Shown here: positions 1 to 64,000 of the stretch, one piece after another | Numbering within the stretch: position 1 is the stretch's first letter | Layout: each line of letters starts with the position of its first letter | NCBI GenBank assembly: GCA_963762145.1 | Contig: CAVXJS010000009.1 | Coordinates: forward strand, 288,001-352,000 | From: an uncultured Candidatus Rokubacteria bacterium | GTDB taxonomy: Bacteria > Methylomirabilota > Methylomirabilia > Rokubacteriales > CSP1-6 | DNA length: 64,000 bases | Direction: 5' to 3' | Notes under the pieces: generated by a model | Told to the model about the DNA's origin: nothing | What the model saw: the letters and a program-made list of their open reading frames with translations, nothing else | Database searches by the model: none | Translations under genes and position numbers: made by a program

Positions 1-1
1 C

Positions 2-130
2 GATACGTTCAGCTTCCAGGCCCCGGGCTTCTACGAGCGGCTCGGCTACTGGACCTATGCCCGCGCGGAGGACTGGCCGGTCGGCCATACCCATCACTTT
101 CTCAGGAAGGATCTGCTGCCCGCCCCGTGA
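2..130 (+). CDS. GNAT N-acetyltransferase, C-terminal fragment cut by the window edge
   Basis: Frame 2 reads DTFSFQAPGFYERLGY...HFLRKDL*, a typical GNAT C-terminus; its stop overlaps the next GTG. Confidence 0.75.
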   Translation, partial: DTFSFQAPGFYERLGYWTYARAEDWPVGHTHHFLRKDLLPAP

Positions 131-504
131 TCAAGCTCGTCTTCTGCCTCCGCCGCCTGCCCCACCTCTCCCGCGAAGAATTTCAGCGCTACTGGCTCGA
201 TTCCCACGGCCCGCTGGTCCGAGAGCTGGCCCCCGCGCTGGGCATCAAGCGCTACACCCAGGTGCACACCGTGACGTCCGCCTTCAGCGAGGCGATGCGC
301 CGCCACCGCGGCGCTCCCGACGACTTCGACGGCGTGGCCGAGCTCTGGTGGGACACGGTGGAGGAATTCGCCCGCATGGGCGCGACGCCCGAGGGCCGCG
401 CGGCGGGGCGGCGGCTGCTCGAGGATGAAAAACGTTTCATCGACCTCGCGCGCTCGCCGATCTGGTTCGGCGAGGAGCACTCGCTGCTCGATGGCACCAG
501 GTAA
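127..504 (+). CDS. EthD-family protein
   Basis: KLVFCLRR..LSREEFQRYW...HGPL and DFDGVAELWWD...DEKRFID motifs. Confidence 0.85.
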   Translation: MIKLVFCLRRLPHLSREEFQRYWLDSHGPLVRELAPALGIKRYTQVHTVTSAFSEAMRRHRGAPDDFDGVAELWWDTVEEFARMGATPEGRAAGRRLLEDEKRFIDLARSPIWFGEEHSLLDGTR

Positions 505-650
505 ATCCGTGAGGACCGCGTATCGCTTACACGGTAAGTTGTACCCGATGGCTCACCCGCCACGACAGCTAGTAGCCCCGCGTTTCACTGAAAACGCGTC
601 CGACGTGCATTTGATCGTCGCTATCCCTCCTGCCTCGGCGCGTCGCCGCG

Positions 651-666
651 TGGCACGCAACTTGTG
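651..666 (+). promoter_or_regulatory. sigma-54 (-24/-12) promoter for the PEP-CTERM gene
   Basis: TGGCAC-GCAAC-TTGTG versus consensus TGGCAC-N5-TTGC; about 170 nt upstream of ATG 836. Confidence 0.65.
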
Positions 667-835
667 TCCTACGAGCAACTCGATCGGGGGCAAGATCTTC
701 GAAACCTGAACAACTATGAAGCGTGACGTACGTAGTGTGCAGGGGAGTTCACATTTGATTCAAGTAGGTGGCAGCCGAACGGGTGGGTTGGGAAACGAGT
801 CATTGGGTTCCTCTTAGCGTGAAGGGATAAGGAGA

Positions 836-1762
836 ATGGAAATGCGCTCATATACTCGGTTCGGGGTTTTCCTCGCCGTGTTCGCCGCCGCCGTGCTCAC
901 CGGCGCCACCGTGATGGCCGCCCCGATCACATTGCCAACGAGCCCGCTGTTCATCCAGTACACCAACAATGAACAGTTCAGTATCAGCAATTCGATCCAA
1001 AGCACCAATGCCACAACGGGAGCCGTCACGAGTGAGGGCAACTGGGGCATTCTCCAGATCTCGAGCATCGTGAGAGGCACGGCCCTGAACCCGCTCGGCA
1101 GCGATATTCAGGGTGGCGGAGCTAACGTATTCAGCGACGGAGGAGTCGGCGGCCCGCAGATTACCGGTATCTTTTACGGGACACAGGTCAATCCAGGTGG
1201 CCTTAGCGCAACCGGTGGCGCTATTGACCTCTATTGGCGGGATGTCGGAACGGCGAACACCGGCGCTGACCTCGCCGCCGGCTTCGATCCCACGCGGCGT
1301 CTGAACCAGAGGACTTACACGGGCTATGCTGAGCCACTCAACGCGAATTTCATTTTTCTCGCGCAGCTCACGTATGGTCCCGGTTGCGATAGCAACCCCG
1401 CTAACCACGTCTGCACCGGCGTCGCCCCGGGAACTGGAGACGGAACCGCGAAGAGCTACCAGAGTGTCAACTTGGCGGCGGGCGGGCTTTGGGCGAGCCA
1501 GCTCGACAGCAACTTCTTCACTCTCGATGCCAACGGGAACCCGCAGACGACCCCGCAAGATGTCCGGTCAGACAGCAACTTCACCCGCAACGGAGCTTCA
1601 GCGTGGGATGGTGCCGGCGACATCATCGGCCTTCGCAGCAATGACCCGGTTCGTGTGGACAATCTCGAACCCGTTCCCGAACCCGGAACCCTGGGTCTTT
1701 TCGGATTGGCGATGGTCGGAGTGGGCTACATGCGCCGGCGCATGAACATGAAGAAGAAATAA
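836..1762 (+). CDS. PEP-CTERM sorting-domain surface protein
   Basis: N-terminal signal peptide, Gly/Ser/Thr/Asn-rich body, C-terminal VPEPGTLGLFGLAMVGVGYMRRR; RBS AAGGAG. Confidence 0.92.
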   Translation: MEMRSYTRFGVFLAVFAAAVLTGATVMAAPITLPTSPLFIQYTNNEQFSISNSIQSTNATTGAVTSEGNWGILQISSIVRGTALNPLGSDIQGGGANVFSDGGVGGPQITGIFYGTQVNPGGLSATGGAIDLYWRDVGTANTGADLAAGFDPTRRLNQRTYTGYAEPLNANFIFLAQLTYGPGCDSNPANHVCTGVAPGTGDGTAKSYQSVNLAAGGLWASQLDSNFFTLDANGNPQTTPQDVRSDSNFTRNGASAWDGAGDIIGLRSNDPVRVDNLEPVPEPGTLGLFGLAMVGVGYMRRRMNMKKK

Positions 1763-1792
1763 TCCGCGGCTCACAGTCTACGTGTTTCGGCG

Positions 1793-1822
1793 CAAAGGGG
1801 GCAACTGCCCCCTTTGTCGTTT
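1793..1822 (+). terminator. intrinsic terminator after the PEP-CTERM gene
   Basis: CAAAGGGGGCA-AC-TGCCCCCTTTG perfect hairpin followed by TCGTTT. Confidence 0.7.
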
Positions 1823-2099
1823 ACGGAGCCCGGTGGCCGTCTGAAGGATGCGGCGTCTGAACCGTCTCTACGGCTCGCGTCCGCATATTTCGCGGAGGCT
1901 GAGCTCGACCGCTGAGCCAAGTGATGGGAGAAGATCCGGGATCGCGCTCCCCACCGCCAGCCCGGGCGGTACGGCGGACGAGGCACTGTGCGAGCACATC
2001 GTTCGCAGGCCGTGGTACGGTGGCGCCCCTGATGACCGCTCCAGCCGGCTTGGCGGTTCTTGAGCGTAGCATTGCTATCCTCATACTGGTGTTCGACTC

Positions 2100-2759
2100 G
2101 TGACAGCCCAACGAATCCGCCTGGGACTGCAATTGCTCGGGACGATCGCGATTCTGGCGTGGGTACCCGGGAATGCGGCGAAACTCGTGGCAATGCTGGT
2201 GATCTGGGCACTTGGCTTCGGAAGATTATCCCGCTCCGATGTGGTGTTCATGATCGGTGTCAACCTGTTGTTCATCTGTATGAACCTTGGCGCCCTGCGC
2301 AAGGGAGCCTTCCGGTTCACCAGCCCCGACGCCCTGGGCATGCCCATGTATGAGTTCGCCATGTGGGGGTTCTATACCCTCCATACCATCCGCTTCCTTG
2401 ACGGGATGGCCCCTGGGGGGAGCCGATGGACGGCCTTGATCATGGCAGCTGCGCTTGCAGTTCCCTTCTCTATGGTTAGCGACCCGGGCGTCTTGACCCT
2501 GCTGTCGGGAATAGTCCTAGGCACCAGCCTCGCGTTGTACAGGGAGCCCATGGATTTTGCGTATGCCGCGTACATGGTCATGATGGGTACCTTGATCGAG
2601 TACGTCGGTGTGTGGACAGGGCAATGGAGCTACCCGGGCAATCCGCCGGGTGGGGTGCCGTCGTGGTTCATCCCCATGTGGGGAGGAGTCGGGTTATTCA
2701 CCCGCAGATTGCTTCTGCCCTTACTGCGCCAAGGCGCCGGATCACCGGTACCCGGCTGA
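2100..2759 (+). CDS. polytopic membrane protein with two internal repeats (DUF2878/lycopene-cyclase/CruF-like); candidate FeeH-like tailoring enzyme
   Basis: Hydrophobic 219 aa; repeats GAFRFTSPDALGMPMYEFAMWG and GQWSYPGNPPGGVPSWFIPMWG; lies 21 nt upstream of the flavo-oxidase. Confidence 0.6.
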   Translation: MTAQRIRLGLQLLGTIAILAWVPGNAAKLVAMLVIWALGFGRLSRSDVVFMIGVNLLFICMNLGALRKGAFRFTSPDALGMPMYEFAMWGFYTLHTIRFLDGMAPGGSRWTALIMAAALAVPFSMVSDPGVLTLLSGIVLGTSLALYREPMDFAYAAYMVMMGTLIEYVGVWTGQWSYPGNPPGGVPSWFIPMWGGVGLFTRRLLLPLLRQGAGSPVPG

Positions 2760-2780
2760 TGCGCGCCCGCCGTCGGGCTC

Positions 2781-4397
2781 GTGTCAGGAGGAATTCCGGT
2801 GGAGCTCCCTAGGGCCCTGCTGGATTGGAGCGCGCTTCTCGGCCAATCGCGTGTTCTCGATGCCGGGGCGGCACAAGCCGACTATGGGCGCTGTACCACC
2901 GGGATACGGCGCCGGCTTGCGGGGGCCCTGAGGCCGTGTGAACGCTCGCAGATCCCGCCGATCGTCGAGATCGCCGCCCGCTTCAAGGTCCCGCTCTATC
3001 CCATCAGCACCGGCCACAATTGGGGGTATGGAACGGCCTTGCCGCCTACGGACGACTGCATGATTCTGGATCTTTCCGGACTCGACCGGATTCTGGAATT
3101 CGACGCGGAAACCGGCCTGGTAACTGTCGAGCCGGGGGTCACGCAGCGGCAACTCGCCGAGTTCCTTGACCGTGGGGACCATCAATACCTGGTGCCGGTT
3201 ACCGGGGCGGGACCGACGTGCAGCATTGTCGGCAATGCCCTCGAGCGCGGCTATGGGATTACGCCCCAGGCTGACCACTTCGGCGCCGTGATGGCGCTCG
3301 AAGCGGTGTTACCGGATGGTCGTGTGTACCGCTCCGCCCTGTCCGAGCTCGATGGACAGCAGCTTGATCGTGCCTTCAAGTGGGGAATCGGCCCCTATCT
3401 GGACGGGATCTTTTCGCAGAGTGGCTTTGGCGTCGTGACGCAGATGACTATCGCTCTCTCCCGTCGTCCCGCTGCCATCAAGATCTTTCTCTTCGGTTTG
3501 AAGAGGTCAGAACAGCTCGGGAGCTTGGTGGAACGGGTGCGCGAGGTGATTGCCCGATTCCCCGGGATCGTCGGCGGCATCAACCTGATGAATGCGCATC
3601 GGGTGCTGGCCATGGCGGTGCCCTATCCCCGCGAGCGATTGGGTTCTGATGGTCTCATCTCTCCGGAACTGCTGGCCGAGCTCAGCCGCGAGAATCAGGT
3701 GATGCCCTGGACGGGCTTCGGCACTCTCTATGGCTCCAAGGGAGTGGTGAGAGCCGCGCAGCGTGAGGTACGCGATCTTTTGGGACCCCTGGTGTCTCGG
3801 CTGGTATTCATCAGCCCGGAGGGCGGACGGACATTGGCTCGAGCTGGAAGTATGTTGCCGAGCTATTTTCGTTCGAAGTTCGCCCGGAACCTGGAGATGC
3901 TCGAACGGTCCCTGCAGCTCGTAGCGGGGCGGCCGAATGAAACCGCTCTGCCCCTGTGCTACTGGAACACTCGCAAGCAACCTCGCGCGGGTGCCGCCAT
4001 GGATCCGGCCCGTGACGGCTGCGGCGTGGCATGGTATTCACCGCTCGTGCCCATGAAGCCGGACGGCGTTGCCGCCTACGTGCGAATGGTCACCGCCATC
4101 ATGCAAGAACATCGGCTGGAGCCGCTGATCACTTTGACCAGCCTGTCCGACAGGTGCTTTGACAGCACCGTGCCATTGCTGTTCGACCTGGATTCAGAGG
4201 AGAGCCGGAGGAATGCCGAGACCTGCTACTGGGCGCTCCTGGAGGCTGGGCGAGGTCAGGGCTTCCTTCCGTACCGGGTGGGCATTCAGACGATGAACTG
4301 GCTGTCCCAGAATGACGCGACGTTCTGGCAGGTTGTCCGGGAGATCAAGAAGACGCTGGATCCCCACGCGATCATCTCTCCGGGAAGGTACGTTTGA
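2781..4397 (+). CDS. FAD-linked oxidase, VAO/p-cresol methylhydroxylase (4-phenol oxidase) family; FeeG/CndG-like
   Basis: PISTGHNWGYG, VEPGVT, GNALERGYGITP.ADH, GPYLDGIFSQS.FGVVT, GFLPYR and C-terminal LDPHAIISPGRY motifs. Confidence 0.88.
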   Translation: MSGGIPVELPRALLDWSALLGQSRVLDAGAAQADYGRCTTGIRRRLAGALRPCERSQIPPIVEIAARFKVPLYPISTGHNWGYGTALPPTDDCMILDLSGLDRILEFDAETGLVTVEPGVTQRQLAEFLDRGDHQYLVPVTGAGPTCSIVGNALERGYGITPQADHFGAVMALEAVLPDGRVYRSALSELDGQQLDRAFKWGIGPYLDGIFSQSGFGVVTQMTIALSRRPAAIKIFLFGLKRSEQLGSLVERVREVIARFPGIVGGINLMNAHRVLAMAVPYPRERLGSDGLISPELLAELSRENQVMPWTGFGTLYGSKGVVRAAQREVRDLLGPLVSRLVFISPEGGRTLARAGSMLPSYFRSKFARNLEMLERSLQLVAGRPNETALPLCYWNTRKQPRAGAAMDPARDGCGVAWYSPLVPMKPDGVAAYVRMVTAIMQEHRLEPLITLTSLSDRCFDSTVPLLFDLDSEESRRNAETCYWALLEAGRGQGFLPYRVGIQTMNWLSQNDATFWQVVREIKKTLDPHAIISPGRYV

Positions 4398-4572
4398 TCT
4401 CAGCCGTCCCCGCGAGTCTCGCCAAGGGTGCGCCGGGCGCCCGCGGGCCAGGCGCCGACGACCCTGGAGGCCGTCGACGCCGAGGCCGGGCTGCCACGTC
4501 AGCTACGCCATGGCGAGACGCAGGGGGTTCCCTCGGTCGACAACGCGAGTGGGTGCGGAGCCTCCGACCCGC

Positions 4573-5436
4573 CTAGGGGTGGCAGCCGGCCAGAATGTAT
4601 GCCCGGTGGGCCTCGGAAGCCTCCGTCAATGCTTCGTGGCGCGAGAAGAAATACTCGACGCGCTCCTGCAGAGGAATGACCCGCCTCAAATCCTGGGCCA
4701 GCCGAGTCATCACCGCCTCGACGTTGGCAGGATGGAAGAGAAACTCATGGACTTCGCTGATCATGCGGCGACCATCGCGCAACTGGCTCATCAAAGACCG
4801 CGCGAGCGCAAGGTCGATCCTGAGGGCAATCGCGGGTGCACCATTGACCTTGCCGTACTGCTTCAGGCCGCCGATGTCCTGAAAGTGAAACGCCTTCCGA
4901 TAGAAGGGGGCGTGATGCGGATTGACGGCGATACAGAGATCGCTTTTCGTCTGGGCCGCATAGATGACCAGCATCCGGATCAATCGCAGGAGGATTGGGA
5001 CTCCTGATGACTGGTACTCAGGATCCATGGCCAGCGCCGAAACCTCCGCCAGATTACACCTCGCGTCCCGAAGCCTCCGGAGCTCATCCGTGTAGATCTC
5101 GTCCATCGGGAGACCGAGCGGAGAATCGGCGATGAGTGTCATCGTCCCTATGACGCGACCGCGGGACCGGGCTACAAACACGCGTGTTGCCGAGAGGGCA
5201 TTGTGAAGGCTCAGGCGCCAGCCGGACGGATGTGCATCCATGTAGCCGTGAGCCACGTATTGGTCGTGTTGTAGACGGAAGGCCTGCTCGAGGGTGCGAC
5301 GATCGGTGGCAAGACCGAAGTCGAGCTCATCTGCGAGCGGGTCGTTCTGGAACCAGACAGCTTTGAGCCGTGAGCGGCTCGTGGTCGGCGATGAAACAGT
5401 CTCCGCGTGCAGGGTCTGAACCGGCGATGCCGACAT
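4573..5436 (-). CDS. FeeM-like N-acyl amino acid synthase (GNAT fold; PEP-CTERM-associated acyltransferase type)
   Basis: AFRLQHDQYVAHGY, IGTMTLIADSPLGLPMDEIY, LAEVSALA, LCIAVNPHHAPFY, VNGAPA motifs; RBS GGAGGG before ATG 5436. Confidence 0.85.
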   Translation of the reverse strand: MSASPVQTLHAETVSSPTTSRSRLKAVWFQNDPLADELDFGLATDRRTLEQAFRLQHDQYVAHGYMDAHPSGWRLSLHNALSATRVFVARSRGRVIGTMTLIADSPLGLPMDEIYTDELRRLRDARCNLAEVSALAMDPEYQSSGVPILLRLIRMLVIYAAQTKSDLCIAVNPHHAPFYRKAFHFQDIGGLKQYGKVNGAPAIALRIDLALARSLMSQLRDGRRMISEVHEFLFHPANVEAVMTRLAQDLRRVIPLQERVEYFFSRHEALTEASEAHRAYILAGCHP

Positions 5437-5594
5437 CACGTGTCCCTCCCTCGCTGGATGGCCTGCTCTCCGTGGGCGGGACACGCCCTCTTCGGCAGCC
5501 GCGCTCAGGTCCTTTTGGTTCCTGACCTCTGGCTTTACATGCCGGCCTCGCGACCGGTTTGCCTTTATCGGAAGAAGGCTTTTACGGTTCTAGC

Positions 5595-5610
5595 AGCGAA
5601 ACCTGTGCCA
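5595..5610 (-). promoter_or_regulatory. sigma-54 promoter for the FeeM-like gene
   Basis: Minus strand reads TGGCAC-AGGTT-TCGCT. Confidence 0.65.
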
Positions 5611-6046
5611 CTCGATCTGTCGCAGACGACATTGCTTATGTTCCTAAAACCTAAGGGAATAGGCGTCCCTTGCATCGACGGACCAAATTCCAGGCGTCAG
5701 ATTCCTGACAGGCAACCTTCATTTGGTGACACTCGTGTGACATCACTCGACAAATGGCGTTAGGATTTGCGCGACGAACGTTTCAGGCTTTCGAACTCTT
5801 CTGCACGGGCCGCACAAACTCTGCGCGGGGACATCTCCAAGCTGCGTAGATGTCGTAAGACTCTTCGACGTGGCAGAAAGGGCTACGAGAGATTGATTCC
5901 GGTCGAATATTTGCTGTCATTTCTCGGAGACATTTACGGCATCAGCGTGGTCTGAGCAAGTCCTTTCTGGAGGAGGCAGGGCGGACCGCAAGGCCTAGCG
6001 CCTCAACGCGCGACGATGTCGCAGCTAGCCATAGCGGATTCTACCC

Positions 6047-6212
6047 ATGAAGCGGCCGATTGCTGGTTGGCCGCTTGCCCTTCGGCGGGCTCGGGTCACT
6101 GGCTCCGGAGCCGGCCACCCTGCTGCTGCTCGGTAGCTCCTTTGCCACCCTCGGCGTGGCTCTGCGCCGCCACCTGGCCGCGCGGAAGGCCGAGGCGGGC
6201 TACCGCGGGTAG
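6047..6212 (+). CDS. miniature PEP-CTERM peptide (TTG start at 6060, or ATG 6047 with a frameshift)
   Basis: Frame from 6060 reads LLVGRLPFGGLGSLAPEPATLLLLGSSFATLGVALRRHLAARK...*; absent from the ORF track because it is short. Confidence 0.7.
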
Positions 6213-8095
6213 CCCAGCGCCTTCAGCGAATCGCTGATCTCACCGAGGATCGCGGGGTCGTCGATGGTGGCGGGCACGGTGTGCTCGACGCCATCGGCGA
6301 TCTTCTTCATCGTCCCGCGCAGGATCTTGCCCGAGCGAGTCTTCGGCAGCCGCTTGACCACCGCCACCGTCTTGAACGCGGCGACCGGCCCGATCTTCTC
6401 GCGTACCAGCTCGACGAGCTCGCGGCAGAGGTCGGCCTCGGCGCGCTCCACGCCGGCCTTGGTGACGACCAGGCCCACCGGCACCTCGCCCTTGATCTCG
6501 TCGGCCACGCCCATGACCGCGCACTCGGCCACGTCCGGGTGCGCGGCGAGCACCTCCTCCATCGCGCCGGTGGAGAGCCGGTGTCCGGCCACGTTGATGA
6601 TGTCGTCCACGCGGCTCATGATGTAGATGTACTCGTCCTCGTCCTTGTAGCCCGCGTCGCCGGTGAGGTAGTAGCCCGGATGCCGCGTGAGGTACGAGCG
6701 CTCGAAGCCCTCGTCGTTGTGCCAGAGAGTGGGCAGACTGCTGGGCGGCATCGGCAGCTTCACCGCGATGGAGCCGATCTGGCCCGCCGGCACCTCGCGG
6801 TTGTCCTCCCCCAGCACGCGGATGTCGTAGCCCGGCACGACCTTGGTCGGGGAGCCCGGCTTGACCGGCAGCATGCCGAGCCCCACGCAGTTGGCCGCCA
6901 TCGGCCAGCCGGTCTCGGTCTGCCACCAGTGGTCCACCACCGGCACCTGGAGCTTCTCGCGCGCCCAGAGCAGGGTGTCGGGATCGCAGCGCTCGCCGGC
7001 CAGGAACAGCGTGCGGAAGCGCGAGAGATCGTACTTGCCGATGTGGGCGCCCTGCGGGTCCTCTTTCTTGATCGCGCGGAACGCGGTGGGCGCGGTGAAC
7101 AGCGCGCTCACTCCGTGCTGGGCGGAGACCCGCCAGAATGCGCCCGGATCGGGCGTGCCCACCGGCTTGCCCTCGTAGAGAATCGTGGTGCAGCCCTTGA
7201 GGAGCGGCGCGTAGACGATGTAGGAGTGGCCGACCACCCAGCCGATGTCCGAGGCCGCCCAGAAGGTCTCGCCCGCGCCCATGCCGTAGACCGCGTCCAT
7301 GCTCCACTTGAGCGCGACCGCGTGGCCGCCGTTGTCGCGTACCACGCCCTTGGGAATGCCGGTGGTCCCGGAGGTGTACAGGATGTAGAGCGGATCCGTG
7401 GCGGCCACCGGCACGCACTCGACCGGGGAGGCCGCCGCGACCGCCTCGCCCCAGTCCACGTCGCGGCCCGGCACGAGCGAGGCCGGCTCCATCGGGCGCT
7501 GCAGGATCACGCAGCGCGAGGGCTTGTGCGAGGCCATCGCGATGGCCTGGTCTAGCAGCGGCTTGTAGGGAATGACCCGGGTGCCCTCGATGCCGCACGA
7601 GGCCGAGAGCATCACCTTGGGCTTGGCGTCGTCGATGCGGGTGGCCAGCTCCTTGGGGGCGAAGCCGCCGAACACCACCGAGTGGATCGCCCCGATGCGC
7701 GCGCACGCGAGCATCGCCATCACCGCTTCGGGCACCGCCGGCATGTAGATGATGACCCGGTCGCCCTTCTCCACGCCCAGCCGTCGCAGGGCCCCCGCGA
7801 AGCGCGCGACCGCGTCGCGGAGCTCGAAGTAGGTGTAGGCGCGGACGATCCCGGTCACCGGGGAGTCGTAGATGAGCGCGGTCTGCTTGCCGCGGCCGCG
7901 GTCCACGTGGAGATCGAGCGCGTTGTAGCAGGTGTTCAGGACGCCGCCCGGGAACCAGCGGTAGTACGGCGGCCGCGAGGCGTCGAGCACCCGGTCCCAG
8001 CGCTTCTCCCAGTGGATGTCCTCGGCGCGCGCGGCCCAGAAGCCCTCCGGGTCATCGTGCGCGCGCCGGTACACCTCGTCGTAGATGGTCGCCAT
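6200..8095 (-). CDS. prpE: propionyl-CoA synthetase
   Basis: MATIYDEVY start; YILYTSGTTGIPKGVVRDNGGHAVAL, DHWWQTETGW, LPKTRSGKILR motifs. Confidence 0.88.
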   Translation of the reverse strand: MATIYDEVYRRAHDDPEGFWAARAEDIHWEKRWDRVLDASRPPYYRWFPGGVLNTCYNALDLHVDRGRGKQTALIYDSPVTGIVRAYTYFELRDAVARFAGALRRLGVEKGDRVIIYMPAVPEAVMAMLACARIGAIHSVVFGGFAPKELATRIDDAKPKVMLSASCGIEGTRVIPYKPLLDQAIAMASHKPSRCVILQRPMEPASLVPGRDVDWGEAVAAASPVECVPVAATDPLYILYTSGTTGIPKGVVRDNGGHAVALKWSMDAVYGMGAGETFWAASDIGWVVGHSYIVYAPLLKGCTTILYEGKPVGTPDPGAFWRVSAQHGVSALFTAPTAFRAIKKEDPQGAHIGKYDLSRFRTLFLAGERCDPDTLLWAREKLQVPVVDHWWQTETGWPMAANCVGLGMLPVKPGSPTKVVPGYDIRVLGEDNREVPAGQIGSIAVKLPMPPSSLPTLWHNDEGFERSYLTRHPGYYLTGDAGYKDEDEYIYIMSRVDDIINVAGHRLSTGAMEEVLAAHPDVAECAVMGVADEIKGEVPVGLVVTKAGVERAEADLCRELVELVREKIGPVAAFKTVAVVKRLPKTRSGKILRGTMKKIADGVEHTVPATIDDPAILGEISDSLKALGYPR

Positions 8096-8183
8096 GGATC
8101 GCCGCCTCCCTGGCCCCGGACTGTACAACGCGTCGCCCCGCCTTGCCAGGCCCCGGGCCGGCCGCCTATCATGCGGGCAGCTC

Positions 8184-8977
8184 ATGCGCCCGCGCCTCCG
8201 CGTCCTCGGCGTCCTGCTCCTGGCGGCCATCCACTCCGCGACCGCCGCGCGGGCCGCCGACGAGGAGGTCCGAACGATCCCGACGCGGCCGGGCGTCACC
8301 GAGTCGTTCCTCCTCCTGCGCCCGGCCGGCGCCCCGGTGGCCAGCGTGATCATCTTCGCGGGGGGCGACGGCAACCTCGCGATGACCGCCACCGGCATCG
8401 CCCAGCTGCAGGGCAACTTCCTCGTGCGGACCCGGATGCGCTGGGTCCGCGAGGGTTCCTGGTCGCGGTGCTGGACCGGCCCTCGGACCGGAAGAACGGG
8501 CTCTGGAACTTCCGCACCACGGCCGAGCACGCGGGGGACGTCAAGCAGGCCATCGCGGCGATGCGCGAGATCGCGCCGGTGCCGGTATGGCTCGTGGGCA
8601 CCAGCATGGGCTCGCTCTCCGCGGCCAACGCGGCGGCGCGCCTCCCCGAGGGCGGGCCCGACGGGATCGTGCTCACCTCCTCGGTCACCGAGACCTCGAA
8701 GATGAGCTACGAGACGACCCGGCACGCCGGGCTCGGCGAGATTCGCGTCCCCACCCTGGTGGTGCACCACAAGGACGACACGTGCCGGGCCTCGTCCTAC
8801 TCGGGCGCGGAGGACATCGTCAAGGCGCTCAAGCAGGCGCCGGTCAAGGAGCTGATCGCCTTCGAGGGCGGGAGCCCGGCCATCTCGGCGCCGTGCGAGG
8901 CGAAGGCGGCCCACGGCTACCTCGGCATCGAGGCGACGGTGGTCTCCGCCATCGGCGCCTGGATTCGCGCCCACTGA
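8184..8977 (+). CDS. exported alpha/beta hydrolase (frameshift near 8455)
   Basis: Signal peptide; GNFLVR joins FLVAVLD in the next frame; GTSMG nucleophile elbow; HGYLG. Confidence 0.8.
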
Positions 8978-9015
8978 CGGGAGCCGCACCCCGGGCCGCG
9001 GCCGCCTGGCGCGGG

Positions 9016-10395
9016 CTAGACGGTCGCGGAGGCCGACGGGGTCTGGCGCGTGCGGCGGATGCGCGCCTGGACGTCGCGCACCCGGTCCTGCTCGAAGTCG
9101 ATCTGCACCTCGTGGTGCTCGATCTCCCAGTGCTTCACGGTGGCGAACCAGCCGAAGCGCCGGCCGCGGTGGGGCACCAGGAGCTCACCGCGATAGATCA
9201 CCGCCCGGATCTCGCCGGTGGGCAGGCGCTGCTCCTCCTCGGGGGCGCTGCCCACCAGCCGGAGCACGTCCTCGTAGGTGCTCTCTCCGGGCCGGATGCG
9301 CGCGAGCACCTCCTGCGACGGCACCTCTCCGCGGGTGCGCCCGACGGCCTCCCCGCGCCCGAAATGGACCCGCTGGCGCACGGTCCGGACGAGCTTGCGG
9401 AGCAGATTGCCCACGATCGGGCCGGTGAGATTGCCCAGCCCCAGCAGCAGGGCGGAGAGCAGGATGGGCCGCCAGGGCAGCCGTCCCCGGAAGTACACGA
9501 ACTGCACCCTCAGCACCTGCGGCACGATGCCGTCCGCCGCGACGAGGGGAATCGAGAACGTGTCCGTGTTCTCCCGGGTCTCGCTCAGCCGGCGGAGCGC
9601 GGTGGACGGGACCACCTCGTCGATCTTCAGGTGGTTCGCCTCCGCGAAGTTGATCATGAGGCGGGAGAAGTCGGCCGCGAGCGGGATGACCCGGTCGCGG
9701 TTGCCGTAGTAGAGCGGGTACAGCGATGAATAGCCGACGTCGCCGAAGCTCAGCGTGATGATGTTGCGCCGGCCCCAGAACGCCTCCTCCAGCCAGCTGA
9801 CCTTTCGCGGGGTGATGGCGCCCTTGGCCGCGAGATCGAGCCGTGGGACCCAGTCGAGGCTCGCCAGCTCGGGCTTCCACGGGATCCGGATGTAGGTCAC
9901 GGGCTTCGCGCCGCGCGCGAGCCCCTCCGGCCGCGCGAAGGTGACGAAGAAGGCGCTCCCGAGGTCGAGCCGGCCGGCGGCGCCCGCGCCGGTGCCCATC
10001 TGGAGCCGGTTCCGGGCCGAGAACGGGACCCGGCCGTGCACCAGCACCTTGAACCCGGCGGTCTCCACCTGCTGTCTCAGCGCGGGATCGGCGCCGTCGA
10101 CGCCGTCGGTCCCGACCAGCTCGCCCGGCCAGAGGAGGAAGATGTCCTGGGCGAACTCGGCCGGGTCGCGCGCCGGCGGCGGCGCCACGCTGAACGACAC
10201 CTGGATCGTGACCGGGCCGGGACGATCCTCGACGTGCTTGCGCTCGACGTTCGCGGTGATGAGGACCGGCGCGATCCAGAACTCGGGATGGGGCTTGGAC
10301 GCGATGAAGACCTGCGCGGACGCGATGGGGGGGCCCAGGCCCAGGACGAGGAGAGCGACCGGGACCGCGCGCGCCAGGCGCCCGCGCCGCTTCAC
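9016..10395 (-). CDS. hypothetical membrane-anchored protein with C-terminal SmpA/BamE-like segment
   Basis: GTG start overlapping the upstream stop; signal peptide, one TM helix, IRPGESTYEDVLRLVG. Confidence 0.6.
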   Translation of the reverse strand: MKRRGRLARAVPVALLVLGLGPPIASAQVFIASKPHPEFWIAPVLITANVERKHVEDRPGPVTIQVSFSVAPPPARDPAEFAQDIFLLWPGELVGTDGVDGADPALRQQVETAGFKVLVHGRVPFSARNRLQMGTGAGAAGRLDLGSAFFVTFARPEGLARGAKPVTYIRIPWKPELASLDWVPRLDLAAKGAITPRKVSWLEEAFWGRRNIITLSFGDVGYSSLYPLYYGNRDRVIPLAADFSRLMINFAEANHLKIDEVVPSTALRRLSETRENTDTFSIPLVAADGIVPQVLRVQFVYFRGRLPWRPILLSALLLGLGNLTGPIVGNLLRKLVRTVRQRVHFGRGEAVGRTRGEVPSQEVLARIRPGESTYEDVLRLVGSAPEEEQRLPTGEIRAVIYRGELLVPHRGRRFGWFATVKHWEIEHHEVQIDFEQDRVRDVQARIRRTRQTPSASATV

Positions 10396-11411
10396 CGGGT
10401 GGGATCCTCCCCCACCCGCACCAGCAGCTTGCCGAAGTTCTTGCCCTGGAGCAGGCCGATGAAGGCCTCGGGCGCCTTCTCGAGGCCGACCACGACGTCC
10501 TCGCGATGCTTGAGGCGGCCCTCGCGCAGCCAGCCGCCGCAGTCCTTCAGGAAATCGGGCAGCCGGGCCAGGTGGTCCGACACGATGAAGCCTTTCACGA
10601 GCACGCGGTTGAAGAGCAGCGGCCGCAGGTTGGGGCCCGGCGTCGATTCGGTCGCGTTGTACTCGGAGATGAGCCCGCAGAGCGGGATGCGCGCGTTCAG
10701 GTTCAGCAGCTGCATCACCGCCCGCAGCACGTCGCCGCCCACGTTCTCGAAGTACACGTCGATTCCGCCCGGGCAGGCGGCCTTGAGCGACGCGGCCAGA
10801 TCGCCCGTCTTGTAGTTCACGCACGCGTCGAAGCCCAGCTCGCGCACCACGTAGTCGCACTTGTCCTGGGATCCCGCGATGCCCACCGCGCGCGCGCCCT
10901 TGATCTTCGCGATCTGCCCCACCGCGGAGCCGACCGCCCCCGAGGCCGCCGAGACCACCACCGTCTCGCCGGGCCGGGGCTGGCCGATGTCGAGCAGGCC
11001 CACGTAGGCGGTCATGCCGGGCATGCCGAGCACGCCCAGCGCGGTGGAGACCGGCGCCTGCCCGGGATCGAGCTTGCGGACCGCCGCGCCCTTGGCCACC
11101 GCGTGGGACTGCCAGCCGTCGTAGGCCAGCACGATGTCGCCCTTCGCGAGCCCCGGGTGCTTCGACTCGAGCACCTCGCCGACGGTCGCGCCCACGATCA
11201 CCTGCCCGAGCTCCACCGACTGGGCGTACGACTTGACGCCGCTGATGCGGCCGCGCATGTACGGATCGAGCGAGAGATAGATGGTCCGGCTCAGGATCTC
11301 GCCGTCCTTCGGCGCCGGGAGCGGCGACTCGACGAGCCCGAAGTCGCCGGGCTTGGGCATGCCGACGGGCCGGGTGCGCAGCACGATCTGGCGATTGACG
11401 GATGGGGGCAT
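10392..11411 (-). CDS. NADP-dependent alkenal/double-bond reductase (CurA/PTGR family, MDR)
   Basis: YLSLDPYMRG, LGMPGMTAY, VSAASGAVG, YFENVGG, GKNFGK motifs. Confidence 0.9.
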   Translation of the reverse strand: MPPSVNRQIVLRTRPVGMPKPGDFGLVESPLPAPKDGEILSRTIYLSLDPYMRGRISGVKSYAQSVELGQVIVGATVGEVLESKHPGLAKGDIVLAYDGWQSHAVAKGAAVRKLDPGQAPVSTALGVLGMPGMTAYVGLLDIGQPRPGETVVVSAASGAVGSAVGQIAKIKGARAVGIAGSQDKCDYVVRELGFDACVNYKTGDLAASLKAACPGGIDVYFENVGGDVLRAVMQLLNLNARIPLCGLISEYNATESTPGPNLRPLLFNRVLVKGFIVSDHLARLPDFLKDCGGWLREGRLKHREDVVVGLEKAPEAFIGLLQGKNFGKLLVRVGEDPTR

Positions 11412-11426
11412 AACGGGCTCCTCGGA

Positions 11427-12419
11427 TCAGCGTGGATCATCGCCCCAGCGGTACTCCCGGGTCATCTCGTCGAGGCGCGCCTTGAGCGCGGCGTCGAGCG
11501 GCTTCTCGGTGGCGGGCAGCACGTCGTCGAGCTGGTCGGGGCGGCTCGCCCCCACGATCGGCGACGTGATCACCGGCTCGGCCAGCATCCACGCCACCGC
11601 GAGCCGCGCGAGCGGCATGCCGGCCTCGGCGGCCAGCGGTCGGAGCGCCTCCACCGTCTCGAACTCGCGCTCGTGCCAGTAGCGGTCCTGGTAGCGCTCC
11701 GCCGCGTTGCCGAGCGTGAAGCGGGTGCCCGCGGTGGGTCCGGCGTCGCGGCGGTGCTTGCCGGAGAGGAAGCCGCCGGCCAGCGGGTTGTACGGGATCA
11801 CCCCGAGCCCCTCCTCGCGGCAGAGCGGCAGGAGCTCGCGCTCGGGCTGACGGAAGAGCAGGTTGTAGCGCGGCTGGACCGAATCGAAGCGCGTGAGGCT
11901 GAGCGCCTCGCTCTTGCCGAGCGCGCGGGCCACCTGGTAGGCGTGGAAGTTCGAGCAGCCGACGTAGCGCGCCTTGCCCGCCCGTACCACGTCGTCGAGC
12001 GCGCGCAGGGTCTCGTCGATCGGCGTGTGGGGATCCCAGTGGTGGAGCTGGTAGAGATCCACGTAATCGGTGCGCAGCCGGCGCAGCGAGCCGTCGATGG
12101 CGTCCAGCACGTGCTTGCGCGAGGCGCCGCGGTCCCACGGCCGCGGGCTCATCGCGCCGACGCACTTGGTGGCCACCACGAAGTCCTGGCGGCGGCCCTC
12201 GAGCCAGCGCCCGACGATCTCCTCGGTGCGGCCCACCGTCTCGAGACCGCCGCCCACCGGGTAGACGTCGGCGGTGTCGAGGAAGGTGATCCCGCCCGCC
12301 GCCGCGCGATCGAGGATGGCGCGAGAGGCCGCCTCGTCGCACTGCAGGCCGAAGGTCATGGTGCCCAGGCACAAGCGCGAGACGGAGAGACCGGTGCGGC
12401 CGAGACGCGTGTGGCGCAT
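11427..12419 (-). CDS. aldo/keto reductase
   Basis: LGRTGLSVSRLCLGTMTFG, DTADVY, DLYQLH, PYNPLAGG. Confidence 0.92.
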   Translation of the reverse strand: MRHTRLGRTGLSVSRLCLGTMTFGLQCDEAASRAILDRAAAGGITFLDTADVYPVGGGLETVGRTEEIVGRWLEGRRQDFVVATKCVGAMSPRPWDRGASRKHVLDAIDGSLRRLRTDYVDLYQLHHWDPHTPIDETLRALDDVVRAGKARYVGCSNFHAYQVARALGKSEALSLTRFDSVQPRYNLLFRQPERELLPLCREEGLGVIPYNPLAGGFLSGKHRRDAGPTAGTRFTLGNAAERYQDRYWHEREFETVEALRPLAAEAGMPLARLAVAWMLAEPVITSPIVGASRPDQLDDVLPATEKPLDAALKARLDEMTREYRWGDDPR

Positions 12420-12493
12420 AGAGCTCAGAGAGTAAACGACCCTCCGACGGCGGGCAAGCGAGCGGCGCACGGACCGTGGTATAACCAGCGGCC

Positions 12494-13477
12494 ATGGAAT
12501 ACCGAACGCTGGGACGAGCCGGGTTGAAGATCTCCGCGCTGGGCTTCGGCTGCGGGGACGTGGGCGGGCTGATGGTGAGGGGCACGCCGGCCGAGCGGGA
12601 GCGCGGCGTGGCGCGCGCGCTGGAGCACGGGATCAACTACCTCGACACCGCGCCGTCGTACGGGTCGGGCGAGTCGGAGAAGAACCTGGGCCAGGTGCTG
12701 CGCGCGCTCAAGCCCACCGTGATCGTCGGGACCAAGTGGCGGCTCGGGGCCGCCGATCTGGCCGACGTGCCGGGCGCGGTCACGCGCTCCGTGGAGACGA
12801 GCCTCGCGCGGCTCGGACTCCCGCGGGTGGACCTGCTGCACCTGCACAACCTGATCGGGCGCGTGGGCGAGGAGCGGCCGCTCGGCGTCGCGCGCGTGCT
12901 GGAGGCGGTGGTGCCGGCGGTGCGACGGCTGCAGGAGCAGGGCAAGGTTCGGTTCTTCGGGGTCACCGCCTCGGGGGAGACCGGCGCGCTCCATCGTGCG
13001 CTCGCCAGCGGGGCAATCGACACCGCGCAGGTGGTCTTCAACCTGCTGAACCCGACCGGAGCCTACGCGCTGCCGGTGGGCTACCCCGCGCAGGACTACG
13101 ATCGGCTGCTGGTTCTCGCGCGCGAGCAGGGCGTGGGGACGATCGGCATCCGCGTGCTGGCGGGGGGCGCGCTGAGCGGCCAGGTCGCGCGCCATCCGAC
13201 CGCGATCCCGAGCGTGGCCCCGATCGCGTCGGGTCCGGACTACGCCACCGACGTGGCCCGCGCCCGGGCCCTCGAGCCGCTGGTGGCCCAGGGCCACGCG
13301 GCCAGCGTGGTCGAGGCCGCGCTGCGCTTCGCCATCACCGGCGACGCGCTCTCGACCGTGCTCATCGGCTGCTCCGACCTCGCCCAGCTCGACTTCGCCG
13401 CCGCCGCGGTCGCCAAGGGCCCCCTCTCCCCCGCCGCCCTCGCCAGTCTCAACGCTATCTGGAAGGGCCTGCAGTAA
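12494..13477 (+). CDS. aldo/keto reductase
   Basis: MEYRTLG, DTAPSYG, DLLHLHN motifs. Confidence 0.9.
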   Translation: MEYRTLGRAGLKISALGFGCGDVGGLMVRGTPAERERGVARALEHGINYLDTAPSYGSGESEKNLGQVLRALKPTVIVGTKWRLGAADLADVPGAVTRSVETSLARLGLPRVDLLHLHNLIGRVGEERPLGVARVLEAVVPAVRRLQEQGKVRFFGVTASGETGALHRALASGAIDTAQVVFNLLNPTGAYALPVGYPAQDYDRLLVLAREQGVGTIGIRVLAGGALSGQVARHPTAIPSVAPIASGPDYATDVARARALEPLVAQGHAASVVEAALRFAITGDALSTVLIGCSDLAQLDFAAAAVAKGPLSPAALASLNAIWKGLQ

Positions 13478-13562
13478 GGGGTCAGGTCTTACATTCCAAC
13501 ATTTCCTGGCGAGGTGCCCTCGGCAACCGTGAAGGAAATGTTGGAATGCAAGACCTGACCCC
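13478..13562. repeat. 85-bp REP/MITE-like inverted repeat
   Basis: GGGGTCAGGTCTTACATTCCAACATTTCCT ... AGGAAATGTTGGAATGCAAGACCTGACCCC; 30-bp arms with one mismatch, between convergent stops. Confidence 0.85.
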
Positions 13563-13566
13563 AGGC

Positions 13567-14637
13567 CTAGCGGTTTGGCCCTCTCCCCATCGGGTAGGGC
13601 TGCCAGCGGATCAGGGATGTCTTGGGAAGGACGCCGGGGTTGACCGCGGAACGCGGCCACTTGCCCTGCAGCACCGTCGCCAGCTCGCGGCCCAGCCTCC
13701 GGCGCGTTTCCGGCGCCATGCGAGCCGTGGCGGAGGCGATGTGCGGGCTCACCAGCACGTTGTCCATGTGCAGCAGCGCGTTGCTCGGATCCACCGGCTC
13801 GACCTCGAACACGTCGAGCGCGGCGCCCGCGATCAGGCCCTGGCGGAGCGCGTCGGCCAGCGCGGCCTCGTTCACCGTCGGCCCCCGCCCGTTGTTGATG
13901 AAGATCGCGCTCTTCTTCATCGCGCGGAACTCGCGCTCGCCCATCATGTGGCGCGTCTCGGAGTTCAGCGGGGCGTGCATGGACAGGAAGTCGGAGCGCT
14001 GGCACAGCTCGGTCAGGCTCGTGACCGGCTCGACGCCGACCGCGGTCATCTCGAGCTCGGCGAGGAACGGATCGTAGGCGATGACCCGCAGGCCGAAGGC
14101 GTGGCAGCGGCGCGCGACCGCCTTGGCCACGTTCCCGAACGAGATCAGGCCGATGGTCTGGCCGTACAGGCGCGGGATGCCCGCGAAGTAGGGCCGGCCC
14201 TCGGTCCACTTGTTGTCGACGGTGAGCTGGTGCATCAGGCGCAGGCGCCGGTGGGCGGCCAGGAACATGGCCATGGTGTGATCGGCCACCTCGTCGATGA
14301 AGACGTCGGGCACGTTGGTGACCACGATCCCGGCCTCGGTGGCCGCGTCCACGTCCACCGTGTCCGCCCCCACGCTGCCGAGCCCGATGACTTTGCAGTT
14401 TCGCAGACCCTTGATGATGGCCGCGGTAATTCGCCGGTTGCGCGCGATGACCGCGTCGGCGTCCTGGGCCGCCGCGATGAACTCCTCCTCGGTCTTGGCC
14501 GGCACCTCGACGATCTCGGCGCCGATGGGATCGAGGGCCTCGCGCTCGATCGAGTAGGCCGAATCGGCCAGGTCATAGGTGATGCCGCCCGACGGCTTCT
14601 GCACGACGATCTTGAACTTCTTGGCTCCGGCTGCCAT
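13567..14637 (-). CDS. D-2-hydroxyacid dehydrogenase (CtBP-like)
   Basis: GIVVTNVPD, GLISFGNVA, HAPL, INNGRG, ALDVFEVEP, SPHIA. Confidence 0.88.
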   Translation of the reverse strand: MAAGAKKFKIVVQKPSGGITYDLADSAYSIEREALDPIGAEIVEVPAKTEEEFIAAAQDADAVIARNRRITAAIIKGLRNCKVIGLGSVGADTVDVDAATEAGIVVTNVPDVFIDEVADHTMAMFLAAHRRLRLMHQLTVDNKWTEGRPYFAGIPRLYGQTIGLISFGNVAKAVARRCHAFGLRVIAYDPFLAELEMTAVGVEPVTSLTELCQRSDFLSMHAPLNSETRHMMGEREFRAMKKSAIFINNGRGPTVNEAALADALRQGLIAGAALDVFEVEPVDPSNALLHMDNVLVSPHIASATARMAPETRRRLGRELATVLQGKWPRSAVNPGVLPKTSLIRWQPYPMGRGPNR

Positions 14638-14737
14638 GCCGACGACCTCCTGGATGGTCTGGGGGTAGGTACCGCGGTCCGCGGCCACCAAGCATACGCT
14701 CTCCCCGGCCCTGCCGTCGAGGCCCTCCTGTGCTAGG

Positions 14738-15545
14738 GTGGGCGCTGTCATGCTCGTCGGCGCGTTCGCGGTCGCGCACACTCCGCAGCTCCTGATCCGC
14801 CCGGAGACCGAGGATCGCGACCTCGTGCTGCGCGTGCACGCGGCGATGGGGCGGGTCAAGCGGCGGCTGCAGGAGCTCCGGCCCGACGCGATCGCGATCG
14901 TCGCGGGCGACCACGTCGAGGCGTTCTTCCTGGACGCGGTCCCCGCGCTCGCGGTCTACGTGGGGCGCGAGTGCGCGGGCACCTTCGGCCCGTACCGCTA
15001 CCGCCTCGACATCCACGAGCCGCTCGCCCGCGCGGTGGTCGAGCAGGGCATCGAGCGCGGCTTCGATCTCCTCTACACCCAGGACGCCAAGCTCGACTAC
15101 GCGTTCTACGTGCCGCTGCACTTCGTGATGCCGGAGCCCGCGCGGCCGATCGTCCCGCTGCACGTCAACGTGTACCTGCCGCCCCAGCCGACGCCCGCGC
15201 CGCTGCCACGCCTGGGGCGCCGCGCTCGGCGACATCCTCCGCGCGCGCCCCGAGCGCGTGGCCCTCATCGCCTCGGGCGGCATGTCGCACTTCCCGGGCA
15301 CCGACCGCTACGCGTCGCCCGAGTTCGACTACGACCGCGGCCTCCTCGACCTGCTCCGCGAGGGGCGCGGTCGCGAGCTCGCGCGGGTCACCGGGGAAGA
15401 GCTCGACAAGCGGGGCAACATCGAGCTGCGCACCTGGATCACCCTGCTGGGCGCGGTGGGCGACGTCCGCGCGGACGTGTACTGCTACGAGCCCTCGTGG
15501 CACCACGGCAACGCGGTGGTGGAATGGCCGCTCCCGCCCGCATGA
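14738..15545 (+). CDS. LigB-family extradiol ring-cleavage dioxygenase, catalytic subunit (frameshift near 15200)
   Basis: AVAHTP, DHVEAFFLD, LDYAFYVPL, then IASGGMSHFPG and GNIELRTW in the shifted frame. Confidence 0.8.
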
Positions 15546-15814
15546 CGGCCCACTACCGCTTCCCGCCGTCCGAGGCCTACCCGCTCAATCGCGTCCTCTA
15601 CGCGCTCAAGTCCGATCCTGCCTTCATCGAGCGCTTCCTCGCCGATCCGGTCGCGGCGACCGGCGGGCTGGGCCTGACCGAGGGCGAGCGGGCCGACCTG
15701 CGCCGCATGGATCGCGACGCGCTGGTGGCCCGCGGCGCCCATCCCTACCTGGTCTTCATGGCCGGGCTGCGGCTCAGGATGGCGGCCGAGCCCGGCACGC
15801 TCGAGTACTTCTAG
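15542..15814 (+). CDS. LigA-like dioxygenase small subunit
   Basis: YPLNRVL...RFLADP...LTEGER...GAHPYL; ATGA overlap with the upstream stop. Confidence 0.75.
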   Translation: MTAHYRFPPSEAYPLNRVLYALKSDPAFIERFLADPVAATGGLGLTEGERADLRRMDRDALVARGAHPYLVFMAGLRLRMAAEPGTLEYF

Positions 15815-15829
15815 CCGGGGCGATTCCTT

Positions 15830-16208
15830 CTAGCCGGTCGACACCTCGAGTCGCGTGGCGACCAGCTTCGCGCCGCGCTCCTCGTAGAAGGCCTTCACTT
15901 TCGCCCCCTCCTGGAGATCGGCGAACCTCGCCTCGCGGCCGTTCACCTGGATCAGGGTGCTCGGGACCGACCTCGAGGGTCTTGCCGAGCAGGCCCAGAA
16001 AGATCGAGACGTCCACGCTCTCGTTCCGCCCGTCCACCCGCGTGAGGGTTCCCTCGATCATGCCGGGCGCCCGTACGAGGCGGTCGAGGCGGGGCCCCGG
16101 CGGCGGCTGCAGCGGGGGCTGCAACGGCTCGGATTTGACCTGCGCGAAGCCGGGCGGCGACGAGAGCAGCGCCAGCCCCATGGCGAGCATCACGGCGAAT
16201 CGTGTCAT
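15830..16208 (-). CDS. small exported OB-fold/DUF5666-like protein (frameshift near 15962)
   Basis: Signal peptide; IEGTLTRVD...LQEGAKVKAFYEERGAKLVATRLEV after the frame change. Confidence 0.65.
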
Positions 16209-16258
16209 GACGTGTCCCCCCTCCGCGGGGTGTTGGCCCCGCTTCCGCATAAGGACAG

Positions 16259-16274
16259 AGCAAGGGCGATACCA
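16259..16274 (-). promoter_or_regulatory. sigma-54 promoter
   Basis: Minus strand reads TGGTAT-CGCCC-TTGCT. Confidence 0.6.
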
Positions 16275-16392
16275 GATCCGCCATTCGAGGGGTCGAACGC
16301 CCGATTGGGGAGCCCCGGCCCATCTCAGGATGTAAGGCTTACACGTGCCGGGAACGTAAGATGTTCCAGTGAGCTTCCTGAGAGGAGGCGCG

Positions 16393-16566
16393 ATGCGACG
16401 ACGCTATCGGCGACTGGCCCGGCGCTTCCGGTCCATCGCCTTCATCACGACCGTGTTCCGCACCTACCGGGAGGGCCGCCGACGCGGCCAGACTCACCTC
16501 GCCGCGCTGCGCTTCGGCCGCGCGGTGGCCCGGTGGCGGCGCCACAACGGGGCCGCGCATTCGTAG
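16393..16566 (+). CDS. small Arg-rich hypothetical protein
   Basis: Strong RBS GAGGAGG followed by a 57-aa ORF. Confidence 0.5.
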   Translation: MRRRYRRLARRFRSIAFITTVFRTYREGRRRGQTHLAALRFGRAVARWRRHNGAAHS

Positions 16567-16603
16567 ACGCGCGCTGCTCCGCCTGGCGCTGGCCGGCCTC
16601 GCG

Positions 16604-17020
16604 GTGGCGATGCCGGCCCAGGTCCGCGCCCAGGCGGCCCCGCCCGGCACCGCCGCGCCGGCCCCGGTGACCCGCGAGCTGCAGCAGGCGCTCGCCACCG
16701 CCACCGAACGCTTCCAGGCCCTGGACTCGCCCGGCGTCCTCGCGTTCGTGTCGGAGCAGTACCGCAACGGGCCGTTCACCAAGACGTCCCTGCGCGAGCA
16801 CCTGCAGGCCATGTTCGCCCTCTACGACACCGTACGCGCCCGTGTGCGCGTGGACGACGTGCGCCTGGTGGACGGCGCGGCGTGGGTCTACTCGACCGGC
16901 GAGATCTCGGGACGCCTCCGCGGCGTCGGGCTCTGGACCTCCGCGCTGACCTGGGAGCGCGAGCCCGACGTCGCCCGCAAGGAGAACGGCACCTGGCGCC
17001 TAGTAGGCCCCGGCCCCTAG
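16604..17020 (+). CDS. exported NTF2/SnoaL-like protein (start uncertain)
   Basis: Signal-like N-terminus, alpha+beta pattern ending KENGTWRLVG. Confidence 0.6.
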   Translation: MAMPAQVRAQAAPPGTAAPAPVTRELQQALATATERFQALDSPGVLAFVSEQYRNGPFTKTSLREHLQAMFALYDTVRARVRVDDVRLVDGAAWVYSTGEISGRLRGVGLWTSALTWEREPDVARKENGTWRLVGPGP

Positions 17021-17142
17021 GCGTCCGATAAGGGGCCATCTGCTTCGTTGGCGCCCTCGACCGCCCGCTCGACGTACAGAGAGTACGCCTCGCGGGCGGT
17101 CTTCGGGCGCCGCCTCGCAGCTGACCCCTTCTCGACGCCTAG
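17017..17142. mobile_element. CTAG-flanked hairpin MITE-like element
   Basis: CTAG-GCGTCCGATAAGGGGCCATCTGC ... GCAGCTGACCCCTTCTCGACGC-CTAG; imperfect long stem with an internal GTAC..GTAC loop. Confidence 0.65.
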
Positions 17143-17156
17143 TCCGTCAGCGCTGA

Positions 17157-17858
17157 CTAGAAGAACGGGGAGTAGTACTGGCGGAAGGCGCGGAAGTACG
17201 GGACCGACACGCCGCAGAGCGGCGCGGCGTGAAAGCGCTCGTCGCGCGGATCGAAGCGGACGATGCCCGGCGCGGTGGGATCGTTGGGATCGTAGACGAT
17301 GAAGTCCACCGCGTCGTCGGCGGCGCGGTAGTCGAAAGCCATCACCGAGTGGTTGAACTTGATCCGCGGGAAGTCGGTCACGAACAGCTGCACCGGCCGC
17401 CCCCCCTGTAGCTCGGCAACCGTCTCGCGGGCCACCCGCTCCTGCTGCCCGCGCAGCGACGGGAACGTCATCCGCCAGTTCGTCCAGTGCACGAGCGTCC
17501 AGAAGCGCCCGCGCAGCCCGTCCTTGACCGCGGCGACCTCGGCGGCGGAGAAGGCGTGGAGCGACGGGTAGCCGGGAATGACGATGCGCTGGGCCGGCGG
17601 CAGCGGCGCCCGCCACGCCCCGCGGCGCGTGACGCGATGGACGAGCTCCGCGTAGGCGGCGGACGGCAGGCGCGGCTCCTCCGGCGCGAAGCAGGCGAAG
17701 CGCTGAAACTGGCCGACCGCCCGCGCCATCAGGAAGCAGCGGTTGCAGTAGATGTCGGGCAGGTCGCGGTGGTAGATGCGGCTGTCGTTCCGGAAGGCGA
17801 AGGTGTCGACGCCGAAATTCAGCACCGGACCCGACGTCGGACGGGGAAGGGCGAGCAT
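17157..17858 (-). CDS. hypothetical protein, possible papain-like cysteine peptidase
   Basis: RCFLMA...NHSVMAFDY...IVYDPND pattern. Confidence 0.55.
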   Translation of the reverse strand: MLALPRPTSGPVLNFGVDTFAFRNDSRIYHRDLPDIYCNRCFLMARAVGQFQRFACFAPEEPRLPSAAYAELVHRVTRRGAWRAPLPPAQRIVIPGYPSLHAFSAAEVAAVKDGLRGRFWTLVHWTNWRMTFPSLRGQQERVARETVAELQGGRPVQLFVTDFPRIKFNHSVMAFDYRAADDAVDFIVYDPNDPTAPGIVRFDPRDERFHAAPLCGVSVPYFRAFRQYYSPFF

Positions 17859-17922
17859 CGCGCCGTCGATTATACGGTATGCTACGGCCGCCGTCCGCGC
17901 GCGGCCACGGGAGGAATCGGAT

Positions 17923-20235
17923 CTGACCGCCGTCCTGCTGCTCTACGCGCTCACGCTCTTCGCGGGCGCCACGCTCCTGTTCATGATGCAGCCGATGGTG
18001 GGCAAGATGATCCTGCCGCTGCTCGGCGGCACGCCCGCGGTGTGGAGCACCTGCATGGTGTTCTTCCAGGCCGCCCTCCTCGGCGGCTACGCCTACGCGC
18101 ACGCGAGCAGCGCGCGCCTGCGGCCTTCGCGCCAGGCGCTCCTGCATCTGATCGTCCTCGCGCTGCCCCTGGCCGTGCTGCCCCTCGGCGTGAACCCGCG
18201 CCTGCTGCGCGGCGGCGAGGCCAATCCGGTGCTCGACGTGCTCACGCTCCTGTCGGTCTCGGTGGGCCTGCCGTTCCTGGTGGTGAGCGCGACCGCGCCG
18301 CTGCTCCAGCAGTGGTTCTCCCGGACCGGGCACCCGGCCGCGCGCGATCCCTACTTCCTCTACGCGGCCAGCAATCTCGGCAGCATGCTCGCGCTGCTCG
18401 GCTACCCCACCCTCGTCGAGCCGCGCCTGCCGCTGCAGGGCCCGAGCTGGCTCACCCAGACCGCCCTGTGGAGCGTGGGCTACGGGATCCTCGCGGTGCT
18501 CATCGCGCTCTGCGCGCTGGCCCTCTGGTGGAAGCCGGCCGCCGCGGGGGCCGGGGCCTCCGTGGCCCTCGACGAGGCGGCCGCCGAGCCGGGGCCTGGG
18601 GCGCGGCGCCGGCTGCACTGGATCGCGCTGGCCTTCGTGCCCTCGAGCCTCCTGCTCGGCGCGACCACCTACATCACCACCGACCTGGCCGCGGTGCCGC
18701 TCCTGTGGGTCCTGCCGCTCGCGATCTACCTGCTCACCTTCATCCTCGCCTTCGGCCGCTGGCCCCGGGTGCTCCAGCGCATCGTCGTCGCGATCACCCT
18801 GCCCCTCGTCCTCGTGGTGATCTTCCTGATGGTCGCGGCGACGCCGGAGCGCATCTGGGTCACGGTGCTCTGGCATTTCGGCGTGCTCTTCGTGATCGCG
18901 CTCGGCTGCCACGGCGCGCTCGCCCTCGACCGACCCGCCCCGCGCCACCTGACCGAGTTCTACCTGCTGATCTCGGTCGGCGGCGTGCTGGGCGGCCTCT
19001 TCAACGCCCTGCTCGCCCCGCTGATCTTCTCCTCGCTGATCGAGTACCCGCTCGTGATGGTGCTGGCCTGCGTGCTCCTCCGCGCCGATCGCGGTGACGC
19101 GGGGCTCGGTCTGGGGACGGGTGCGTGGCGGGCCGCGGTCGCGGTGCTGGTGATCGCGGCCTTCGCCCTCGTGCTCTACTCGGAGACGGCCACGCTCCGG
19201 GTGGACTTCTCGTTCCTCGCCCGAATTTTGAAGTGGAGCGGGGGCCGGGTCGGCGCGTGGCTCGATCCGGTCGAGCGGTCGCTGAACCAAGGCCTGATCT
19301 ACGCGCCGCCGCTGCTGCTCGTGTGGCTCCTGCGCCGCCGGCCGCTCCACCTCGGAGTGACGCTGGCCGCGGTGCTCCTGGTGGCCGGCTTCGTGGACGC
19401 GCGCAAGAACGACCAGATCCGCGAGAGCCGCTCCTTCTTCGGCGTGCTCCGCATCTCGCGCGACCGCGACCCCAAGGGCTACACCGAGCTGCGCCACGGC
19501 ACCACGCTGCACGGGCGGCAGAGCCTCGAGCCCTCGCGGCGCGCGGAGCCGCTCTCCTACTACCAGCGGACCGGCCCCATCGGCCAGCTCTTCACCGAGC
19601 TCGACGGCCGGCCCGGAGCGATCCGGATGGCGGTGATCGGCCTCGGCACCGGCACGCTCGCCGCCTACGCGCGGCCCGGCGATCGGGTGACCTTCTACGA
19701 GATCGATCGCCTCGTGCGCGACGTGGCCTTCGATCCCCGCTACTTCACGTACGCGACGGACGCGCGCGACCGGGCCGCGAGCCTGCGCATGGAGCTGGGC
19801 GACGCGCGCATCCGCATGGAGGCGGTGCGCCGGGAGCGGCCCGAGGAGCGCTACGACGTGATCCTGGTGGACGCCTTCACCTCGGACGCGATCCCGGTGC
19901 ATCTCCTCACCCGGGAAGCCCTGCGGCTCTACTTCGAGATGCTGGGGCCGCGCGGCATCATCGCGCTGCACATCTCTAACCGCTACCTGCGGCTCGAGCC
20001 GGTGGTCGCCAACCTGGCGGAGGACCGCGGCTACGCGCGGCTCCTCCAGCACGGCGACTCCGGCAAGGTGCGCGGCGGGGTGGAGGCGAGCTGGGTAATC
20101 CTGGCCCGGCGGCCGGAAGACTTCGGCGAGCTCGCGTCGGACTCGCGGTGGACGACGGCGTCCCTCGATCCGGAGCCCGCGGTCGGCACCTGGACCGACG
20201 ACTTCCACAACGTGCTGTCGGTCTTCAAGTGGTGA
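17923..20235 (+). CDS. fused membrane/spermidine synthase-like protein
   Basis: LLGGTPAVWSTCMVFFQ, HGTTLHG, GLGTGTLAAY, VDAFTSDAIPVHLLT, WTDDF; probable CTG start after RBS GGGAGG. Confidence 0.88.
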   Translation: MTAVLLLYALTLFAGATLLFMMQPMVGKMILPLLGGTPAVWSTCMVFFQAALLGGYAYAHASSARLRPSRQALLHLIVLALPLAVLPLGVNPRLLRGGEANPVLDVLTLLSVSVGLPFLVVSATAPLLQQWFSRTGHPAARDPYFLYAASNLGSMLALLGYPTLVEPRLPLQGPSWLTQTALWSVGYGILAVLIALCALALWWKPAAAGAGASVALDEAAAEPGPGARRRLHWIALAFVPSSLLLGATTYITTDLAAVPLLWVLPLAIYLLTFILAFGRWPRVLQRIVVAITLPLVLVVIFLMVAATPERIWVTVLWHFGVLFVIALGCHGALALDRPAPRHLTEFYLLISVGGVLGGLFNALLAPLIFSSLIEYPLVMVLACVLLRADRGDAGLGLGTGAWRAAVAVLVIAAFALVLYSETATLRVDFSFLARILKWSGGRVGAWLDPVERSLNQGLIYAPPLLLVWLLRRRPLHLGVTLAAVLLVAGFVDARKNDQIRESRSFFGVLRISRDRDPKGYTELRHGTTLHGRQSLEPSRRAEPLSYYQRTGPIGQLFTELDGRPGAIRMAVIGLGTGTLAAYARPGDRVTFYEIDRLVRDVAFDPRYFTYATDARDRAASLRMELGDARIRMEAVRRERPEERYDVILVDAFTSDAIPVHLLTREALRLYFEMLGPRGIIALHISNRYLRLEPVVANLAEDRGYARLLQHGDSGKVRGGVEASWVILARRPEDFGELASDSRWTTASLDPEPAVGTWTDDFHNVLSVFKW

Positions 20236-21838
20236 GGATGCGCCGCCGCCGGCGCAGGATCTCGCGCGCCGCGTTCCACCCGGGCGAGCCCATCACCCCG
20301 CCGCCCGGGTGCGCGGCCGCCCCGCACAGGTAGAGACCCGCCACCGGCGTGCGGTAGCCCGCGTGCCCCGGCACCGGGCGCAGCGAGAAGAGCTGGCCCG
20401 GCGTCATCGCGCCCTGGAAGATGTTGCCGCCGGTGAGGCCGAATACCCGCTCGATGTCGAGCGGGGTCAGCACCTGGCGCGCCAGCACCGAGCGGCTGAA
20501 GTTGGGCGCGTACTCGTCGAGCAGCGCGAAGCACCGGTCGGCGAAGGCCTCGCCGATCTGGTCCCAGCTCGTCCCCCGGAGCGCATAGGGCGCGTACTGC
20601 ACGAAGATGGACATGAGGTGGCGGCCGGCCGGCGCCACGGTCTCATCCACCACCGAGGGGATCGTGCACTCGAGCACCGGCCGCTCCGAGGGGCGGCCGT
20701 ACTTCGCGTCGTCGTACGCGCGCTCGATGTAGTCGAGATCGGGGCAGATGTGGATCGTGCCGCGGTGCTGGGGCCCGGGCGCGGTGCCGGGACACGCGGT
20801 GAAGCTCGGCAGCTCGCCGAGCGCCACGTTGATCTTGAGCGAGGCGCTCTCGTAGGAGATGCGCGACACCGCGTCGAGGAAGTCGGACGGCAGCGTGTCG
20901 GGGGCGAGCAGGCGCCGGAAGGTCACGTTGGCGTCGGCATTGCTCGCCACGATCCGGGCGTGGCACTCCTCGCCGCTCTCGAGGACCACGCCGGTCACCC
21001 GCGCGTCGCGCACCGCGATGCGGGCCACCGGCGCCTCGCAGCGGATCTCGACGCCCAGGTCGCGCGCGGCGCGCGCGAGGGCCTGGGTGAGCCCGCCCAT
21101 GCCGCCGCGGACGTACCCCCACACGCCGCGGCGGCCGTCGGTCTCGCCCATGACGTGGTGGAAGAGCACGTAGCCGGTGCCCGGCATGGACGGGCTCGCC
21201 ATCGCGCCGATGATCGCGTCGGTGGCCAGCGTGGACTTGAGCTCGGTGGACTCGAACCAGCGGTCGAGGATCGTTCGCGCGGGCCCGGTGAGCAGCTCGA
21301 CCGCCTCCGAGGCGCCGTCGCCGAGCCGGGCGAACGAGCGGCCGAGCCCCAGGAGCTGCAGGAGCCCGCGCGGGCCGGGCCGCAGCAGATCGGGCGGCGT
21401 CACGTCGAGCGTGGGCTCGACGAGCGCGGCCACCCGCTCGAGCATCGCCTCGTACTCCGGATACCGCGCCGCGTCGCGCGCGCTGAACTTGGCGATCTCC
21501 GCGCGGTTCAGCCCCGCGTCCGGGCCCAGAGTGAGCGAGCGGCCGTCGGGTAGCGGCGTGAACGACGAGGGGCTGCGCGGGAGCACCTCGAAGCCGTAGT
21601 CGCGTAGCCGGAGGTCGCGGACGATCTCCTTGCGGAAGAGGCTGTTGACGTAGGCGGCGGTCGAGACCTTGAAGCCGGGGAAGGTCTCCTCGGTGACGCA
21701 CGCGCCGCCCACCAGGTACCGCCGCTCCAGCACCAGCACGCGCAGCCCGGCGCGCGCCAGGTAGCACGCGGCGACGAGGCCATTGTGCCCCGCCCCGATC
21801 ACGATCGCGTCGTGGGCGCGGCCTCCGGCCCCGGTCAC
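20225..21838 (-). CDS. phytoene dehydrogenase-like FAD oxidoreductase
   Basis: GAGHNGLV, GGMGGL, GGNIFQG, YLCGAAAHPGGGV. Confidence 0.88.
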   Translation of the reverse strand: MTGAGGRAHDAIVIGAGHNGLVAACYLARAGLRVLVLERRYLVGGACVTEETFPGFKVSTAAYVNSLFRKEIVRDLRLRDYGFEVLPRSPSSFTPLPDGRSLTLGPDAGLNRAEIAKFSARDAARYPEYEAMLERVAALVEPTLDVTPPDLLRPGPRGLLQLLGLGRSFARLGDGASEAVELLTGPARTILDRWFESTELKSTLATDAIIGAMASPSMPGTGYVLFHHVMGETDGRRGVWGYVRGGMGGLTQALARAARDLGVEIRCEAPVARIAVRDARVTGVVLESGEECHARIVASNADANVTFRRLLAPDTLPSDFLDAVSRISYESASLKINVALGELPSFTACPGTAPGPQHRGTIHICPDLDYIERAYDDAKYGRPSERPVLECTIPSVVDETVAPAGRHLMSIFVQYAPYALRGTSWDQIGEAFADRCFALLDEYAPNFSRSVLARQVLTPLDIERVFGLTGGNIFQGAMTPGQLFSLRPVPGHAGYRTPVAGLYLCGAAAHPGGGVMGSPGWNAAREILRRRRRILTT

Positions 21839-22821
21839 TCGACCACCTGATCCGCGCGGAGCACCAGCGTCGGCGGCATCGTCAGACCCAGGGTCTTCGC
21901 GGTCTTGAGGTTGACGACCAGCTCGTACTTGGTCGGCTGCTCGATCGGCAGGTCGCCGGGCTTCGCGCCCTTCAGGATGCGATCCACGTAGACCGGCACC
22001 CGCTGCCCCCAGAGCTCGACGATGTTCGGTCCGTACGCCATGAGGCCCCCCGACTCCGCCACCTCCCGGAAGGGCGCCACCAGGGGAAGCCGGTGCTTGA
22101 TCGCCAGATCCGCGATGCGGCGACGCTCCGAGAAGAAGGTCGAGCTCGAGAGCACGAGGAGCGCGTCGGCGCCGTCTCGCTTCAGGGTCTCGACCGCGCC
22201 GTCGTACTGCGCGGTCTCCTGCACCTCGACCACGTGCGACTGGAGGCCCAGGGAGCGCGCGGCCGCCTCGGCCGCCCGGACCTGGCCCACGCCGCCGGGC
22301 CGAGGCCAGGCGAGCACCCCCACGCGGCGCATCCCGGGGAGCACCTCCCGGAGGAGCTGGAGGCGCTTGCCGGCCAGCTCGGGCGCGTGGAGCGTCATCC
22401 CGGTGAGGTTGCCGCCGGGCCGCGCGAGGCTCGCCACCCAGCCCTCCTCGACCGGATCGTCCACCGCGAACGTCATGATCGTCGGGATCGTGCGCGTGGC
22501 CGCCCGGGCCGCCGGGATCGCGAGGCTGCTCACCAGGATGACGTCGACCTTGAGGCCGACGAGCTCGGCGGCCAGCTCGGGCAGGCGGGAGAGATCACCG
22601 TGCGCGTAGCGCTGCTCGATGATCAGGTTCTGCCCCGGCACCCAGCCCAGGCTGCGGATCGCGGGGACGAACACCGCGGCCCCGGTGCTCGGGCTCCCCG
22701 GGAAGAGCAACCCCGCGCGGTACACCCGCCCCTTGGGCTGGGCCGCGACGATGCGCGCCCGGGCCAGGGCGGTCCCCACGATCGCGCCGATGAAGGCCCG
22801 CCGGTTCATTGCCCGCTTCAT
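21835..22821 (-). CDS. ABC transporter substrate-binding protein (ABC_sub_bind family)
   Basis: RRAF signal, SLARPGGNLTG, PIEQPTKYELVVNLKTAK. Confidence 0.9.
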   Translation of the reverse strand: MKRAMNRRAFIGAIVGTALARARIVAAQPKGRVYRAGLLFPGSPSTGAAVFVPAIRSLGWVPGQNLIIEQRYAHGDLSRLPELAAELVGLKVDVILVSSLAIPAARAATRTIPTIMTFAVDDPVEEGWVASLARPGGNLTGMTLHAPELAGKRLQLLREVLPGMRRVGVLAWPRPGGVGQVRAAEAAARSLGLQSHVVEVQETAQYDGAVETLKRDGADALLVLSSSTFFSERRRIADLAIKHRLPLVAPFREVAESGGLMAYGPNIVELWGQRVPVYVDRILKGAKPGDLPIEQPTKYELVVNLKTAKTLGLTMPPTLVLRADQVVE

Positions 22822-22859
22822 TGCGTGATCCGCCGCGATCCGCTACTGTCACGGGCGCC

Positions 22860-23330
22860 ATGATCTTCGAGCCGGTGACGCCGCGCCTCGAGCGCCTGTG
22901 CCGCGCAACGGTGGAGATCGCCGCGCCCCTCGTGATCGGCGACACGCCGCCCGGCGTGCGGCGCATCATCCCGATCACCGGCGGGCGGGTCGAGGGCCCG
23001 CGCCTCTCCGGCGAGGTATTGCCCGGGGGCGCGGACTGGCAGATCGTGCGGGCCGACGGCGGCGCGGAGCTCGAGGCGCGCTACACCGTGCGCACGCCCG
23101 ACGGCGCGCTCGTGTACGTGCGGAACGTCGGGCTCCGTTGCGGGCCGCCCGACGTGCTCGCGCGGCTCGGACGCGGGGAGACGGTGGATCCGGCGTCCTA
23201 CTACTTCCGCACCACGCCCCGCTTCGAGACCGGGGCTCCGGCCCACGCCTGGCTCAACGACGTGATCGCGGTGGGCTCGGCGGTGCGGCGGGCCGACGCG
23301 GTGATCCTGGACTTCTACGTGGTCGCCTAG
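22860..23330 (+). CDS. DUF3237 family protein
   Basis: RRIIPITGG, GGADWQ, YYFRTTPRFET, WLN. Confidence 0.88.
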   Translation: MIFEPVTPRLERLCRATVEIAAPLVIGDTPPGVRRIIPITGGRVEGPRLSGEVLPGGADWQIVRADGGAELEARYTVRTPDGALVYVRNVGLRCGPPDVLARLGRGETVDPASYYFRTTPRFETGAPAHAWLNDVIAVGSAVRRADAVILDFYVVA

Positions 23331-23359
23331 CCGGCCGGACACCGCAGCGGCGGCCGCGG

Positions 23360-24370
23360 CTAGCGGATCACGCGCCCCGCGCGGCCCACCATCGCCGACG
23401 GGATGGTGATCCCCAGCGCGGCCGCGGTCTTCAGGTTGACCGCCAGCTCGAATCGGGTGGGCCGCTCGACGGGAAGCTCGGCGGGCTGAGCGCCCTTGAG
23501 GATCTTGTCCACGTACGCGGCGACGCGGGTGTTGACGTCGGCCAGGCTCGGGCCGTAGGAGAGCAGGCCGCCCGCCTCCACGATCTCCGGCCACTCGTAC
23601 ATGGCGGGCAGCCGGTGGGTGGCGGCGAGCTGCAGGATCCGCTCCCGGTTGCTCGAGAGGATCGGATCGGCGGTCACGAAGAGTGCCCGAGCCCCGGCCC
23701 GCGTGACGGTCGCGAAGGCGTCCGGATACTGCTCGGGGAGGCGCGCGTCGGCCACGTGGATCTCCAGGGCCATGGTCCGCGCGGCCATCTCGGTCTCGCG
23801 GGCCTCCGCCGCGCTGCTCGGATTGCGGAGGTTGGCGAGCACCGCGACCCGGCGGAGGCCGGGCAGGCACTCGCGAAGCACCTCGAGCCGCTTCCCGGCG
23901 AGCTCGGGGAGGAAGGTGGTCACGCCGGTCACGTTGCTGCCCGGCCGGGCGAGGCTGGTCACGAACAGGCCCGCGACCGGGTCGGTGCCGCTCACCATCA
24001 CGATGGGAATGGTGGACGTCGCGTTCTCCGCCGCCCGGATCGCGGGCGAGGACACCGCGACGATCAGGTCCACGCCGGTTCGCACCAGGTCGGCGGCGAG
24101 ATCGGGCAGCCGCTCAAAATCCTCGTTGGCCCCGCGAATCTCGAACCGGACGTCACGCCCTTCCACGTAGCCCAGGTCGCGCAGACGCTGCCGCAGCTCG
24201 GTCATGCCTCCGCGGGCCGACACCGACGAGGGGGTGAGATAGCCCACCCGGGCGACGCGCTTGGCCGGGGCCTGAGCGGGCACCGCCCGCGGGAGGAGCA
24301 GGGCCCCGGCGGCGCCCATCGTCACGGTGACGAACGCGCGCCGGTCCGTCGCCCTCGTGGCCATGGTCAT
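23360..24370 (-). CDS. ABC transporter substrate-binding protein (ABC_sub_bind family)
   Basis: SLARPGSNVTG, GGLLSYGP, ELAVNLKTA. Confidence 0.9.
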   Translation of the reverse strand: MTMATRATDRRAFVTVTMGAAGALLLPRAVPAQAPAKRVARVGYLTPSSVSARGGMTELRQRLRDLGYVEGRDVRFEIRGANEDFERLPDLAADLVRTGVDLIVAVSSPAIRAAENATSTIPIVMVSGTDPVAGLFVTSLARPGSNVTGVTTFLPELAGKRLEVLRECLPGLRRVAVLANLRNPSSAAEARETEMAARTMALEIHVADARLPEQYPDAFATVTRAGARALFVTADPILSSNRERILQLAATHRLPAMYEWPEIVEAGGLLSYGPSLADVNTRVAAYVDKILKGAQPAELPVERPTRFELAVNLKTAAALGITIPSAMVGRAGRVIR

Positions 24371-24438
24371 TGGAGTCTCTCGCTCTCCCGTCGTAGAATA
24401 GCTCGATCCGGGACCACGTCAACAGCCGCGGGGGCACC

Positions 24439-24816
24439 ATGGGACGAGCGCGTATCCTGGTCATCGACGACGAGCGCGCGGTGCGAGATCTGATCTCGGA
24501 CGCGCTGAAGATCGAAGGTCACGACGTCCTGACCGCCAGCGACGGGAAGGAAGGTCTCGACCTCATCGGCCAGCACCGCTTCGACCTCGTCTTCTGCGAT
24601 CTGCGCATGCCCGAGATGGACGGCCAGGCGCTCTACGAGGAGGTCCAGCGGGATCACCCGCAGGTGCTCAAGCGGATCGTCTTCGTGACCGCCCAGGCCA
24701 ACTCGTCGGACTACGGGCCCTTCCTGCGCACGACCGGGATCCCGGTCATCGAGAAGCCCTTCACCCTGAGCCAGCTCCGGCAGGCGGTCACCAAGATGGT
24801 GGGGCCGACGCGGTAG
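24439..24816 (+). CDS. single-domain response regulator
   Basis: ILVIDDE, DLRMPEMDG, IEKPF. Confidence 0.9.
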   Translation: MGRARILVIDDERAVRDLISDALKIEGHDVLTASDGKEGLDLIGQHRFDLVFCDLRMPEMDGQALYEEVQRDHPQVLKRIVFVTAQANSSDYGPFLRTTGIPVIEKPFTLSQLRQAVTKMVGPTR

Positions 24817-24830
24817 CGGCACCCGCGCGG

Positions 24831-25847
24831 TCAGTCCTGGCCGAGCGACTTCAGGAAGTCGGCGTTGGTCGCGGTGAGCTTGAGACGGCCCAGCAGCGCT
24901 TCCATCGCCTCCTGCGGCTTGGTGCCGGACAGCGCGCGCCGCAGCATGTGGATCTTCTTCATGTCTTCCTCGGAGAACAGCAGCTCCTCGCGCCGCGTCC
25001 CCGACCGCATCAGATCGAACGAGGGGAAGATCCGCCGGTCGGCCAGCTCGCGCGAGAGGTAGAGCTCCATGTTGCCGGTGCCCTTGAACTCCTCGAAGAT
25101 GATCTGGTCCATCCGGGAGCCGGTATCCACCAGCACGGTCCCGATGATCGTGAGCGAGCCGCCCTCCTCGATCTTGCGCGCCGCCCCGAAGAACGCGCGC
25201 GGCATCTGGAACGCGCGGCTGTCGATGCCGCCCGACATCGTGCGCCCGCGCGAGGAGAGCTCGTTGTTGTAGGCGCGGGTCATCCGGGTCAGCGAGTCGA
25301 AGAGGATCAGCACGTCCCGCTTCTCCTCGACGATCCGCTTCGCCTTGTCGATGCACTGCTCGGTGACCTCGATGTGCCGCCGGTAGGGATTGTCGTTGCT
25401 CGAGGCGACGATCTCGGCCTGCTTGCCGATCTGCATCTTGAAGTCGGTGACTTCCTCGGGCCGCTCGTCCACCAGGAGCACCATCACCACCACCTCGGGA
25501 TGGTTGGCGAGCACCGACTTGGCGATCTTCTGGAGCAGCATGGTCTTGCCGGTGCGGGGCGGGGCCACGATCAGGCCGCGCTGCCCTCGGCCGATCGGCG
25601 CGATCATGTCCAGCGCGCGCATCGAGAGCTCGTCCCGGGTGAGCTCCAGCTTCATCTTCTCGTACGGCTGGACCGCGGTGAGGCCTTCGAAGATCGACGG
25701 GGTGGGCGGCCGTGGAGCGGAGCGTGGCGGCATCGGGCCACGCGGCCCCTGACCTTGTCCTCCGCCCTGGCCCTGCCCTTGTCCCTGGCCCTGACCCTGC
25801 GGCGGTCGGTTCCCGGAGTGGCGGCGGTGGCGGGATCGCCTACTCAA
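24831..25847 (-). CDS. rho: transcription termination factor Rho, short form lacking the N-terminal RNA-binding domain
   Basis: PIGRGQRGLIVAPPRTGKT, DERPEEVT, DSLTR, FEEFKGTGNME, SGTRREELL; TTG start. Confidence 0.9.
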   Translation of the reverse strand: MSRRSRHRRHSGNRPPQGQGQGQGQGQGGGQGQGPRGPMPPRSAPRPPTPSIFEGLTAVQPYEKMKLELTRDELSMRALDMIAPIGRGQRGLIVAPPRTGKTMLLQKIAKSVLANHPEVVVMVLLVDERPEEVTDFKMQIGKQAEIVASSNDNPYRRHIEVTEQCIDKAKRIVEEKRDVLILFDSLTRMTRAYNNELSSRGRTMSGGIDSRAFQMPRAFFGAARKIEEGGSLTIIGTVLVDTGSRMDQIIFEEFKGTGNMELYLSRELADRRIFPSFDLMRSGTRREELLFSEEDMKKIHMLRRALSGTKPQEAMEALLGRLKLTATNADFLKSLGQD

Positions 25848-26129
25848 GTGGGATGCTCATTGGCGCAAACCCTTTCCGTCACCAACATTAGAGGTGAACC
25901 GTCACGCAAGGTCGCTCGGCGCCGCGGTGCGGGGGCACGCGCGGGGGGCCCCGCTCCCGCGGGCCCATGACTGGCTCCAAGTGTACCGGAACGCGTTCTC
26001 CGCCACCAGAGAATCGGGGCCCCCGCGTTCCGGGGTGTTCTTACCGGGTCGTTCGTTCCAGAACCCGGGGCGGCCAGGCCTCGGGTCCGTCCGCCACTGC
26101 CTGGAGAAGAGGTTGCGGCGCGAGACTCG

Positions 26130-26145
26130 CGGCACGTGGCTTGCT
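26130..26145 (+). promoter_or_regulatory. sigma-54 promoter
   Basis: CGGCAC-GTGGC-TTGCT, 12 nt before ATG 26158. Confidence 0.7.
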
Positions 26146-26157
26146 CCGTCTCGTGAC

Positions 26158-27087
26158 ATGCCCTCGCGCTGGCGGTCGGTCTGCATCGTCATGACACCCG
26201 GCTCCGGCGAGGGCCGGGCGCGCGGCGTCGCGCGGCGGCTCGGCCGCCTTCTCCGCCGCCGGGGTGCAACGGTCAGCGTCCAGGCGTTCGACGACTTGCC
26301 CTCGCTCACGCGCTGGGCCCAGACCTGCGGGCCGGAGTTCGAGGCGATCTGCTGCGTCGGCGGCGACGCCACCCAGAGCGCCGCCGCGGTGCTGGCCCGG
26401 CGTCACCGGATCCCGTTCGTGCCGATCCCGACCGGCTTCGGCAATCTCTTCGCCGGCGTCTTCGGCTACCCGTCCTCGGCCCGCGGGGCGGCGCGGCTCC
26501 TGGACGAGGGCGAGGTCCGGCTGGTGGACGTGGGGCTCGTGGGCGACGAGCTCTTCCTGTCCCACAAGAGCTACGGGTTCCTCGACCAGGTCCAGGAGGC
26601 GGTGGAAGATGGCCGCCGCCAGCCGCGCGATCGCATCTGGCGCCTGCTCGCCTACTACGGCACCGCGGTCCGAGCGGTCTGGAGCACGCCGCTCCCCCCG
26701 CTCGGCGTCGAGGTGGATGGGGCGCTGGTGGCGGACCAGGCCGTGCTCGTCACGGTGGCCAACGTGGAGACCTACCGCGACTTCCTGAGCCTCACCCCCA
26801 CCGCCTCGCCCATCGACGGGCGCCTCGACGTGTTCGTGATCCCGCGGACCTCGAAGTGGGGCCTCGCGTGGCGCCTGATCCGCCTCAAGCTGCGCCTGCC
26901 CGGCCGCTGGACCGGCGTGTCGATCTACCGCGGGCGCGAGGTGGTGGTCGTGAGCGCGGCCGGCCGCGAGACGCTACGGGTGGTGCGAGGGGTGCTTCCC
27001 CTGCTGCTGCCCCGGGGCGCGGTCGAGCAGCTCAAGCAGCGTCAGCGCGAGGGTGAGGAAGAGGTGCCGCTCGACACGGTGGCCTGA
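26158..27087 (+). CDS. diacylglycerol kinase family lipid kinase (YegS/BmrU-like)
   Basis: TPGSG, VGGDAT, IPTGFGNLFA, DGRLDV. Confidence 0.82.
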   Translation: MPSRWRSVCIVMTPGSGEGRARGVARRLGRLLRRRGATVSVQAFDDLPSLTRWAQTCGPEFEAICCVGGDATQSAAAVLARRHRIPFVPIPTGFGNLFAGVFGYPSSARGAARLLDEGEVRLVDVGLVGDELFLSHKSYGFLDQVQEAVEDGRRQPRDRIWRLLAYYGTAVRAVWSTPLPPLGVEVDGALVADQAVLVTVANVETYRDFLSLTPTASPIDGRLDVFVIPRTSKWGLAWRLIRLKLRLPGRWTGVSIYRGREVVVVSAAGRETLRVVRGVLPLLLPRGAVEQLKQRQREGEEEVPLDTVA

Positions 27088-28046
27088 GCGCCGGGGCGCT
27101 TGGTCCACCAGCCCATGGCCGCCAGCACGAGCATGCCGATCGCGATCCACACGAGCTGACGCGCCCGGCGCACGAAGCTGAAGGCGAGACCGGCGCCCGC
27201 TCCGAGCCCCATGGCCTCGAACGCAGCCGCGTTGGCGCTCTCGAAGGCGCCGAGGCTCGCGGGCACCAGGAAAGTGGCGAAGCGTACCCCCGCGCCGAGG
27301 GCCTCGATCACGGTGGCGGTCACGAGATCGGCGGGGATGCCCAGGAAGAAGAGGATCACGAAGGCCTCGACGGCTCCGAGCAGCCAGCCGGCCAGGTGAA
27401 AGGTGGTGGACCACGCGAGCCGCCGCCAGTCGCGCCGGTAATAGTCGCGCAGGGCGACGTCGAGCCGCTGGGCGTAGTCGCCGGGCGTCACCACCCCGAA
27501 CCACTCGAGCAGCCGGCCCGCGCGTCCCACGATCCCCGCGACCTGGACCCCGACGAAGCCGGCCACCGCCGCCACCTCGACGACGAGCAGCCAGAGCATC
27601 GCCCCGATCAGGCGCGAGTCGGTGGCGAGCATGGTCCAGGCGAGCGCGATCCCGATCAGGAGGAAGAGGGCCTGCGCGATGGTGCTGGTGGTCTTGGCGA
27701 TCACCACCGAGGGCACGCTCTGCTCGTACGTGACGTCGCGGCGGATGAGCCATGCCTTCACGGCCTCGCCGCCCATCGAGCCGAGCGCGGTCACCAGGTT
27801 GAGGGCCTCGCCGGCCAGGCGCGCGCCGTAGAGACGGTGAAACGGCGCCGGGGCGCTCGGGAAGGCGAAGCGCCAGCCCAGGGTGTCCACCGCCATGATC
27901 GCCGCATAGGGCAGGCAGACCAGCACGAGCTGCCACCACGTGAGGCGGGCCAGTGCCTCGAGAATCGGGGCCGGGCCGATGTGGTACACCGACGCCGCGA
28001 TCGCCACGATCCCGAGCACCAGCAGGACGGCCTTCAGTCGGCGCAT
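27042..28046 (-). CDS. lysylphosphatidylglycerol-synthase TM/flippase-like (UPF0104) membrane protein
   Basis: GEALN...GGEAVK, VPASLGAFE, RRARQLVW. Confidence 0.82.
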   Translation of the reverse strand: MRRLKAVLLVLGIVAIAASVYHIGPAPILEALARLTWWQLVLVCLPYAAIMAVDTLGWRFAFPSAPAPFHRLYGARLAGEALNLVTALGSMGGEAVKAWLIRRDVTYEQSVPSVVIAKTTSTIAQALFLLIGIALAWTMLATDSRLIGAMLWLLVVEVAAVAGFVGVQVAGIVGRAGRLLEWFGVVTPGDYAQRLDVALRDYYRRDWRRLAWSTTFHLAGWLLGAVEAFVILFFLGIPADLVTATVIEALGAGVRFATFLVPASLGAFESANAAAFEAMGLGAGAGLAFSFVRRARQLVWIAIGMLVLAAMGWWTKRPGAQATVSSGTSSSPSR

Positions 28047-28059
28047 GCAGAAGAATGGT

Positions 28060-28074
28060 ACAACTTCCATGCCA
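28060..28074 (-). promoter_or_regulatory. sigma-54-like promoter
   Basis: Minus strand reads TGGCAT-GGAAG-TTGT. Confidence 0.55.
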
Positions 28075-28120
28075 CCCCGAGCCCCCACCGGAGACTGGAC
28101 CTCTGTGGCATGATCGAGAT

Positions 28121-28786
28121 GTGAAACGCGTCATCCGCTACCGGCTCACCGCGGGCGCGTGTGGGCTCCTGGCCGCCTATCTGGTCCTGGCGCTCGCGGC
28201 CGCCCAGCAGCAGTTCCTGCCCCTCGACCGCACCGTGCGGGAGTGGGTGCAGCCGATGCGGAACGGCTGGCTCGACATTTCGATGCAGGCGGTCTCGTTC
28301 CTGGGCGAGCCGGCCGGAATGATCCCGCTGATCCTCATCACCTCGGCCCTCCTGTGGCGTGCGAACCGGCGCTGGGCGCTGCTCCTGCCCGTGCTCATGG
28401 CCGGCACCGGGGTGCTCCAGCTCGTGGGCAAGTGGGCCGCCGATCGGCCGCGGCCGAACGCGGCCCCGTGGGGCTTCCCGAGCGGCCACGTGCTGAGCCT
28501 GGCCGTCTTCTTCGGCATCATGGCGTTCCTGCTCGTGACGCTCTCCGAGCGCCGCCGGCGCTGGCGGGTCTCGGCCTGTCTCGCGTGCGGCGCCGCGATC
28601 GGTCTGGTCGCGGCGAGCCGCATCTACCTCGACATGCACTGGCTCTCCGACGTGATCGGCGGCTTCACCCTGGGCACCGCCTACCTCCTGATCGCCATCG
28701 GCGCGGCCCAGGCCCTCGCCCGCCGCGCCGAGCGCCCGCCGGCCGTCCCGGTACCCGAGTCGCTGGACGCCGCCCCGCCCGCGTGA
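28121..28786 (+). CDS. PAP2 family phosphatase
   Basis: K...RPRP, FPSGH, SRIYLDMHWLSDV. Confidence 0.9.
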   Translation: MKRVIRYRLTAGACGLLAAYLVLALAAAQQQFLPLDRTVREWVQPMRNGWLDISMQAVSFLGEPAGMIPLILITSALLWRANRRWALLLPVLMAGTGVLQLVGKWAADRPRPNAAPWGFPSGHVLSLAVFFGIMAFLLVTLSERRRRWRVSACLACGAAIGLVAASRIYLDMHWLSDVIGGFTLGTAYLLIAIGAAQALARRAERPPAVPVPESLDAAPPA

Positions 28787-29931
28787 CGACCCCGCGGGCC
28801 GACGTGGTGGGCAGTCTCCTCCGCCCGGCCTATCTGCGCGAGGCGCGCCAGGGTGCGCGCGAGGGGCGCGTGACGGCCGAAGCGCTGCGGGCGGCCGAGG
28901 ACCGCGCGGTCCACGCCGCCATCGCGCTCCAGGAAGCGGCCGGCCTCGACGTGATCACCGACGGCGAGCTGCGCCGCTCCTCCTGGGTCATCACGATCCC
29001 GCTCCGCGAGGAGGGCGCAGCCCGCGCGCCGCTCGCCGGCTTCGAGTTCCTGCCCGCGGATCCGGGCTGGTGGTCGCTCTGGAAGGAGCCGGACGGCCGG
29101 CGCGCCCAGGTCTGGACCAATCCCACGCGGCCCTTCGTCACCCGCCCGATCGAGGTCGTGCGCGACGTGGTCTCCGACGAGTACGCGTTCCTCAAGGCCC
29201 ACGCGCGCGCGCGCACCAAGTTCACGATCCCCTCCCCGAGCTGGCACCGCATCTTCTGGCATCGCGAGTACTCGGGCGCCGCCTACCCGACCCCGGAGGA
29301 TTTCCTGCGCGCGATCGCGCGCTACCTGCGGGAGCGGGTGGTGCCGCGGATCATCGCCCTGGGCGGCGACTACATCCAGATGGACGCGCCCAACTACGCC
29401 CAGTGGCACGTGGATCGCGACAACCGCGCCGCCTTCGAGGGGTGGGGCCACGACATGGCGGCCGAGCTCGTGGCCGACGCGGAGATCGACGACAGCGTCT
29501 TCGAGGGCGTCCGCGGCGTGACCCGGGCGATTCACATCTGCCGCGGCAATGCCCCGGGCGGCCGATGGCTCGCCAACGGCGGCTACGAATCCATCGCGGC
29601 GCAGGTCTTCCCGCGCCTCACGCGGTACGACCGGCTGCTGCTCGAGTACGACACCCCCCGCGCGGGCGACTTCGGCCCGCTCCGCCACGCGCGCCCGGAG
29701 GCCACCGTCGTGCTCGGGCTGCTGACCACCAAGGAGGGCGCACTCGAGGACGCGGCCGCGGTGGAGGCGCGCCTGCGCGAGGCGGCGCGCCACGTGCCGC
29801 TCGAGCGCCTGGCCCTGAGCCCGCAGTGCGGGTTCGCCTCCGGCGAGGCGGGCAATCCCCTCACGCCGGAGCAGCAGGAAGCGAAGCTCCGGCGCGTGGC
29901 GACCATCGCCCGGCGGGTCTGGCCGGGCTAG
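28783..29931 (+). CDS. cobalamin-independent methionine synthase II family protein
   Basis: DVVGSLLRP, ITDGELRR, HICRGN, SPQCGFAS. Confidence 0.88.
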   Translation: MTTPRADVVGSLLRPAYLREARQGAREGRVTAEALRAAEDRAVHAAIALQEAAGLDVITDGELRRSSWVITIPLREEGAARAPLAGFEFLPADPGWWSLWKEPDGRRAQVWTNPTRPFVTRPIEVVRDVVSDEYAFLKAHARARTKFTIPSPSWHRIFWHREYSGAAYPTPEDFLRAIARYLRERVVPRIIALGGDYIQMDAPNYAQWHVDRDNRAAFEGWGHDMAAELVADAEIDDSVFEGVRGVTRAIHICRGNAPGGRWLANGGYESIAAQVFPRLTRYDRLLLEYDTPRAGDFGPLRHARPEATVVLGLLTTKEGALEDAAAVEARLREAARHVPLERLALSPQCGFASGEAGNPLTPEQQEAKLRRVATIARRVWPG

Positions 29932-29941
29932 CGCGGGCGAG

Positions 29942-31021
29942 TCAGCGCGCCGCGGCGGCGGGCTGGGCGATGCCGCCGCGCACCGCGCCACCCTTGATGC
30001 TGCCCCAGAGCGTCTCGAAGCCGTCGGGGAGCGGGCGACTGTTGGGCGGGGCCAGCCAGAGGCGCATGAGCAGCCGGTCGTGACCGGGCTCGGGAGCGTC
30101 CTCGTAGGCGGTGCGGCCGTGGTAGATCACGTGGTTGTTCAGGAGCTGGATGTCGCCCGGCTCGAGCTCCATCTCGTAGCCCAGCTCGTCGCAGACGGTG
30201 GCCAGCAGGTCGAGCGCCTCGTCCTGGGCGGGGGTCATCCGCGGGACGGTCGCGATCTTCTGCGCCGCCTCCACGAACGTGCGCGAGTACTGGGTCGTGA
30301 ACTTGCCGTCGCGCATCGCGAAGATCGGCATCGCGTAGATCGAGGCTTCCCCGCCCGCTTCCTCGCCCTGGCGGGTGCGGTGGTAGTCGGAGCACAGCAG
30401 CGCGTGCAGATCGGGCCGCCGCTCGAGGATGGCGTTGCTCACCGCGGGCACGCTGACCACCCGGCTGGTGCCGCCGCGGCGGGCCGAGCGCACGCAGAGC
30501 AGCCCGACCACGTCGCAGCGGTCGGTGTGCCAGCGCAGCGGCCCGCTCGAGCGCGCCTTGGCGCGCGAGGTGACGCCCTCGCCCTTCGGGACCGCGGGCT
30601 GCACCACCTCACCGTAGAGCCGGACCTCGTCGCGCACCTCCCCGATGAGCTCGCCGTGCGCGTTCTGATGCACCGCCGTGCCCAGGTGGCAGCCGAGTCC
30701 CCACCAGATCGCGCGCAGCTCATCGTCGCGGTAGCGCTCGACCGGCAGGCCGCGCAGGAGGACGAGACCGCGTCCCCACTCGAGGTCGCGGTTGACCTGG
30801 GCCAGCTCCGCGGAGACGCCGGGCAGCGGGAAGTCCTTCTTCCGGATGTCCCGCCACTCGAGCCCGCGCGCCTGGACCGCCCGCAGGGCCGCGTCGATCT
30901 CCGCCGCCGCGGCGGCGGAGAAGCGGTGAATCCACTCCGTCGAGCGGGCCAGGTCCCGGCCGTGCCAGACCATCGGCCCCGCGATCGGCCGCTCCATCAG
31001 CGTGCGTGCCATCGGGATCAA
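29942..31021 (-). CDS. TauD/TfdA family Fe(II)/2-oxoglutarate dioxygenase
   Basis: WHTDRCDVVGLLC, NNHVIYHGR, RLLMRLW. Confidence 0.88.
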   Translation of the reverse strand: MIPMARTLMERPIAGPMVWHGRDLARSTEWIHRFSAAAAAEIDAALRAVQARGLEWRDIRKKDFPLPGVSAELAQVNRDLEWGRGLVLLRGLPVERYRDDELRAIWWGLGCHLGTAVHQNAHGELIGEVRDEVRLYGEVVQPAVPKGEGVTSRAKARSSGPLRWHTDRCDVVGLLCVRSARRGGTSRVVSVPAVSNAILERRPDLHALLCSDYHRTRQGEEAGGEASIYAMPIFAMRDGKFTTQYSRTFVEAAQKIATVPRMTPAQDEALDLLATVCDELGYEMELEPGDIQLLNNHVIYHGRTAYEDAPEPGHDRLLMRLWLAPPNSRPLPDGFETLWGSIKGGAVRGGIAQPAAAAR

Positions 31022-31077
31022 GGCTAGCCGACACGGCCTCGCGTCCGCAAGCCCGGGTAGCTTAGAATCGCGCCATC

Positions 31078-31941
31078 ATGGCCGGGCCGCGCGGCAGGTT
31101 GGTGGTCGGCGTGCTGGCAACACTGCTCGCCGCCTGCGCCGGACCCGTTTCGGACGGGGTCATGACCACCAGCGCGCCCAACGGCGCCCGGGAGCAGATT
31201 CCGGTCGCGATCGAGAAGCCCGACGGCCCGGGGCCCTTCCCCGCGGTGGTCATCCTGCACGACTGCAGCGGTCTGGGACCCCGTTCCAGCGGCGCCCCGG
31301 CGCGCTGGGCCCGGGAGCTGAGCGCCCAGGGCTACGTCATCCTGATCCCCGACAGCTTCACCACCCGGGGCCATCCGGACGGCGTCTGCACCGCCGCCTC
31401 CCCGAGCCGGGGCGAGGTGGCGCCGAGCCGCCGCGTGCGCGACGCGTACGCGGCGCTCGCCCACGCCCGCGCGCTCCCGTACGTGGACGGCCGACGCGTG
31501 GGCCTGATGGGCGGCTCGCACGGCGGGTCGACCACCCTCGCCTCGATGGCCGCGCCCGAGCGCGCGGGCTTCGCGGCGGCGGTGGCGCTCTACCCGGGCT
31601 GCGGGACCACGCTCGGGGCCTGGCGCGCGGACGGGACCGGGATCTACCGCGCGGCGGCGCCGGTGCTGATCCTGATCGGCGAGAAAGATGACTGGACGCC
31701 GGCCGCGCCATGCGTGAAGCTTGCGGCGTCCTCGCAAGGGACGGAGCATCCGGTCACGATCACGGTCTACCCGGGCGCGCATCACTCCTTCGACAGCGAC
31801 CGCCCGGTGCGCTTCGTGGCCGCCCGGGTGAACAGCAATGCGCGCGGCGGGCGAGGCGCCACCACCGGCGGTGACGGCACCGCCTGGGCCGACAGCATTC
31901 GCCGGGTGACCGCATTTTTCGGAGCGCACCTCAAGCCCTGA
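31078..31941 (+). CDS. dienelactone hydrolase family lipoprotein
   Basis: LAAC lipobox, GGSHGG, KDDW, GAHHSFD. Confidence 0.85.
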   Translation: MAGPRGRLVVGVLATLLAACAGPVSDGVMTTSAPNGAREQIPVAIEKPDGPGPFPAVVILHDCSGLGPRSSGAPARWARELSAQGYVILIPDSFTTRGHPDGVCTAASPSRGEVAPSRRVRDAYAALAHARALPYVDGRRVGLMGGSHGGSTTLASMAAPERAGFAAAVALYPGCGTTLGAWRADGTGIYRAAAPVLILIGEKDDWTPAAPCVKLAASSQGTEHPVTITVYPGAHHSFDSDRPVRFVAARVNSNARGGRGATTGGDGTAWADSIRRVTAFFGAHLKP

Positions 31942-31947
31942 CAGGAG

Positions 31948-34317
31948 GTGTCGGTGGCCGCTTCCGGGTCCGCGCGCTGGGCATGGCTCGCCGCCGTGAC
32001 CGCCGCCTATGTCCTCGCCGGCAAGCTCGGGCTGCTCTTCGCCTCCGTCCACGCCAGCGCGACCGCGGTCTGGCCCCCCACCGGTATCGCCCTCGCGGCG
32101 CTGCTCATCCTCGGCGTCCGGATGTGGCCGGCGATCGCAGCGGGAGCCTTTCTCGTCAACGTGACCACCGCGGGCACGGTCGCGACCTCGCTCGGCATCG
32201 CGCTGGGCAACACGCTCGAGGCGGTGGTCGGCGCCTGGCTCGTCGGGTGGCTCGCCCACGGCCGGAGCGCGTTCGAGCGGCCGCGTCGCATCTTCGCCTT
32301 CGCGGCCGCGGTCGTGCCCGGCGCGGCCATCGCCGCCACCATCGGCGTGGCGAGCCTCGTGCTCGGCGACGTCGCGCCGCCCGCCGACGTACCGGTGATC
32401 TGGATCACGTGGGCGCTCGGCGACATCACCGGCGCGCTCATCATCGCGCCGCTCCTGATCCTGTGGACCGCGGACCCTCGCTCCGTGGCCCTGCGCGGCC
32501 GGCCGCTCGAGGCCCTCGTCCTGCTCCTGAGCGTGGTCGGCATCACCCTGGTCGTCTTCGGCGGGCTGGCGGGGGCCGCGTGGCGCCAGTACCCGCTGGC
32601 GTTCCTGGCGATCCCGCCGCTGCTGTGGGCCGCCGTCCGGTTCGGCCGGCGCGAGGCCGCGATCGTGGTGGTCGTGCTCATGGCGATCGCGGTTCGCGGC
32701 ACGATGCGGGGGTTCGGGGCATTCGCGGCCCTGCCGCCGGCCCACTCGCTGCTCGTGCTGCAGTCGTTCGTGGCCACGATGGCCCTGATGACCCTGATCG
32801 TGGCCGCGCTGGCCCGGAGCCGCGAGCGGGAGCGGATCCTCCTCCAGGCCATCATCGACCGGATCCCGGTGATGATCACGATGTACGACGCCGGTGCGCG
32901 CGTCCTTCGTCTGAACCGGGAGTTCGAGCGCATCACCGGCTGGTCCACCGCCGCCGCGCGGGACGTGGACCTGATGGAGCGCTGCTACCCGGACCCGGCC
33001 GACCGCGCCGAGGCCCGCGCGTACATGGACTCGATGCGGGAGGGCTGGCGCGATTTCACCTTGACGGCGCGGGACGGTCGAGTCCTGAAAACCTCGTGGT
33101 CGAACATCCGGCTTCCGGACGACACCCGCATCGGCATCGGGCTCGACGTGACGGAGCGCCGGCGGAGCGAGGAGGACCGCGAGCGGGCCCGGGCGGAGGC
33201 GGAGGAGGCGAGCCGCATCAAGGACGAGTTCTTCGCCATGCTCGGCCACGAGCTCCGCAACCCCCTGGGCGCGATCACGACCGCGCTCTTCGTGATCGAC
33301 ACCGGCGAGCCGGGCGACGAGCGGAGCGCGCAGGCGCGGGAGATCATCGCGCGTCAGGTGCGCCACCTCGTCCGGCTCGTGGACGACCTGCTCGACGTGA
33401 CCCGGCTCACCACCGGCAAGGTCACGCTCGGCCGGCGCGCGGTGGACCTGGCCGCGGTCGCGCGGCGCCTGGTGGCCGCGCAGGTCGCCACCACGCCGAC
33501 GCGGCACCTGCAGTGCGAGGCGGACGGATCGGTGTGGATCGAGGCCGACGAGACCCGCCTCGAGCAGATCCTCACCAACCTCCTCGGCAATGCCGTGAAG
33601 TTCACGCCGGCGGATGGCCGGGTGACCGTCGCCATCGCGGCCCGCGACGGCGAGGCGGTGCTCTCCGTGACGGACACGGGCGCCGGCATCCCCGCCGATC
33701 TCCTGCCCCGGATCTTCGACCTGTTCGTGCAGGGCCACACCGGGCTTCATCGGCCGGCGGCCGGGCTCGGCATCGGCCTCACCCTGGTGAGGCGGCTCGT
33801 GGACCTGCACGGCGGTCGCATCGAGGTGGCGAGCGAGGGACCCGGCCGGGGCAGCGTGTTCACGGTCCGCTTTCCGCTCCAGACGGCTCCGCGGGCAGCC
33901 GCGACGGCGGCGCCGACTCCCGCCGGCACCTCGGTCCGGCGGCGGGTGCTGATCGTCGAGGACAATGACGACGCCCGGACCATGCTGCGCCACCTGCTCG
34001 AGCGGAGCGGACACGAGGTGCACGAGGCCGCCGATGGCCTCACCGGACTCGACCGGGCCCTCTGGCTGGAGATCGACGCGGCGGTCGTCGACATCGGCCT
34101 GCCCGAGATGGACGGGTACGAGGTCGCCCGGCGTGTCCGGGCCGCCGGCCGCGCCGGCGTGCTCCTGGTCGCGATCACCGGCTATGGGCAGGCCAGCGAC
34201 CGCCAGCGCTCGAGCGAGGCCGGCTTCGATGCTCACCTCACGAAACCGGTGGATCCCCTCGCGCTCGAGACGCTGCTGGCGAACCTGCCGCTTGACCCCC
34301 GGAGGACGGGCCGCTAG
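31948..34317 (+). CDS. MASE1-PAS hybrid sensor histidine kinase/receiver
   Basis: VWPPTGIA (MASE1), HELRNPL, NAVKFT, GLGIGL, C-terminal receiver. Confidence 0.9.
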   Translation: MSVAASGSARWAWLAAVTAAYVLAGKLGLLFASVHASATAVWPPTGIALAALLILGVRMWPAIAAGAFLVNVTTAGTVATSLGIALGNTLEAVVGAWLVGWLAHGRSAFERPRRIFAFAAAVVPGAAIAATIGVASLVLGDVAPPADVPVIWITWALGDITGALIIAPLLILWTADPRSVALRGRPLEALVLLLSVVGITLVVFGGLAGAAWRQYPLAFLAIPPLLWAAVRFGRREAAIVVVVLMAIAVRGTMRGFGAFAALPPAHSLLVLQSFVATMALMTLIVAALARSRERERILLQAIIDRIPVMITMYDAGARVLRLNREFERITGWSTAAARDVDLMERCYPDPADRAEARAYMDSMREGWRDFTLTARDGRVLKTSWSNIRLPDDTRIGIGLDVTERRRSEEDRERARAEAEEASRIKDEFFAMLGHELRNPLGAITTALFVIDTGEPGDERSAQAREIIARQVRHLVRLVDDLLDVTRLTTGKVTLGRRAVDLAAVARRLVAAQVATTPTRHLQCEADGSVWIEADETRLEQILTNLLGNAVKFTPADGRVTVAIAARDGEAVLSVTDTGAGIPADLLPRIFDLFVQGHTGLHRPAAGLGIGLTLVRRLVDLHGGRIEVASEGPGRGSVFTVRFPLQTAPRAAATAAPTPAGTSVRRRVLIVEDNDDARTMLRHLLERSGHEVHEAADGLTGLDRALWLEIDAAVVDIGLPEMDGYEVARRVRAAGRAGVLLVAITGYGQASDRQRSSEAGFDAHLTKPVDPLALETLLANLPLDPRRTGR

Positions 34318-34329
34318 GCTCACCTGACC

Positions 34330-35925
34330 ATGATCTCGACCAGCCCGCCCGTCACCATTCCGGATGTGACCATCACCGACTACGTGCTGCGCCACGCCGC
34401 TCGGCTCGGCGACAAGCCGGCCCTCATCGACGGCCCGACCGGCCGGACCCTCAGCTATCGTCAGCTCGCCGACGGCGCCCGACGCGCGGCGGCGGGGCTG
34501 GCCCGGCGGGGCTTCGGCAAGGGCGACGTGCTCGCGATCTACTGCCCGAACCTCCCCGAGTACGCCATCGTCTTCCTCGGCGTGGCGATGGCGGGCGGCG
34601 TCAACACCACCGTGAACCCGCTGTATACCGCCGACGAGCTGGCCAAGCAGCTCCAGGACTCCGGCGCGCGCTTCCTCGTCACGGTGCCGCCCTTCCTCGA
34701 GAAGGCCAGGGAGGGCGCGGCCAAGAGCCGGGTCGAGGAGATCTTCGTCCTGGGCGCGGCCGACGGCGCCCGGCCCTTCACCGATCTGATGCAGGCGGGC
34801 GATCAGCCGCCCGCGATCACGATGAACCCGGCGGACGACCTCGTGGCGCTGCCGTACTCGAGCGGCACCACCGGCCTGCCCAAGGGCGTGATGCTGACCC
34901 ACCGCAACCTGGTGGCCAATCTCTGCCAGGCCGAGGGCATGCGGAACTTCGAGTGCTTCAGCGAGCGGGACATCACGATCGCGGTGCTGCCGTTCTTCCA
35001 CATCTACGGCATGGTCGTGATCATGATGCTCGGCCTCGCCGGCGGCGGCACCATCCTGGTCATGCCCCGCTTCGACATGATGGAGTTCCTCACCCTCGTG
35101 CAGAAGTACCGCGCGACGGTCCTGCCCCTGGTGCCGCCCATCGTGCTCGGCCTGGTGAAGCATCCCGCGGTGGCCCAGTTCGACCTCTCGAGCGTGCGCC
35201 TGACCTTCTCGGGCGCGGCACCGCTCGGCGAGGAGATGGCTCGGGCGCTCAGCGCCAAGCTCGGCTGCCCGGTCGTGCAGGGCTACGGCATGACCGAGGC
35301 GAGCCCGGTCACCCACCTGAGCCCCACCCACGACGAGCCGTTCAAGCCGGGCTCGGCGGGCAAGATCGTGCCCAACACCGAGGTGAAGATCGTCGAGGTG
35401 GGCTCGGGCGGAGACGCCGAGCTGCCGGTCGGCAAGGAAGGCGAGCTGTGGATCCGCGGACCGCAGATCATGAAGGGCTATCTCAACCGGCCCGAGGAGA
35501 CGGCGGACTGCCTCGACCGCGACGGCTGGTACCACACCGGCGACGTGGGCTACGTGGACGACGAGGGCTACTTCTTCATCGTGGATCGCACCAAGGAGCT
35601 GATCAAGTACAAGGGCCTGCAGGTGGCCCCCGCCGAGCTGGAGGCGCTGCTGCTCACGCATCCCGCCATCCTCGACGCGGCGGTGGTGCGGAAGGCCGAC
35701 GAGGAAGCCGGCGAGGTGCCGAAGGCCTACGTGGTGCTCAAGCCCGACGACGTCTCGAAGGCGACGGCGGCGGACGCCATCATGGGCTGGGTCGCCCAGC
35801 GGGTCGCCCCGCACAAGCGCATCCGCCACCTCGAGTACATCGACCAGATCCCGAAGTCGGCCTCCGGCAAGATCCTGCGCCGGGTGCTGATCGACCGCGA
35901 GAAGGCGCGCGGAGCGCGCGCATGA
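34330..35925 (+). CDS. 4-coumarate--CoA ligase-like acyl-CoA synthetase
   Basis: YSSGTTGLPKG, QGYGMTE, GELWIRG, DRTKELIKYKG. Confidence 0.9.
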   Translation: MISTSPPVTIPDVTITDYVLRHAARLGDKPALIDGPTGRTLSYRQLADGARRAAAGLARRGFGKGDVLAIYCPNLPEYAIVFLGVAMAGGVNTTVNPLYTADELAKQLQDSGARFLVTVPPFLEKAREGAAKSRVEEIFVLGAADGARPFTDLMQAGDQPPAITMNPADDLVALPYSSGTTGLPKGVMLTHRNLVANLCQAEGMRNFECFSERDITIAVLPFFHIYGMVVIMMLGLAGGGTILVMPRFDMMEFLTLVQKYRATVLPLVPPIVLGLVKHPAVAQFDLSSVRLTFSGAAPLGEEMARALSAKLGCPVVQGYGMTEASPVTHLSPTHDEPFKPGSAGKIVPNTEVKIVEVGSGGDAELPVGKEGELWIRGPQIMKGYLNRPEETADCLDRDGWYHTGDVGYVDDEGYFFIVDRTKELIKYKGLQVAPAELEALLLTHPAILDAAVVRKADEEAGEVPKAYVVLKPDDVSKATAADAIMGWVAQRVAPHKRIRHLEYIDQIPKSASGKILRRVLIDREKARGARA

Positions 35926-36052
35926 CCATCCGCGCCGCCCGGGAGGAATCGTCGAAGCAGGTTGGGTGAATCCCGGGGCTACAAGGGGTAAATCTCTACC
36001 TCTTGCGAGGCGTGCACACTCGAAAACTCGTGGAAAACATGGTGATTCCTGA

Positions 36053-36068
36053 TGGAATGACGCTTGCT
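36053..36068 (+). promoter_or_regulatory. sigma-54 promoter
   Basis: TGGAAT-GACGC-TTGCT. Confidence 0.6.
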
Positions 36069-36095
36069 CTCACCCGGGGGCAGGAGGAGGGCCCG

Positions 36096-36314
36096 ATGAC
36101 CCCGAAGCTCATGACACTGGCCGCCGTCGTCGTCCTGACCGTCGTGTTCCTGAGCCCTGTCGCGTACATGGCGGGGCAGCGCGCCACCGTGTGGCTGACC
36201 GCGCCCGCGGCGGAGGCCAACGGCCCCTGGCCGAGCGTGGACGAGGCCGAGCGCGAGCACGGCCCGACCGAGCGCGCCAAGCCGCCCGTACGGCCCGGCT
36301 TCGGCGACATCTAG
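36096..36314 (+). CDS. small hypothetical membrane/exported protein
   Basis: RBS AGGAGG and a hydrophobic N-terminus. Confidence 0.55.
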   Translation: MTPKLMTLAAVVVLTVVFLSPVAYMAGQRATVWLTAPAAEANGPWPSVDEAEREHGPTERAKPPVRPGFGDI

Positions 36315-36339
36315 GCCGCACCCGGTCGATACTCGAGGC

Positions 36340-36985
36340 ATGGCCACGCTGACGGCCGGCCTCGACGCCCTGCTCCACGACGCGAGCCTGGTCTATCTCG
36401 GGACTCTTCCTGGCCGCACTGATCGACGCGACCGGATTCCCGTTTCCCGGGCGCGCGCTGCTCGTGGCCGCGGGCGCCGCCATGGCGAGAGACTGGGGGC
36501 AGGTCGCCCTGATGACCGCGGCGGGCGCGCTCGGCGCCGTCGTCGGTGATCACCTCTGGTACGCCGCCGGACGGCTGGGCGCGGCCGACCGGCTGACCCG
36601 GCTCTACTGCAAGCTCTCGCTCGCCTCCGGACGCTGCGAGGCCCGGGCCCGCTCCCGTTTCGACCGCTTCGGGCCGTTGGCCATCGTGATCGGGCGGTTC
36701 GTGGCCGGGGTGCGCCTCTTCGCGGCGCCGATGGCCGGCGGCGGGGCCATCTCCTACCCGCGCTTCCTCCTCTTCGAGCTGATCGGCGGCGTCGCCTGGG
36801 CCGGCCTCTTCGTCGCGGTCGGCTACGCGCTGGGTGCGCCGGCGCGCGCGCTGATCGAGCGCCACGGCTGGGGCGTGCCACTCGCCATCTTCGCGGGGCT
36901 GACGGTGCTCGGCCCCGCCGCGATCATCCTGGTGCGCCTGGCCCGCCGCCGGCGCCACGGGCCGGCGGGCGCGCCTACAGGGTGA
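36340..36985 (+). CDS. DedA family membrane protein (frameshift near 36400)
   Basis: GIPFPGRALLV, GDHLWYAAGR, GRFVAGVR. Confidence 0.8.
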
Positions 36986-37712
36986 CCACCAGGCCGTCGT
37001 GGGCGCACTGCTCCGGCACGTCGGCCGCGGCGCGAGCATCTCGCGGCTCATGTGGGTGAGGATCAGGCGCCGGGCCCCGACCCGGCCCGCGTGGGCCACG
37101 ATGTCGGGGTAGTTCAGGTGCCACTTCACGGGCTTGTCGTAGAAGTAGGACTCCGCGATCAGAGATCGTATCCGGCGCGGCGCGGGCGATGTCGTCGGTC
37201 CATTCCGTGTCGCCGGTGTAGCAGATGGTCTTGTCGCCCACCTGGATGCGGAGCGCGGTCGGATTGGTCTCCTGCGGTGTGGCGGGCGCGCTCCGGGGTC
37301 ACGAGCAGATCGAGCACCGCGTGGGGCCGGCCCGGCTCCATCTCGACCCAGTCGAGCGGGAATCGGGGCGTCATCACGTGCGAGCCGGGGAAGAGCGCCT
37401 CGCGGATGGCGTCCATGCGCGGCGGAGCTCCCGCGGGCCCGCGATGACGAGGGGGCGGGTGCGCCGGGCCGCCAGCATCGCGTCCATGAGGAGGAACGGC
37501 ACCCCGGCGGCGTGATCGCCGTGCAGATGCGTGAGCAGGATGGCGTCGATCGAGTTGGGCTCGATGCCCTGCTGGGCCAGCGCGATGAGCGACGAGGCGC
37601 CGAAGTCGACCGCGAAGCGGCAGCGCGGCCCGTCCACCAGGAGGCAGGTCTGGAAGCGTCCTCCGCTCCCGAAGGAATCGCCGGAGCCGACGAAGCGCAC
37701 GGTGACGGGCAC
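36975..37712 (-). CDS. MBL-fold metallo-hydrolase (RNase Z-like), several frameshifts
   Basis: GSGDSFGSGGR, THLHGDH, YTGDTEW, LTHMS. Confidence 0.8.
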
Positions 37713-37800
37713 GGCCCGATCTTATGCGTCCAGGATCCGGCGCGAAAGGCGTGACGCGAAAAAGCTCCCGGGCCACGGCGCGGCCTGCGAGGATAGGCGC

Positions 37801-38620
37801 GTGCGGCTCTTCGACCGGAAGTTCGGCGCCGCATTCCTGGACGAGGTGCCCGCCGCGCCCGGCGTCTACCGCTTCCACGATGCGGCCGGCGCGCTCTTCT
37901 ACGTCGGGATGGCCACGAACCTGCGCCGGCGCCTCGGGCAGTATCGCCTCACGGGCCGCCGCAAGAAGGAGCGCAAGCGCCGCGCGCTCGTGAAGGCGGC
38001 CGCGCGCATCACCTGGGAGGTCTGCGAGTCGCCGCTGGCCGCCGCGCTCGCCGAGATCCGCCTCATCCAGACGCTCCGGCCGCCGCAGAACGTGGCGAGC
38101 GCCTTCCCGTTCCTCTACCCCTACGTCGGCGTCGCGACCGAAGGCGGGAGACCTACTTCTGCCTCACCACCGCGCCCGAGGCCTTCCCGGCCTTCACGTT
38201 CCACGGCGCCTTCCGCTCCCGCGAGGTGACCGGCGAGGCGTTCTTCCGCCTCATGGACCTGCTGCGCTACGTCGGCCACCCGGTGCCGCGCCATCGCTGC
38301 CGCCGCCTCGGCGCGGCCCGGCACTCCCACGTGCGCGGGTTCCGGCGCCTGCCCGCCGACAGCGCGGAGGCGTGGAGCGCGCTGCTGCGCGGGATCTCGC
38401 GGGAGGCGCTCGAAGGCGCTCGCCCTGCGCCTGCTGGATCACGCCGGGGCCCGGGCCCGGCGCGAGGAGACGCACAGGGCCCTCCGCGCGGTCGGACGGT
38501 TCTTCCGGCACGAGGCCCGGGTGCTGGCCCGGGTGCGGACGGCCACCGGCTACGCCCCCTACCCCGTGCCCCAGCGGGAGCGGGACCTGCTCTTCGCCCG
38601 CTACCGGGTCGAGGCCCTGA
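37801..38620 (+). CDS. stand-alone GIY-YIG nuclease (UvrC N-terminal-like), frameshifted
   Basis: PGVYRF...YVGMATNLRRRL...E..LIQTLRPPQN. Confidence 0.75.
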
Positions 38621-38710
38621 CGTGACAGCGCTTGTCAAGCGAGGCGCACGTTTCGTAACTCGGTAAGAATGCTAGCGTTGTAAGGTGCCGTGCCTACACG
38701 CTCTCCCGGG

Positions 38711-38726
38711 TGGCACTTTCGGTGCA
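38711..38726 (+). promoter_or_regulatory. sigma-54 promoter
   Basis: TGGCAC-TTTCG-GTGCA. Confidence 0.6.
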
Positions 38727-38738
38727 CATCTCCCGGGC

Positions 38739-39142
38739 ATGCCCGCCGAACCCGCTGTCCAGGCGCATCCTCGTCGTCGACGACGACGCGGAGATCCGTG
38801 ATCTCCTGGCGACCGCTCTGGGCGCCGACGGGCACACGGTGGACGGGGCCCGGGACGGCGGCGAGGCCCTGGCGCTGCTCGAGCAGCACCCCTACGACCT
38901 GGTGCTGAGCGACCTGCGCATGCCCCACGTGGACGGCGCCCTCCCTCTACGAGACGCTCCAGACCCGCCACCACTTTCCGGTTCGCTTCGCCACCAAGCT
39001 GCCTCGCGTGATCTTCATGACCGGCAATCCCGCCGAGCACGCCGACTTCCTCCGCGGCACCACCGACCCGATCCTGGAAAAGCCCTTCGCGATCCGGATC
39101 GTCCGGAAGATGGTCCGCGTGCTCCTCTCCGCCACGTCCTAG
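38739..39142 (+). CDS. single-domain response regulator (frameshift near 38940)
   Basis: ILVVDDD, DLRMPHVDG, then IFMTG and ILEKPF in another frame. Confidence 0.8.
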
Positions 39143-39151
39143 GCCGGCTCG

Positions 39152-40615
39152 ATGCGCCTCGCCACCAAGATCTTCCTCGTCTCGGCCCTCGTCATCCTCG
39201 TCCTCTGCGGCACCGCGCTGTGGAGCCTGCTCACGGTCAAGCGCCTCGTCACCGCGAACCAGGAGATCGCCACGCGCGCGGTGCCCGCGCTGCGCCTGCA
39301 GGGCGCGCTGCGCGAGGCGGTGCACGGGCTGGTGCGCCTCGAGGCCCGGGCCCTCGTGCTCCAGGACCGGGACTACGCGGCGATGTGGAACGACCGCGCC
39401 ACGCGCGTGACCCGCGACATGGACAAGCTCGGCTCGTACCTGGAGCAGGCCGAGGAGCGGACCGCGCACGCGCGCGCCCGCGAGGCCTTCGCGACGTACC
39501 GTGGCCACGTCGAGGCAGGAGCGCCGGCTCGTCGCGCTCGGCCAGACCCGGGCCGCGCTGCAGATCGCGGAGGGCACCGCGCGCGAGGCGGCGGAGCGCG
39601 TGGAGGCCGCCCTCACCGACGCCACCGCCGCGACCGAGGCGGGGCTGGCCGCGGGCCAGGCGCGCGCCCGCGCGCTCGAGGCCCGCACCTGGCGCGCGGT
39701 CAGCGCCGCGCTGGCCGCGAGCCTGCTCCTGGCCCTGGTGGCCAGCGCGCTGCTCGCCTACCGGATGGCGCGGTCGCTCGGCCGCCTGTCCGCGGCCACC
39801 ACGTCGCTCGCGGCCGGCACCTGGACCGGGCCCCTCGCGGTCACGGGCCGCGACGAGATCAGCGAGCTCGGCCGCGCCTTCAACCAGATGGCGGATCGGC
39901 TCAGCGAGGTCGACCGCCTCAAGGAAGAGTTCTTCTCGCACATCACGCACGACCTGCGGAACCCGCTGTCCTCCATCCGTCTCGCCGCCGAGGGCCTCGA
40001 GGAGCGGGCCAAGCTCGCGGGCGACGCGAAGCAGGCGCGGTTCGCCTACCTCATCGAGATCAGCGCGGCCCGCATGATGGCCATGATCAACCAGATTCTC
40101 GATTTCTCGCGCCTGCGCGCGCGCGCGGTGCCGCTGGAGCGCAAGCCGACCGACATCCTGAAGGTGGCCGGGCAGGCGATGGACGAGCTCCGGCCGCTGT
40201 CCGAGGAGAAGCGGATCCGCGTCGACCTCGCGGCGGAGGGCCAGGACTTCACGATGCTGGGGGACGAGGGCAGCCTGGTGCGCGTGGTCGTGAACCTGCT
40301 CGGCAATGCCCTGCACTTCACCGCGGTCGGGGGGAACGGTGCACGCGCGACTGGTGGAGCGGGCGGATCGGCTCGATCTCGCCATCGAGGACACCGGGGT
40401 CGGGATTCCCGGCCGACGCGCTGCCCTGGATCTTCGAGCCCTATCGTCAGGCCCACGGGCCGCGCAAGGGAACGGGCCTCGGCCTCGCGGTGGTGAAGGG
40501 TCTGGTGGAGGCGCACGGCGGCACGGTGGAGCGTGCGGTCGGAGGTGGGGAAGGGAGCCTGCTTCACGGTCACGATCCCGAAGGCGCCGATGGACCGTGG
40601 CGGTCGGCGACATGA
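39152..40615 (+). CDS. HAMP sensor histidine kinase (GlrK/QseE-like), several frameshifts
   Basis: Two TM helices, DEISELGRAFNQM, HDLRNPL, NALHFT, GTGLGL. Confidence 0.82.
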   Translation: MRLATKIFLVSALVILVLCGTALWSLLTVKRLVTANQEIATRAVPALRLQGALREAVHGLVRLEARALVLQDRDYAAMWNDRATRVTRDMDKLGSYLEQAEERTAHARAREAFATYRGHVEAGAPARRARPDPGRAADRGGHRARGGGARGGRPHRRHRRDRGGAGRGPGARPRARGPHLARGQRRAGREPAPGPGGQRAARLPDGAVARPPVRGHHVARGRHLDRAPRGHGPRRDQRARPRLQPDGGSAQRGRPPQGRVLLAHHARPAEPAVLHPSRRRGPRGAGQARGRREAGAVRLPHRDQRGPHDGHDQPDSRFLAPARARGAAGAQADRHPEGGRAGDGRAPAAVRGEADPRRPRGGGPGLHDAGGRGQPGARGREPARQCPALHRGRGERCTRDWWSGRIGSISPSRTPGSGFPADALPWIFEPYRQAHGPRKGTGLGLAVVKGLVEAHGGTVERAVGGGEGSLLHGHDPEGADGPWRSAT

Positions 40616-41142
40616 GCGCCCGGACGCGACGGCTCTCGTGGATCGCGCCGCTGCTGCTGCTCGCCGCATCGGGATGCAGCACGGGACGGCCGTCCCTGTG
40701 GGGCAGCGCGGCGCGGCCCGATCCATCTCTCGTGCGGCCCGCGGTCCGGCTGGTCGTCGAGGCGGACGACCTCGCGCGGCAGGGCGAGGCGCGGGCCGCC
40801 CTCGTCGCCTACGAGCGGGTGCTGCGCGAGCATCCCGGCGATCCGGCGGGCGCCGCCGCCCTGCACGGCCAGGGCCGCCTGCAGGCCGATCCGGCCAGCG
40901 GCGTCCGCAACTACCGGGCCGCGCAGCGCGCCTACGCGCAGCTCCTGGCCGAGTACCCGGACAGCCGCTGGGAGGCCGACGCGCGCGCGTGGCAGGTCGT
41001 GCTCGCCGACCTGATCGCTCGCGAGGCCGAGGCCGCGCGGCTCCGGGAGGAAACCGCGCGCCTCAAGGAAGAAGCGGTGCGGCTCCGGACGCAGATCGAG
41101 CGGCTGCGGCGCACCGACCTGGATCTCGAGCGGCGCCGCTAG
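40612..41142 (+). CDS. TPR/coiled-coil lipoprotein (YfhG/QseG-like)
   Basis: Lipobox ASGC, YPDSRW, C-terminal coiled coil ending DLDLERRR. Confidence 0.7.
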   Translation: MSARTRRLSWIAPLLLLAASGCSTGRPSLWGSAARPDPSLVRPAVRLVVEADDLARQGEARAALVAYERVLREHPGDPAGAAALHGQGRLQADPASGVRNYRAAQRAYAQLLAEYPDSRWEADARAWQVVLADLIAREAEAARLREETARLKEEAVRLRTQIERLRRTDLDLERRR

Positions 41143-42426
41143 ACGGACCTCACCAGAGATTGCGGCCGTAGCGATCCTGCTGGATCGGATCGAACGTGCG
41201 GCCGCCGTCGCCCCGGCAGCCGCCGCCGCCCCACGACCCACCCGCCGCCCCGCACGCGCCCTTGCCGAAGCCGTCCTCGATCGGCTGGAGCGTGCGCTCG
41301 AACTTGTTGCGCTCCTCCGAGAGCCACATGTTGCGCTGGTGCAAGGACCCGAAGGCGCGGCCCGTCGGCTCCGCGCAGATGAAGAGGAACCGCTCGCGCT
41401 CCCACTCGTTGCGGTAGCCAACGCAGTTCTCCTCCTTCACCCGGAGCCATCGCGCGAAGAACTTCGACTGCCCGTCGCCCTGATCCTCCGCGCGCTCGAA
41501 CAGGCGGACGGCCTGCCGGCGGTCGTACACGACGCCGATGGCAAACTGGTGGTGGCGGGCCAGACAGTACAGCCCCAGCCGGTCGAACTGCCGCGCGCTC
41601 TTGAGGCAACAGGCATGGGAGTCCGTCCAGCTCTCGGCCACTCCCTCCCCCGCCTCGTAGGCCAGGCCGAGCTGGGCCTGGGCGCGGCCGTAGCCGCGGT
41701 CGGCCGCCTGCCGGTAGAGGCGCACCGCCGCCGCGGGATCGCGCGCGGTCCCCTGCCCGGTGCGCAGCAGCGTGCCGAGCGTCTCCTGCGCCACCGCATT
41801 ACCCGCCTCGGCGGCGGCGCGGTAGAGCGACACGGCACGGGGGAGATCGCCGGCTCGATAGGCCTGGTAGGCGGCACCGGCCTGCTCGGCCGCCGGCTTC
41901 TTGAGCTCCTGCTCGCGCGCGTCGCGGAGCGCGATCGCGGCGTCCACGCTCCCCGCCCGGAGCGCCTTCTCGAGCACTGGCGCGACTCGGACTCGCTCTT
42001 CGGCACGCCCTGCCCGCGGGCGTGAAGGCGGCCCAGGTTGAACGTCGCGTCGCCATAGCCCTGCGCGATCGCGGCGCGCAGCAGGCGAACCGCCTCCGCA
42101 TCGCTCTGCGCCACCCCGAGGCCCCGTCCGTACTGGTAGGCCAGCATGGTCTGGGCGCCCGGGTGTCCCTGGCGCGCCGCGTGTCCCCACCACCGCGCCG
42201 ACTGCGCGGGATCCTTCGGGACGGGCCCGGTGCCGCTCCAGTAGGCGAAGCCCAGACAGAACTGGTCGGCCGCAGTCACCGCGGTGGCCGCGCCCGCCTT
42301 CTTCAGGCGCGGGTAGTACTAGTACTCGTCCATGCAGGCTCGGAACTCGTCATGCACGTCCGCCCGGGCGGGGACCGGCGCGAGCAGGATCAGCAGGAGC
42401 GGGGTGACGCGCGGGAACCGGAACAC
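41139..42426 (-). CDS. Sel1-repeat exported protein (in-frame TAG at 42319-42321 plus frameshifts)
   Basis: Signal peptide and repeated AAEAGNAVAQETLG / AADRGYGRAQAQLG motifs. Confidence 0.7.
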
Positions 42427-42485
42427 GCGCGCCAGGATACCCCATCACGCGGCCCGCTTCCGCGCCCTGCTTCGCGCCGTCCCGG

Positions 42486-42815
42486 TCAACTCGCCCGCAC
42501 TTGCAGGTTGTTCACGACCTGGCGGACGCCCTTGACCCCGCGCGCGACCTCCGAGGCCCGGGCCCGCATCTCCGCCGACGTCACGGTCCCGTTGAGCGCC
42601 ACGATGCCCTGGTTGGTATCCACGTCGATCCGGGTCACGGTGGAGATCTTCTCGCCGGCCAGCTTCGCCTTGACCTGCGACGTGATGCCCGCGTCGTCGA
42701 TGTTCTCGCCGAGGGTCTTGCCGGTCATGCTGGTGCACGCCGCCAGCACCATCATGATCGCTACCGCGACTCCCACCATCCCGTTCACGCTGCGCACCCG
42801 CGCCATCCACCTCAT
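42486..42815 (-). CDS. BON-domain lipoprotein (OsmY-like)
   Basis: LAAC, DDAGITSQVKAKL, GIVALNGTV, VVNNLQV. Confidence 0.9.
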   Translation of the reverse strand: MRWMARVRSVNGMVGVAVAIMMVLAACTSMTGKTLGENIDDAGITSQVKAKLAGEKISTVTRIDVDTNQGIVALNGTVTSAEMRARASEVARGVKGVRQVVNNLQVRAS

Positions 42816-42862
42816 CGTCACGTCTCCCCCCACCCTATCTACCTGCTGGTGAGCGGCAAGAT

Positions 42863-42878
42863 AGCAAGGAGCATGCCC
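42863..42878 (-). promoter_or_regulatory. sigma-54 promoter
   Basis: Minus strand reads GGGCAT-GCTCC-TTGCT. Confidence 0.6.
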
Positions 42879-42996
42879 TGAGGCGCGGGTGCGGGCGGGG
42901 CGCCGCCGCGGCCGATGCGACGCGAGTTTGCGCGACGCGCGGCCGCGCTCTACCGGGAAGCGTGACGAGGTTACCGAGTCGATCCTGACCGCGAGC

Positions 42997-43572
42997 TCAG
43001 CGGGACCAGGGCAGCGGAGTCGTCTCGTTCCAGGCGTCGGGCCGGATGCCGAACGCCTCGATCAGGCGCTGCCAGCCGGACGCGACGGTCAGCGCGGCGC
43101 CCAGCTCGAGGATCTGCCCGTCGTCGAAGTGCTGCCGCAGCGTGGCGAAGAGCGCGTCGTCGACCCGCGGGCGCTCCCCGCTCAGGCAGTCGGCAAGCCG
43201 CAGCGCCGCCACCGTCGCGGTGGGGAGATCAGCGTGGTCGAGATCGCCGAGCGCCTGCTGTACCTCGCTCTCGGTCAAGCCCTTGCGCACCAACGATGCG
43301 CTGCGCGCGAGGCTTCAGTGCACGCACTGGTTGCCCTGGGCGAGGCGAATGCGGCAGAGCTCCACCACCGCGGGATCGAGGCTCGCGCCGCCCGCGTAGA
43401 TGAAGGTGACCCAGGAGAGGAACAGGTCGAGCACCGCGGGCCGGCGGGCGAGGGTGAGAAAGAGGTTGTCGTCCTGATACGCCTTGGCGCGCCAGACGTC
43501 GAGGCGGCGGCGCAGCTCCGGATCGAGCCCCTCCGGATCGGCCTTGGGCAGGCGGCCGTGCTCGTTGGCCAT
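42997..43572 (-). CDS. AhpD/carboxymuconolactone decarboxylase-like selenoprotein (UGA=Sec at 43315-43317)
   Basis: Two in-frame ORFs joined by one TGA, giving ELCRIRLAQGNQCVH-U-SLAR; hairpin follows the UGA. Confidence 0.8.
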
Positions 43573-43654
43573 GTGGACACCTCCGCGGGAAATGTCGGCG
43601 GGCCAGTCTAGCATGCGCTGGCACGCATGCCGGAGCGGCAGTAGGCTGCATGGT

Positions 43655-44242
43655 ATGTCGGCTCTGGCGACGGCCGCGCTCCTGGCGACGCTGCTCCTGC
43701 TGGTCCCGGCCCAGGGCCACGCCGACGACCGGCCTCCTCCCTCGGGGGACCGATTCAAGCTGGTGGAGCACGTCCGGGTCGTCGGCTCGTGCGTCGAGGA
43801 CCACGGCGGCGAGGCCGCGCAGTACACCGGGTTCATCGATCGGTGGCGCGACGTGAGGAAGAACCGAGATCTGCTGCACGGCTCGGTGACCAACTTCGAT
43901 CGTCTCGGGCCGACCCGGCCGAAGACGCTCCCACCCGCCGTCATCGAGTTCGGTGAGGTCGCGGGGAATCAACTGGCGGACACCCGGGTGGTGCTGAAGG
44001 GGTTCACGAGCGGAGACCGGCCGAGCGCCGCGACGTGCACCCTCGACGTCCGGAAGCGGGAGCGGCCCGGCGGCGCGAGCGCGATCCGGGTGACCACACG
44101 GCACGCGCTGAGCGGGCTGGCGCTCGTCATCGGGGTGGTCGCGGGAATCCGGCTGAGCCGCCACCAGGTGCGCCACACCGCCGCGCCGCTGCTCCTCGCG
44201 CTGGCCTTCCTGCTCCAGCTCGTCTCCCTGCTGCTGCCGTAG
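43655..44242 (+). CDS. hypothetical membrane-anchored protein
   Basis: Signal peptide, soluble domain, two C-terminal TM helices. Confidence 0.55.
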   Translation: MSALATAALLATLLLLVPAQGHADDRPPPSGDRFKLVEHVRVVGSCVEDHGGEAAQYTGFIDRWRDVRKNRDLLHGSVTNFDRLGPTRPKTLPPAVIEFGEVAGNQLADTRVVLKGFTSGDRPSAATCTLDVRKRERPGGASAIRVTTRHALSGLALVIGVVAGIRLSRHQVRHTAAPLLLALAFLLQLVSLLLP

Positions 44243-44254
44243 CCGGACGGGCCC

Positions 44255-45313
44255 TCAGGCCTTGCGGAACCGGTGCACGCCCGCGCGGTCCACGAGGCGG
44301 GCGACCTGACCCCGCGCCTCCAGGAAGTGCAGGTGCGCGACGGTCTCGCCGATGGCGAAGCCGAGCTGGTGCGTGTCGAGCTGCCGGCGGAAGAGCACCG
44401 GCACCAGCTCGTGAGCGGTCCGCGGCTCCGCGACGGCGTCGATCGCCTCGCTGAGGCGCTCGTCGTGGTGGTGCTGCAGGTAGTCCAGGCGCTTGTGCAG
44501 GCCGACGAACGGCAGCCCGTGCGACGGCAGCACCAGCGTCTCCTCGGGCAGCGGCCGGAAGCGCCCGAGCGAATCGAGATAGAGCTTCAGCGGGTTGCCG
44601 TTGGGCTGGTCCGGCCACACGCTCACGTTGGTGGTGATCTTGGGCAGCACCTGATCGCCCGAGATCAGCACGTTCGCCTCGGGGGAGAAGAGGCAGGCGT
44701 GCTCGGGCGCGTGCCCCATCACCGTGAAGGCGTGCCACCGGCGCCCGCCGATCGTGACCACGTCGCCCTCGCGCACCGCCCGGAAGCTCGGCGCGACCGA
44801 CGGTACCAGCTTCCGGTAGTTGTTGCCGAGCCCGCGAAAGGCCTCGGCCTGCTCGGCGGGGACGCCGTGACGGCGATAGTGGTTGAGCCGCTTCTCCGAG
44901 TCGTTGCCGCCCATCCCCTGCCAGGCCAGGTGGGCCATGAGCCACTCGGCCTGCGGGCACCAGAGCTCGACTCCGAAGCGCTGGGCCAGCCAGTCCGCGT
45001 TGCCGATGTGATCCGGATGGAAATGCGTCACGAGCACGCGCACGAGGGGCCGGCCGGCCAGCTCTCCCGCGAAGAGCTTCTCCCACAGCTCGCGGGTCGG
45101 CGGCAGGCCGATGCCAGTGTCCACCACCGTCACGCCGGCCTCGTCGTCGAGCAGCCACAGGTTGATGTGGTTGAGCTGGAAGGGCAGCGGCATCCGGATC
45201 CAGCGGATGCCCGGCGCCACCAGGATGCTCGTGCCCCCTTCGGGCGGCTCGGGCCAGGGGTGCGTGAGACCAGGGGCGGGCGCGGCCAGCGGATGCTCGG
45301 GCTCGGGTTTCAT
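44255..45313 (-). CDS. MBL-fold metallo-hydrolase
   Basis: LPFQLNHINLW, THFHPDHIG, GHAPEH, PSHG. Confidence 0.9.
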   Translation of the reverse strand: MKPEPEHPLAAPAPGLTHPWPEPPEGGTSILVAPGIRWIRMPLPFQLNHINLWLLDDEAGVTVVDTGIGLPPTRELWEKLFAGELAGRPLVRVLVTHFHPDHIGNADWLAQRFGVELWCPQAEWLMAHLAWQGMGGNDSEKRLNHYRRHGVPAEQAEAFRGLGNNYRKLVPSVAPSFRAVREGDVVTIGGRRWHAFTVMGHAPEHACLFSPEANVLISGDQVLPKITTNVSVWPDQPNGNPLKLYLDSLGRFRPLPEETLVLPSHGLPFVGLHKRLDYLQHHHDERLSEAIDAVAEPRTAHELVPVLFRRQLDTHQLGFAIGETVAHLHFLEARGQVARLVDRAGVHRFRKA

Positions 45314-45480
45314 GGCCCCTACTGTACTCCGGTCGGCCGGGCCGTGGCGGTTGTCGCGATCAACTACCGGCCCTGAAGGTATTACCGGGCGGAAAACCTG
45401 ACCGGGAAGATTGTTCCTGAATAATCTTCCCTGACATCGTCTGGCGCCTCGCAACTAGTTAATTTACAGACTCTCTGTTC

Positions 45481-45496
45481 TGGCATGCGCTGTGCC
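45481..45496 (+). promoter_or_regulatory. sigma-54 promoter; upstream palindrome 45404-45431 is a candidate activator site
   Basis: TGGCAT-GCGCT-GTGCC; GGGAAGATTGTTC-CT-GAATAATCTTCCC. Confidence 0.55.
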
Positions 45497-45553
45497 TCCC
45501 GTAGCGACCTTCCCATCCGCCAGACGCCTGCTCGTGATCAATGGAGGATCAGC

Positions 45554-48500
45554 ATGGCAACAGTCCTGACCACGCCCGCCGTGGAGGAGATCGACCTCAC
45601 GGCGCTGCTCACCGCCTTGCGTGCCCTGCACAAGGGGGACTTCTCGGCCCGGCTACCCGTCAAGTGGCTGGGCCTGGCCGGCAAGGTCGCCGACACGTTC
45701 AACGACATCGTGGAGATGAACGAGCGGCTCGCTTCGGAGCTGGAGCGGCTGAACCGAGTGGTCGGCAAGCAGGGCAAGATCACGCAACGGGGCACGACCT
45801 CCGGAATGACCGGCGGATGGGTCGAGTGCGTCGCCGCGGTCAACTCGCTGATCGACGACCTGGTCTCTCCGACCCAGGAGATGGCGCGAGTGATCGGCGC
45901 GGTGGCCAAGGGCGACCTGTCGCAGTCGATGGCCCTCGAGACCGACGGCGGGCGGGTGGAAGGCGAGTTCCGGCGTACCGCGATGGTCGTCAACAGCATG
46001 GTCGACCAGCTCAGCTCGTTCGCCTCCGAGGTCACCCGGGTGGTCCGCGAGGTGGGCACCGAGGGCAAGCTCGGCGGCCAGGCCAAGGTCAAGCGGGTCG
46101 CGGGCACCTGGAAGGACCTCACCGATAGCGTCAACTCGATGGCGGGCAACCTCACCGGCCAGGTCCGCAACATCGCCGACGTCACCACCGCGGTGGCCAA
46201 CGGCGACCTGTCCAAGAAGATCACGGTGGACGTGAAGGGCGAGTTCTTCGAGCTGAAGAACACCATCAACACCATGGTCGATCAGCTGCGCTCCTTCGGC
46301 TCCGAGGTCACCCGGGTGGCCCGGGAGGTCGGCACCGAGGGCCGCCTCGGCGGCCAGGCGAAGGTCGAGGGCGTGTCCGGCACCTGGAAGGACCTCACCG
46401 ACAGCGTCAACTTCATGGCGAGCAACCTCACCAGCCAGGTCCGCAACATCGCCGAGGTCACCAAGGCGGTCGCGGCCGGCGACCTGTCCAAGAAGATCAC
46501 CGTCGAGGTCAAGGGCGAGATCCTCGAGCTCAAGAACATCGTCAACACCATGGTCGATCAGCTCAGCTCCTTCGCCGCCGAGGTCACCCGCGTCGCCCGC
46601 GAGGTCGGCACCGAGGGCAAGCTCGGCGGCCAGGCCGACGTCCGCGACGTGGCCGGCACCTGGAAGGACCTCACCGACAGCGTCAACTTCATGGCGAGCA
46701 ACCTCACCAGCCAGGTCCGCAACATCGCCGACGTCACCAAGGCGGTCGCGGCCGGCGACCTGTCCAAGAAGATCACCGTCGACGTCAAGGGCGAGATCCT
46801 GGAGCTGAAGAACACCATCAACACGATGGTCGATCAGCTGCGCTCCTTCGCCGCCGAGGTCACCCGCGTCGCCCGCGAGGTCGGCACCGACGGCAAGCTC
46901 GGCGGCCAGGCCGACGTCCGCGACGTGGCCGGCACCTGGAAGGACCTCACCGACAGCGTCAACTTCATGGCGAGCAACCTCACCAGCCAGGTCCGCAACA
47001 TCGCCGAGGTCACCACCGCGGTCGCGCGGGGCGACCTGTCCAAGCAGATCACCGTCGACGTCAAGGGCGAGATCCTGGAAGTGAAGAACACGGTCAACAC
47101 GATGGTCGACCAGCTGCGCTCCTTCGCCGCCGAGGTCACCCGCGTCGCCCGCGAGGTCGGCACCGACGGCAAGCTCGGCGGGCAGGCCGACGTCAAGGGC
47201 GTGGCCGGCACCTGGAAGGACCTCACCGACAGCGTCAACTTCATGGCGAGCAACCTCACCAACCAGGTCCGCAACATCGCCGAGGTCACCACCGCGGTCG
47301 CGCGGGGCGACCTGTCCAAGCAGATCACCGTCGACGTCAAGGGCGAGATCCTGGAGCTCAAGAACACCGTCAACACCATGGTGGATCAGCTCAGCTCCTT
47401 CGCCTCCGAGGTCACCCGCGTCGCCCGCGAGGTCGGCACCGAGGGGCGGCTCGGCGGGCAGGCCGACGTCAAGGGCGTGGCGGGCACCTGGAAGGACCTC
47501 ACCGACAGCGTCAACTCGATGGCGGGCAACCTCACCGGCCAGGTCCGCAACATCGCCGACGTCACCACCGCGGTGGCCAACGGCGACCTGTCGCGCAAGA
47601 TCACGGTGGACGTCCGCGGCGAGATCCTCGAGCTCAAGAACACCATCAACACCATGGTCGATCAGCTGCGCTCCTTCGCCGCCGAGGTCACCCGCGTCGC
47701 CCGCGAGGTCGGCACCGAGGGTCGCCTCGGCGGCCAGGCCCAGGTGCGCGGGGTCGCCGGCACCTGGAAGGACCTCACCGACAGCGTCAACTTCATGGCG
47801 AGCAACCTCACCAGCCAGGTCCGCAACATCGCCGACGTCACCAAGGCGGTCGCGGCCGGCGACCTGTCCAAGAAGATCACCGTCGAGGTCAAGGGCGAGA
47901 TTTTGGAATTGAAGAATACGGTTAATACCATGGTGGATCAGCTCAGCTCCTTTGCCGCCGAGGTCACCCGCGTCGCCCGCGAGGTCGGCACCGAGGGCAA
48001 GCTCGGCGGCCAGGCCCAGGTCCAGGGCGTCTCCGGGACCTGGCGCGGCCTCACCGAGAACGTGAACTTCATGGCCGCGAATCTCACCAGCCAGGTCCGG
48101 GGCATCGCCAAGGTCGTCACCGCGGTCGCCAACGGAGATCTCCGGCTCAAGCTGACCGTGGAGGCGAAGGGGGAGATCGCCGAGCTCGCGGACACCATCA
48201 ACAGCATGATCGAGACCCTCGCGACCTTCGCGGACCAGGTCACCACCGTGGCGCGGGAGGTCGGCGTCGACGGCAAGCTGGGCGGCCAGGCCCGGGTGCC
48301 CGGCGCGGCCGGCACCTGGAAGGACCTGACCGACAACGTCAACCAGCTCGCGGCAAACCTCACCACCCAGGTGCGGGCGATCGCGGAGGTCGCGACCGCG
48401 GTCACCAAGGGCGATCTGACCCAGTCGATCACCGTCGAGACCCAGGGGGAAGTCGCGGTCCTGAAGGACAACATCAACACGATGATCCGCAACCTCAAGG

Positions 48501-51253
48501 ACACCACGCTCAAGAACAGCGGGCAGGACTGGCTCAAGACGAACCTGGCCAAGTTCAGCCGCATGCTTCAGGGCCAGAAAGACCTGCTCACCGTCGCCCG
48601 GCTCATCCTGTCCGAGCTGGCGCCGGTCGTGAAGGCCCAGCACGGCGTGTTCTACATTCTCAAGGCCGCCGAGGGGCCGGGCCGGCTCGCCCTCCTCGCG
48701 AGCTACGCGCACGAGCGGCCGGGCACGGTCGCCGACGAGTTCGGGCTGGGCGAAGGTCTCATCGGCCAGTGCGCGGTCGAGCGCGAGAAGATCATGCTGA
48801 CCGTGCCCCCCGACTACATCCGCATCTCGTCCGGGCTCGGTCACTCCGCTCCGGTGAACATCATCGTGCTCCCCATCCTGTTCGAAGGGCAGGTCAAGGC
48901 CGTCCTCGAGCTCGCGTCCTTCGAGCAATTCAACGCGAGCGACCACGCGCTCCTCGACCAGCTCACCGAAAGCATCGGGATCGTGATCAATACCATCGAG
49001 GCCAACATGCGGACGGAGGGGCTCCTGGCCCAGTCCCAGTCCCTCGCGGGGGAATTGCAGAGCCGCCAGGAGGAGCTCCAGAACACCAACCAGGAGCTCC
49101 AGGAGAAGGCCCGGCTCCTGGCCCACCAGAACGTCGAGGTCGAGCGCAAGAACCAGGAGGTCGAGCAAGCGCGCAAGGCCCTCGAGGAAAAGGCCGAGCA
49201 GCTCGCGCTCACCTCCAAGTACAAGTCCGAGTTCCTCGCCAACATGTCGCACGAGCTCCGGACTCCATTGAACAGCCTGCTCATCCTCTCCGACCAGCTC
49301 TCGAAGAACTCGGATGGAAACCTCACCGGGAAGCAGACCGAGTTCGCCAAGACCATCCACTCCTCCGGCACCGATCTCCTCATGCTGATCAACGACATCC
49401 TCGATCTCTCCAAGATCGAGTCCGGCACCGTCGCGGTGGACATCCGCGAGCTGCGCCTCGCCGATCTGCACGCCTACGTCGAGCGGACCTTCCGGCACGT
49501 GGCCGAGTCGAAGAATCTCGAGTTCTCGGTCCGCGTGGACCCGGACGTCCCGCCGAGCATGCTGACCGACGCCAAGCGGCTGCAGCAGGTGCTCAAGAAC
49601 CTCCTCGCGAACGCGTTCAAGTTCACGAGACACGGGCAGGTGTCCCTCACGATCTCGAAGGCGGGCCGCGACGCCTACGGCGACAACGAGCTCCTGCGCA
49701 GCGCGAGCGGCGTGCTCTCCTTCGCGGTCTCCGACACCGGGATCGGCATCTCCCCCGACAAGCAGCACATCATCTTCGAAGCGTTCCAGCAGGCGGACGG
49801 CAGCACGAGCCGCAAGTACGGAGGCACCGGACTCGGTCTCGCCATCAGCCGGGAGATCGCTCGCCTGCTCGCGGGCGAGATCCAGCTGGTGAGCGCCCCC
49901 GGGCGCGGCAGCACCTTCACCCTCCTCCTGCCGCACGCGTTCGCCCTGCCGAGCTCGCCTCGTCTGGCGCGCCCGCTGGCTCCGTCGACCTGGCCGGCGG
50001 TCCAGGCCTCGGAGGAACGAGACAGCGCGCCGGCCACGATCCAGAATGAGATCGACGACGACCGTGACATCGTCCAGCCCGGGGACCGCACGCTCCTGAT
50101 CGTCGAGAACGACCTGGGGTTCGCCCGGCTCCTGGTCGACGCGGCCCGGGACGCGGGCTTCAAGACCCTGGTCACCGCATTCGGGGCCACCGCGCTGGCC
50201 CTCACCCGCCAGTACCGGCCCGCCGCGGTCACGCTCGACATCTCCCTGCCCGACATCGACGGCTGGCGCGTCCTCGATCGCCTCAAGAACGACCTCGATA
50301 GCCGTCACATCCCGGTGGAGGTCATCACCACCGGTGACGATCTGTCGCGCGGCCGCCTGCTGGGGGCGGTCTCGGCCCTGCGCAAGCCGGTCCGGACTCG
50401 CGAAGAGCTGCTCGCCGCGCTCGAGCGCCTGCGGGACTTCGTCGAGCGGCCCGAGAAGGATCTCGTCATCATCCATCCGCACGCGCCGGTGCGGGACGCA
50501 CTGGCGATGCTCCTCGCCTCGGCGGACGTCAACGTGCTCGCGCTGCCGAGCCTGTCGGAGGCCGCGGAGCGGCTCCGCGCCGACCGCGTCGACTGCCTCG
50601 TCCTGGCCTCCGGGCCCGACGAGGCGATCCCGGACGTCGACACTCCGTTCGAGACCGTGCGCGACATCCCGGTGATCGCGTACGGGCCGGCGGAGTGGAG
50701 CGAGCGGGTGGAGCGCCGGCTGAGAGCGGGGGGCGGCGATGTCACCGTGGTCCCGGTGGCCTCGCCGGAGCGGCTCCTGGACCAGTGCACCCTCCGGCTG
50801 CACCAGGCGTTCACCCGCCTGTCCGAGCGGCAGCGGCAGGTCCTGCGGGGACTCCACCAGGGCACCACCGCCCTGGCCGGGCGCAAGGTCCTCATCGTCG
50901 ACGACGACATCCGGAACATCTTCGCCCTGACCAGCGTTCTCGAGCGCCAGGACATGGTCGTCGTCTCGGCCGAGACCGGCCGCGACGCCATCTCGATGCT
51001 GGAGAAGTACCAGGACATCGACGTGGTGCTCATGGACGTGATGATGCCGGAGATGGACGGGTTCGAGACGATGCGCGCGATCCGCGAGAACGAGAACCCC
51101 CGGGACCGGAGCCTGCCCATCATCGCGGTGACCGCGAAAGCCATGAAGGGCGACCGGGAGAAGTGCATCGAGGCGGGTGCCTCGGACTACATCGCGAAGC
51201 CGGTCGATCCGGAGGAGCTGGTCGCCCGGCTGCGCGACTGGCTCGTCCGCTAG
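45554..51253 (+). CDS. poly-HAMP-GAF hybrid histidine kinase with multiple receiver domains (Nik1/Os-1-like architecture)
   Basis: 92-aa repeats, [24 protein letters not shown], terminal receivers. Confidence 0.93.
45990..48480 (+). repeat. about nine tandem 276-bp HAMP-coding repeats
   Basis: GGCACCTGGAAGGACCT recurs every 276 bp from about 46103 to 48311. Confidence 0.9.
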
Positions 51254-51261
51254 AGGCGCGC

Positions 51262-53328
51262 GTGATTCCGGGAACCGCGCGGGGTCCGGACCGAGCCAAT
51301 ATCCTCGTGGTCGACGATCGGCGGTCCAAGCTGGTCGCGATGAACGCGGTGCTCGCCGAGCTCGGCGAGAACGTGATCTGCGTGGAATCGGGCGCCGACG
51401 CCCTTCGTCAGCTCCTCGCGCGCGAGTTCGCGGTGATCCTGCTCGACGTCAACATGCCGGACATGGACGGGTTCGAGGCCGCGGCCCTGATCCGGCAGCG
51501 GCCGCGCCTGCAGCACGTTCCCATCATCTTCATGACCGCGGCCAGCGACGACACTCACGCGCTGCGCGGCTACTCACTCGGGGCGGTCGACTACATCCTG
51601 ACCCCGGTGGTGCCCGAGGTGCTCCGCTCGAAGGTGAAGGTCTTCGTCGACCTCTTCCGGATGACCGAACAGCTGAAGCGCCGGGCCGAGGAGCGGGTGG
51701 CCCTCGCCGAGGAGCAGGCCGGCCGGGCGGCCGCCGAGGCGGCGAGCCGCCGGGCCGCCTTCCTGGCCGACGCGGGCAAGAACATGGCCCGATCCCTCGA
51801 TCTCGAGACCACCGTCCAGGCGATCCTCGGGCTCGCGGTGCCGGCCCTCGGCGATCTCGCCGTCCTGCAGCTCCGTGGCACCGGCGACGCGGTGACCCAC
51901 GTGCGTCACCGCCGAGCGGAGGCGTCCGCCGATCCTCTGGACGGGGTGCTGGTGGAGGGAATCGGCCGGGTGAGCCGCACCCTCACCCGCCAGACCATCG
52001 CCCGTGAGGGTGACGGCGGGGACGCGGCGCGCGGCGTGGTATGCCCGCTGCTGGCGCGCGGAGCCATGGTCGGGGTCCTCGCGGTGGTAGCCGAGGAGCC
52101 GCGACGCCCATTCGACCCCGCCACCGTGGTGATGATCGAGGAATTCGCGGGGCGCGCCGGGATCGCGCTCGACAACTGTCTGCTCTATGGAGAGATCCAG
52201 GAGCGCGATCTCCGCAAGGAGCAGTTCGTGGCCATGCTCGCGCACGAGCTGCGGAACCCCCTCGGGGCGATCAGCTCGGCGGTCGGCGTCCTCGAGATGG
52301 TCGGGGGTGACCCGGCCGACCGGGCCCGCGGCATCATCAAGCGCCAGATCCAGCACCTCACGCAGCTCGTCGACGATCTCCTGGACACGGCCCGGATCAC
52401 GACCGGCAAGATCGCGCTGACCCACACCGCCGTCAACCTGGCCGAGAGCGCGGCGCGCTGTCTCAAGACGCTCGAGGTGGCCGGCCGCACCGACGGCCAC
52501 GTCATCGAGGTGGACATCGAGGATGCCTGGGTCTCGGCGGACACGGCCCGCATCGATCAGATCATGGCCAACCTGATCGGCAATGCGGTGAAGTACACGC
52601 CGGCCGGCGGGCACATCACGATCCGCATCCATCCCCGGGGCGACCATGCGGTCCTGGAGATCGCGGATACCGGCGTCGGCATATCCCCGGAGGCCCTGGA
52701 GCACGTCTTCGATCTGTTCTTCCAGGAGGACCGCTCTCAGGATCGGCTTCGAGGTGGCCTGGGGATCGGCCTGACCCTGGTCCGCCAGCTGGTCCTGCTG
52801 CACGGCGGACAGGTCGAGGCCGCCAGCGACGGGCCGGGACGGGGCAGCCGGTTCACGGTCCGGATGCCCCTGTCTACTCCTGCGGTCTCGGGAGAGCCGG
52901 AGCCCGCCGCCGCCGGGGCCGCGCCGGGCCGGAGCCGCATCCTCATCATCGAGGACAACGAGGACGCCCGCCAGATGCTGCAGATGCTGCTCGTCCTGGC
53001 CGGCCACGAGGTCGATGCCGCCGCCGATGGTCCGACCGGTGTCGAGATGGCGCGGCAGAAGCGGCCTGACATTGCGGTGATCGATCTCGGGTTGCCCGGC
53101 ATGGACGGATACGAGGTCGCCCGCCGGCTCCGGAGGGAGCCGCGACCGGACCTGCGGCTCATCGCCCTGACCGGCTATGGGCAGGCCGAGGACCGTCGCA
53201 AGACGCTCGAAGCCGGCTTCGACATGCACCTCGTGAAGCCGGTGGATCCGGCCCGCCTCTCGGTCGCGATCGCCTCGCTGGAAGCGCGGCGAGACGAGAA
53301 GAAAGACCTCGACTGCCCCGGCCGTTGA
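51262..53328 (+). CDS. receiver-GAF-histidine kinase-receiver hybrid
   Basis: ILVVDD, HELRNPL, NAVKYT, GLGIGL, C-terminal receiver. Confidence 0.9.
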   Translation: MIPGTARGPDRANILVVDDRRSKLVAMNAVLAELGENVICVESGADALRQLLAREFAVILLDVNMPDMDGFEAAALIRQRPRLQHVPIIFMTAASDDTHALRGYSLGAVDYILTPVVPEVLRSKVKVFVDLFRMTEQLKRRAEERVALAEEQAGRAAAEAASRRAAFLADAGKNMARSLDLETTVQAILGLAVPALGDLAVLQLRGTGDAVTHVRHRRAEASADPLDGVLVEGIGRVSRTLTRQTIAREGDGGDAARGVVCPLLARGAMVGVLAVVAEEPRRPFDPATVVMIEEFAGRAGIALDNCLLYGEIQERDLRKEQFVAMLAHELRNPLGAISSAVGVLEMVGGDPADRARGIIKRQIQHLTQLVDDLLDTARITTGKIALTHTAVNLAESAARCLKTLEVAGRTDGHVIEVDIEDAWVSADTARIDQIMANLIGNAVKYTPAGGHITIRIHPRGDHAVLEIADTGVGISPEALEHVFDLFFQEDRSQDRLRGGLGIGLTLVRQLVLLHGGQVEAASDGPGRGSRFTVRMPLSTPAVSGEPEPAAAGAAPGRSRILIIEDNEDARQMLQMLLVLAGHEVDAAADGPTGVEMARQKRPDIAVIDLGLPGMDGYEVARRLRREPRPDLRLIALTGYGQAEDRRKTLEAGFDMHLVKPVDPARLSVAIASLEARRDEKKDLDCPGR

Positions 53329-53332
53329 GCGG

Positions 53333-54946
53333 TCAGTCGACCGGCGCGGGCAGCGGGCGCACCTGACCGGGGGCGTCCTCCTCGCGGGGCGCGGGAGGCT
53401 CGGCGTGCACGCGCCGCATGAGCGGCAGGAAGAGCGGCACGATCGAGAACAGGATGGCGAGGAGCCAGAAGTCGTCCGCATAGGCCAGCACCTGGGCCTG
53501 GCCGACCACGTCGTGGTAGAGCATGGCGAGCGCGCGCCGCTGCGCGGTGAACGAATCGGCGCCCTGGGCCAGGAAGTGGCTCGTCCACTGGGCCAGGCGC
53601 TCCTGGGTCGCGGGATCCCAGATCGTGACGTGGCTCACCAGGTTGTTCTGGTGGAACTGGCTGCGCTGGGCCAGGTAGGTGGTGGCGAGCGCGATGCCCA
53701 CGCTGCCCCCGAGGTTGCGCAGGACGTTGTAGGCCGACGTCGCGTTGACGAGCTTGTCGCGCCGGATGGTGGCCAGGGTCAGCGTGGAGAGCGGCACGAA
53801 GATGAAGCCGAGCGCGAAGCCCTGGATGATGCGCGGCAGGGTCAGGCTCCAGTAGTCCATCCCCAGCGTCAGGTTCGACATCATGTAGAGGCTGATCGCG
53901 TTGACCAGGCAGCCGAAGGTGAGGAGCAGGCGCTGGTCCACGCGGGTCACGAGGCGCCCGCACAGGATGAGCGAGAACATGTTGCCGAGGCCGCCGGGGG
54001 CGAGCACGAGGCCCGAGGTCAGGGCGTCGTAGCCGAGGAGCTTCTGGGAATAGAGGGCGAGCAGGACCATGCTCGAGAACATCCCGAGGCCGATCAGGGC
54101 GATGAAGGTGGCCCCGAAGGCGAAGTTGCGGTCGGTGAATACCCGCAGGTCCAGCACCGGATCCTTCGCCATCAGCTCGCGCGCGAGGAAGCCCACCAGG
54201 GAGACGCTCGCGATGATCGCGAGCGCGACGATCAGGGAGGAGTCGAACCAGTCCTCGCGCTCCCCGCGATCCAGCATGAGCTGGAGGCAGCCGAAGCCCA
54301 GCACCATCAGCACGAGGCCGGGCCAGTCCACCCGGCTCGGCTTGCGGAGATACGGCGGATCGAAGAGGAAAGCGCTGGCCATGAAGAAACCGAGCAGCCC
54401 GACCGGGAGGTTGATGTAGAAGATCCACCGCCACGACCAGTTGTCCGCGATGTAGCCGCCGAGGGTCGGGCCGATGATCGGCCCCATCATGAAGCCGACA
54501 CCCCACACCGCCATCGCGAGGCCGCGCTGCCCGAGCGGGAAGATCTCCCACAGAATGGCCTGGGAGAGGGGGATGATCGGGCCGCCCCCGATCCCCTGCG
54601 CGATCCGCGCCAGGACCAGGAACGTGAGATTCGGCGCCATGCCCGACAGGACCGAGCTCACCGTGAACAGCACGCAGCAGATCAGGAAGAAGCGCTTGCG
54701 GCCCAGGACCCCCGCGAGCCAGCCGGTGGCGGGAATGATGATCGCGTTGGCGGCCAGGTAGGAGGTGATGACCCACGACACCTCCTCGAGCCCGGCGGAG
54801 AGCGAGCCCTGCAGGTGCGGGAGCACCACGTTGGTCACGCTGGTGTCGAGCACCTGCATGAAGGCCACCACCATCACCGACAGGGTGATGGCCCACTTGC
54901 GGGCCGCCGAGATCGGCCCGAGGTCCGTGGCGGGGGACGCGCTCAC
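53333..54946 (-). CDS. emrB: DHA2 family MFS efflux permease (EmrB-like)
   Basis: LDTSVTNV, WVITSYL, WRWIFYINLPVG, LDRGEREDWF. Confidence 0.88.
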   Translation of the reverse strand: MSASPATDLGPISAARKWAITLSVMVVAFMQVLDTSVTNVVLPHLQGSLSAGLEEVSWVITSYLAANAIIIPATGWLAGVLGRKRFFLICCVLFTVSSVLSGMAPNLTFLVLARIAQGIGGGPIIPLSQAILWEIFPLGQRGLAMAVWGVGFMMGPIIGPTLGGYIADNWSWRWIFYINLPVGLLGFFMASAFLFDPPYLRKPSRVDWPGLVLMVLGFGCLQLMLDRGEREDWFDSSLIVALAIIASVSLVGFLARELMAKDPVLDLRVFTDRNFAFGATFIALIGLGMFSSMVLLALYSQKLLGYDALTSGLVLAPGGLGNMFSLILCGRLVTRVDQRLLLTFGCLVNAISLYMMSNLTLGMDYWSLTLPRIIQGFALGFIFVPLSTLTLATIRRDKLVNATSAYNVLRNLGGSVGIALATTYLAQRSQFHQNNLVSHVTIWDPATQERLAQWTSHFLAQGADSFTAQRRALAMLYHDVVGQAQVLAYADDFWLLAILFSIVPLFLPLMRRVHAEPPAPREEDAPGQVRPLPAPVD

Positions 54947-54962
54947 GGGCAGCTCGCGCCGG

Positions 54963-56216
54963 CTACTTCACGCGGATGACGACGTACGCCGACATGCCGG
55001 CGCGGAGCGTGTGCGGGTTGCCGAACTCCTTGGCGTTCAGCCGGATCTTCACCGGCACCCGCTGCACGACCTTGACCCAGTTGCCGGTGGCATTCTCGGG
55101 CGGCAGGAGCGAGAAGCGCGCCCCGGTGCCCGCGCTGAGCGAGTCCACCGTGCCGTGGAACACCTGGCCGGGGAAGGTGTCGATCTCGACCTCGGCGGGC
55201 ATGCCCGGCTTCACGCGCGCGAGCTGGGTCTCCTTGAAGTTGGCGAGCACCCAGACTTCGTGCAGCGGCACGATGGCGAGCAGGGGCTGGCCCATCTGCA
55301 CCACCTGCCCCGCTTCCACGCTCTTCTTGGCGATGACCCCGTCGGCGGGCGCGCGGACCTCGGTGTGCTGGAGCTGCAGCTCCGCGAAGGCCAGATCGGC
55401 CTGGGCCTGGCTCAGCGTCGCCGACGCGCGCGCGATCTCGGCCTCCTTCACCGCGACCTGCCGCCGCTGGCTCTCGACGCGCCCGAGCGCGGCGCGCGCC
55501 TCGTTGATGCGCTGCCGGGCCTGGCTCACCGCGAGCACCCGGCTCGCGAGGGCGGCCTCCGCCTGCTGCACTTCCTTCTCGGTCTGGTTGAGGCGCCGCT
55601 GGGTCGACTCGAAGGCGGCGGCGGAGGTCCCCGCGCTCATCTCCGCCTGGTCGAAATCGCGCTGGGACACGAAGCCGCCCTTGAGCAGGGTCCGCATCCG
55701 CTCCATCTCGCGCGCGTTCTGGCGCTGGGTGCTCTGGGCGCCCGCCACGTCCGCGGTCATCGCGGCCACCGCGGCGCGCTTGGCCTCCACGGTGGCGCGC
55801 GCCTCCGCCACCGCGGACTCGGCGGCCTGCTCCGCGACCCGGGCCGACTCCAGTGCGGCGCGCGCCTCCTCGGCCAGGGCGCTCGTGGTCTCGCGGGTGA
55901 GCTGGGTCTCGGAGCTCGTGGCCTGGTGGCTCGCCTGGGCCACGGCCACCGAGGCCCGGGCCTGGTCGCGCCGGGCCTGGTAGTCGCGCGGATCGATGCG
56001 GAGCAGGAGATCGCCCGCCTTCACCGCGCGGTTGTCCTCCAGGTGGAGCTCGGCGACGTGGCCCGACACCTTGGCGCTGATGACCACGATGCTGCCCTCG
56101 ACGTAGGCGTCGTCCGTGGTGATGCGCTTCGTGCTCTGCCACCAGGCGTACCCGCCCCAGCCGACGGCGGCGAGAGCCGCCACGACGGCCAGGATGATCA
56201 GACGCCGGTGTCTCAT
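54963..56216 (-). CDS. emrA: HlyD/EmrA membrane fusion protein
   Basis: TDDAYVEG, ANFKETQL, LPPENATGNWVKVVQRVPV. Confidence 0.9.
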   Translation of the reverse strand: MRHRRLIILAVVAALAAVGWGGYAWWQSTKRITTDDAYVEGSIVVISAKVSGHVAELHLEDNRAVKAGDLLLRIDPRDYQARRDQARASVAVAQASHQATSSETQLTRETTSALAEEARAALESARVAEQAAESAVAEARATVEAKRAAVAAMTADVAGAQSTQRQNAREMERMRTLLKGGFVSQRDFDQAEMSAGTSAAAFESTQRRLNQTEKEVQQAEAALASRVLAVSQARQRINEARAALGRVESQRRQVAVKEAEIARASATLSQAQADLAFAELQLQHTEVRAPADGVIAKKSVEAGQVVQMGQPLLAIVPLHEVWVLANFKETQLARVKPGMPAEVEIDTFPGQVFHGTVDSLSAGTGARFSLLPPENATGNWVKVVQRVPVKIRLNAKEFGNPHTLRAGMSAYVVIRVK

Positions 56217-56323
56217 CGGGGGTATGCTATCACCCCCCGGACGCGACTACACGAGGCCGTCAGCCGCCGCGGCGGCCCGGATCTACGTAGATCTACGTGA
56301 GCTGAACGGGCGACCCCGGAGCG

Positions 56324-56659
56324 TCAGATTCTGGTATTCGCCGTCCCGCGACTCTTCGGCGCGGCCCGCCCCTTCCGGACCTCGGCCACGACTTCGTGCC
56401 AGCCCGGATCGGTCGGCCCATCCGCCATCTCGTCGAGCCGCCGGCGCATCTCGGTGAACTCGGGAGCGTGGTGCCACTTCTCCCAGTCCTCCTGACTCTG
56501 CCACGTGCCGACGATCACCCGGCCGTTCGGCGACCGCAGCAGCTGGCCACCGACCCAGCCGGGGTGTTTCTTGGCCGCCTGCATGCGCTCGAGCATGAGG
56601 CTATCCCACTCCTCCTCCGATCCCGGCTTCAGCGGAACATGGGTCACCACGGTCATCAT
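56324..56659 (-). CDS. antibiotic biosynthesis monooxygenase (ABM) family protein
   Basis: LKPGSEEEW...PGWVGGQLL...WQSQEDW..W. Confidence 0.8.
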   Translation of the reverse strand: MMTVVTHVPLKPGSEEEWDSLMLERMQAAKKHPGWVGGQLLRSPNGRVIVGTWQSQEDWEKWHHAPEFTEMRRRLDEMADGPTDPGWHEVVAEVRKGRAAPKSRGTANTRI

Positions 56660-56979
56660 CGCTCTCCTCCTTCGAGGCCGTTCTCGGTGTGGAACGGGCC
56701 GGAGCGGGTGATGACCAGATCGTCCCCCGGCTCCGCGTCGATGGTGGCGTCCGACAATGCGTCCGCCAGGCCTTCCTCCACGAGCAGAACCTTGGTCCCG
56801 CCGTACTCGACGACCTGATCGCCAAGGCTCTCGCGGTCCACGCGCAGCCCGAACTGGCCCTGCCCGGGCTCGAGGCTCGCCGCCAGCGAGAGGCGGAGGG
56901 CCACGTCGTCGTCCTCGATCTCACACTGTCGCTTCAGCCGGGCGAGAGTCGCCTTCGCGTGCTCGGTCACGGTGAGCAT
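56656..56979 (-). CDS. HesB/IscA-fold protein without the Fe-S cysteine motifs
   Basis: MLTVTEHA...LRL...GDQVVEYGGTKVLLV...ATID. Confidence 0.65.
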   Translation of the reverse strand: MLTVTEHAKATLARLKRQCEIEDDDVALRLSLAASLEPGQGQFGLRVDRESLGDQVVEYGGTKVLLVEEGLADALSDATIDAEPGDDLVITRSGPFHTENGLEGGER

Positions 56980-57005
56980 GTGGGTCTCCTTTCGGCGGCG
57001 AGGTC

Positions 57006-57021
57006 TGCAGAGGCTGTGCCA
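57006..57021 (-). promoter_or_regulatory. sigma-54 promoter
   Basis: Minus strand reads TGGCAC-AGCCT-CTGCA. Confidence 0.65.
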
Positions 57022-57174
57022 GCGATGCTCCCCGGGGCGGAAGCGCGATCCGCGGCCGGGAAAGCCCGGGCGCCCCGGCCCGGCGGGTACGACTTACCGT
57101 GCAGAAATTCCCGGGCGTGCAGTTCTGACGAGTGGCGGCTTGACGACGCTGCGGCGACGGGCCAGTATCTCGGC

Positions 57175-58225
57175 GTGCACGTCGGGATCTTCGTCGAGGA
57201 GCTGCGGCACGGGGCCACCCAGGCCGGGGCGTTCCGGGACATCTTCGAGACGGCGGACCACGCGGAGGCGTGGGGCATCGACTGCGTCTGGCTCGGCGAG
57301 ATCCACTTCACGCCCTCGCGATCGATCATCTCCGCGTCGCTCCAGGTCGCGAGCGCGATCGCGGCGCGCACGACGCCGCCTCCGGGTCGGCACCGCGGTC
57401 CAGGTGCTGCCGCTCAACCATCCGCTGCGGATCGCCGAGGAGGTCGCCACCGTCGACCACATCAGCGAGGGGCGCTTCGAGTTCGGCATCGGCCGCAGCG
57501 GCGTCGTGCGCACCTACGATACCTACGGGATGCGCTACGACGAGAGCCAGGCCCGCTTCCGCGAGGCCCTCGACATCGTACGGCGGGCGTGGACGGGGGA
57601 GCCGTTCAGCTACGAGGGCGAGTTCTATCGCATCCGGGACGCGACGGTCGCGCCCCGCCCCTACCAGGTGCCGCATCCCCCGATCCGGATGGCGGCCACG
57701 AGCGACGAGACGTTCCCGGCCGCCGGCCGCCTGGGCCTGCCCATCTTCGTGGGGCTGCGGGCCACCGAGATCTCCGATCTGCAGGCCCAGCTCGCGCCGT
57801 ACCGCGAGGCCTGGCGGCAAGCGGGCCATCCGGGCGAGCCGAGCGTCTACCTGCGCATCCCGGTCTACTGCTCGCCCACCGCCCGCGGCGCGGTGGAGGA
57901 GCCGCGCGAGAGCCTGACGTCGTTCTTCGCCCGCCAGACCGAGCTGGCCCGCAGCGCGGTGGGACGCGCCGGCGCGGGGCCGGCCGACCGGCGCCTCATG
58001 CAGGCCGAGCGGATGGCCGCGCTCTCGTACGACGACATGCTCGCCCGCAAGGTGGTCTTCGGCACCGCCCCCGCGGTCGTCGAGCGCCTCACCGAGCTGC
58101 GCGAGCAGCTCCAGCTCGACGGCATCGTGGCCGAGCTGAATCCGGGCGGCCGCATTCCCCACGAGCTCGAGACCCGCAGCCTCCAGATCCTCGCGCGCGA
58201 CGTCCTGCCCGCCTTCAAGGCCTGA
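57175..58225 (+). CDS. LLM-class flavin-dependent oxidoreductase (frameshift near 57375)
   Basis: WLGEIHF, LRVGTAV, HPLRIAEEVATVDHISEGR, PHPPI. Confidence 0.88.
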
Positions 58226-58234
58226 CCCGATCCC

Positions 58235-59182
58235 ATGAGCGAGGAAGCCCTCCGCGCGATCGCCCTGCAGGTGCGGAACTGGGGCCGGTGGGGTCCGGAC
58301 GACGAGATCGGCACGCTCAACTACATCACGCCCGAGCGCATCGCGGCCGCGTGCCGGCTCGCCACCACCGGCAAGGTCTTCGCCCTCGGGATTCCCCTCG
58401 ACCGCAACGGCCCCCAGAGCGGCACGCGCGCGCGCTTCAACCCGATCCACACCATGTTCCGCGACGGGGGCGACGCGCCCAAGACGCCCGCCGAGGTCCG
58501 GGCGATGGAAGGCTACGGCGGCTCCGACGACTGGATCGTGATGCCGCTGCAGTGCGTGACCCAGTGGGACAGCCTGGCCCACATCTTCTACGAGGGGAAG
58601 ATGTACAACGGCTACGACGCCGCGCTGGTCACCAGCAGCGGCGCGGCCAAGAACAGCATCGACAAGACCACGAGCCGGCTGGCCGGCCGCGGCGTGCTCC
58701 TCGACGTGGCCCGGCACAAGGGCGTGAAGGCGCTCGAGCCCGGCTACGCGATCACGGTGGCCGACCTGGAGGCCACCGCCGCGGCCCAGCGGGTCGAGGT
58801 GCTGCCGGGAGACATCCTCCTCGTCCGCACCGGGCACATGTCCCGCTATCTCGACCGGAACGACTGGCGGCACTACGATCTCGATCCGTTCCCGGGCGTC
58901 TCGGTGCACACCGCGCCGTGGCTGCACGCCCGGCAGATCGCCGCCATCGCGAGCGACAACTACGCGGTGGAGGTCCGGCCGTCGGAGATCGCGGGCTTTC
59001 GCAACCCCTTCCACGTGGTCGCGATCCCCAACATGGGCCTCACCCTGGGCGAGATCTTCTTCCTGGAAGACCTCGCGTCCGACTGCGCGGCCGACGGCCA
59101 CTACGCGTTCCTGCTCGTCGCGCCGCCGCTGCCGGTGGCGCGCGCGGTGGGCACGCCGATCAATCCCTACGCCCTGAAGTAG
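58235..59182 (+). CDS. cyclase / kynurenine formamidase-like protein
   Basis: NWGRWGPDDEIGTLN, TQWDSLAH, GDILLVRTG, GTPINP. Confidence 0.88.
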   Translation: MSEEALRAIALQVRNWGRWGPDDEIGTLNYITPERIAAACRLATTGKVFALGIPLDRNGPQSGTRARFNPIHTMFRDGGDAPKTPAEVRAMEGYGGSDDWIVMPLQCVTQWDSLAHIFYEGKMYNGYDAALVTSSGAAKNSIDKTTSRLAGRGVLLDVARHKGVKALEPGYAITVADLEATAAAQRVEVLPGDILLVRTGHMSRYLDRNDWRHYDLDPFPGVSVHTAPWLHARQIAAIASDNYAVEVRPSEIAGFRNPFHVVAIPNMGLTLGEIFFLEDLASDCAADGHYAFLLVAPPLPVARAVGTPINPYALK

Positions 59183-59213
59183 TCCGTCCCAGACCGACCC
59201 GAGGAGGTCGCCG

Positions 59214-59849
59214 ATGACCGATCGCGAAGAGGCGGGACAGAAGGCGCTGGAGTTCTCGGAGAACCTGTGGAAGCGCGGCGACTTCTGGGAGTTCGAGACC
59301 TCGGACTACGAGCGCGCCCGTTTCGCGCGGACGGTCCAGATCCTCCAGGACGCGCGCTTCGCCCGGGGCGTCGAGCTGGGCTGCGGGGCGGGCTACTTCA
59401 CCCGGCTGCTCGCCCCCTACGTGGATCGCCTCGTCGCCTACGACATCTCCCCGACCGCGATCGAGCGCGCCCGGGCCGCGATCGGACCGTCCAGCGCGAT
59501 CGACTTCCGCGCGGGCAACGCCATGGACTACGCGTGGCGCGCCGACGGGCCGTGGGATCTGATAGTGATGAACGACACCATCTGCTATCTCGGGTGGCTG
59601 TACTCGTTCTTCGACATCGCGTGGTTCGCGTCCGAGGTCCACGAGGCGATCCGGCCGGGCGGCCGGTTCCTGATGGCCAACACCATGGACAAGCACGGGT
59701 ACGACAAGCTCCTCCTGCCCCACATCACCCGGAGCTACCGCGATCTCGTCCTCAACGTCGGCTTCACGCTGGATCGGGAGGAGACGATCCAGGGCACGAA
59801 GAATGGGGTGGAGTTCGCGACGCTGATCTCGCTCTTCGCCCGGCGCTGA
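59214..59849 (+). CDS. NodS-like SAM-dependent methyltransferase
   Basis: DFWEFETSDYE, ELGCGAG, DISPTAI, DLIVMNDTICYL. Confidence 0.75.
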   Translation: MTDREEAGQKALEFSENLWKRGDFWEFETSDYERARFARTVQILQDARFARGVELGCGAGYFTRLLAPYVDRLVAYDISPTAIERARAAIGPSSAIDFRAGNAMDYAWRADGPWDLIVMNDTICYLGWLYSFFDIAWFASEVHEAIRPGGRFLMANTMDKHGYDKLLLPHITRSYRDLVLNVGFTLDREETIQGTKNGVEFATLISLFARR

Positions 59850-59870
59850 GGCCTCCCCGGCGTCCTTCGC

Positions 59871-60579
59871 TCAGGCCGCGCCGCCGCTGTCGAGGCACGC
59901 GACCGCGCGCCTGAGCTCGTGGTAGCTGATGAGCTCGACCGCCTGGTCGCGCAGCAGGCCGGGCAGGCGGGGATCGGCGAGGGTCTCACGCTCCCACTCC
60001 CGGTCGCGATGGTAGACGTAGTCCGCGGCCGCGTCGAGGTAGCCGGGATGCACGGCCAGCTCGTAGATGCCGCGCCGGAGCTCGGTGGACAGGATGCGCG
60101 TCGAGCGCCTCGAAGCTCACCTTCTCCGGCTCCGAGACCCCGTACTCCCACTGCCCGTAGAAGCCGCCCTTGAAGGTGACCGGCGGCCGATCGCGCAGCG
60201 GCAGGCCGTGCTCCTCGGCCAGCTCCTGGAAGCTCGCCTTGCATGCGGCCGCCGGTGCACGTGCTGGTGCGAATCGAGATGGGTGGGCGGCCGGCCGGTC
60301 AGGTCCACGAACCGGTCGAACTGCCGGCGCAGCTCGCGCCGGCAGACCGCCGGATCGTCGAACTCCACCAGGCGCTGGGCCTCGTTGGTGAAGTTCACGT
60401 GCAGGCCGAGCGAGAGCCGGGGGCGCGTCGCCGCCAGCGCCACCGCCTCGTCCGTGCCCGGCGTGTTGACCATCAGCGCGGCCGAGGTCACCACGCCCTG
60501 GTCGTGGAGCCTCGGCGATGCCGCGGTTGACCCCGCGGCCGTAGCCGAAGTCGTCCGCGTTGATGATCAGGAATTTCAT
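59871..60579 (-). CDS. ChbG/YdjC/HpnK carbohydrate deacetylase (frameshifted)
   Basis: LIINADDFG, LGLHVN, PTHLDSHQHVH, HPGY. Confidence 0.85.
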
Positions 60580-60597
60580 CCGGCTCTGGCTCCCGGG

Positions 60598-61785
60598 CTA
60601 CAGCCCGATGTCCTCGAGGAGCTTGCCGCAGACGCGTGTGGCCTCCAGGTACTCCTCGGCCACCGCGCGCGCCGCGCGGCACGCGGCGCGCGTAGTCGGA
60701 CTCGATGGTGTCGATGGCCGCCAGCCGATCTCGTCCATGTCGCGAAACGCGAACAGCCCCTTGCCGGTGGGCAGCACGTTCTCGAAGCCGGTGCTCTGGG
60801 CGATCACCGGCTTGCCGGTGGCCAGGTAGCAGGCGTCGCGCTCGCTGAACCAGCCGCTGCGCAGCCGGACGTTCTGGTCCTTGGCCACCGTCCACTCCGC
60901 CCGCGAGGTCCGGAAGAACTCCTGGTAGGTCCGACGGGTCGAGCGAGGCGGCCAGCGGGCTCGTCACCGTCCAGCCGTGGGCTCGCAGCCGGTCGCAGGT
61001 CGGCGGCGTCGTCGATGTTCAGCGCAGAGCTCGAAGCGTTGCCGGGGCCGGCGCCGGGGCAGGTCGAGGAACTTCAGGAACTCGTGGTGCTTGCTCCAGC
61101 GGTAGGTCTCGCCGCGCCAGATCGACGTCGTGGCCGGGCTGCTTCCAGTTGCCGATGGTCGTGTAGCGGGCGGCCGCCGGGTCGAAGGCCATCGGCCAGA
61201 GCTCGAGGTCGATCGGCTGGCGCGTCTTGAGATAGCGGATGCCGGGCGGCAGCGGCACGCCGCAGTCGGGCGCGCCGTAGTTCTCGCCGTAGGTCACGAT
61301 CGTGTCGTGGGCGGCCAGCACCGCGCGCGTCTTCGCCCGCCGGTCGCGAGCTCCAGCTGGTTGGTGACCGGGTCGGTCTCGACGTAGACCCGCCGGCGCG
61401 GCCAGCGCGTGGTCGTCGTTCAGGACGGTGGCGCCGCAGAGGTTGAGCAGCGCGTCGCAGTCGCCGGTAGAGATCGCGCAGGCCGCCGACCGGCAGCCCG
61501 TAGCACTCCTCCCCGCCCCGGTAGAGCGGCCGGTAGGCCCAGCGGTCGCCCAGCCCGATGGCGCGACAGCGGTGCGGTGCAGGTACCGGGCGGCGTACGC
61601 GGGGTCGTCGGCTGATCGTGTCGGTGACGCGGGTCGTACGGCCACGTGGCGTCGTCCTCGACGTACCAGACGTCGTGCCCGAGCCGCTGGAAGCCGCGCA
61701 GCCAGTTGAGATAGAGCCAGGTCTGCCCGCCGAACGGGCAGCGGCCCATCATGCCGAGGACGACGAGCACCCGGCGGCGGGCCAC
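60598..61785 (-). CDS. GT-B glycosyltransferase-like protein (heavily frameshifted)
   Basis: PFGGQTWLYLNWL.G..RLGHDVWYVED; C-terminal GWFSERDACYLATGKPVI. Confidence 0.65.
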
Positions 61786-63613
61786 CTACCGCTCCTCCGG
61801 CGACGGCGGCGGCCGCGGACTCGGCTCCGTGCCGCTGCCAGAGATCGGCGTACGCGCCGCGCCGGGCCATCAGCTCGTCGTGGGGCCCTGCTCGACGATG
61901 GCGCCGTCCTCGATCACCACGATGCGGTCGCAGCGGCGGGCGGTGCTCAGCCGGTGCGCGATCACGAGCGCGGTCCGCCCGCGCAGCAGCTCCTCGAGGT
62001 TCTCGCCAGACCTTGGCCTCGGTGGCCACGTCGAGCGCGCTGGTCGGCTCGTCCAGGATCGACGATCGGCGCGTCGCGCACGAGCGCCCGCGCCAGGGCC
62101 AGGCGCTGGCGCTGGCCGCCGGAGAGCGTCGAGCCGTCCTGGCCCAGGATCGTGTCGTAGCCCTGCGGCAGCTCCTGGATGAAGGACTCGGCCTCGGTGC
62201 GGCGGGCCGCCTCCCGCACCTTCGCGGGATCCGCGTTCCGCGAGCCCCACGCGATGTTCTCGAACGCGGTGGCCCGGAAGATGATCGGCTCCTGCAGCAT
62301 CAGGGTGACCTGACGCCGGAGCGACGCCAGGCGTGACCCGGCGCAGATCGTGGCCGTCGATGGTGACGCGTCCGCGCTGGGGATCGAAGAAGCGCAGCAC
62401 GAGCCCGGCCAGGGTGCTCTTGCCCGCCCCGGTGCGCCCCACGATGGCCACGTGCTCGCCGGGCTCGATGCGCAGGTCGATGTCGCGAAGCACCGGCCGG
62501 CCGTCGTCGTAGGCGAAGCTCACGTTCTCGAACCGGATCTCGCCGGTGATCGGCGGGAGCGGTCTGCGCGTCGGGGGCGTCCTTGACGTCGAGCTCGGTG
62601 TCGAGCACCGAGAAGACGCGCTCCAGGCCCACCCGGGCCGAGCTGATCTCGGCGAAGTTCTGGCTGAGGCTCAGGATGGGCTGGTAGAGATCGCGCAGGT
62701 AGGACAGGAACACGGTCAGCTCGCCGATGGTCAGGGCGCCGCTCATCACCCGCAGCGCGCCGAGCCACACGATCGCGGCGGTGCCCGCGGCCAGGAGGGA
62801 CTCCACCACCAGCACGAACAGGGTCTCCGTCCCGTAGAGGCGGAGCGACAGGGCCAGGCTCTTCTCGCTGCCGGCCCGGAAGTCCTGCACCACCCGGTCC
62901 TCGCGCCCGTAGGCCTGCACCAGCTTCACCGCCCCGATGGCGGTCTCCGCGCGGCTGTAGAGGTCGCTCTCGGCCTCCTTGGCCGCGGTCGCGTGGCCGT
63001 GGATCCGGATCGTCAGCCAGCGGATCGCGAGGTACAGCGGCGGGCTCACCACCAGGGCCACGCAGGCCAGCACCCAGTCGTAGCGCAGCATGACCACGAA
63101 CATCCCGGTCAGCATCAGCGCCGCGCTGATCAGCGGCAGGGCTCCATTCATCACGATGCCCTGGATCGCGTAGGTATCGGCCATCACCCGGAAGAGCAAA
63201 TCGCCGGTCTGCTGCTTGTTGTGAAACCGGAGCGAGAGCTTCTGCAGGTGGGTCCAGATCGCGAGGCGCAGGTCGTTGACCATGCGCTGGCCCACGTCGA
63301 TCGAGATGTGGTTCGCCAGCATCGTGGTCATGCCGCGGCAGACCGCGATCAGCACGATCGCCGCGGCGGCGAGCCCGAGCTGGGCCATCGGGGCGAGCTG
63401 CGCGAACCACGGCCCGAGGAGCGCGGGGGGCGGCTTGTTGCCGAGGATGCTGTCGAGCACGATGGCCAGCGGCAGCGGCTTGGCCAGATCCAGGGCGATG
63501 CCGAGCGCCGAGAGCCCGAACCCCATCGTCATGGGGGCGCGGTGGGGGCGCGCGTACCGGGCGATACGCGGAAGCAGGGCCAGGAGGCCGCGCGATCCGG
63601 CGACGCCGGTCAT
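61786..63613 (-). CDS. ABC exporter, fused permease/ATPase (MsbA-like), frameshifted
   Basis: TM domain, GRTGAGKST, LSGGQRQR, IAHRLST. Confidence 0.88.
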
Positions 63614-63714
63614 GGGAGTGCCCTCGGCTGACGGTGTCTCATCGGTGGTGTAACTCCACGGCGGTGGACGGCGTTCCCCCGTCCATTACACGGATTTTCG
63701 CACATCCGGATAGC

Positions 63715-64000
63715 TCACGGATAGATCTGCCGGTACGCCAGGCGGGCCCGCTCCCCCGCCCCGCCGAAGCGGGCGTTGTAGTCCCGGGTCATCGCCCGCA
63801 GCGTGTCGGACCGGACGAAGGCCTGCAGCGACGCCTCGGAATCGAACTCGTAGCAGACCATGTACTGCCACGGCTCCGCGCCGGCGTGGTCGCTCTCGAG
63901 CGACAGCGCAGCGTAGCGTCGCATCCCGAGACAGCCGGGGACCTGGGCCGCCTCCCGCGACCGGACCGTGTCGTACCAGTGGTTGAAGGCCGCCTCGAGC
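63715..64000 (-). CDS. EthD/DUF4286-like protein, 5' end cut by the window edge
   Basis: AFNHWYD...VPGCL..RRY...YMVCYEF. Confidence 0.65.
   Translation of the reverse strand, partial: LEAAFNHWYDTVRSREAAQVPGCLGMRRYAALSLESDHAGAEPWQYMVCYEFDSEASLQAFVRSDTLRAMTRDYNARFGGAGERARLAYRQIYP

Follow-up and report, generated by a model that had tools for sequence, protein, structure and literature searches.

A recurrent, horizontally acquired gene set with PEP-CTERM and exopolysaccharide neighbours and a putative N-acyl-tyrosine-lipid pathway

N-acyl amino acid synthases associated with PEP-CTERM/exosortase systems (TIGR03694) were reportedly described by Craig, Cherry and Brady in 2011. In Methylomonas LW13, knock-out of an exosortase-system N-acyl amino acid synthase abolished the polysaccharide band (PMC11072679). 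The flavoenzymes FeeG and CndG oxidatively decarboxylate N-acyl-tyrosyl substrates, and both belong to the 4-phenol VAO/PCMH subgroup (PMC11350588).

We analysed a stretch of 64,000 nucleotides from a Candidatus Rokubacteria contig, referred to below as the window. Based on our observations, we on balance favour the view that it carries a recurrent four-gene set of the PEP-CTERM/exosortase exopolysaccharide world, acquired horizontally and endowed with a putative N-acyl-tyrosine-lipid pathway. The product is best interpreted as a lipid derived from N-acyl-tyrosine, and the four genes probably serve to make and handle an oxidised fatty-acyl-tyrosine lipid.

The island, its borders and its genes

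The GC content of the window falls to 0.54-0.66 between about 500 and 6000, as compared with 0.69-0.74 in the flanks, and the GC3 of the four main genes is 0.72-0.75, against 0.90 for the EthD-family gene and 0.96 for the Acs-like gene, which bears out the predicted region of A/T-richer codons. Family and ORF searches confirmed the four main ORFs named earlier (PEP-CTERM protein, membrane protein, flavoenzyme and convergent FeeM-like protein), all of which are intact. The features are as follows:

127-504, plus strand: EthD-family gene, the host flank forming the left border of the island (PF07110, 81.2 bits)
505-6050, no strand: foreign low-GC island of about 5.5 kb (GC profile and GC3; approximate borders)
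651-666, plus strand: degenerate sigma-54-like site TGGCACGCAACTTGTG, with GT, not GC, as the -12 dinucleotide
836-1762, plus strand: PepA-like PEP-CTERM protein, 308 aa (PF07589, 28.7 bits; GA 20.7)
2100-2759, plus strand: Insig-fold membrane protein, 219 aa (predicted structure; no family match)
2781-4397, plus strand: 4-phenol-type VAO/PCMH flavoenzyme, 538 aa (FAD_binding_4, 79.1 bits)
4573-5484, minus strand: convergent FeeM-family N-acyl amino acid synthase, 303 aa from GTG 5484 (PF21926)
5490-5573, minus strand: c-di-GMP-I riboswitch aptamer, within the FeeM-like gene's 5' leader (RF01051, 43.4 bits; GA 35)
5595-5610, minus strand: sigma-54-type -24/-12 site TGGCACAGGTTTCGCT, TGGCAC-N5-TCGCT (one mismatch to TGGCAC-N5-TTGCW)
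6051-6212, plus strand: 3' end left over from a resident PEP-CTERM gene of the host, outside the island (match to a G012 protein)
6200-8095, minus strand: Acs-like acyl-CoA synthetase gene, right host flank (named by eye)

The four-gene set is horizontally acquired and compositionally foreign, and its insertion site was located. In same-genus genomes the EthD gene (86-91% identity) neighbours a resident PEP-CTERM gene or directly adjoins the Acs-like gene, the product of which is 89-96% identical in 7 same-genus loci. The DNA match of the right flank begins mostly at 6199-6204 in these genomes and, in the genome G012, further left, at about 6101. The oxidase was present in none of 30 relatives, and searches gave no tRNA and no convincing flanking repeats.

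The cassette had been thought to be bracketed by PEP-CTERM genes of its own; what had looked like the second of these proved to be a resident gene's stump. The 50-aa ORF at 6060-6212 scores 20.3 bits (Pfam GA 20.7). Seventeen of 23 residues of the remnant agree with the C-terminal end of a PEP-CTERM protein of 218 aa, found at the same position in G012 of the same genus; the GC3 of the remnant is host-like (0.88), and its open frame is immediately preceded by a stop. On these grounds we rejected a "miniature PEP-CTERM ORF" as a gene in its own right and regard it as cut off by the island.

Proteins and regulatory elements of the gene set

The FeeM-like protein matches PF21926 with 154.7 bits (GA 27), the FeeM structure 2G0B at 5.8e-17 and the N-terminal part of PRK14852; its likelier start is GTG 5439 or ATG 5436, located behind GGAGGG. 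There was no TIGR03694 match at E <= 0.01, and the enzyme is of the FeeM-proper type, outside the exosortase-linked subfamily TIGR03694.

The aptamer in the leader of this gene is one of 3 c-di-GMP-I aptamers in the host genome and also matches RF03167 (49 bits, under the GA of 59; E 7.9e-11). This riboswitch, the principal regulatory element of the cassette, was absent from the original prediction. The sigma-54-type site at 5595-5610 sits 22 nt upstream of the aptamer. The window holds 5 matches to TGGCAC-N5-TTGCW with at most one mismatch, where 0.93 would be expected, and a count of 5 was not reached in any of 100 shuffles. Two -24/-12 motifs had been proposed; that at 5595 stands, whereas that at 651, which precedes the PEP-CTERM gene by 170 nt, is too degenerate to be among the window matches with at most one mismatch. 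A Binatia MAG (L046) likewise has a -24/-12 site (TGGTAC-N5-TTGCT), then, after about 20 nt, an aptamer and behind it a FeeM-type gene, and in a Geobacter MAG (L075) an aptamer, the 3' strand of which is overlapped by a terminator, precedes a TIGR03694 acyltransferase. With a model built from 3 sequences, the riboswitch was seen in only 2 of the 80 loci surveyed below. Folding predictions pair the ribosome-binding site both with and without a folded aptamer, so that the sequence fits an ON switch as well as an OFF switch.

The best solved relatives of the flavoenzyme are nsVAO/VAD, PCMH, EUGO and VAO, all of which act on 4-substituted phenols; they are of the catabolic type, which speaks against the N-acyl-tyrosine reading. 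All of 26 sequences share Y83, Y498 and R499, and we take Y83 together with Y498-R499 as the putative phenolate-binding Tyr/Tyr-Arg. At the position of H387, the histidine that carries the covalent FAD in VAD, the enzyme has a valine, V416.

The membrane protein gave no family match in Pfam and domain searches, nor any hit to Pfam INSIG. Its structure model (pLDDT 93.1) superimposes on MvINS (4XU4) with Z 16.6 and an rmsd of 3.0 over 176 residues and on Insig (6M49) with Z 11.5, the next structural match reaching only 5.0. The model indicates an Insig lipid-binding fold, with no detectable enzyme family, so that neither the three-enzyme pathway nor the FeeH analogy put forward earlier is supported; a literature search for FeeH returned nothing relevant. 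D77, E85, D152, E167 and R203 are invariant in 26 sequences, and we read the conserved Asp, Glu and Arg residues as sitting within membrane helices. Homologues show weak matches to DUF817 (7/26) and DUF2878 (2/26).

The protein encoded at 836-1762 has an N-terminal signal peptide (judged by eye) and aligns over its full length with floc PepA (NF033554), but below threshold; as it scores 28.3 bits against a cut-off of 80, it is not a PepA equivalog. An upstream TGGCAY-N7-GCW or GGYAY-N5-YTGC site is carried by 14 of 23 relatives of its gene.

We propose that the FeeM-family synthase would acylate an amino acid, most likely tyrosine, with acyl-ACP from host fatty-acid synthesis. The flavoenzyme would then take a hydride off the tyrosyl benzylic carbon, giving a p-quinone methide, which may collapse in two ways: (i) it loses its carboxyl group and becomes an enamide, the FeeG/CndG route, or (ii) it loses a proton and becomes an N-acyl-dehydrotyrosine of the kind present in the stieleriacines. 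The Insig-fold protein might bind or present the lipid in the membrane, and the PepA-like protein might be a matrix or floc protein acting with it. Expression of the synthase would start from the sigma-54-type promoter and be gated by the c-di-GMP-I riboswitch, and lipid synthesis would thereby be tied to the sessile/motile second messenger.

Recurrence of the gene set and alternative explanations

The best 80 of 192 oxidase relatives were surveyed with their loci; counts in brackets refer to the 51 loci flanked on each side by 5 kb or more. Up to 5 kb from the oxidase, a FeeM-type gene occurs in 30/80 (23/51), an Insig-fold gene in 26/80 (19/51) and a PepA-like gene (>=85 bits) in 24/80 (18/51). 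Any PEP-CTERM ORF is found within 2.5 kb in 56/80 (39/51), many of these loci being part of exosortase/EPS regions. Co-occurrence of the trio elsewhere had been named as a test of the original prediction; since 15/80 loci (13/51), from several phyla, hold the oxidase with all three partners, the objection that the genes do not travel together fails. Going by record titles, the full set is carried by Massilia, Pelomonas and Roseateles and by MAGs labelled Rhodocyclaceae, Burkholderiales, Alphaproteobacteria, Binatia, Acidobacteriota and Geobacter. The other recurrent neighbours (Poly_export, Wzz/GNVR, ParA-like ATPase, AAA_22 and a 927-aa TPR protein) are those of exosortase-type EPS loci, and TIGR03694 acyltransferases lie within the same module in L016, L023, L060 and L075. 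In L009, membrane-protein and oxidase genes 96% identical to those of the window are followed by a serine-recombinase-like ORF, and the riboswitch and FeeM gene are absent; the cassette is thus a mosaic.

A PEP-CTERM neighbour is more frequent than a FeeM-type one, and the substrate of the oxidase need not be the FeeM product. It is conceivable, if unlikely, that the target of the flavoenzyme is the PEP-CTERM protein or another matrix component, in which a tyrosyl side chain or phenolic substituent could be oxidised to a quinone methide for cross-linking; the acyltransferase would then have a function of its own and be only loosely linked. Of the 26 loci with an Insig-fold gene, 21 have the PepA-like gene too, and L009 retains only the membrane-protein and oxidase genes of the pathway, both of which are consistent with such a role. 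However, the FeeM figure is a lower bound, as the count in large EPS loci covered genes up to 5 kb away. Moreover, we are not aware of any 4-phenol VAO/PCMH enzyme with a protein substrate, and the characterised tyrosyl precedents act on N-acyl-tyrosyl small molecules.

The acquired genes might be a decaying passenger that no longer works as a PEP-CTERM system in this host, which we consider distinctly improbable. This explanation is suggested by the host apparently lacking exosortase and PrsK/PrsR and by the PEP-CTERM promoter having lost its -12 GC: the assembly, 88% complete, contains no PF09721 or TIGR04178 match and nothing above cut-off for PrsK or PrsR, none of the genes that the original prediction proposed to locate being found. 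Exosortase is patchy within the genus (8 of 20 genomes), and the insertion destroyed a resident PEP-CTERM gene. On the other hand, the assembly is merely 88% complete, and the genome has rpoN (sigma-54), about 20 NtrC-type activator matches and 7 PEP-CTERM matches above cut-off. The four ORFs are undamaged, with dN/dS of 0.20-0.39 against close copies (0.20 for the flavoenzyme against a 96%-identical copy). Soil RNA-library contigs (4 libraries, 4 studies, 90-99% alike), for which DNA carry-over is possible, cover parts of all four genes, and one of them, under the same proviso, spans 5183-5589 with the whole aptamer. The dN/dS values and these contigs indicate that the module is likely still functional.

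It is very improbable that the flavoenzyme is an ordinary catabolic p-cresol/4-alkylphenol dehydrogenase with coincidental neighbours. In favour of this view, database sources label its relatives "4-cresol dehydrogenase (hydroxylating) flavoprotein subunit", nsVAO/VAD, PCMH and EUGO are among its best solved relatives, and V140-T141, the likely N5-contacting pair at a spot where two alignments disagree, is not the acid-plus-Leu pair typical of oxidases. Against it, the genes that recur around the oxidase encode PEP-CTERM, EPS-export, Insig-fold and FeeM-type proteins, aromatic catabolism and cytochrome c being represented in none of the 23 recurrent neighbour clusters that were scanned, and Val replaces His at the VAD position.

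Comparison with known systems

The mycobacterial Insig homologue MvINS is reported to have a diacylglycerol bound. Insig has 25-hydroxycholesterol bound, as stated in the title of 6M49. With both (4XU4, 6M49) the window protein shares the helical membrane fold over residues 40-216, and it differs from them in its identity of only about 12%, one or two extra N-terminal helices and another genomic setting.

PepA of Aquincola/Zoogloea is RpoN-dependent and floc-forming (NF033554; PMC9850573), and the 836-1762 protein resembles it in size, signal peptide and PEP-CTERM. The likeness extends to the upstream -24/-12 promoters of relatives of this gene (the 14 of 23 above) and to a prsT-like TPR gene nearby in 16 of the oxidase-relative loci. 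In contrast to the PepA system, the -12 element in the window is degenerate, and no prsT, PrsK or PrsR is evident near the gene.

The TIGR03694 synthases are likewise FeeM-superfamily acyltransferases among PEP-CTERM and EPS genes, from which the window enzyme differs by having no TIGR03694 match and by its FeeM-proper type. The partnership of a synthase with an oxidase and an Insig-fold protein is unmentioned in PMC1569441 and PMC9850573: the former has 0 occurrences of oxidase, oxidoreductase or FAD, the latter 0 of oxidase or oxidoreductase.

The stieleriacine cluster of Stieleria maiorica (PMC7293339) also yields N-acyl-tyrosine-derived lipids (dehydrotyrosines). Besides several N-acyl amino acid synthase genes it contains a PEP-CTERM gene and, adjacent, a "putative oxidoreductase", and EPS genes lie beside it; the oxidoreductase, listed only as a "hypothetical protein" in the supplement, may belong to the flavoenzyme family found here. 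Methyltransferase, desaturase and TcdA-like genes of that cluster are absent from the window module.

Like other c-di-GMP-I (GEMM-I) riboswitches, the window aptamer lies in a 5' leader and scores above the Rfam gathering score; full-text literature searches gave no paper connecting such riboswitches with a gene setting of this kind.

The fee cluster (soil eDNA; FeeM and FeeG), CndG of chondrochloren and HyeB of hyellamide, the last from a cluster using an SGNH-type acyltransferase, would share with the module the expected chemistry, i.e. a quinone methide on an N-acyl-tyrosyl substrate. Unlike these systems, the window module also includes an Insig-fold membrane protein together with a PepA-like PEP-CTERM protein, modules of its type sit in exosortase/EPS loci, and the FeeM-type gene, here and in two MAGs, stands behind a c-di-GMP-I riboswitch.

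The foreign island and its insertion site

All four ORFs between the EthD-family and Acs-like genes are intact. The features of the locus are:

127-504, EthD-family gene, left flank of the island
836-1762, plus strand, PEP-CTERM protein of 308 aa (PF07589 28.7 bits, GA 20.7, at residues 279-302 of 308)
2100-2759, plus strand, membrane protein of 219 aa, without family match
2781-4397, plus strand, FAD_binding_4 protein of 538 aa (PF01565 79.1 bits against 26.4)
4573-5484, minus strand, FeeM-family acyltransferase (PF21926 154.7 bits against 27)
6200-8095, minus strand, Acs-like gene, right flank

The original prediction of four genes with an A/T-shifted composition is thus borne out by the ORF and family matches, as well as by base composition: GC content is 0.54-0.66 across approximately 500-6000 and 0.69-0.74 outside, while GC3 reaches 0.72-0.75 in the four island genes versus 0.90 and 0.96 in the flanking ones. 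The oxidase and FeeM-like genes are convergent, with their stop codons 175 nt apart, and the spacer between them (4398-4572) has a GC content of 0.76, above that of either gene. No ACP or FAS gene was found within the island, and scans for sigma-70 promoters and terminators gave counts near shuffle expectation. In the spacer between the PEP-CTERM and membrane-protein genes (1763-2099), 60 nt at 1868-1927 are 88% conserved in L009, one of the two loci with the closest copies, the surrounding spacer not being conserved; this stretch is a candidate terminator or small regulatory element. An ALIL pseudoknot match overlapping it (1882-1932; 26.7 bits, GA 50) was taken as chance.

The island is of foreign origin. 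A search of 30 relatives, 18 belonging to the same genus, found no copy of the oxidase, and a quick midpoint-rooted tree (the careful search being unfinished) places it among Nitrosomonas and Rhodocyclaceae sequences with a support of 95, inside a largely betaproteobacterial clade. L009 carries membrane-protein and oxidase genes 96% identical to those of the window and diverges at window position 4493 into a 343-aa serine-recombinase-like ORF (L009:3741-4772, plus strand; weak CcrB match, 29.5 bits), which follows the oxidase at the place of the FeeM-like gene. The cassette is therefore a mosaic. The spacer 4398-4572, holding the breakpoint at about 4493, is likely its recombination joint, and the recombinase-like neighbour hints that the module is mobile as a cassette. 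The two closest copies, L009 and L010, are on short contigs (3-5 kb) assigned by binning to Propionibacteriaceae and Gemmatimonadales MAGs; as these labels are mutually inconsistent, they are probably binning errors and not the true hosts.

No tRNA was found at the island borders, nor were there convincing direct or inverted flanking repeats, the best pair (72% alike) lying inside host-type sequence. The EthD/Acs-like spot is variable in the genus (505-6212 compared with loci L091, L093, L094 and L097). It is empty in the same-genus genome G001 and occupied by the island here, and in G011 a resident PEP-CTERM gene of approximately 200-220 aa separates the EthD and Acs-like genes; a resident gene of this size also lies beside the Acs-like gene in G003 and G012. 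The mutual identity of these resident genes is only 42-76%.

A second, miniature PEP-CTERM ORF had been proposed as part of the cassette. This 50-aa ORF aligns with the C-terminal 23 residues of the G012 PEP-CTERM protein (17/23 identical), has a stop directly upstream and shows host-like GC3. It is the stump of a resident PEP-CTERM gene whose 5' part was replaced by the island. Elsewhere in the source genome, a second very short open frame (G000:C19:385738-385815, plus strand; 60 aa, PEP-CTERM 27.2 bits) may be another gene stump, like 6051-6212.

The four proteins and the recurrence of the module

The flavoenzyme has nsVAO (2.5e-64) and VAD (1.4e-57), identified through PMC7617285, as its nearest solved relatives, followed by PCMH, eugenol oxidase and VAO. 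Every one of its 33 best solved relatives is either a 4-phenol enzyme or an unnamed close relative of such enzymes, and those with names oxidise 4-substituted phenols. Y83 of the GYG motif and Y498-R499 have identical counterparts in the alignments with nsVAO and VAD, and none of the three varies among 26 family members. On the strength of these alignments the three residues are taken to be the phenolate-binding triad, which we presume to be equivalent to Tyr108, Tyr503 and Arg504 of VAO. At the aligned position of H387, the histidine of VAD that binds FAD covalently, the window oxidase has V416, and its own FAD is predicted to be non-covalently bound. After the conserved Val-Pro, the window oxidase has V140-T141 versus Asp/Glu-Leu in oxidases, an assignment that is tentative because two alignments place this loop differently.

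According to a review (PMC11350588), FeeG and CndG belong to the 4-phenol subgroup and decarboxylate N-substituted tyrosines via a quinone methide. Neither name occurs in the text of PMC11148156, and an 'OxD' clade is named, in the accessible part of PMC7617285, in a figure legend only. Relatives of the oxidase are labelled 'FAD-binding oxidoreductase' or '4-cresol dehydrogenase' in the databases, all of the 120 best homologues bearing generic names, and 2954 of 8000 scored candidates are homologues at E <= 1e-10. The analysis suggests that thousands of '4-cresol dehydrogenase' proteins are mis-annotated.

The acyltransferase is a FeeM-family protein. Its domain (residues 67-224) covers positions 1-158 of the 158 in the PF21926 profile, and the solved FeeM structure 2G0B was matched at E 5.8e-17 (residues 70-240 to chain residues 23-196). 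Translation more likely starts at GTG 5439 or ATG 5436, behind GGAGGG, than at GTG 5484. The FeeM-type neighbours of oxidase relatives are of two kinds, the exosortase-linked TIGR03694 proteins versus a FeeM-proper kind that matches the N-terminal part of PRK14852. The window enzyme is of the latter kind: it has no TIGR03694 match at E <= 0.01 (cut-off 111.95 bits), and the neighbours in loci L023, L075, L016 and L060 score 193-270 bits on that model. Its nearest FeeM-type relative is the Binatia one, at 50% identity.

The membrane protein has an Insig fold. Its AlphaFold model, built with 26 homologues (pLDDT 93.1), was compared with 48,161 solved chains. Two of these stood out, 4XU4, a homologue of Insig from mycobacteria (Z 16.6, rmsd 3.0 Å, 176 of 189 residues), and 6M49, human Insig (Z 11.5), with no other match above 5.0. 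The fold is a lipid-binding one. The Pfam INSIG family (PF07281) has no match in the window protein, nor in 26 family members at E <= 1; faint sequence matches are to DUF817 (7/26) and DUF2878 (2/26), and feature-level neighbours of both were also seen. The invariant charged residues of the family are D77, E85, D152, E167 and R203. The original prediction counted three enzymes by analogy with FeeM, FeeG and FeeH, yet family and structure comparisons gave no sign of an enzyme identity for the membrane protein and no link to FeeH, for which a full-text literature search returned no relevant paper. For Insig-like proteins in exosortase loci the literature search found nothing, 'Insig' matching words like 'insignificant'. 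The locus gives a bacterial Insig-fold protein a defined genetic context. Complex prediction for the oxidase and the Insig-fold protein (alignments A3 and A1) gave 0.00 in both runs, which were made without controls and speak neither for nor against binding.

The PEP-CTERM protein resembles floc PepA over nearly its whole length (residues 13-303 to positions 5-260 of 261 in NF033554), at 28.3 bits, below the cut-off of 80. It is the best of seven PEP-CTERM matches above cut-off genome-wide. No exosortase (PF09721, TIGR04178) was matched in the source assembly (completeness 88%, contamination 5.4%); the enzyme is present in 8/20 same-genus genomes.

A scan of species-representative genomes yielded 192 stretches with oxidase relatives, of which the best 80 (46-96% identity) were kept. 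Their ORFs were called and clustered, and HMMs were built; 51 of these loci have at least 5 kb on both sides.

Genes near oxidase relatives (first count, best 80 of 192 loci; second count, subset of 51)
FeeM-type gene within 5 kb of the oxidase: 30/80; 23/51
Insig-fold gene within 5 kb of the oxidase: 26/80; 19/51
PepA-like gene (at least 85 bits) within 5 kb of the oxidase: 24/80; 18/51
Any PEP-CTERM ORF within 2.5 kb of the oxidase: 56/80; 39/51
All three partners near the oxidase: 15/80; 13/51

What recurs is a compact module of four genes, which encode the synthase, the 4-phenol flavoenzyme, the Insig-fold lipid-binding membrane protein and the PepA-like matrix protein. Complete copies (15) bear the record labels Massilia (3), Pelomonas and Roseateles, the remainder coming from MAGs of Rhodocyclaceae, Burkholderiales, Alphaproteobacteria (5), Binatia, Acidobacteriota and Geobacter. 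Among the best 80 of 192 loci, 15 lack any partner, five of them having less than 1.1 kb on one side and three more less than 5 kb. Gene order is variable: in Massilia, for instance, the oxidase gene is followed by the PepA-like and Insig-fold genes, with FeeM next and oppositely oriented. Recurrent neighbours also include Poly_export, Wzz/GNVR, a ParA-like ATPase, AAA_22, an epimerase, a trypsin-like protease and a 927-aa TPR protein, of the kind found in the exosortase-type EPS locus of Haft et al. (PMC1569441). The Binatia module is followed by a 1162-aa ORF (L046:7440-10928, minus strand), by eye a TPR-repeat lipoprotein of the PrsT kind.

The riboswitch and the leader of the FeeM-like gene

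Immediately before the FeeM-like gene, in sense orientation, Rfam detects a c-di-GMP-I-clan aptamer (5490-5573, minus strand) that the original prediction did not include. It scores 43.4 bits on RF01051 (gathering threshold 35), covering the full model (1-87), and 49 bits (E 7.9e-11) on RF03167, the c-di-GMP-I-GGC variant, which is below that model's threshold of 59 bits. The conserved G of the RF03167 consensus (ACGCGAAG) is replaced by A in the window aptamer; we take this column to be the intercalating adenine position of canonical c-di-GMP-I aptamers. By eye, the aptamer of the Binatia MAG locus L046 carries ACGCAAAG at the matching place. The source genome has three c-di-GMP-I aptamers, the window's included. 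The other two (G000:C15:12016-12098 and G000:C9:225570-225647, both plus strand, in loci L003 and L004; RF01051 71.4 and 70.5 bits) lie upstream of small ORFs that belong to no obvious family and whose N-terminus is lipoprotein-like or signal-peptide-like.

On the minus strand, 22 nt separate the aptamer from the end of the upstream -24/-12-like site TGGCACAGGTTTCGCT (5610-5595). The FeeM-like leader is thus ordered promoter, aptamer, ribosome-binding site, gene. Sigma-54 motifs had been predicted at 651 and 5595. The latter reads TGGCAC-N5-TCGCT, with GG at -24, GC at -12 and the canonical spacing. The former (651-666, plus strand, before the PEP-CTERM gene) fails at -12, where GT replaces GC; it has TGGCACGCA in common with the sites of three relatives. 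Across the loci, a -24/-12 motif lies upstream of 14/23 PepA-like genes versus 3/43 FeeM-type genes. The source genome encodes RpoN (449.9 bits against 277) and has approximately 20 matches to NtrC-type activators, none reaching the PrsR cut-off. In this 88%-complete assembly, the best PrsR score is 440.5 against a cut-off of 502.6, and the best PrsK score 104 against 300.

A covariance model built from the three aptamers of the source genome was run over the best 80 of 192 oxidase-relative loci. It detected two further aptamers, confirmed with Rfam and both directly before a FeeM-type gene. That of L046 (RF03167, 66.2 bits) has TGGTAC-N5-TTGCT approximately 20 nt upstream, the same layout as in the window, and that of the Geobacter MAG locus L075 (RF01051, 38.7 bits) precedes a TIGR03694 gene. 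In L075, a strong hairpin with seven U behind it (-28.1 kcal/mol, z -4.6) has its 5' arm in common with the aptamer's 3' strand, as would be expected of an ON switch. A terminator competing with the aptamer was seen in L075 alone. In the window, the ribosome-binding site of the FeeM-like gene is predicted to pair with GUGUCCC just 3' of the aptamer, and free folds pair it whether or not the aptamer folds. The riboswitch adds a lipid-synthesis gene to the outputs of this class.

The intact ORFs and the dN/dS values of 0.20-0.39 against close copies count against decay of the island. The stretch is present in soil metagenomes of 14 studies. Contigs from 4 soil RNA libraries (4 studies), with 90-99% similarity, extend over parts of each of the four genes; they show neither strand nor level, and DNA carry-over is possible. 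They leave 1807-2007 and most of 5626-6228 uncovered. One of them, at 5183-5589, takes in the entire aptamer, with its end a few bases 3' of the -12 element.

A putative N-acyl-tyrosine pathway and its relation to known systems

Based on these observations, we suggest, with somewhat more confidence than doubt, that the synthase makes N-acyl-tyrosine from host acyl-ACP and that the flavoenzyme would oxidise it via a p-quinone methide, yielding either a dehydrotyrosine or, as with FeeG and CndG, the enamide. The Insig-fold protein may bind the resulting lipid, which would act together with the PepA-like matrix protein. PepA drives flocculation, binding EPS to cells (PMC9850573), and an exosortase-system acyltransferase is required for a polysaccharide band in Methylomonas (PMC11072679); these experimental precedents tie both ends of the proposed mechanism to the matrix.

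In the main rival explanation, the substrate of the oxidase is the PEP-CTERM protein or the matrix itself. It draws on the oxidase adjoining PEP-CTERM genes more often than FeeM-type genes (56 versus 30 among the best 80 of 192 loci), and we regard it as unlikely.

Starting from the N-acyl-tyrosine pathway, we may also speculate, as a long shot, that a c-di-GMP-controlled, oxidised N-acyl-tyrosine, bearing an electrophilic quinone methide or enamide and held in the membrane by the Insig-fold protein, is coupled covalently or tightly to the PepA-like protein or to polysaccharide, and is the missing lipid partner of exosortase-type matrix proteins. To our knowledge, the attachment target of exosortase substrates is not known. 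If the speculation were true, the coupled lipid would tether cells to the floc matrix. Activated-sludge water treatment depends on flocs formed by such bacteria. The speculation would also account for N-acyl amino acid synthases keeping company with PEP-CTERM/exosortase systems, an association recognised since 2006-2011 for which no reason is known. Several culturable bacteria carry the genes, including Massilia, Roseateles, Pelomonas and Nitrosomonas eutropha, and the synthase/exosortase question is therefore testable.

The link between such synthases and PEP-CTERM systems is already known, as is the chemistry of FeeG and CndG. 'Oxidase' and 'oxidoreductase' are absent from the text of both PMC1569441 and PMC9850573, as is 'FAD' from that of PMC1569441. 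We did not find the four-gene module in print, although a 2011 paper and bioRxiv supplements, which lay beyond our search, may figure it. Neither an Insig-fold partner of such synthases nor a c-di-GMP riboswitch before one was found in the literature search. Of the described systems, the stieleriacine cluster invites comparison. Its gene Mal15_37310 is listed as 'hypothetical protein' in the supplement of PMC7293339; its products are dehydrotyrosines, and there likewise a PEP-CTERM gene adjoins an oxidoreductase (PMC7293339).
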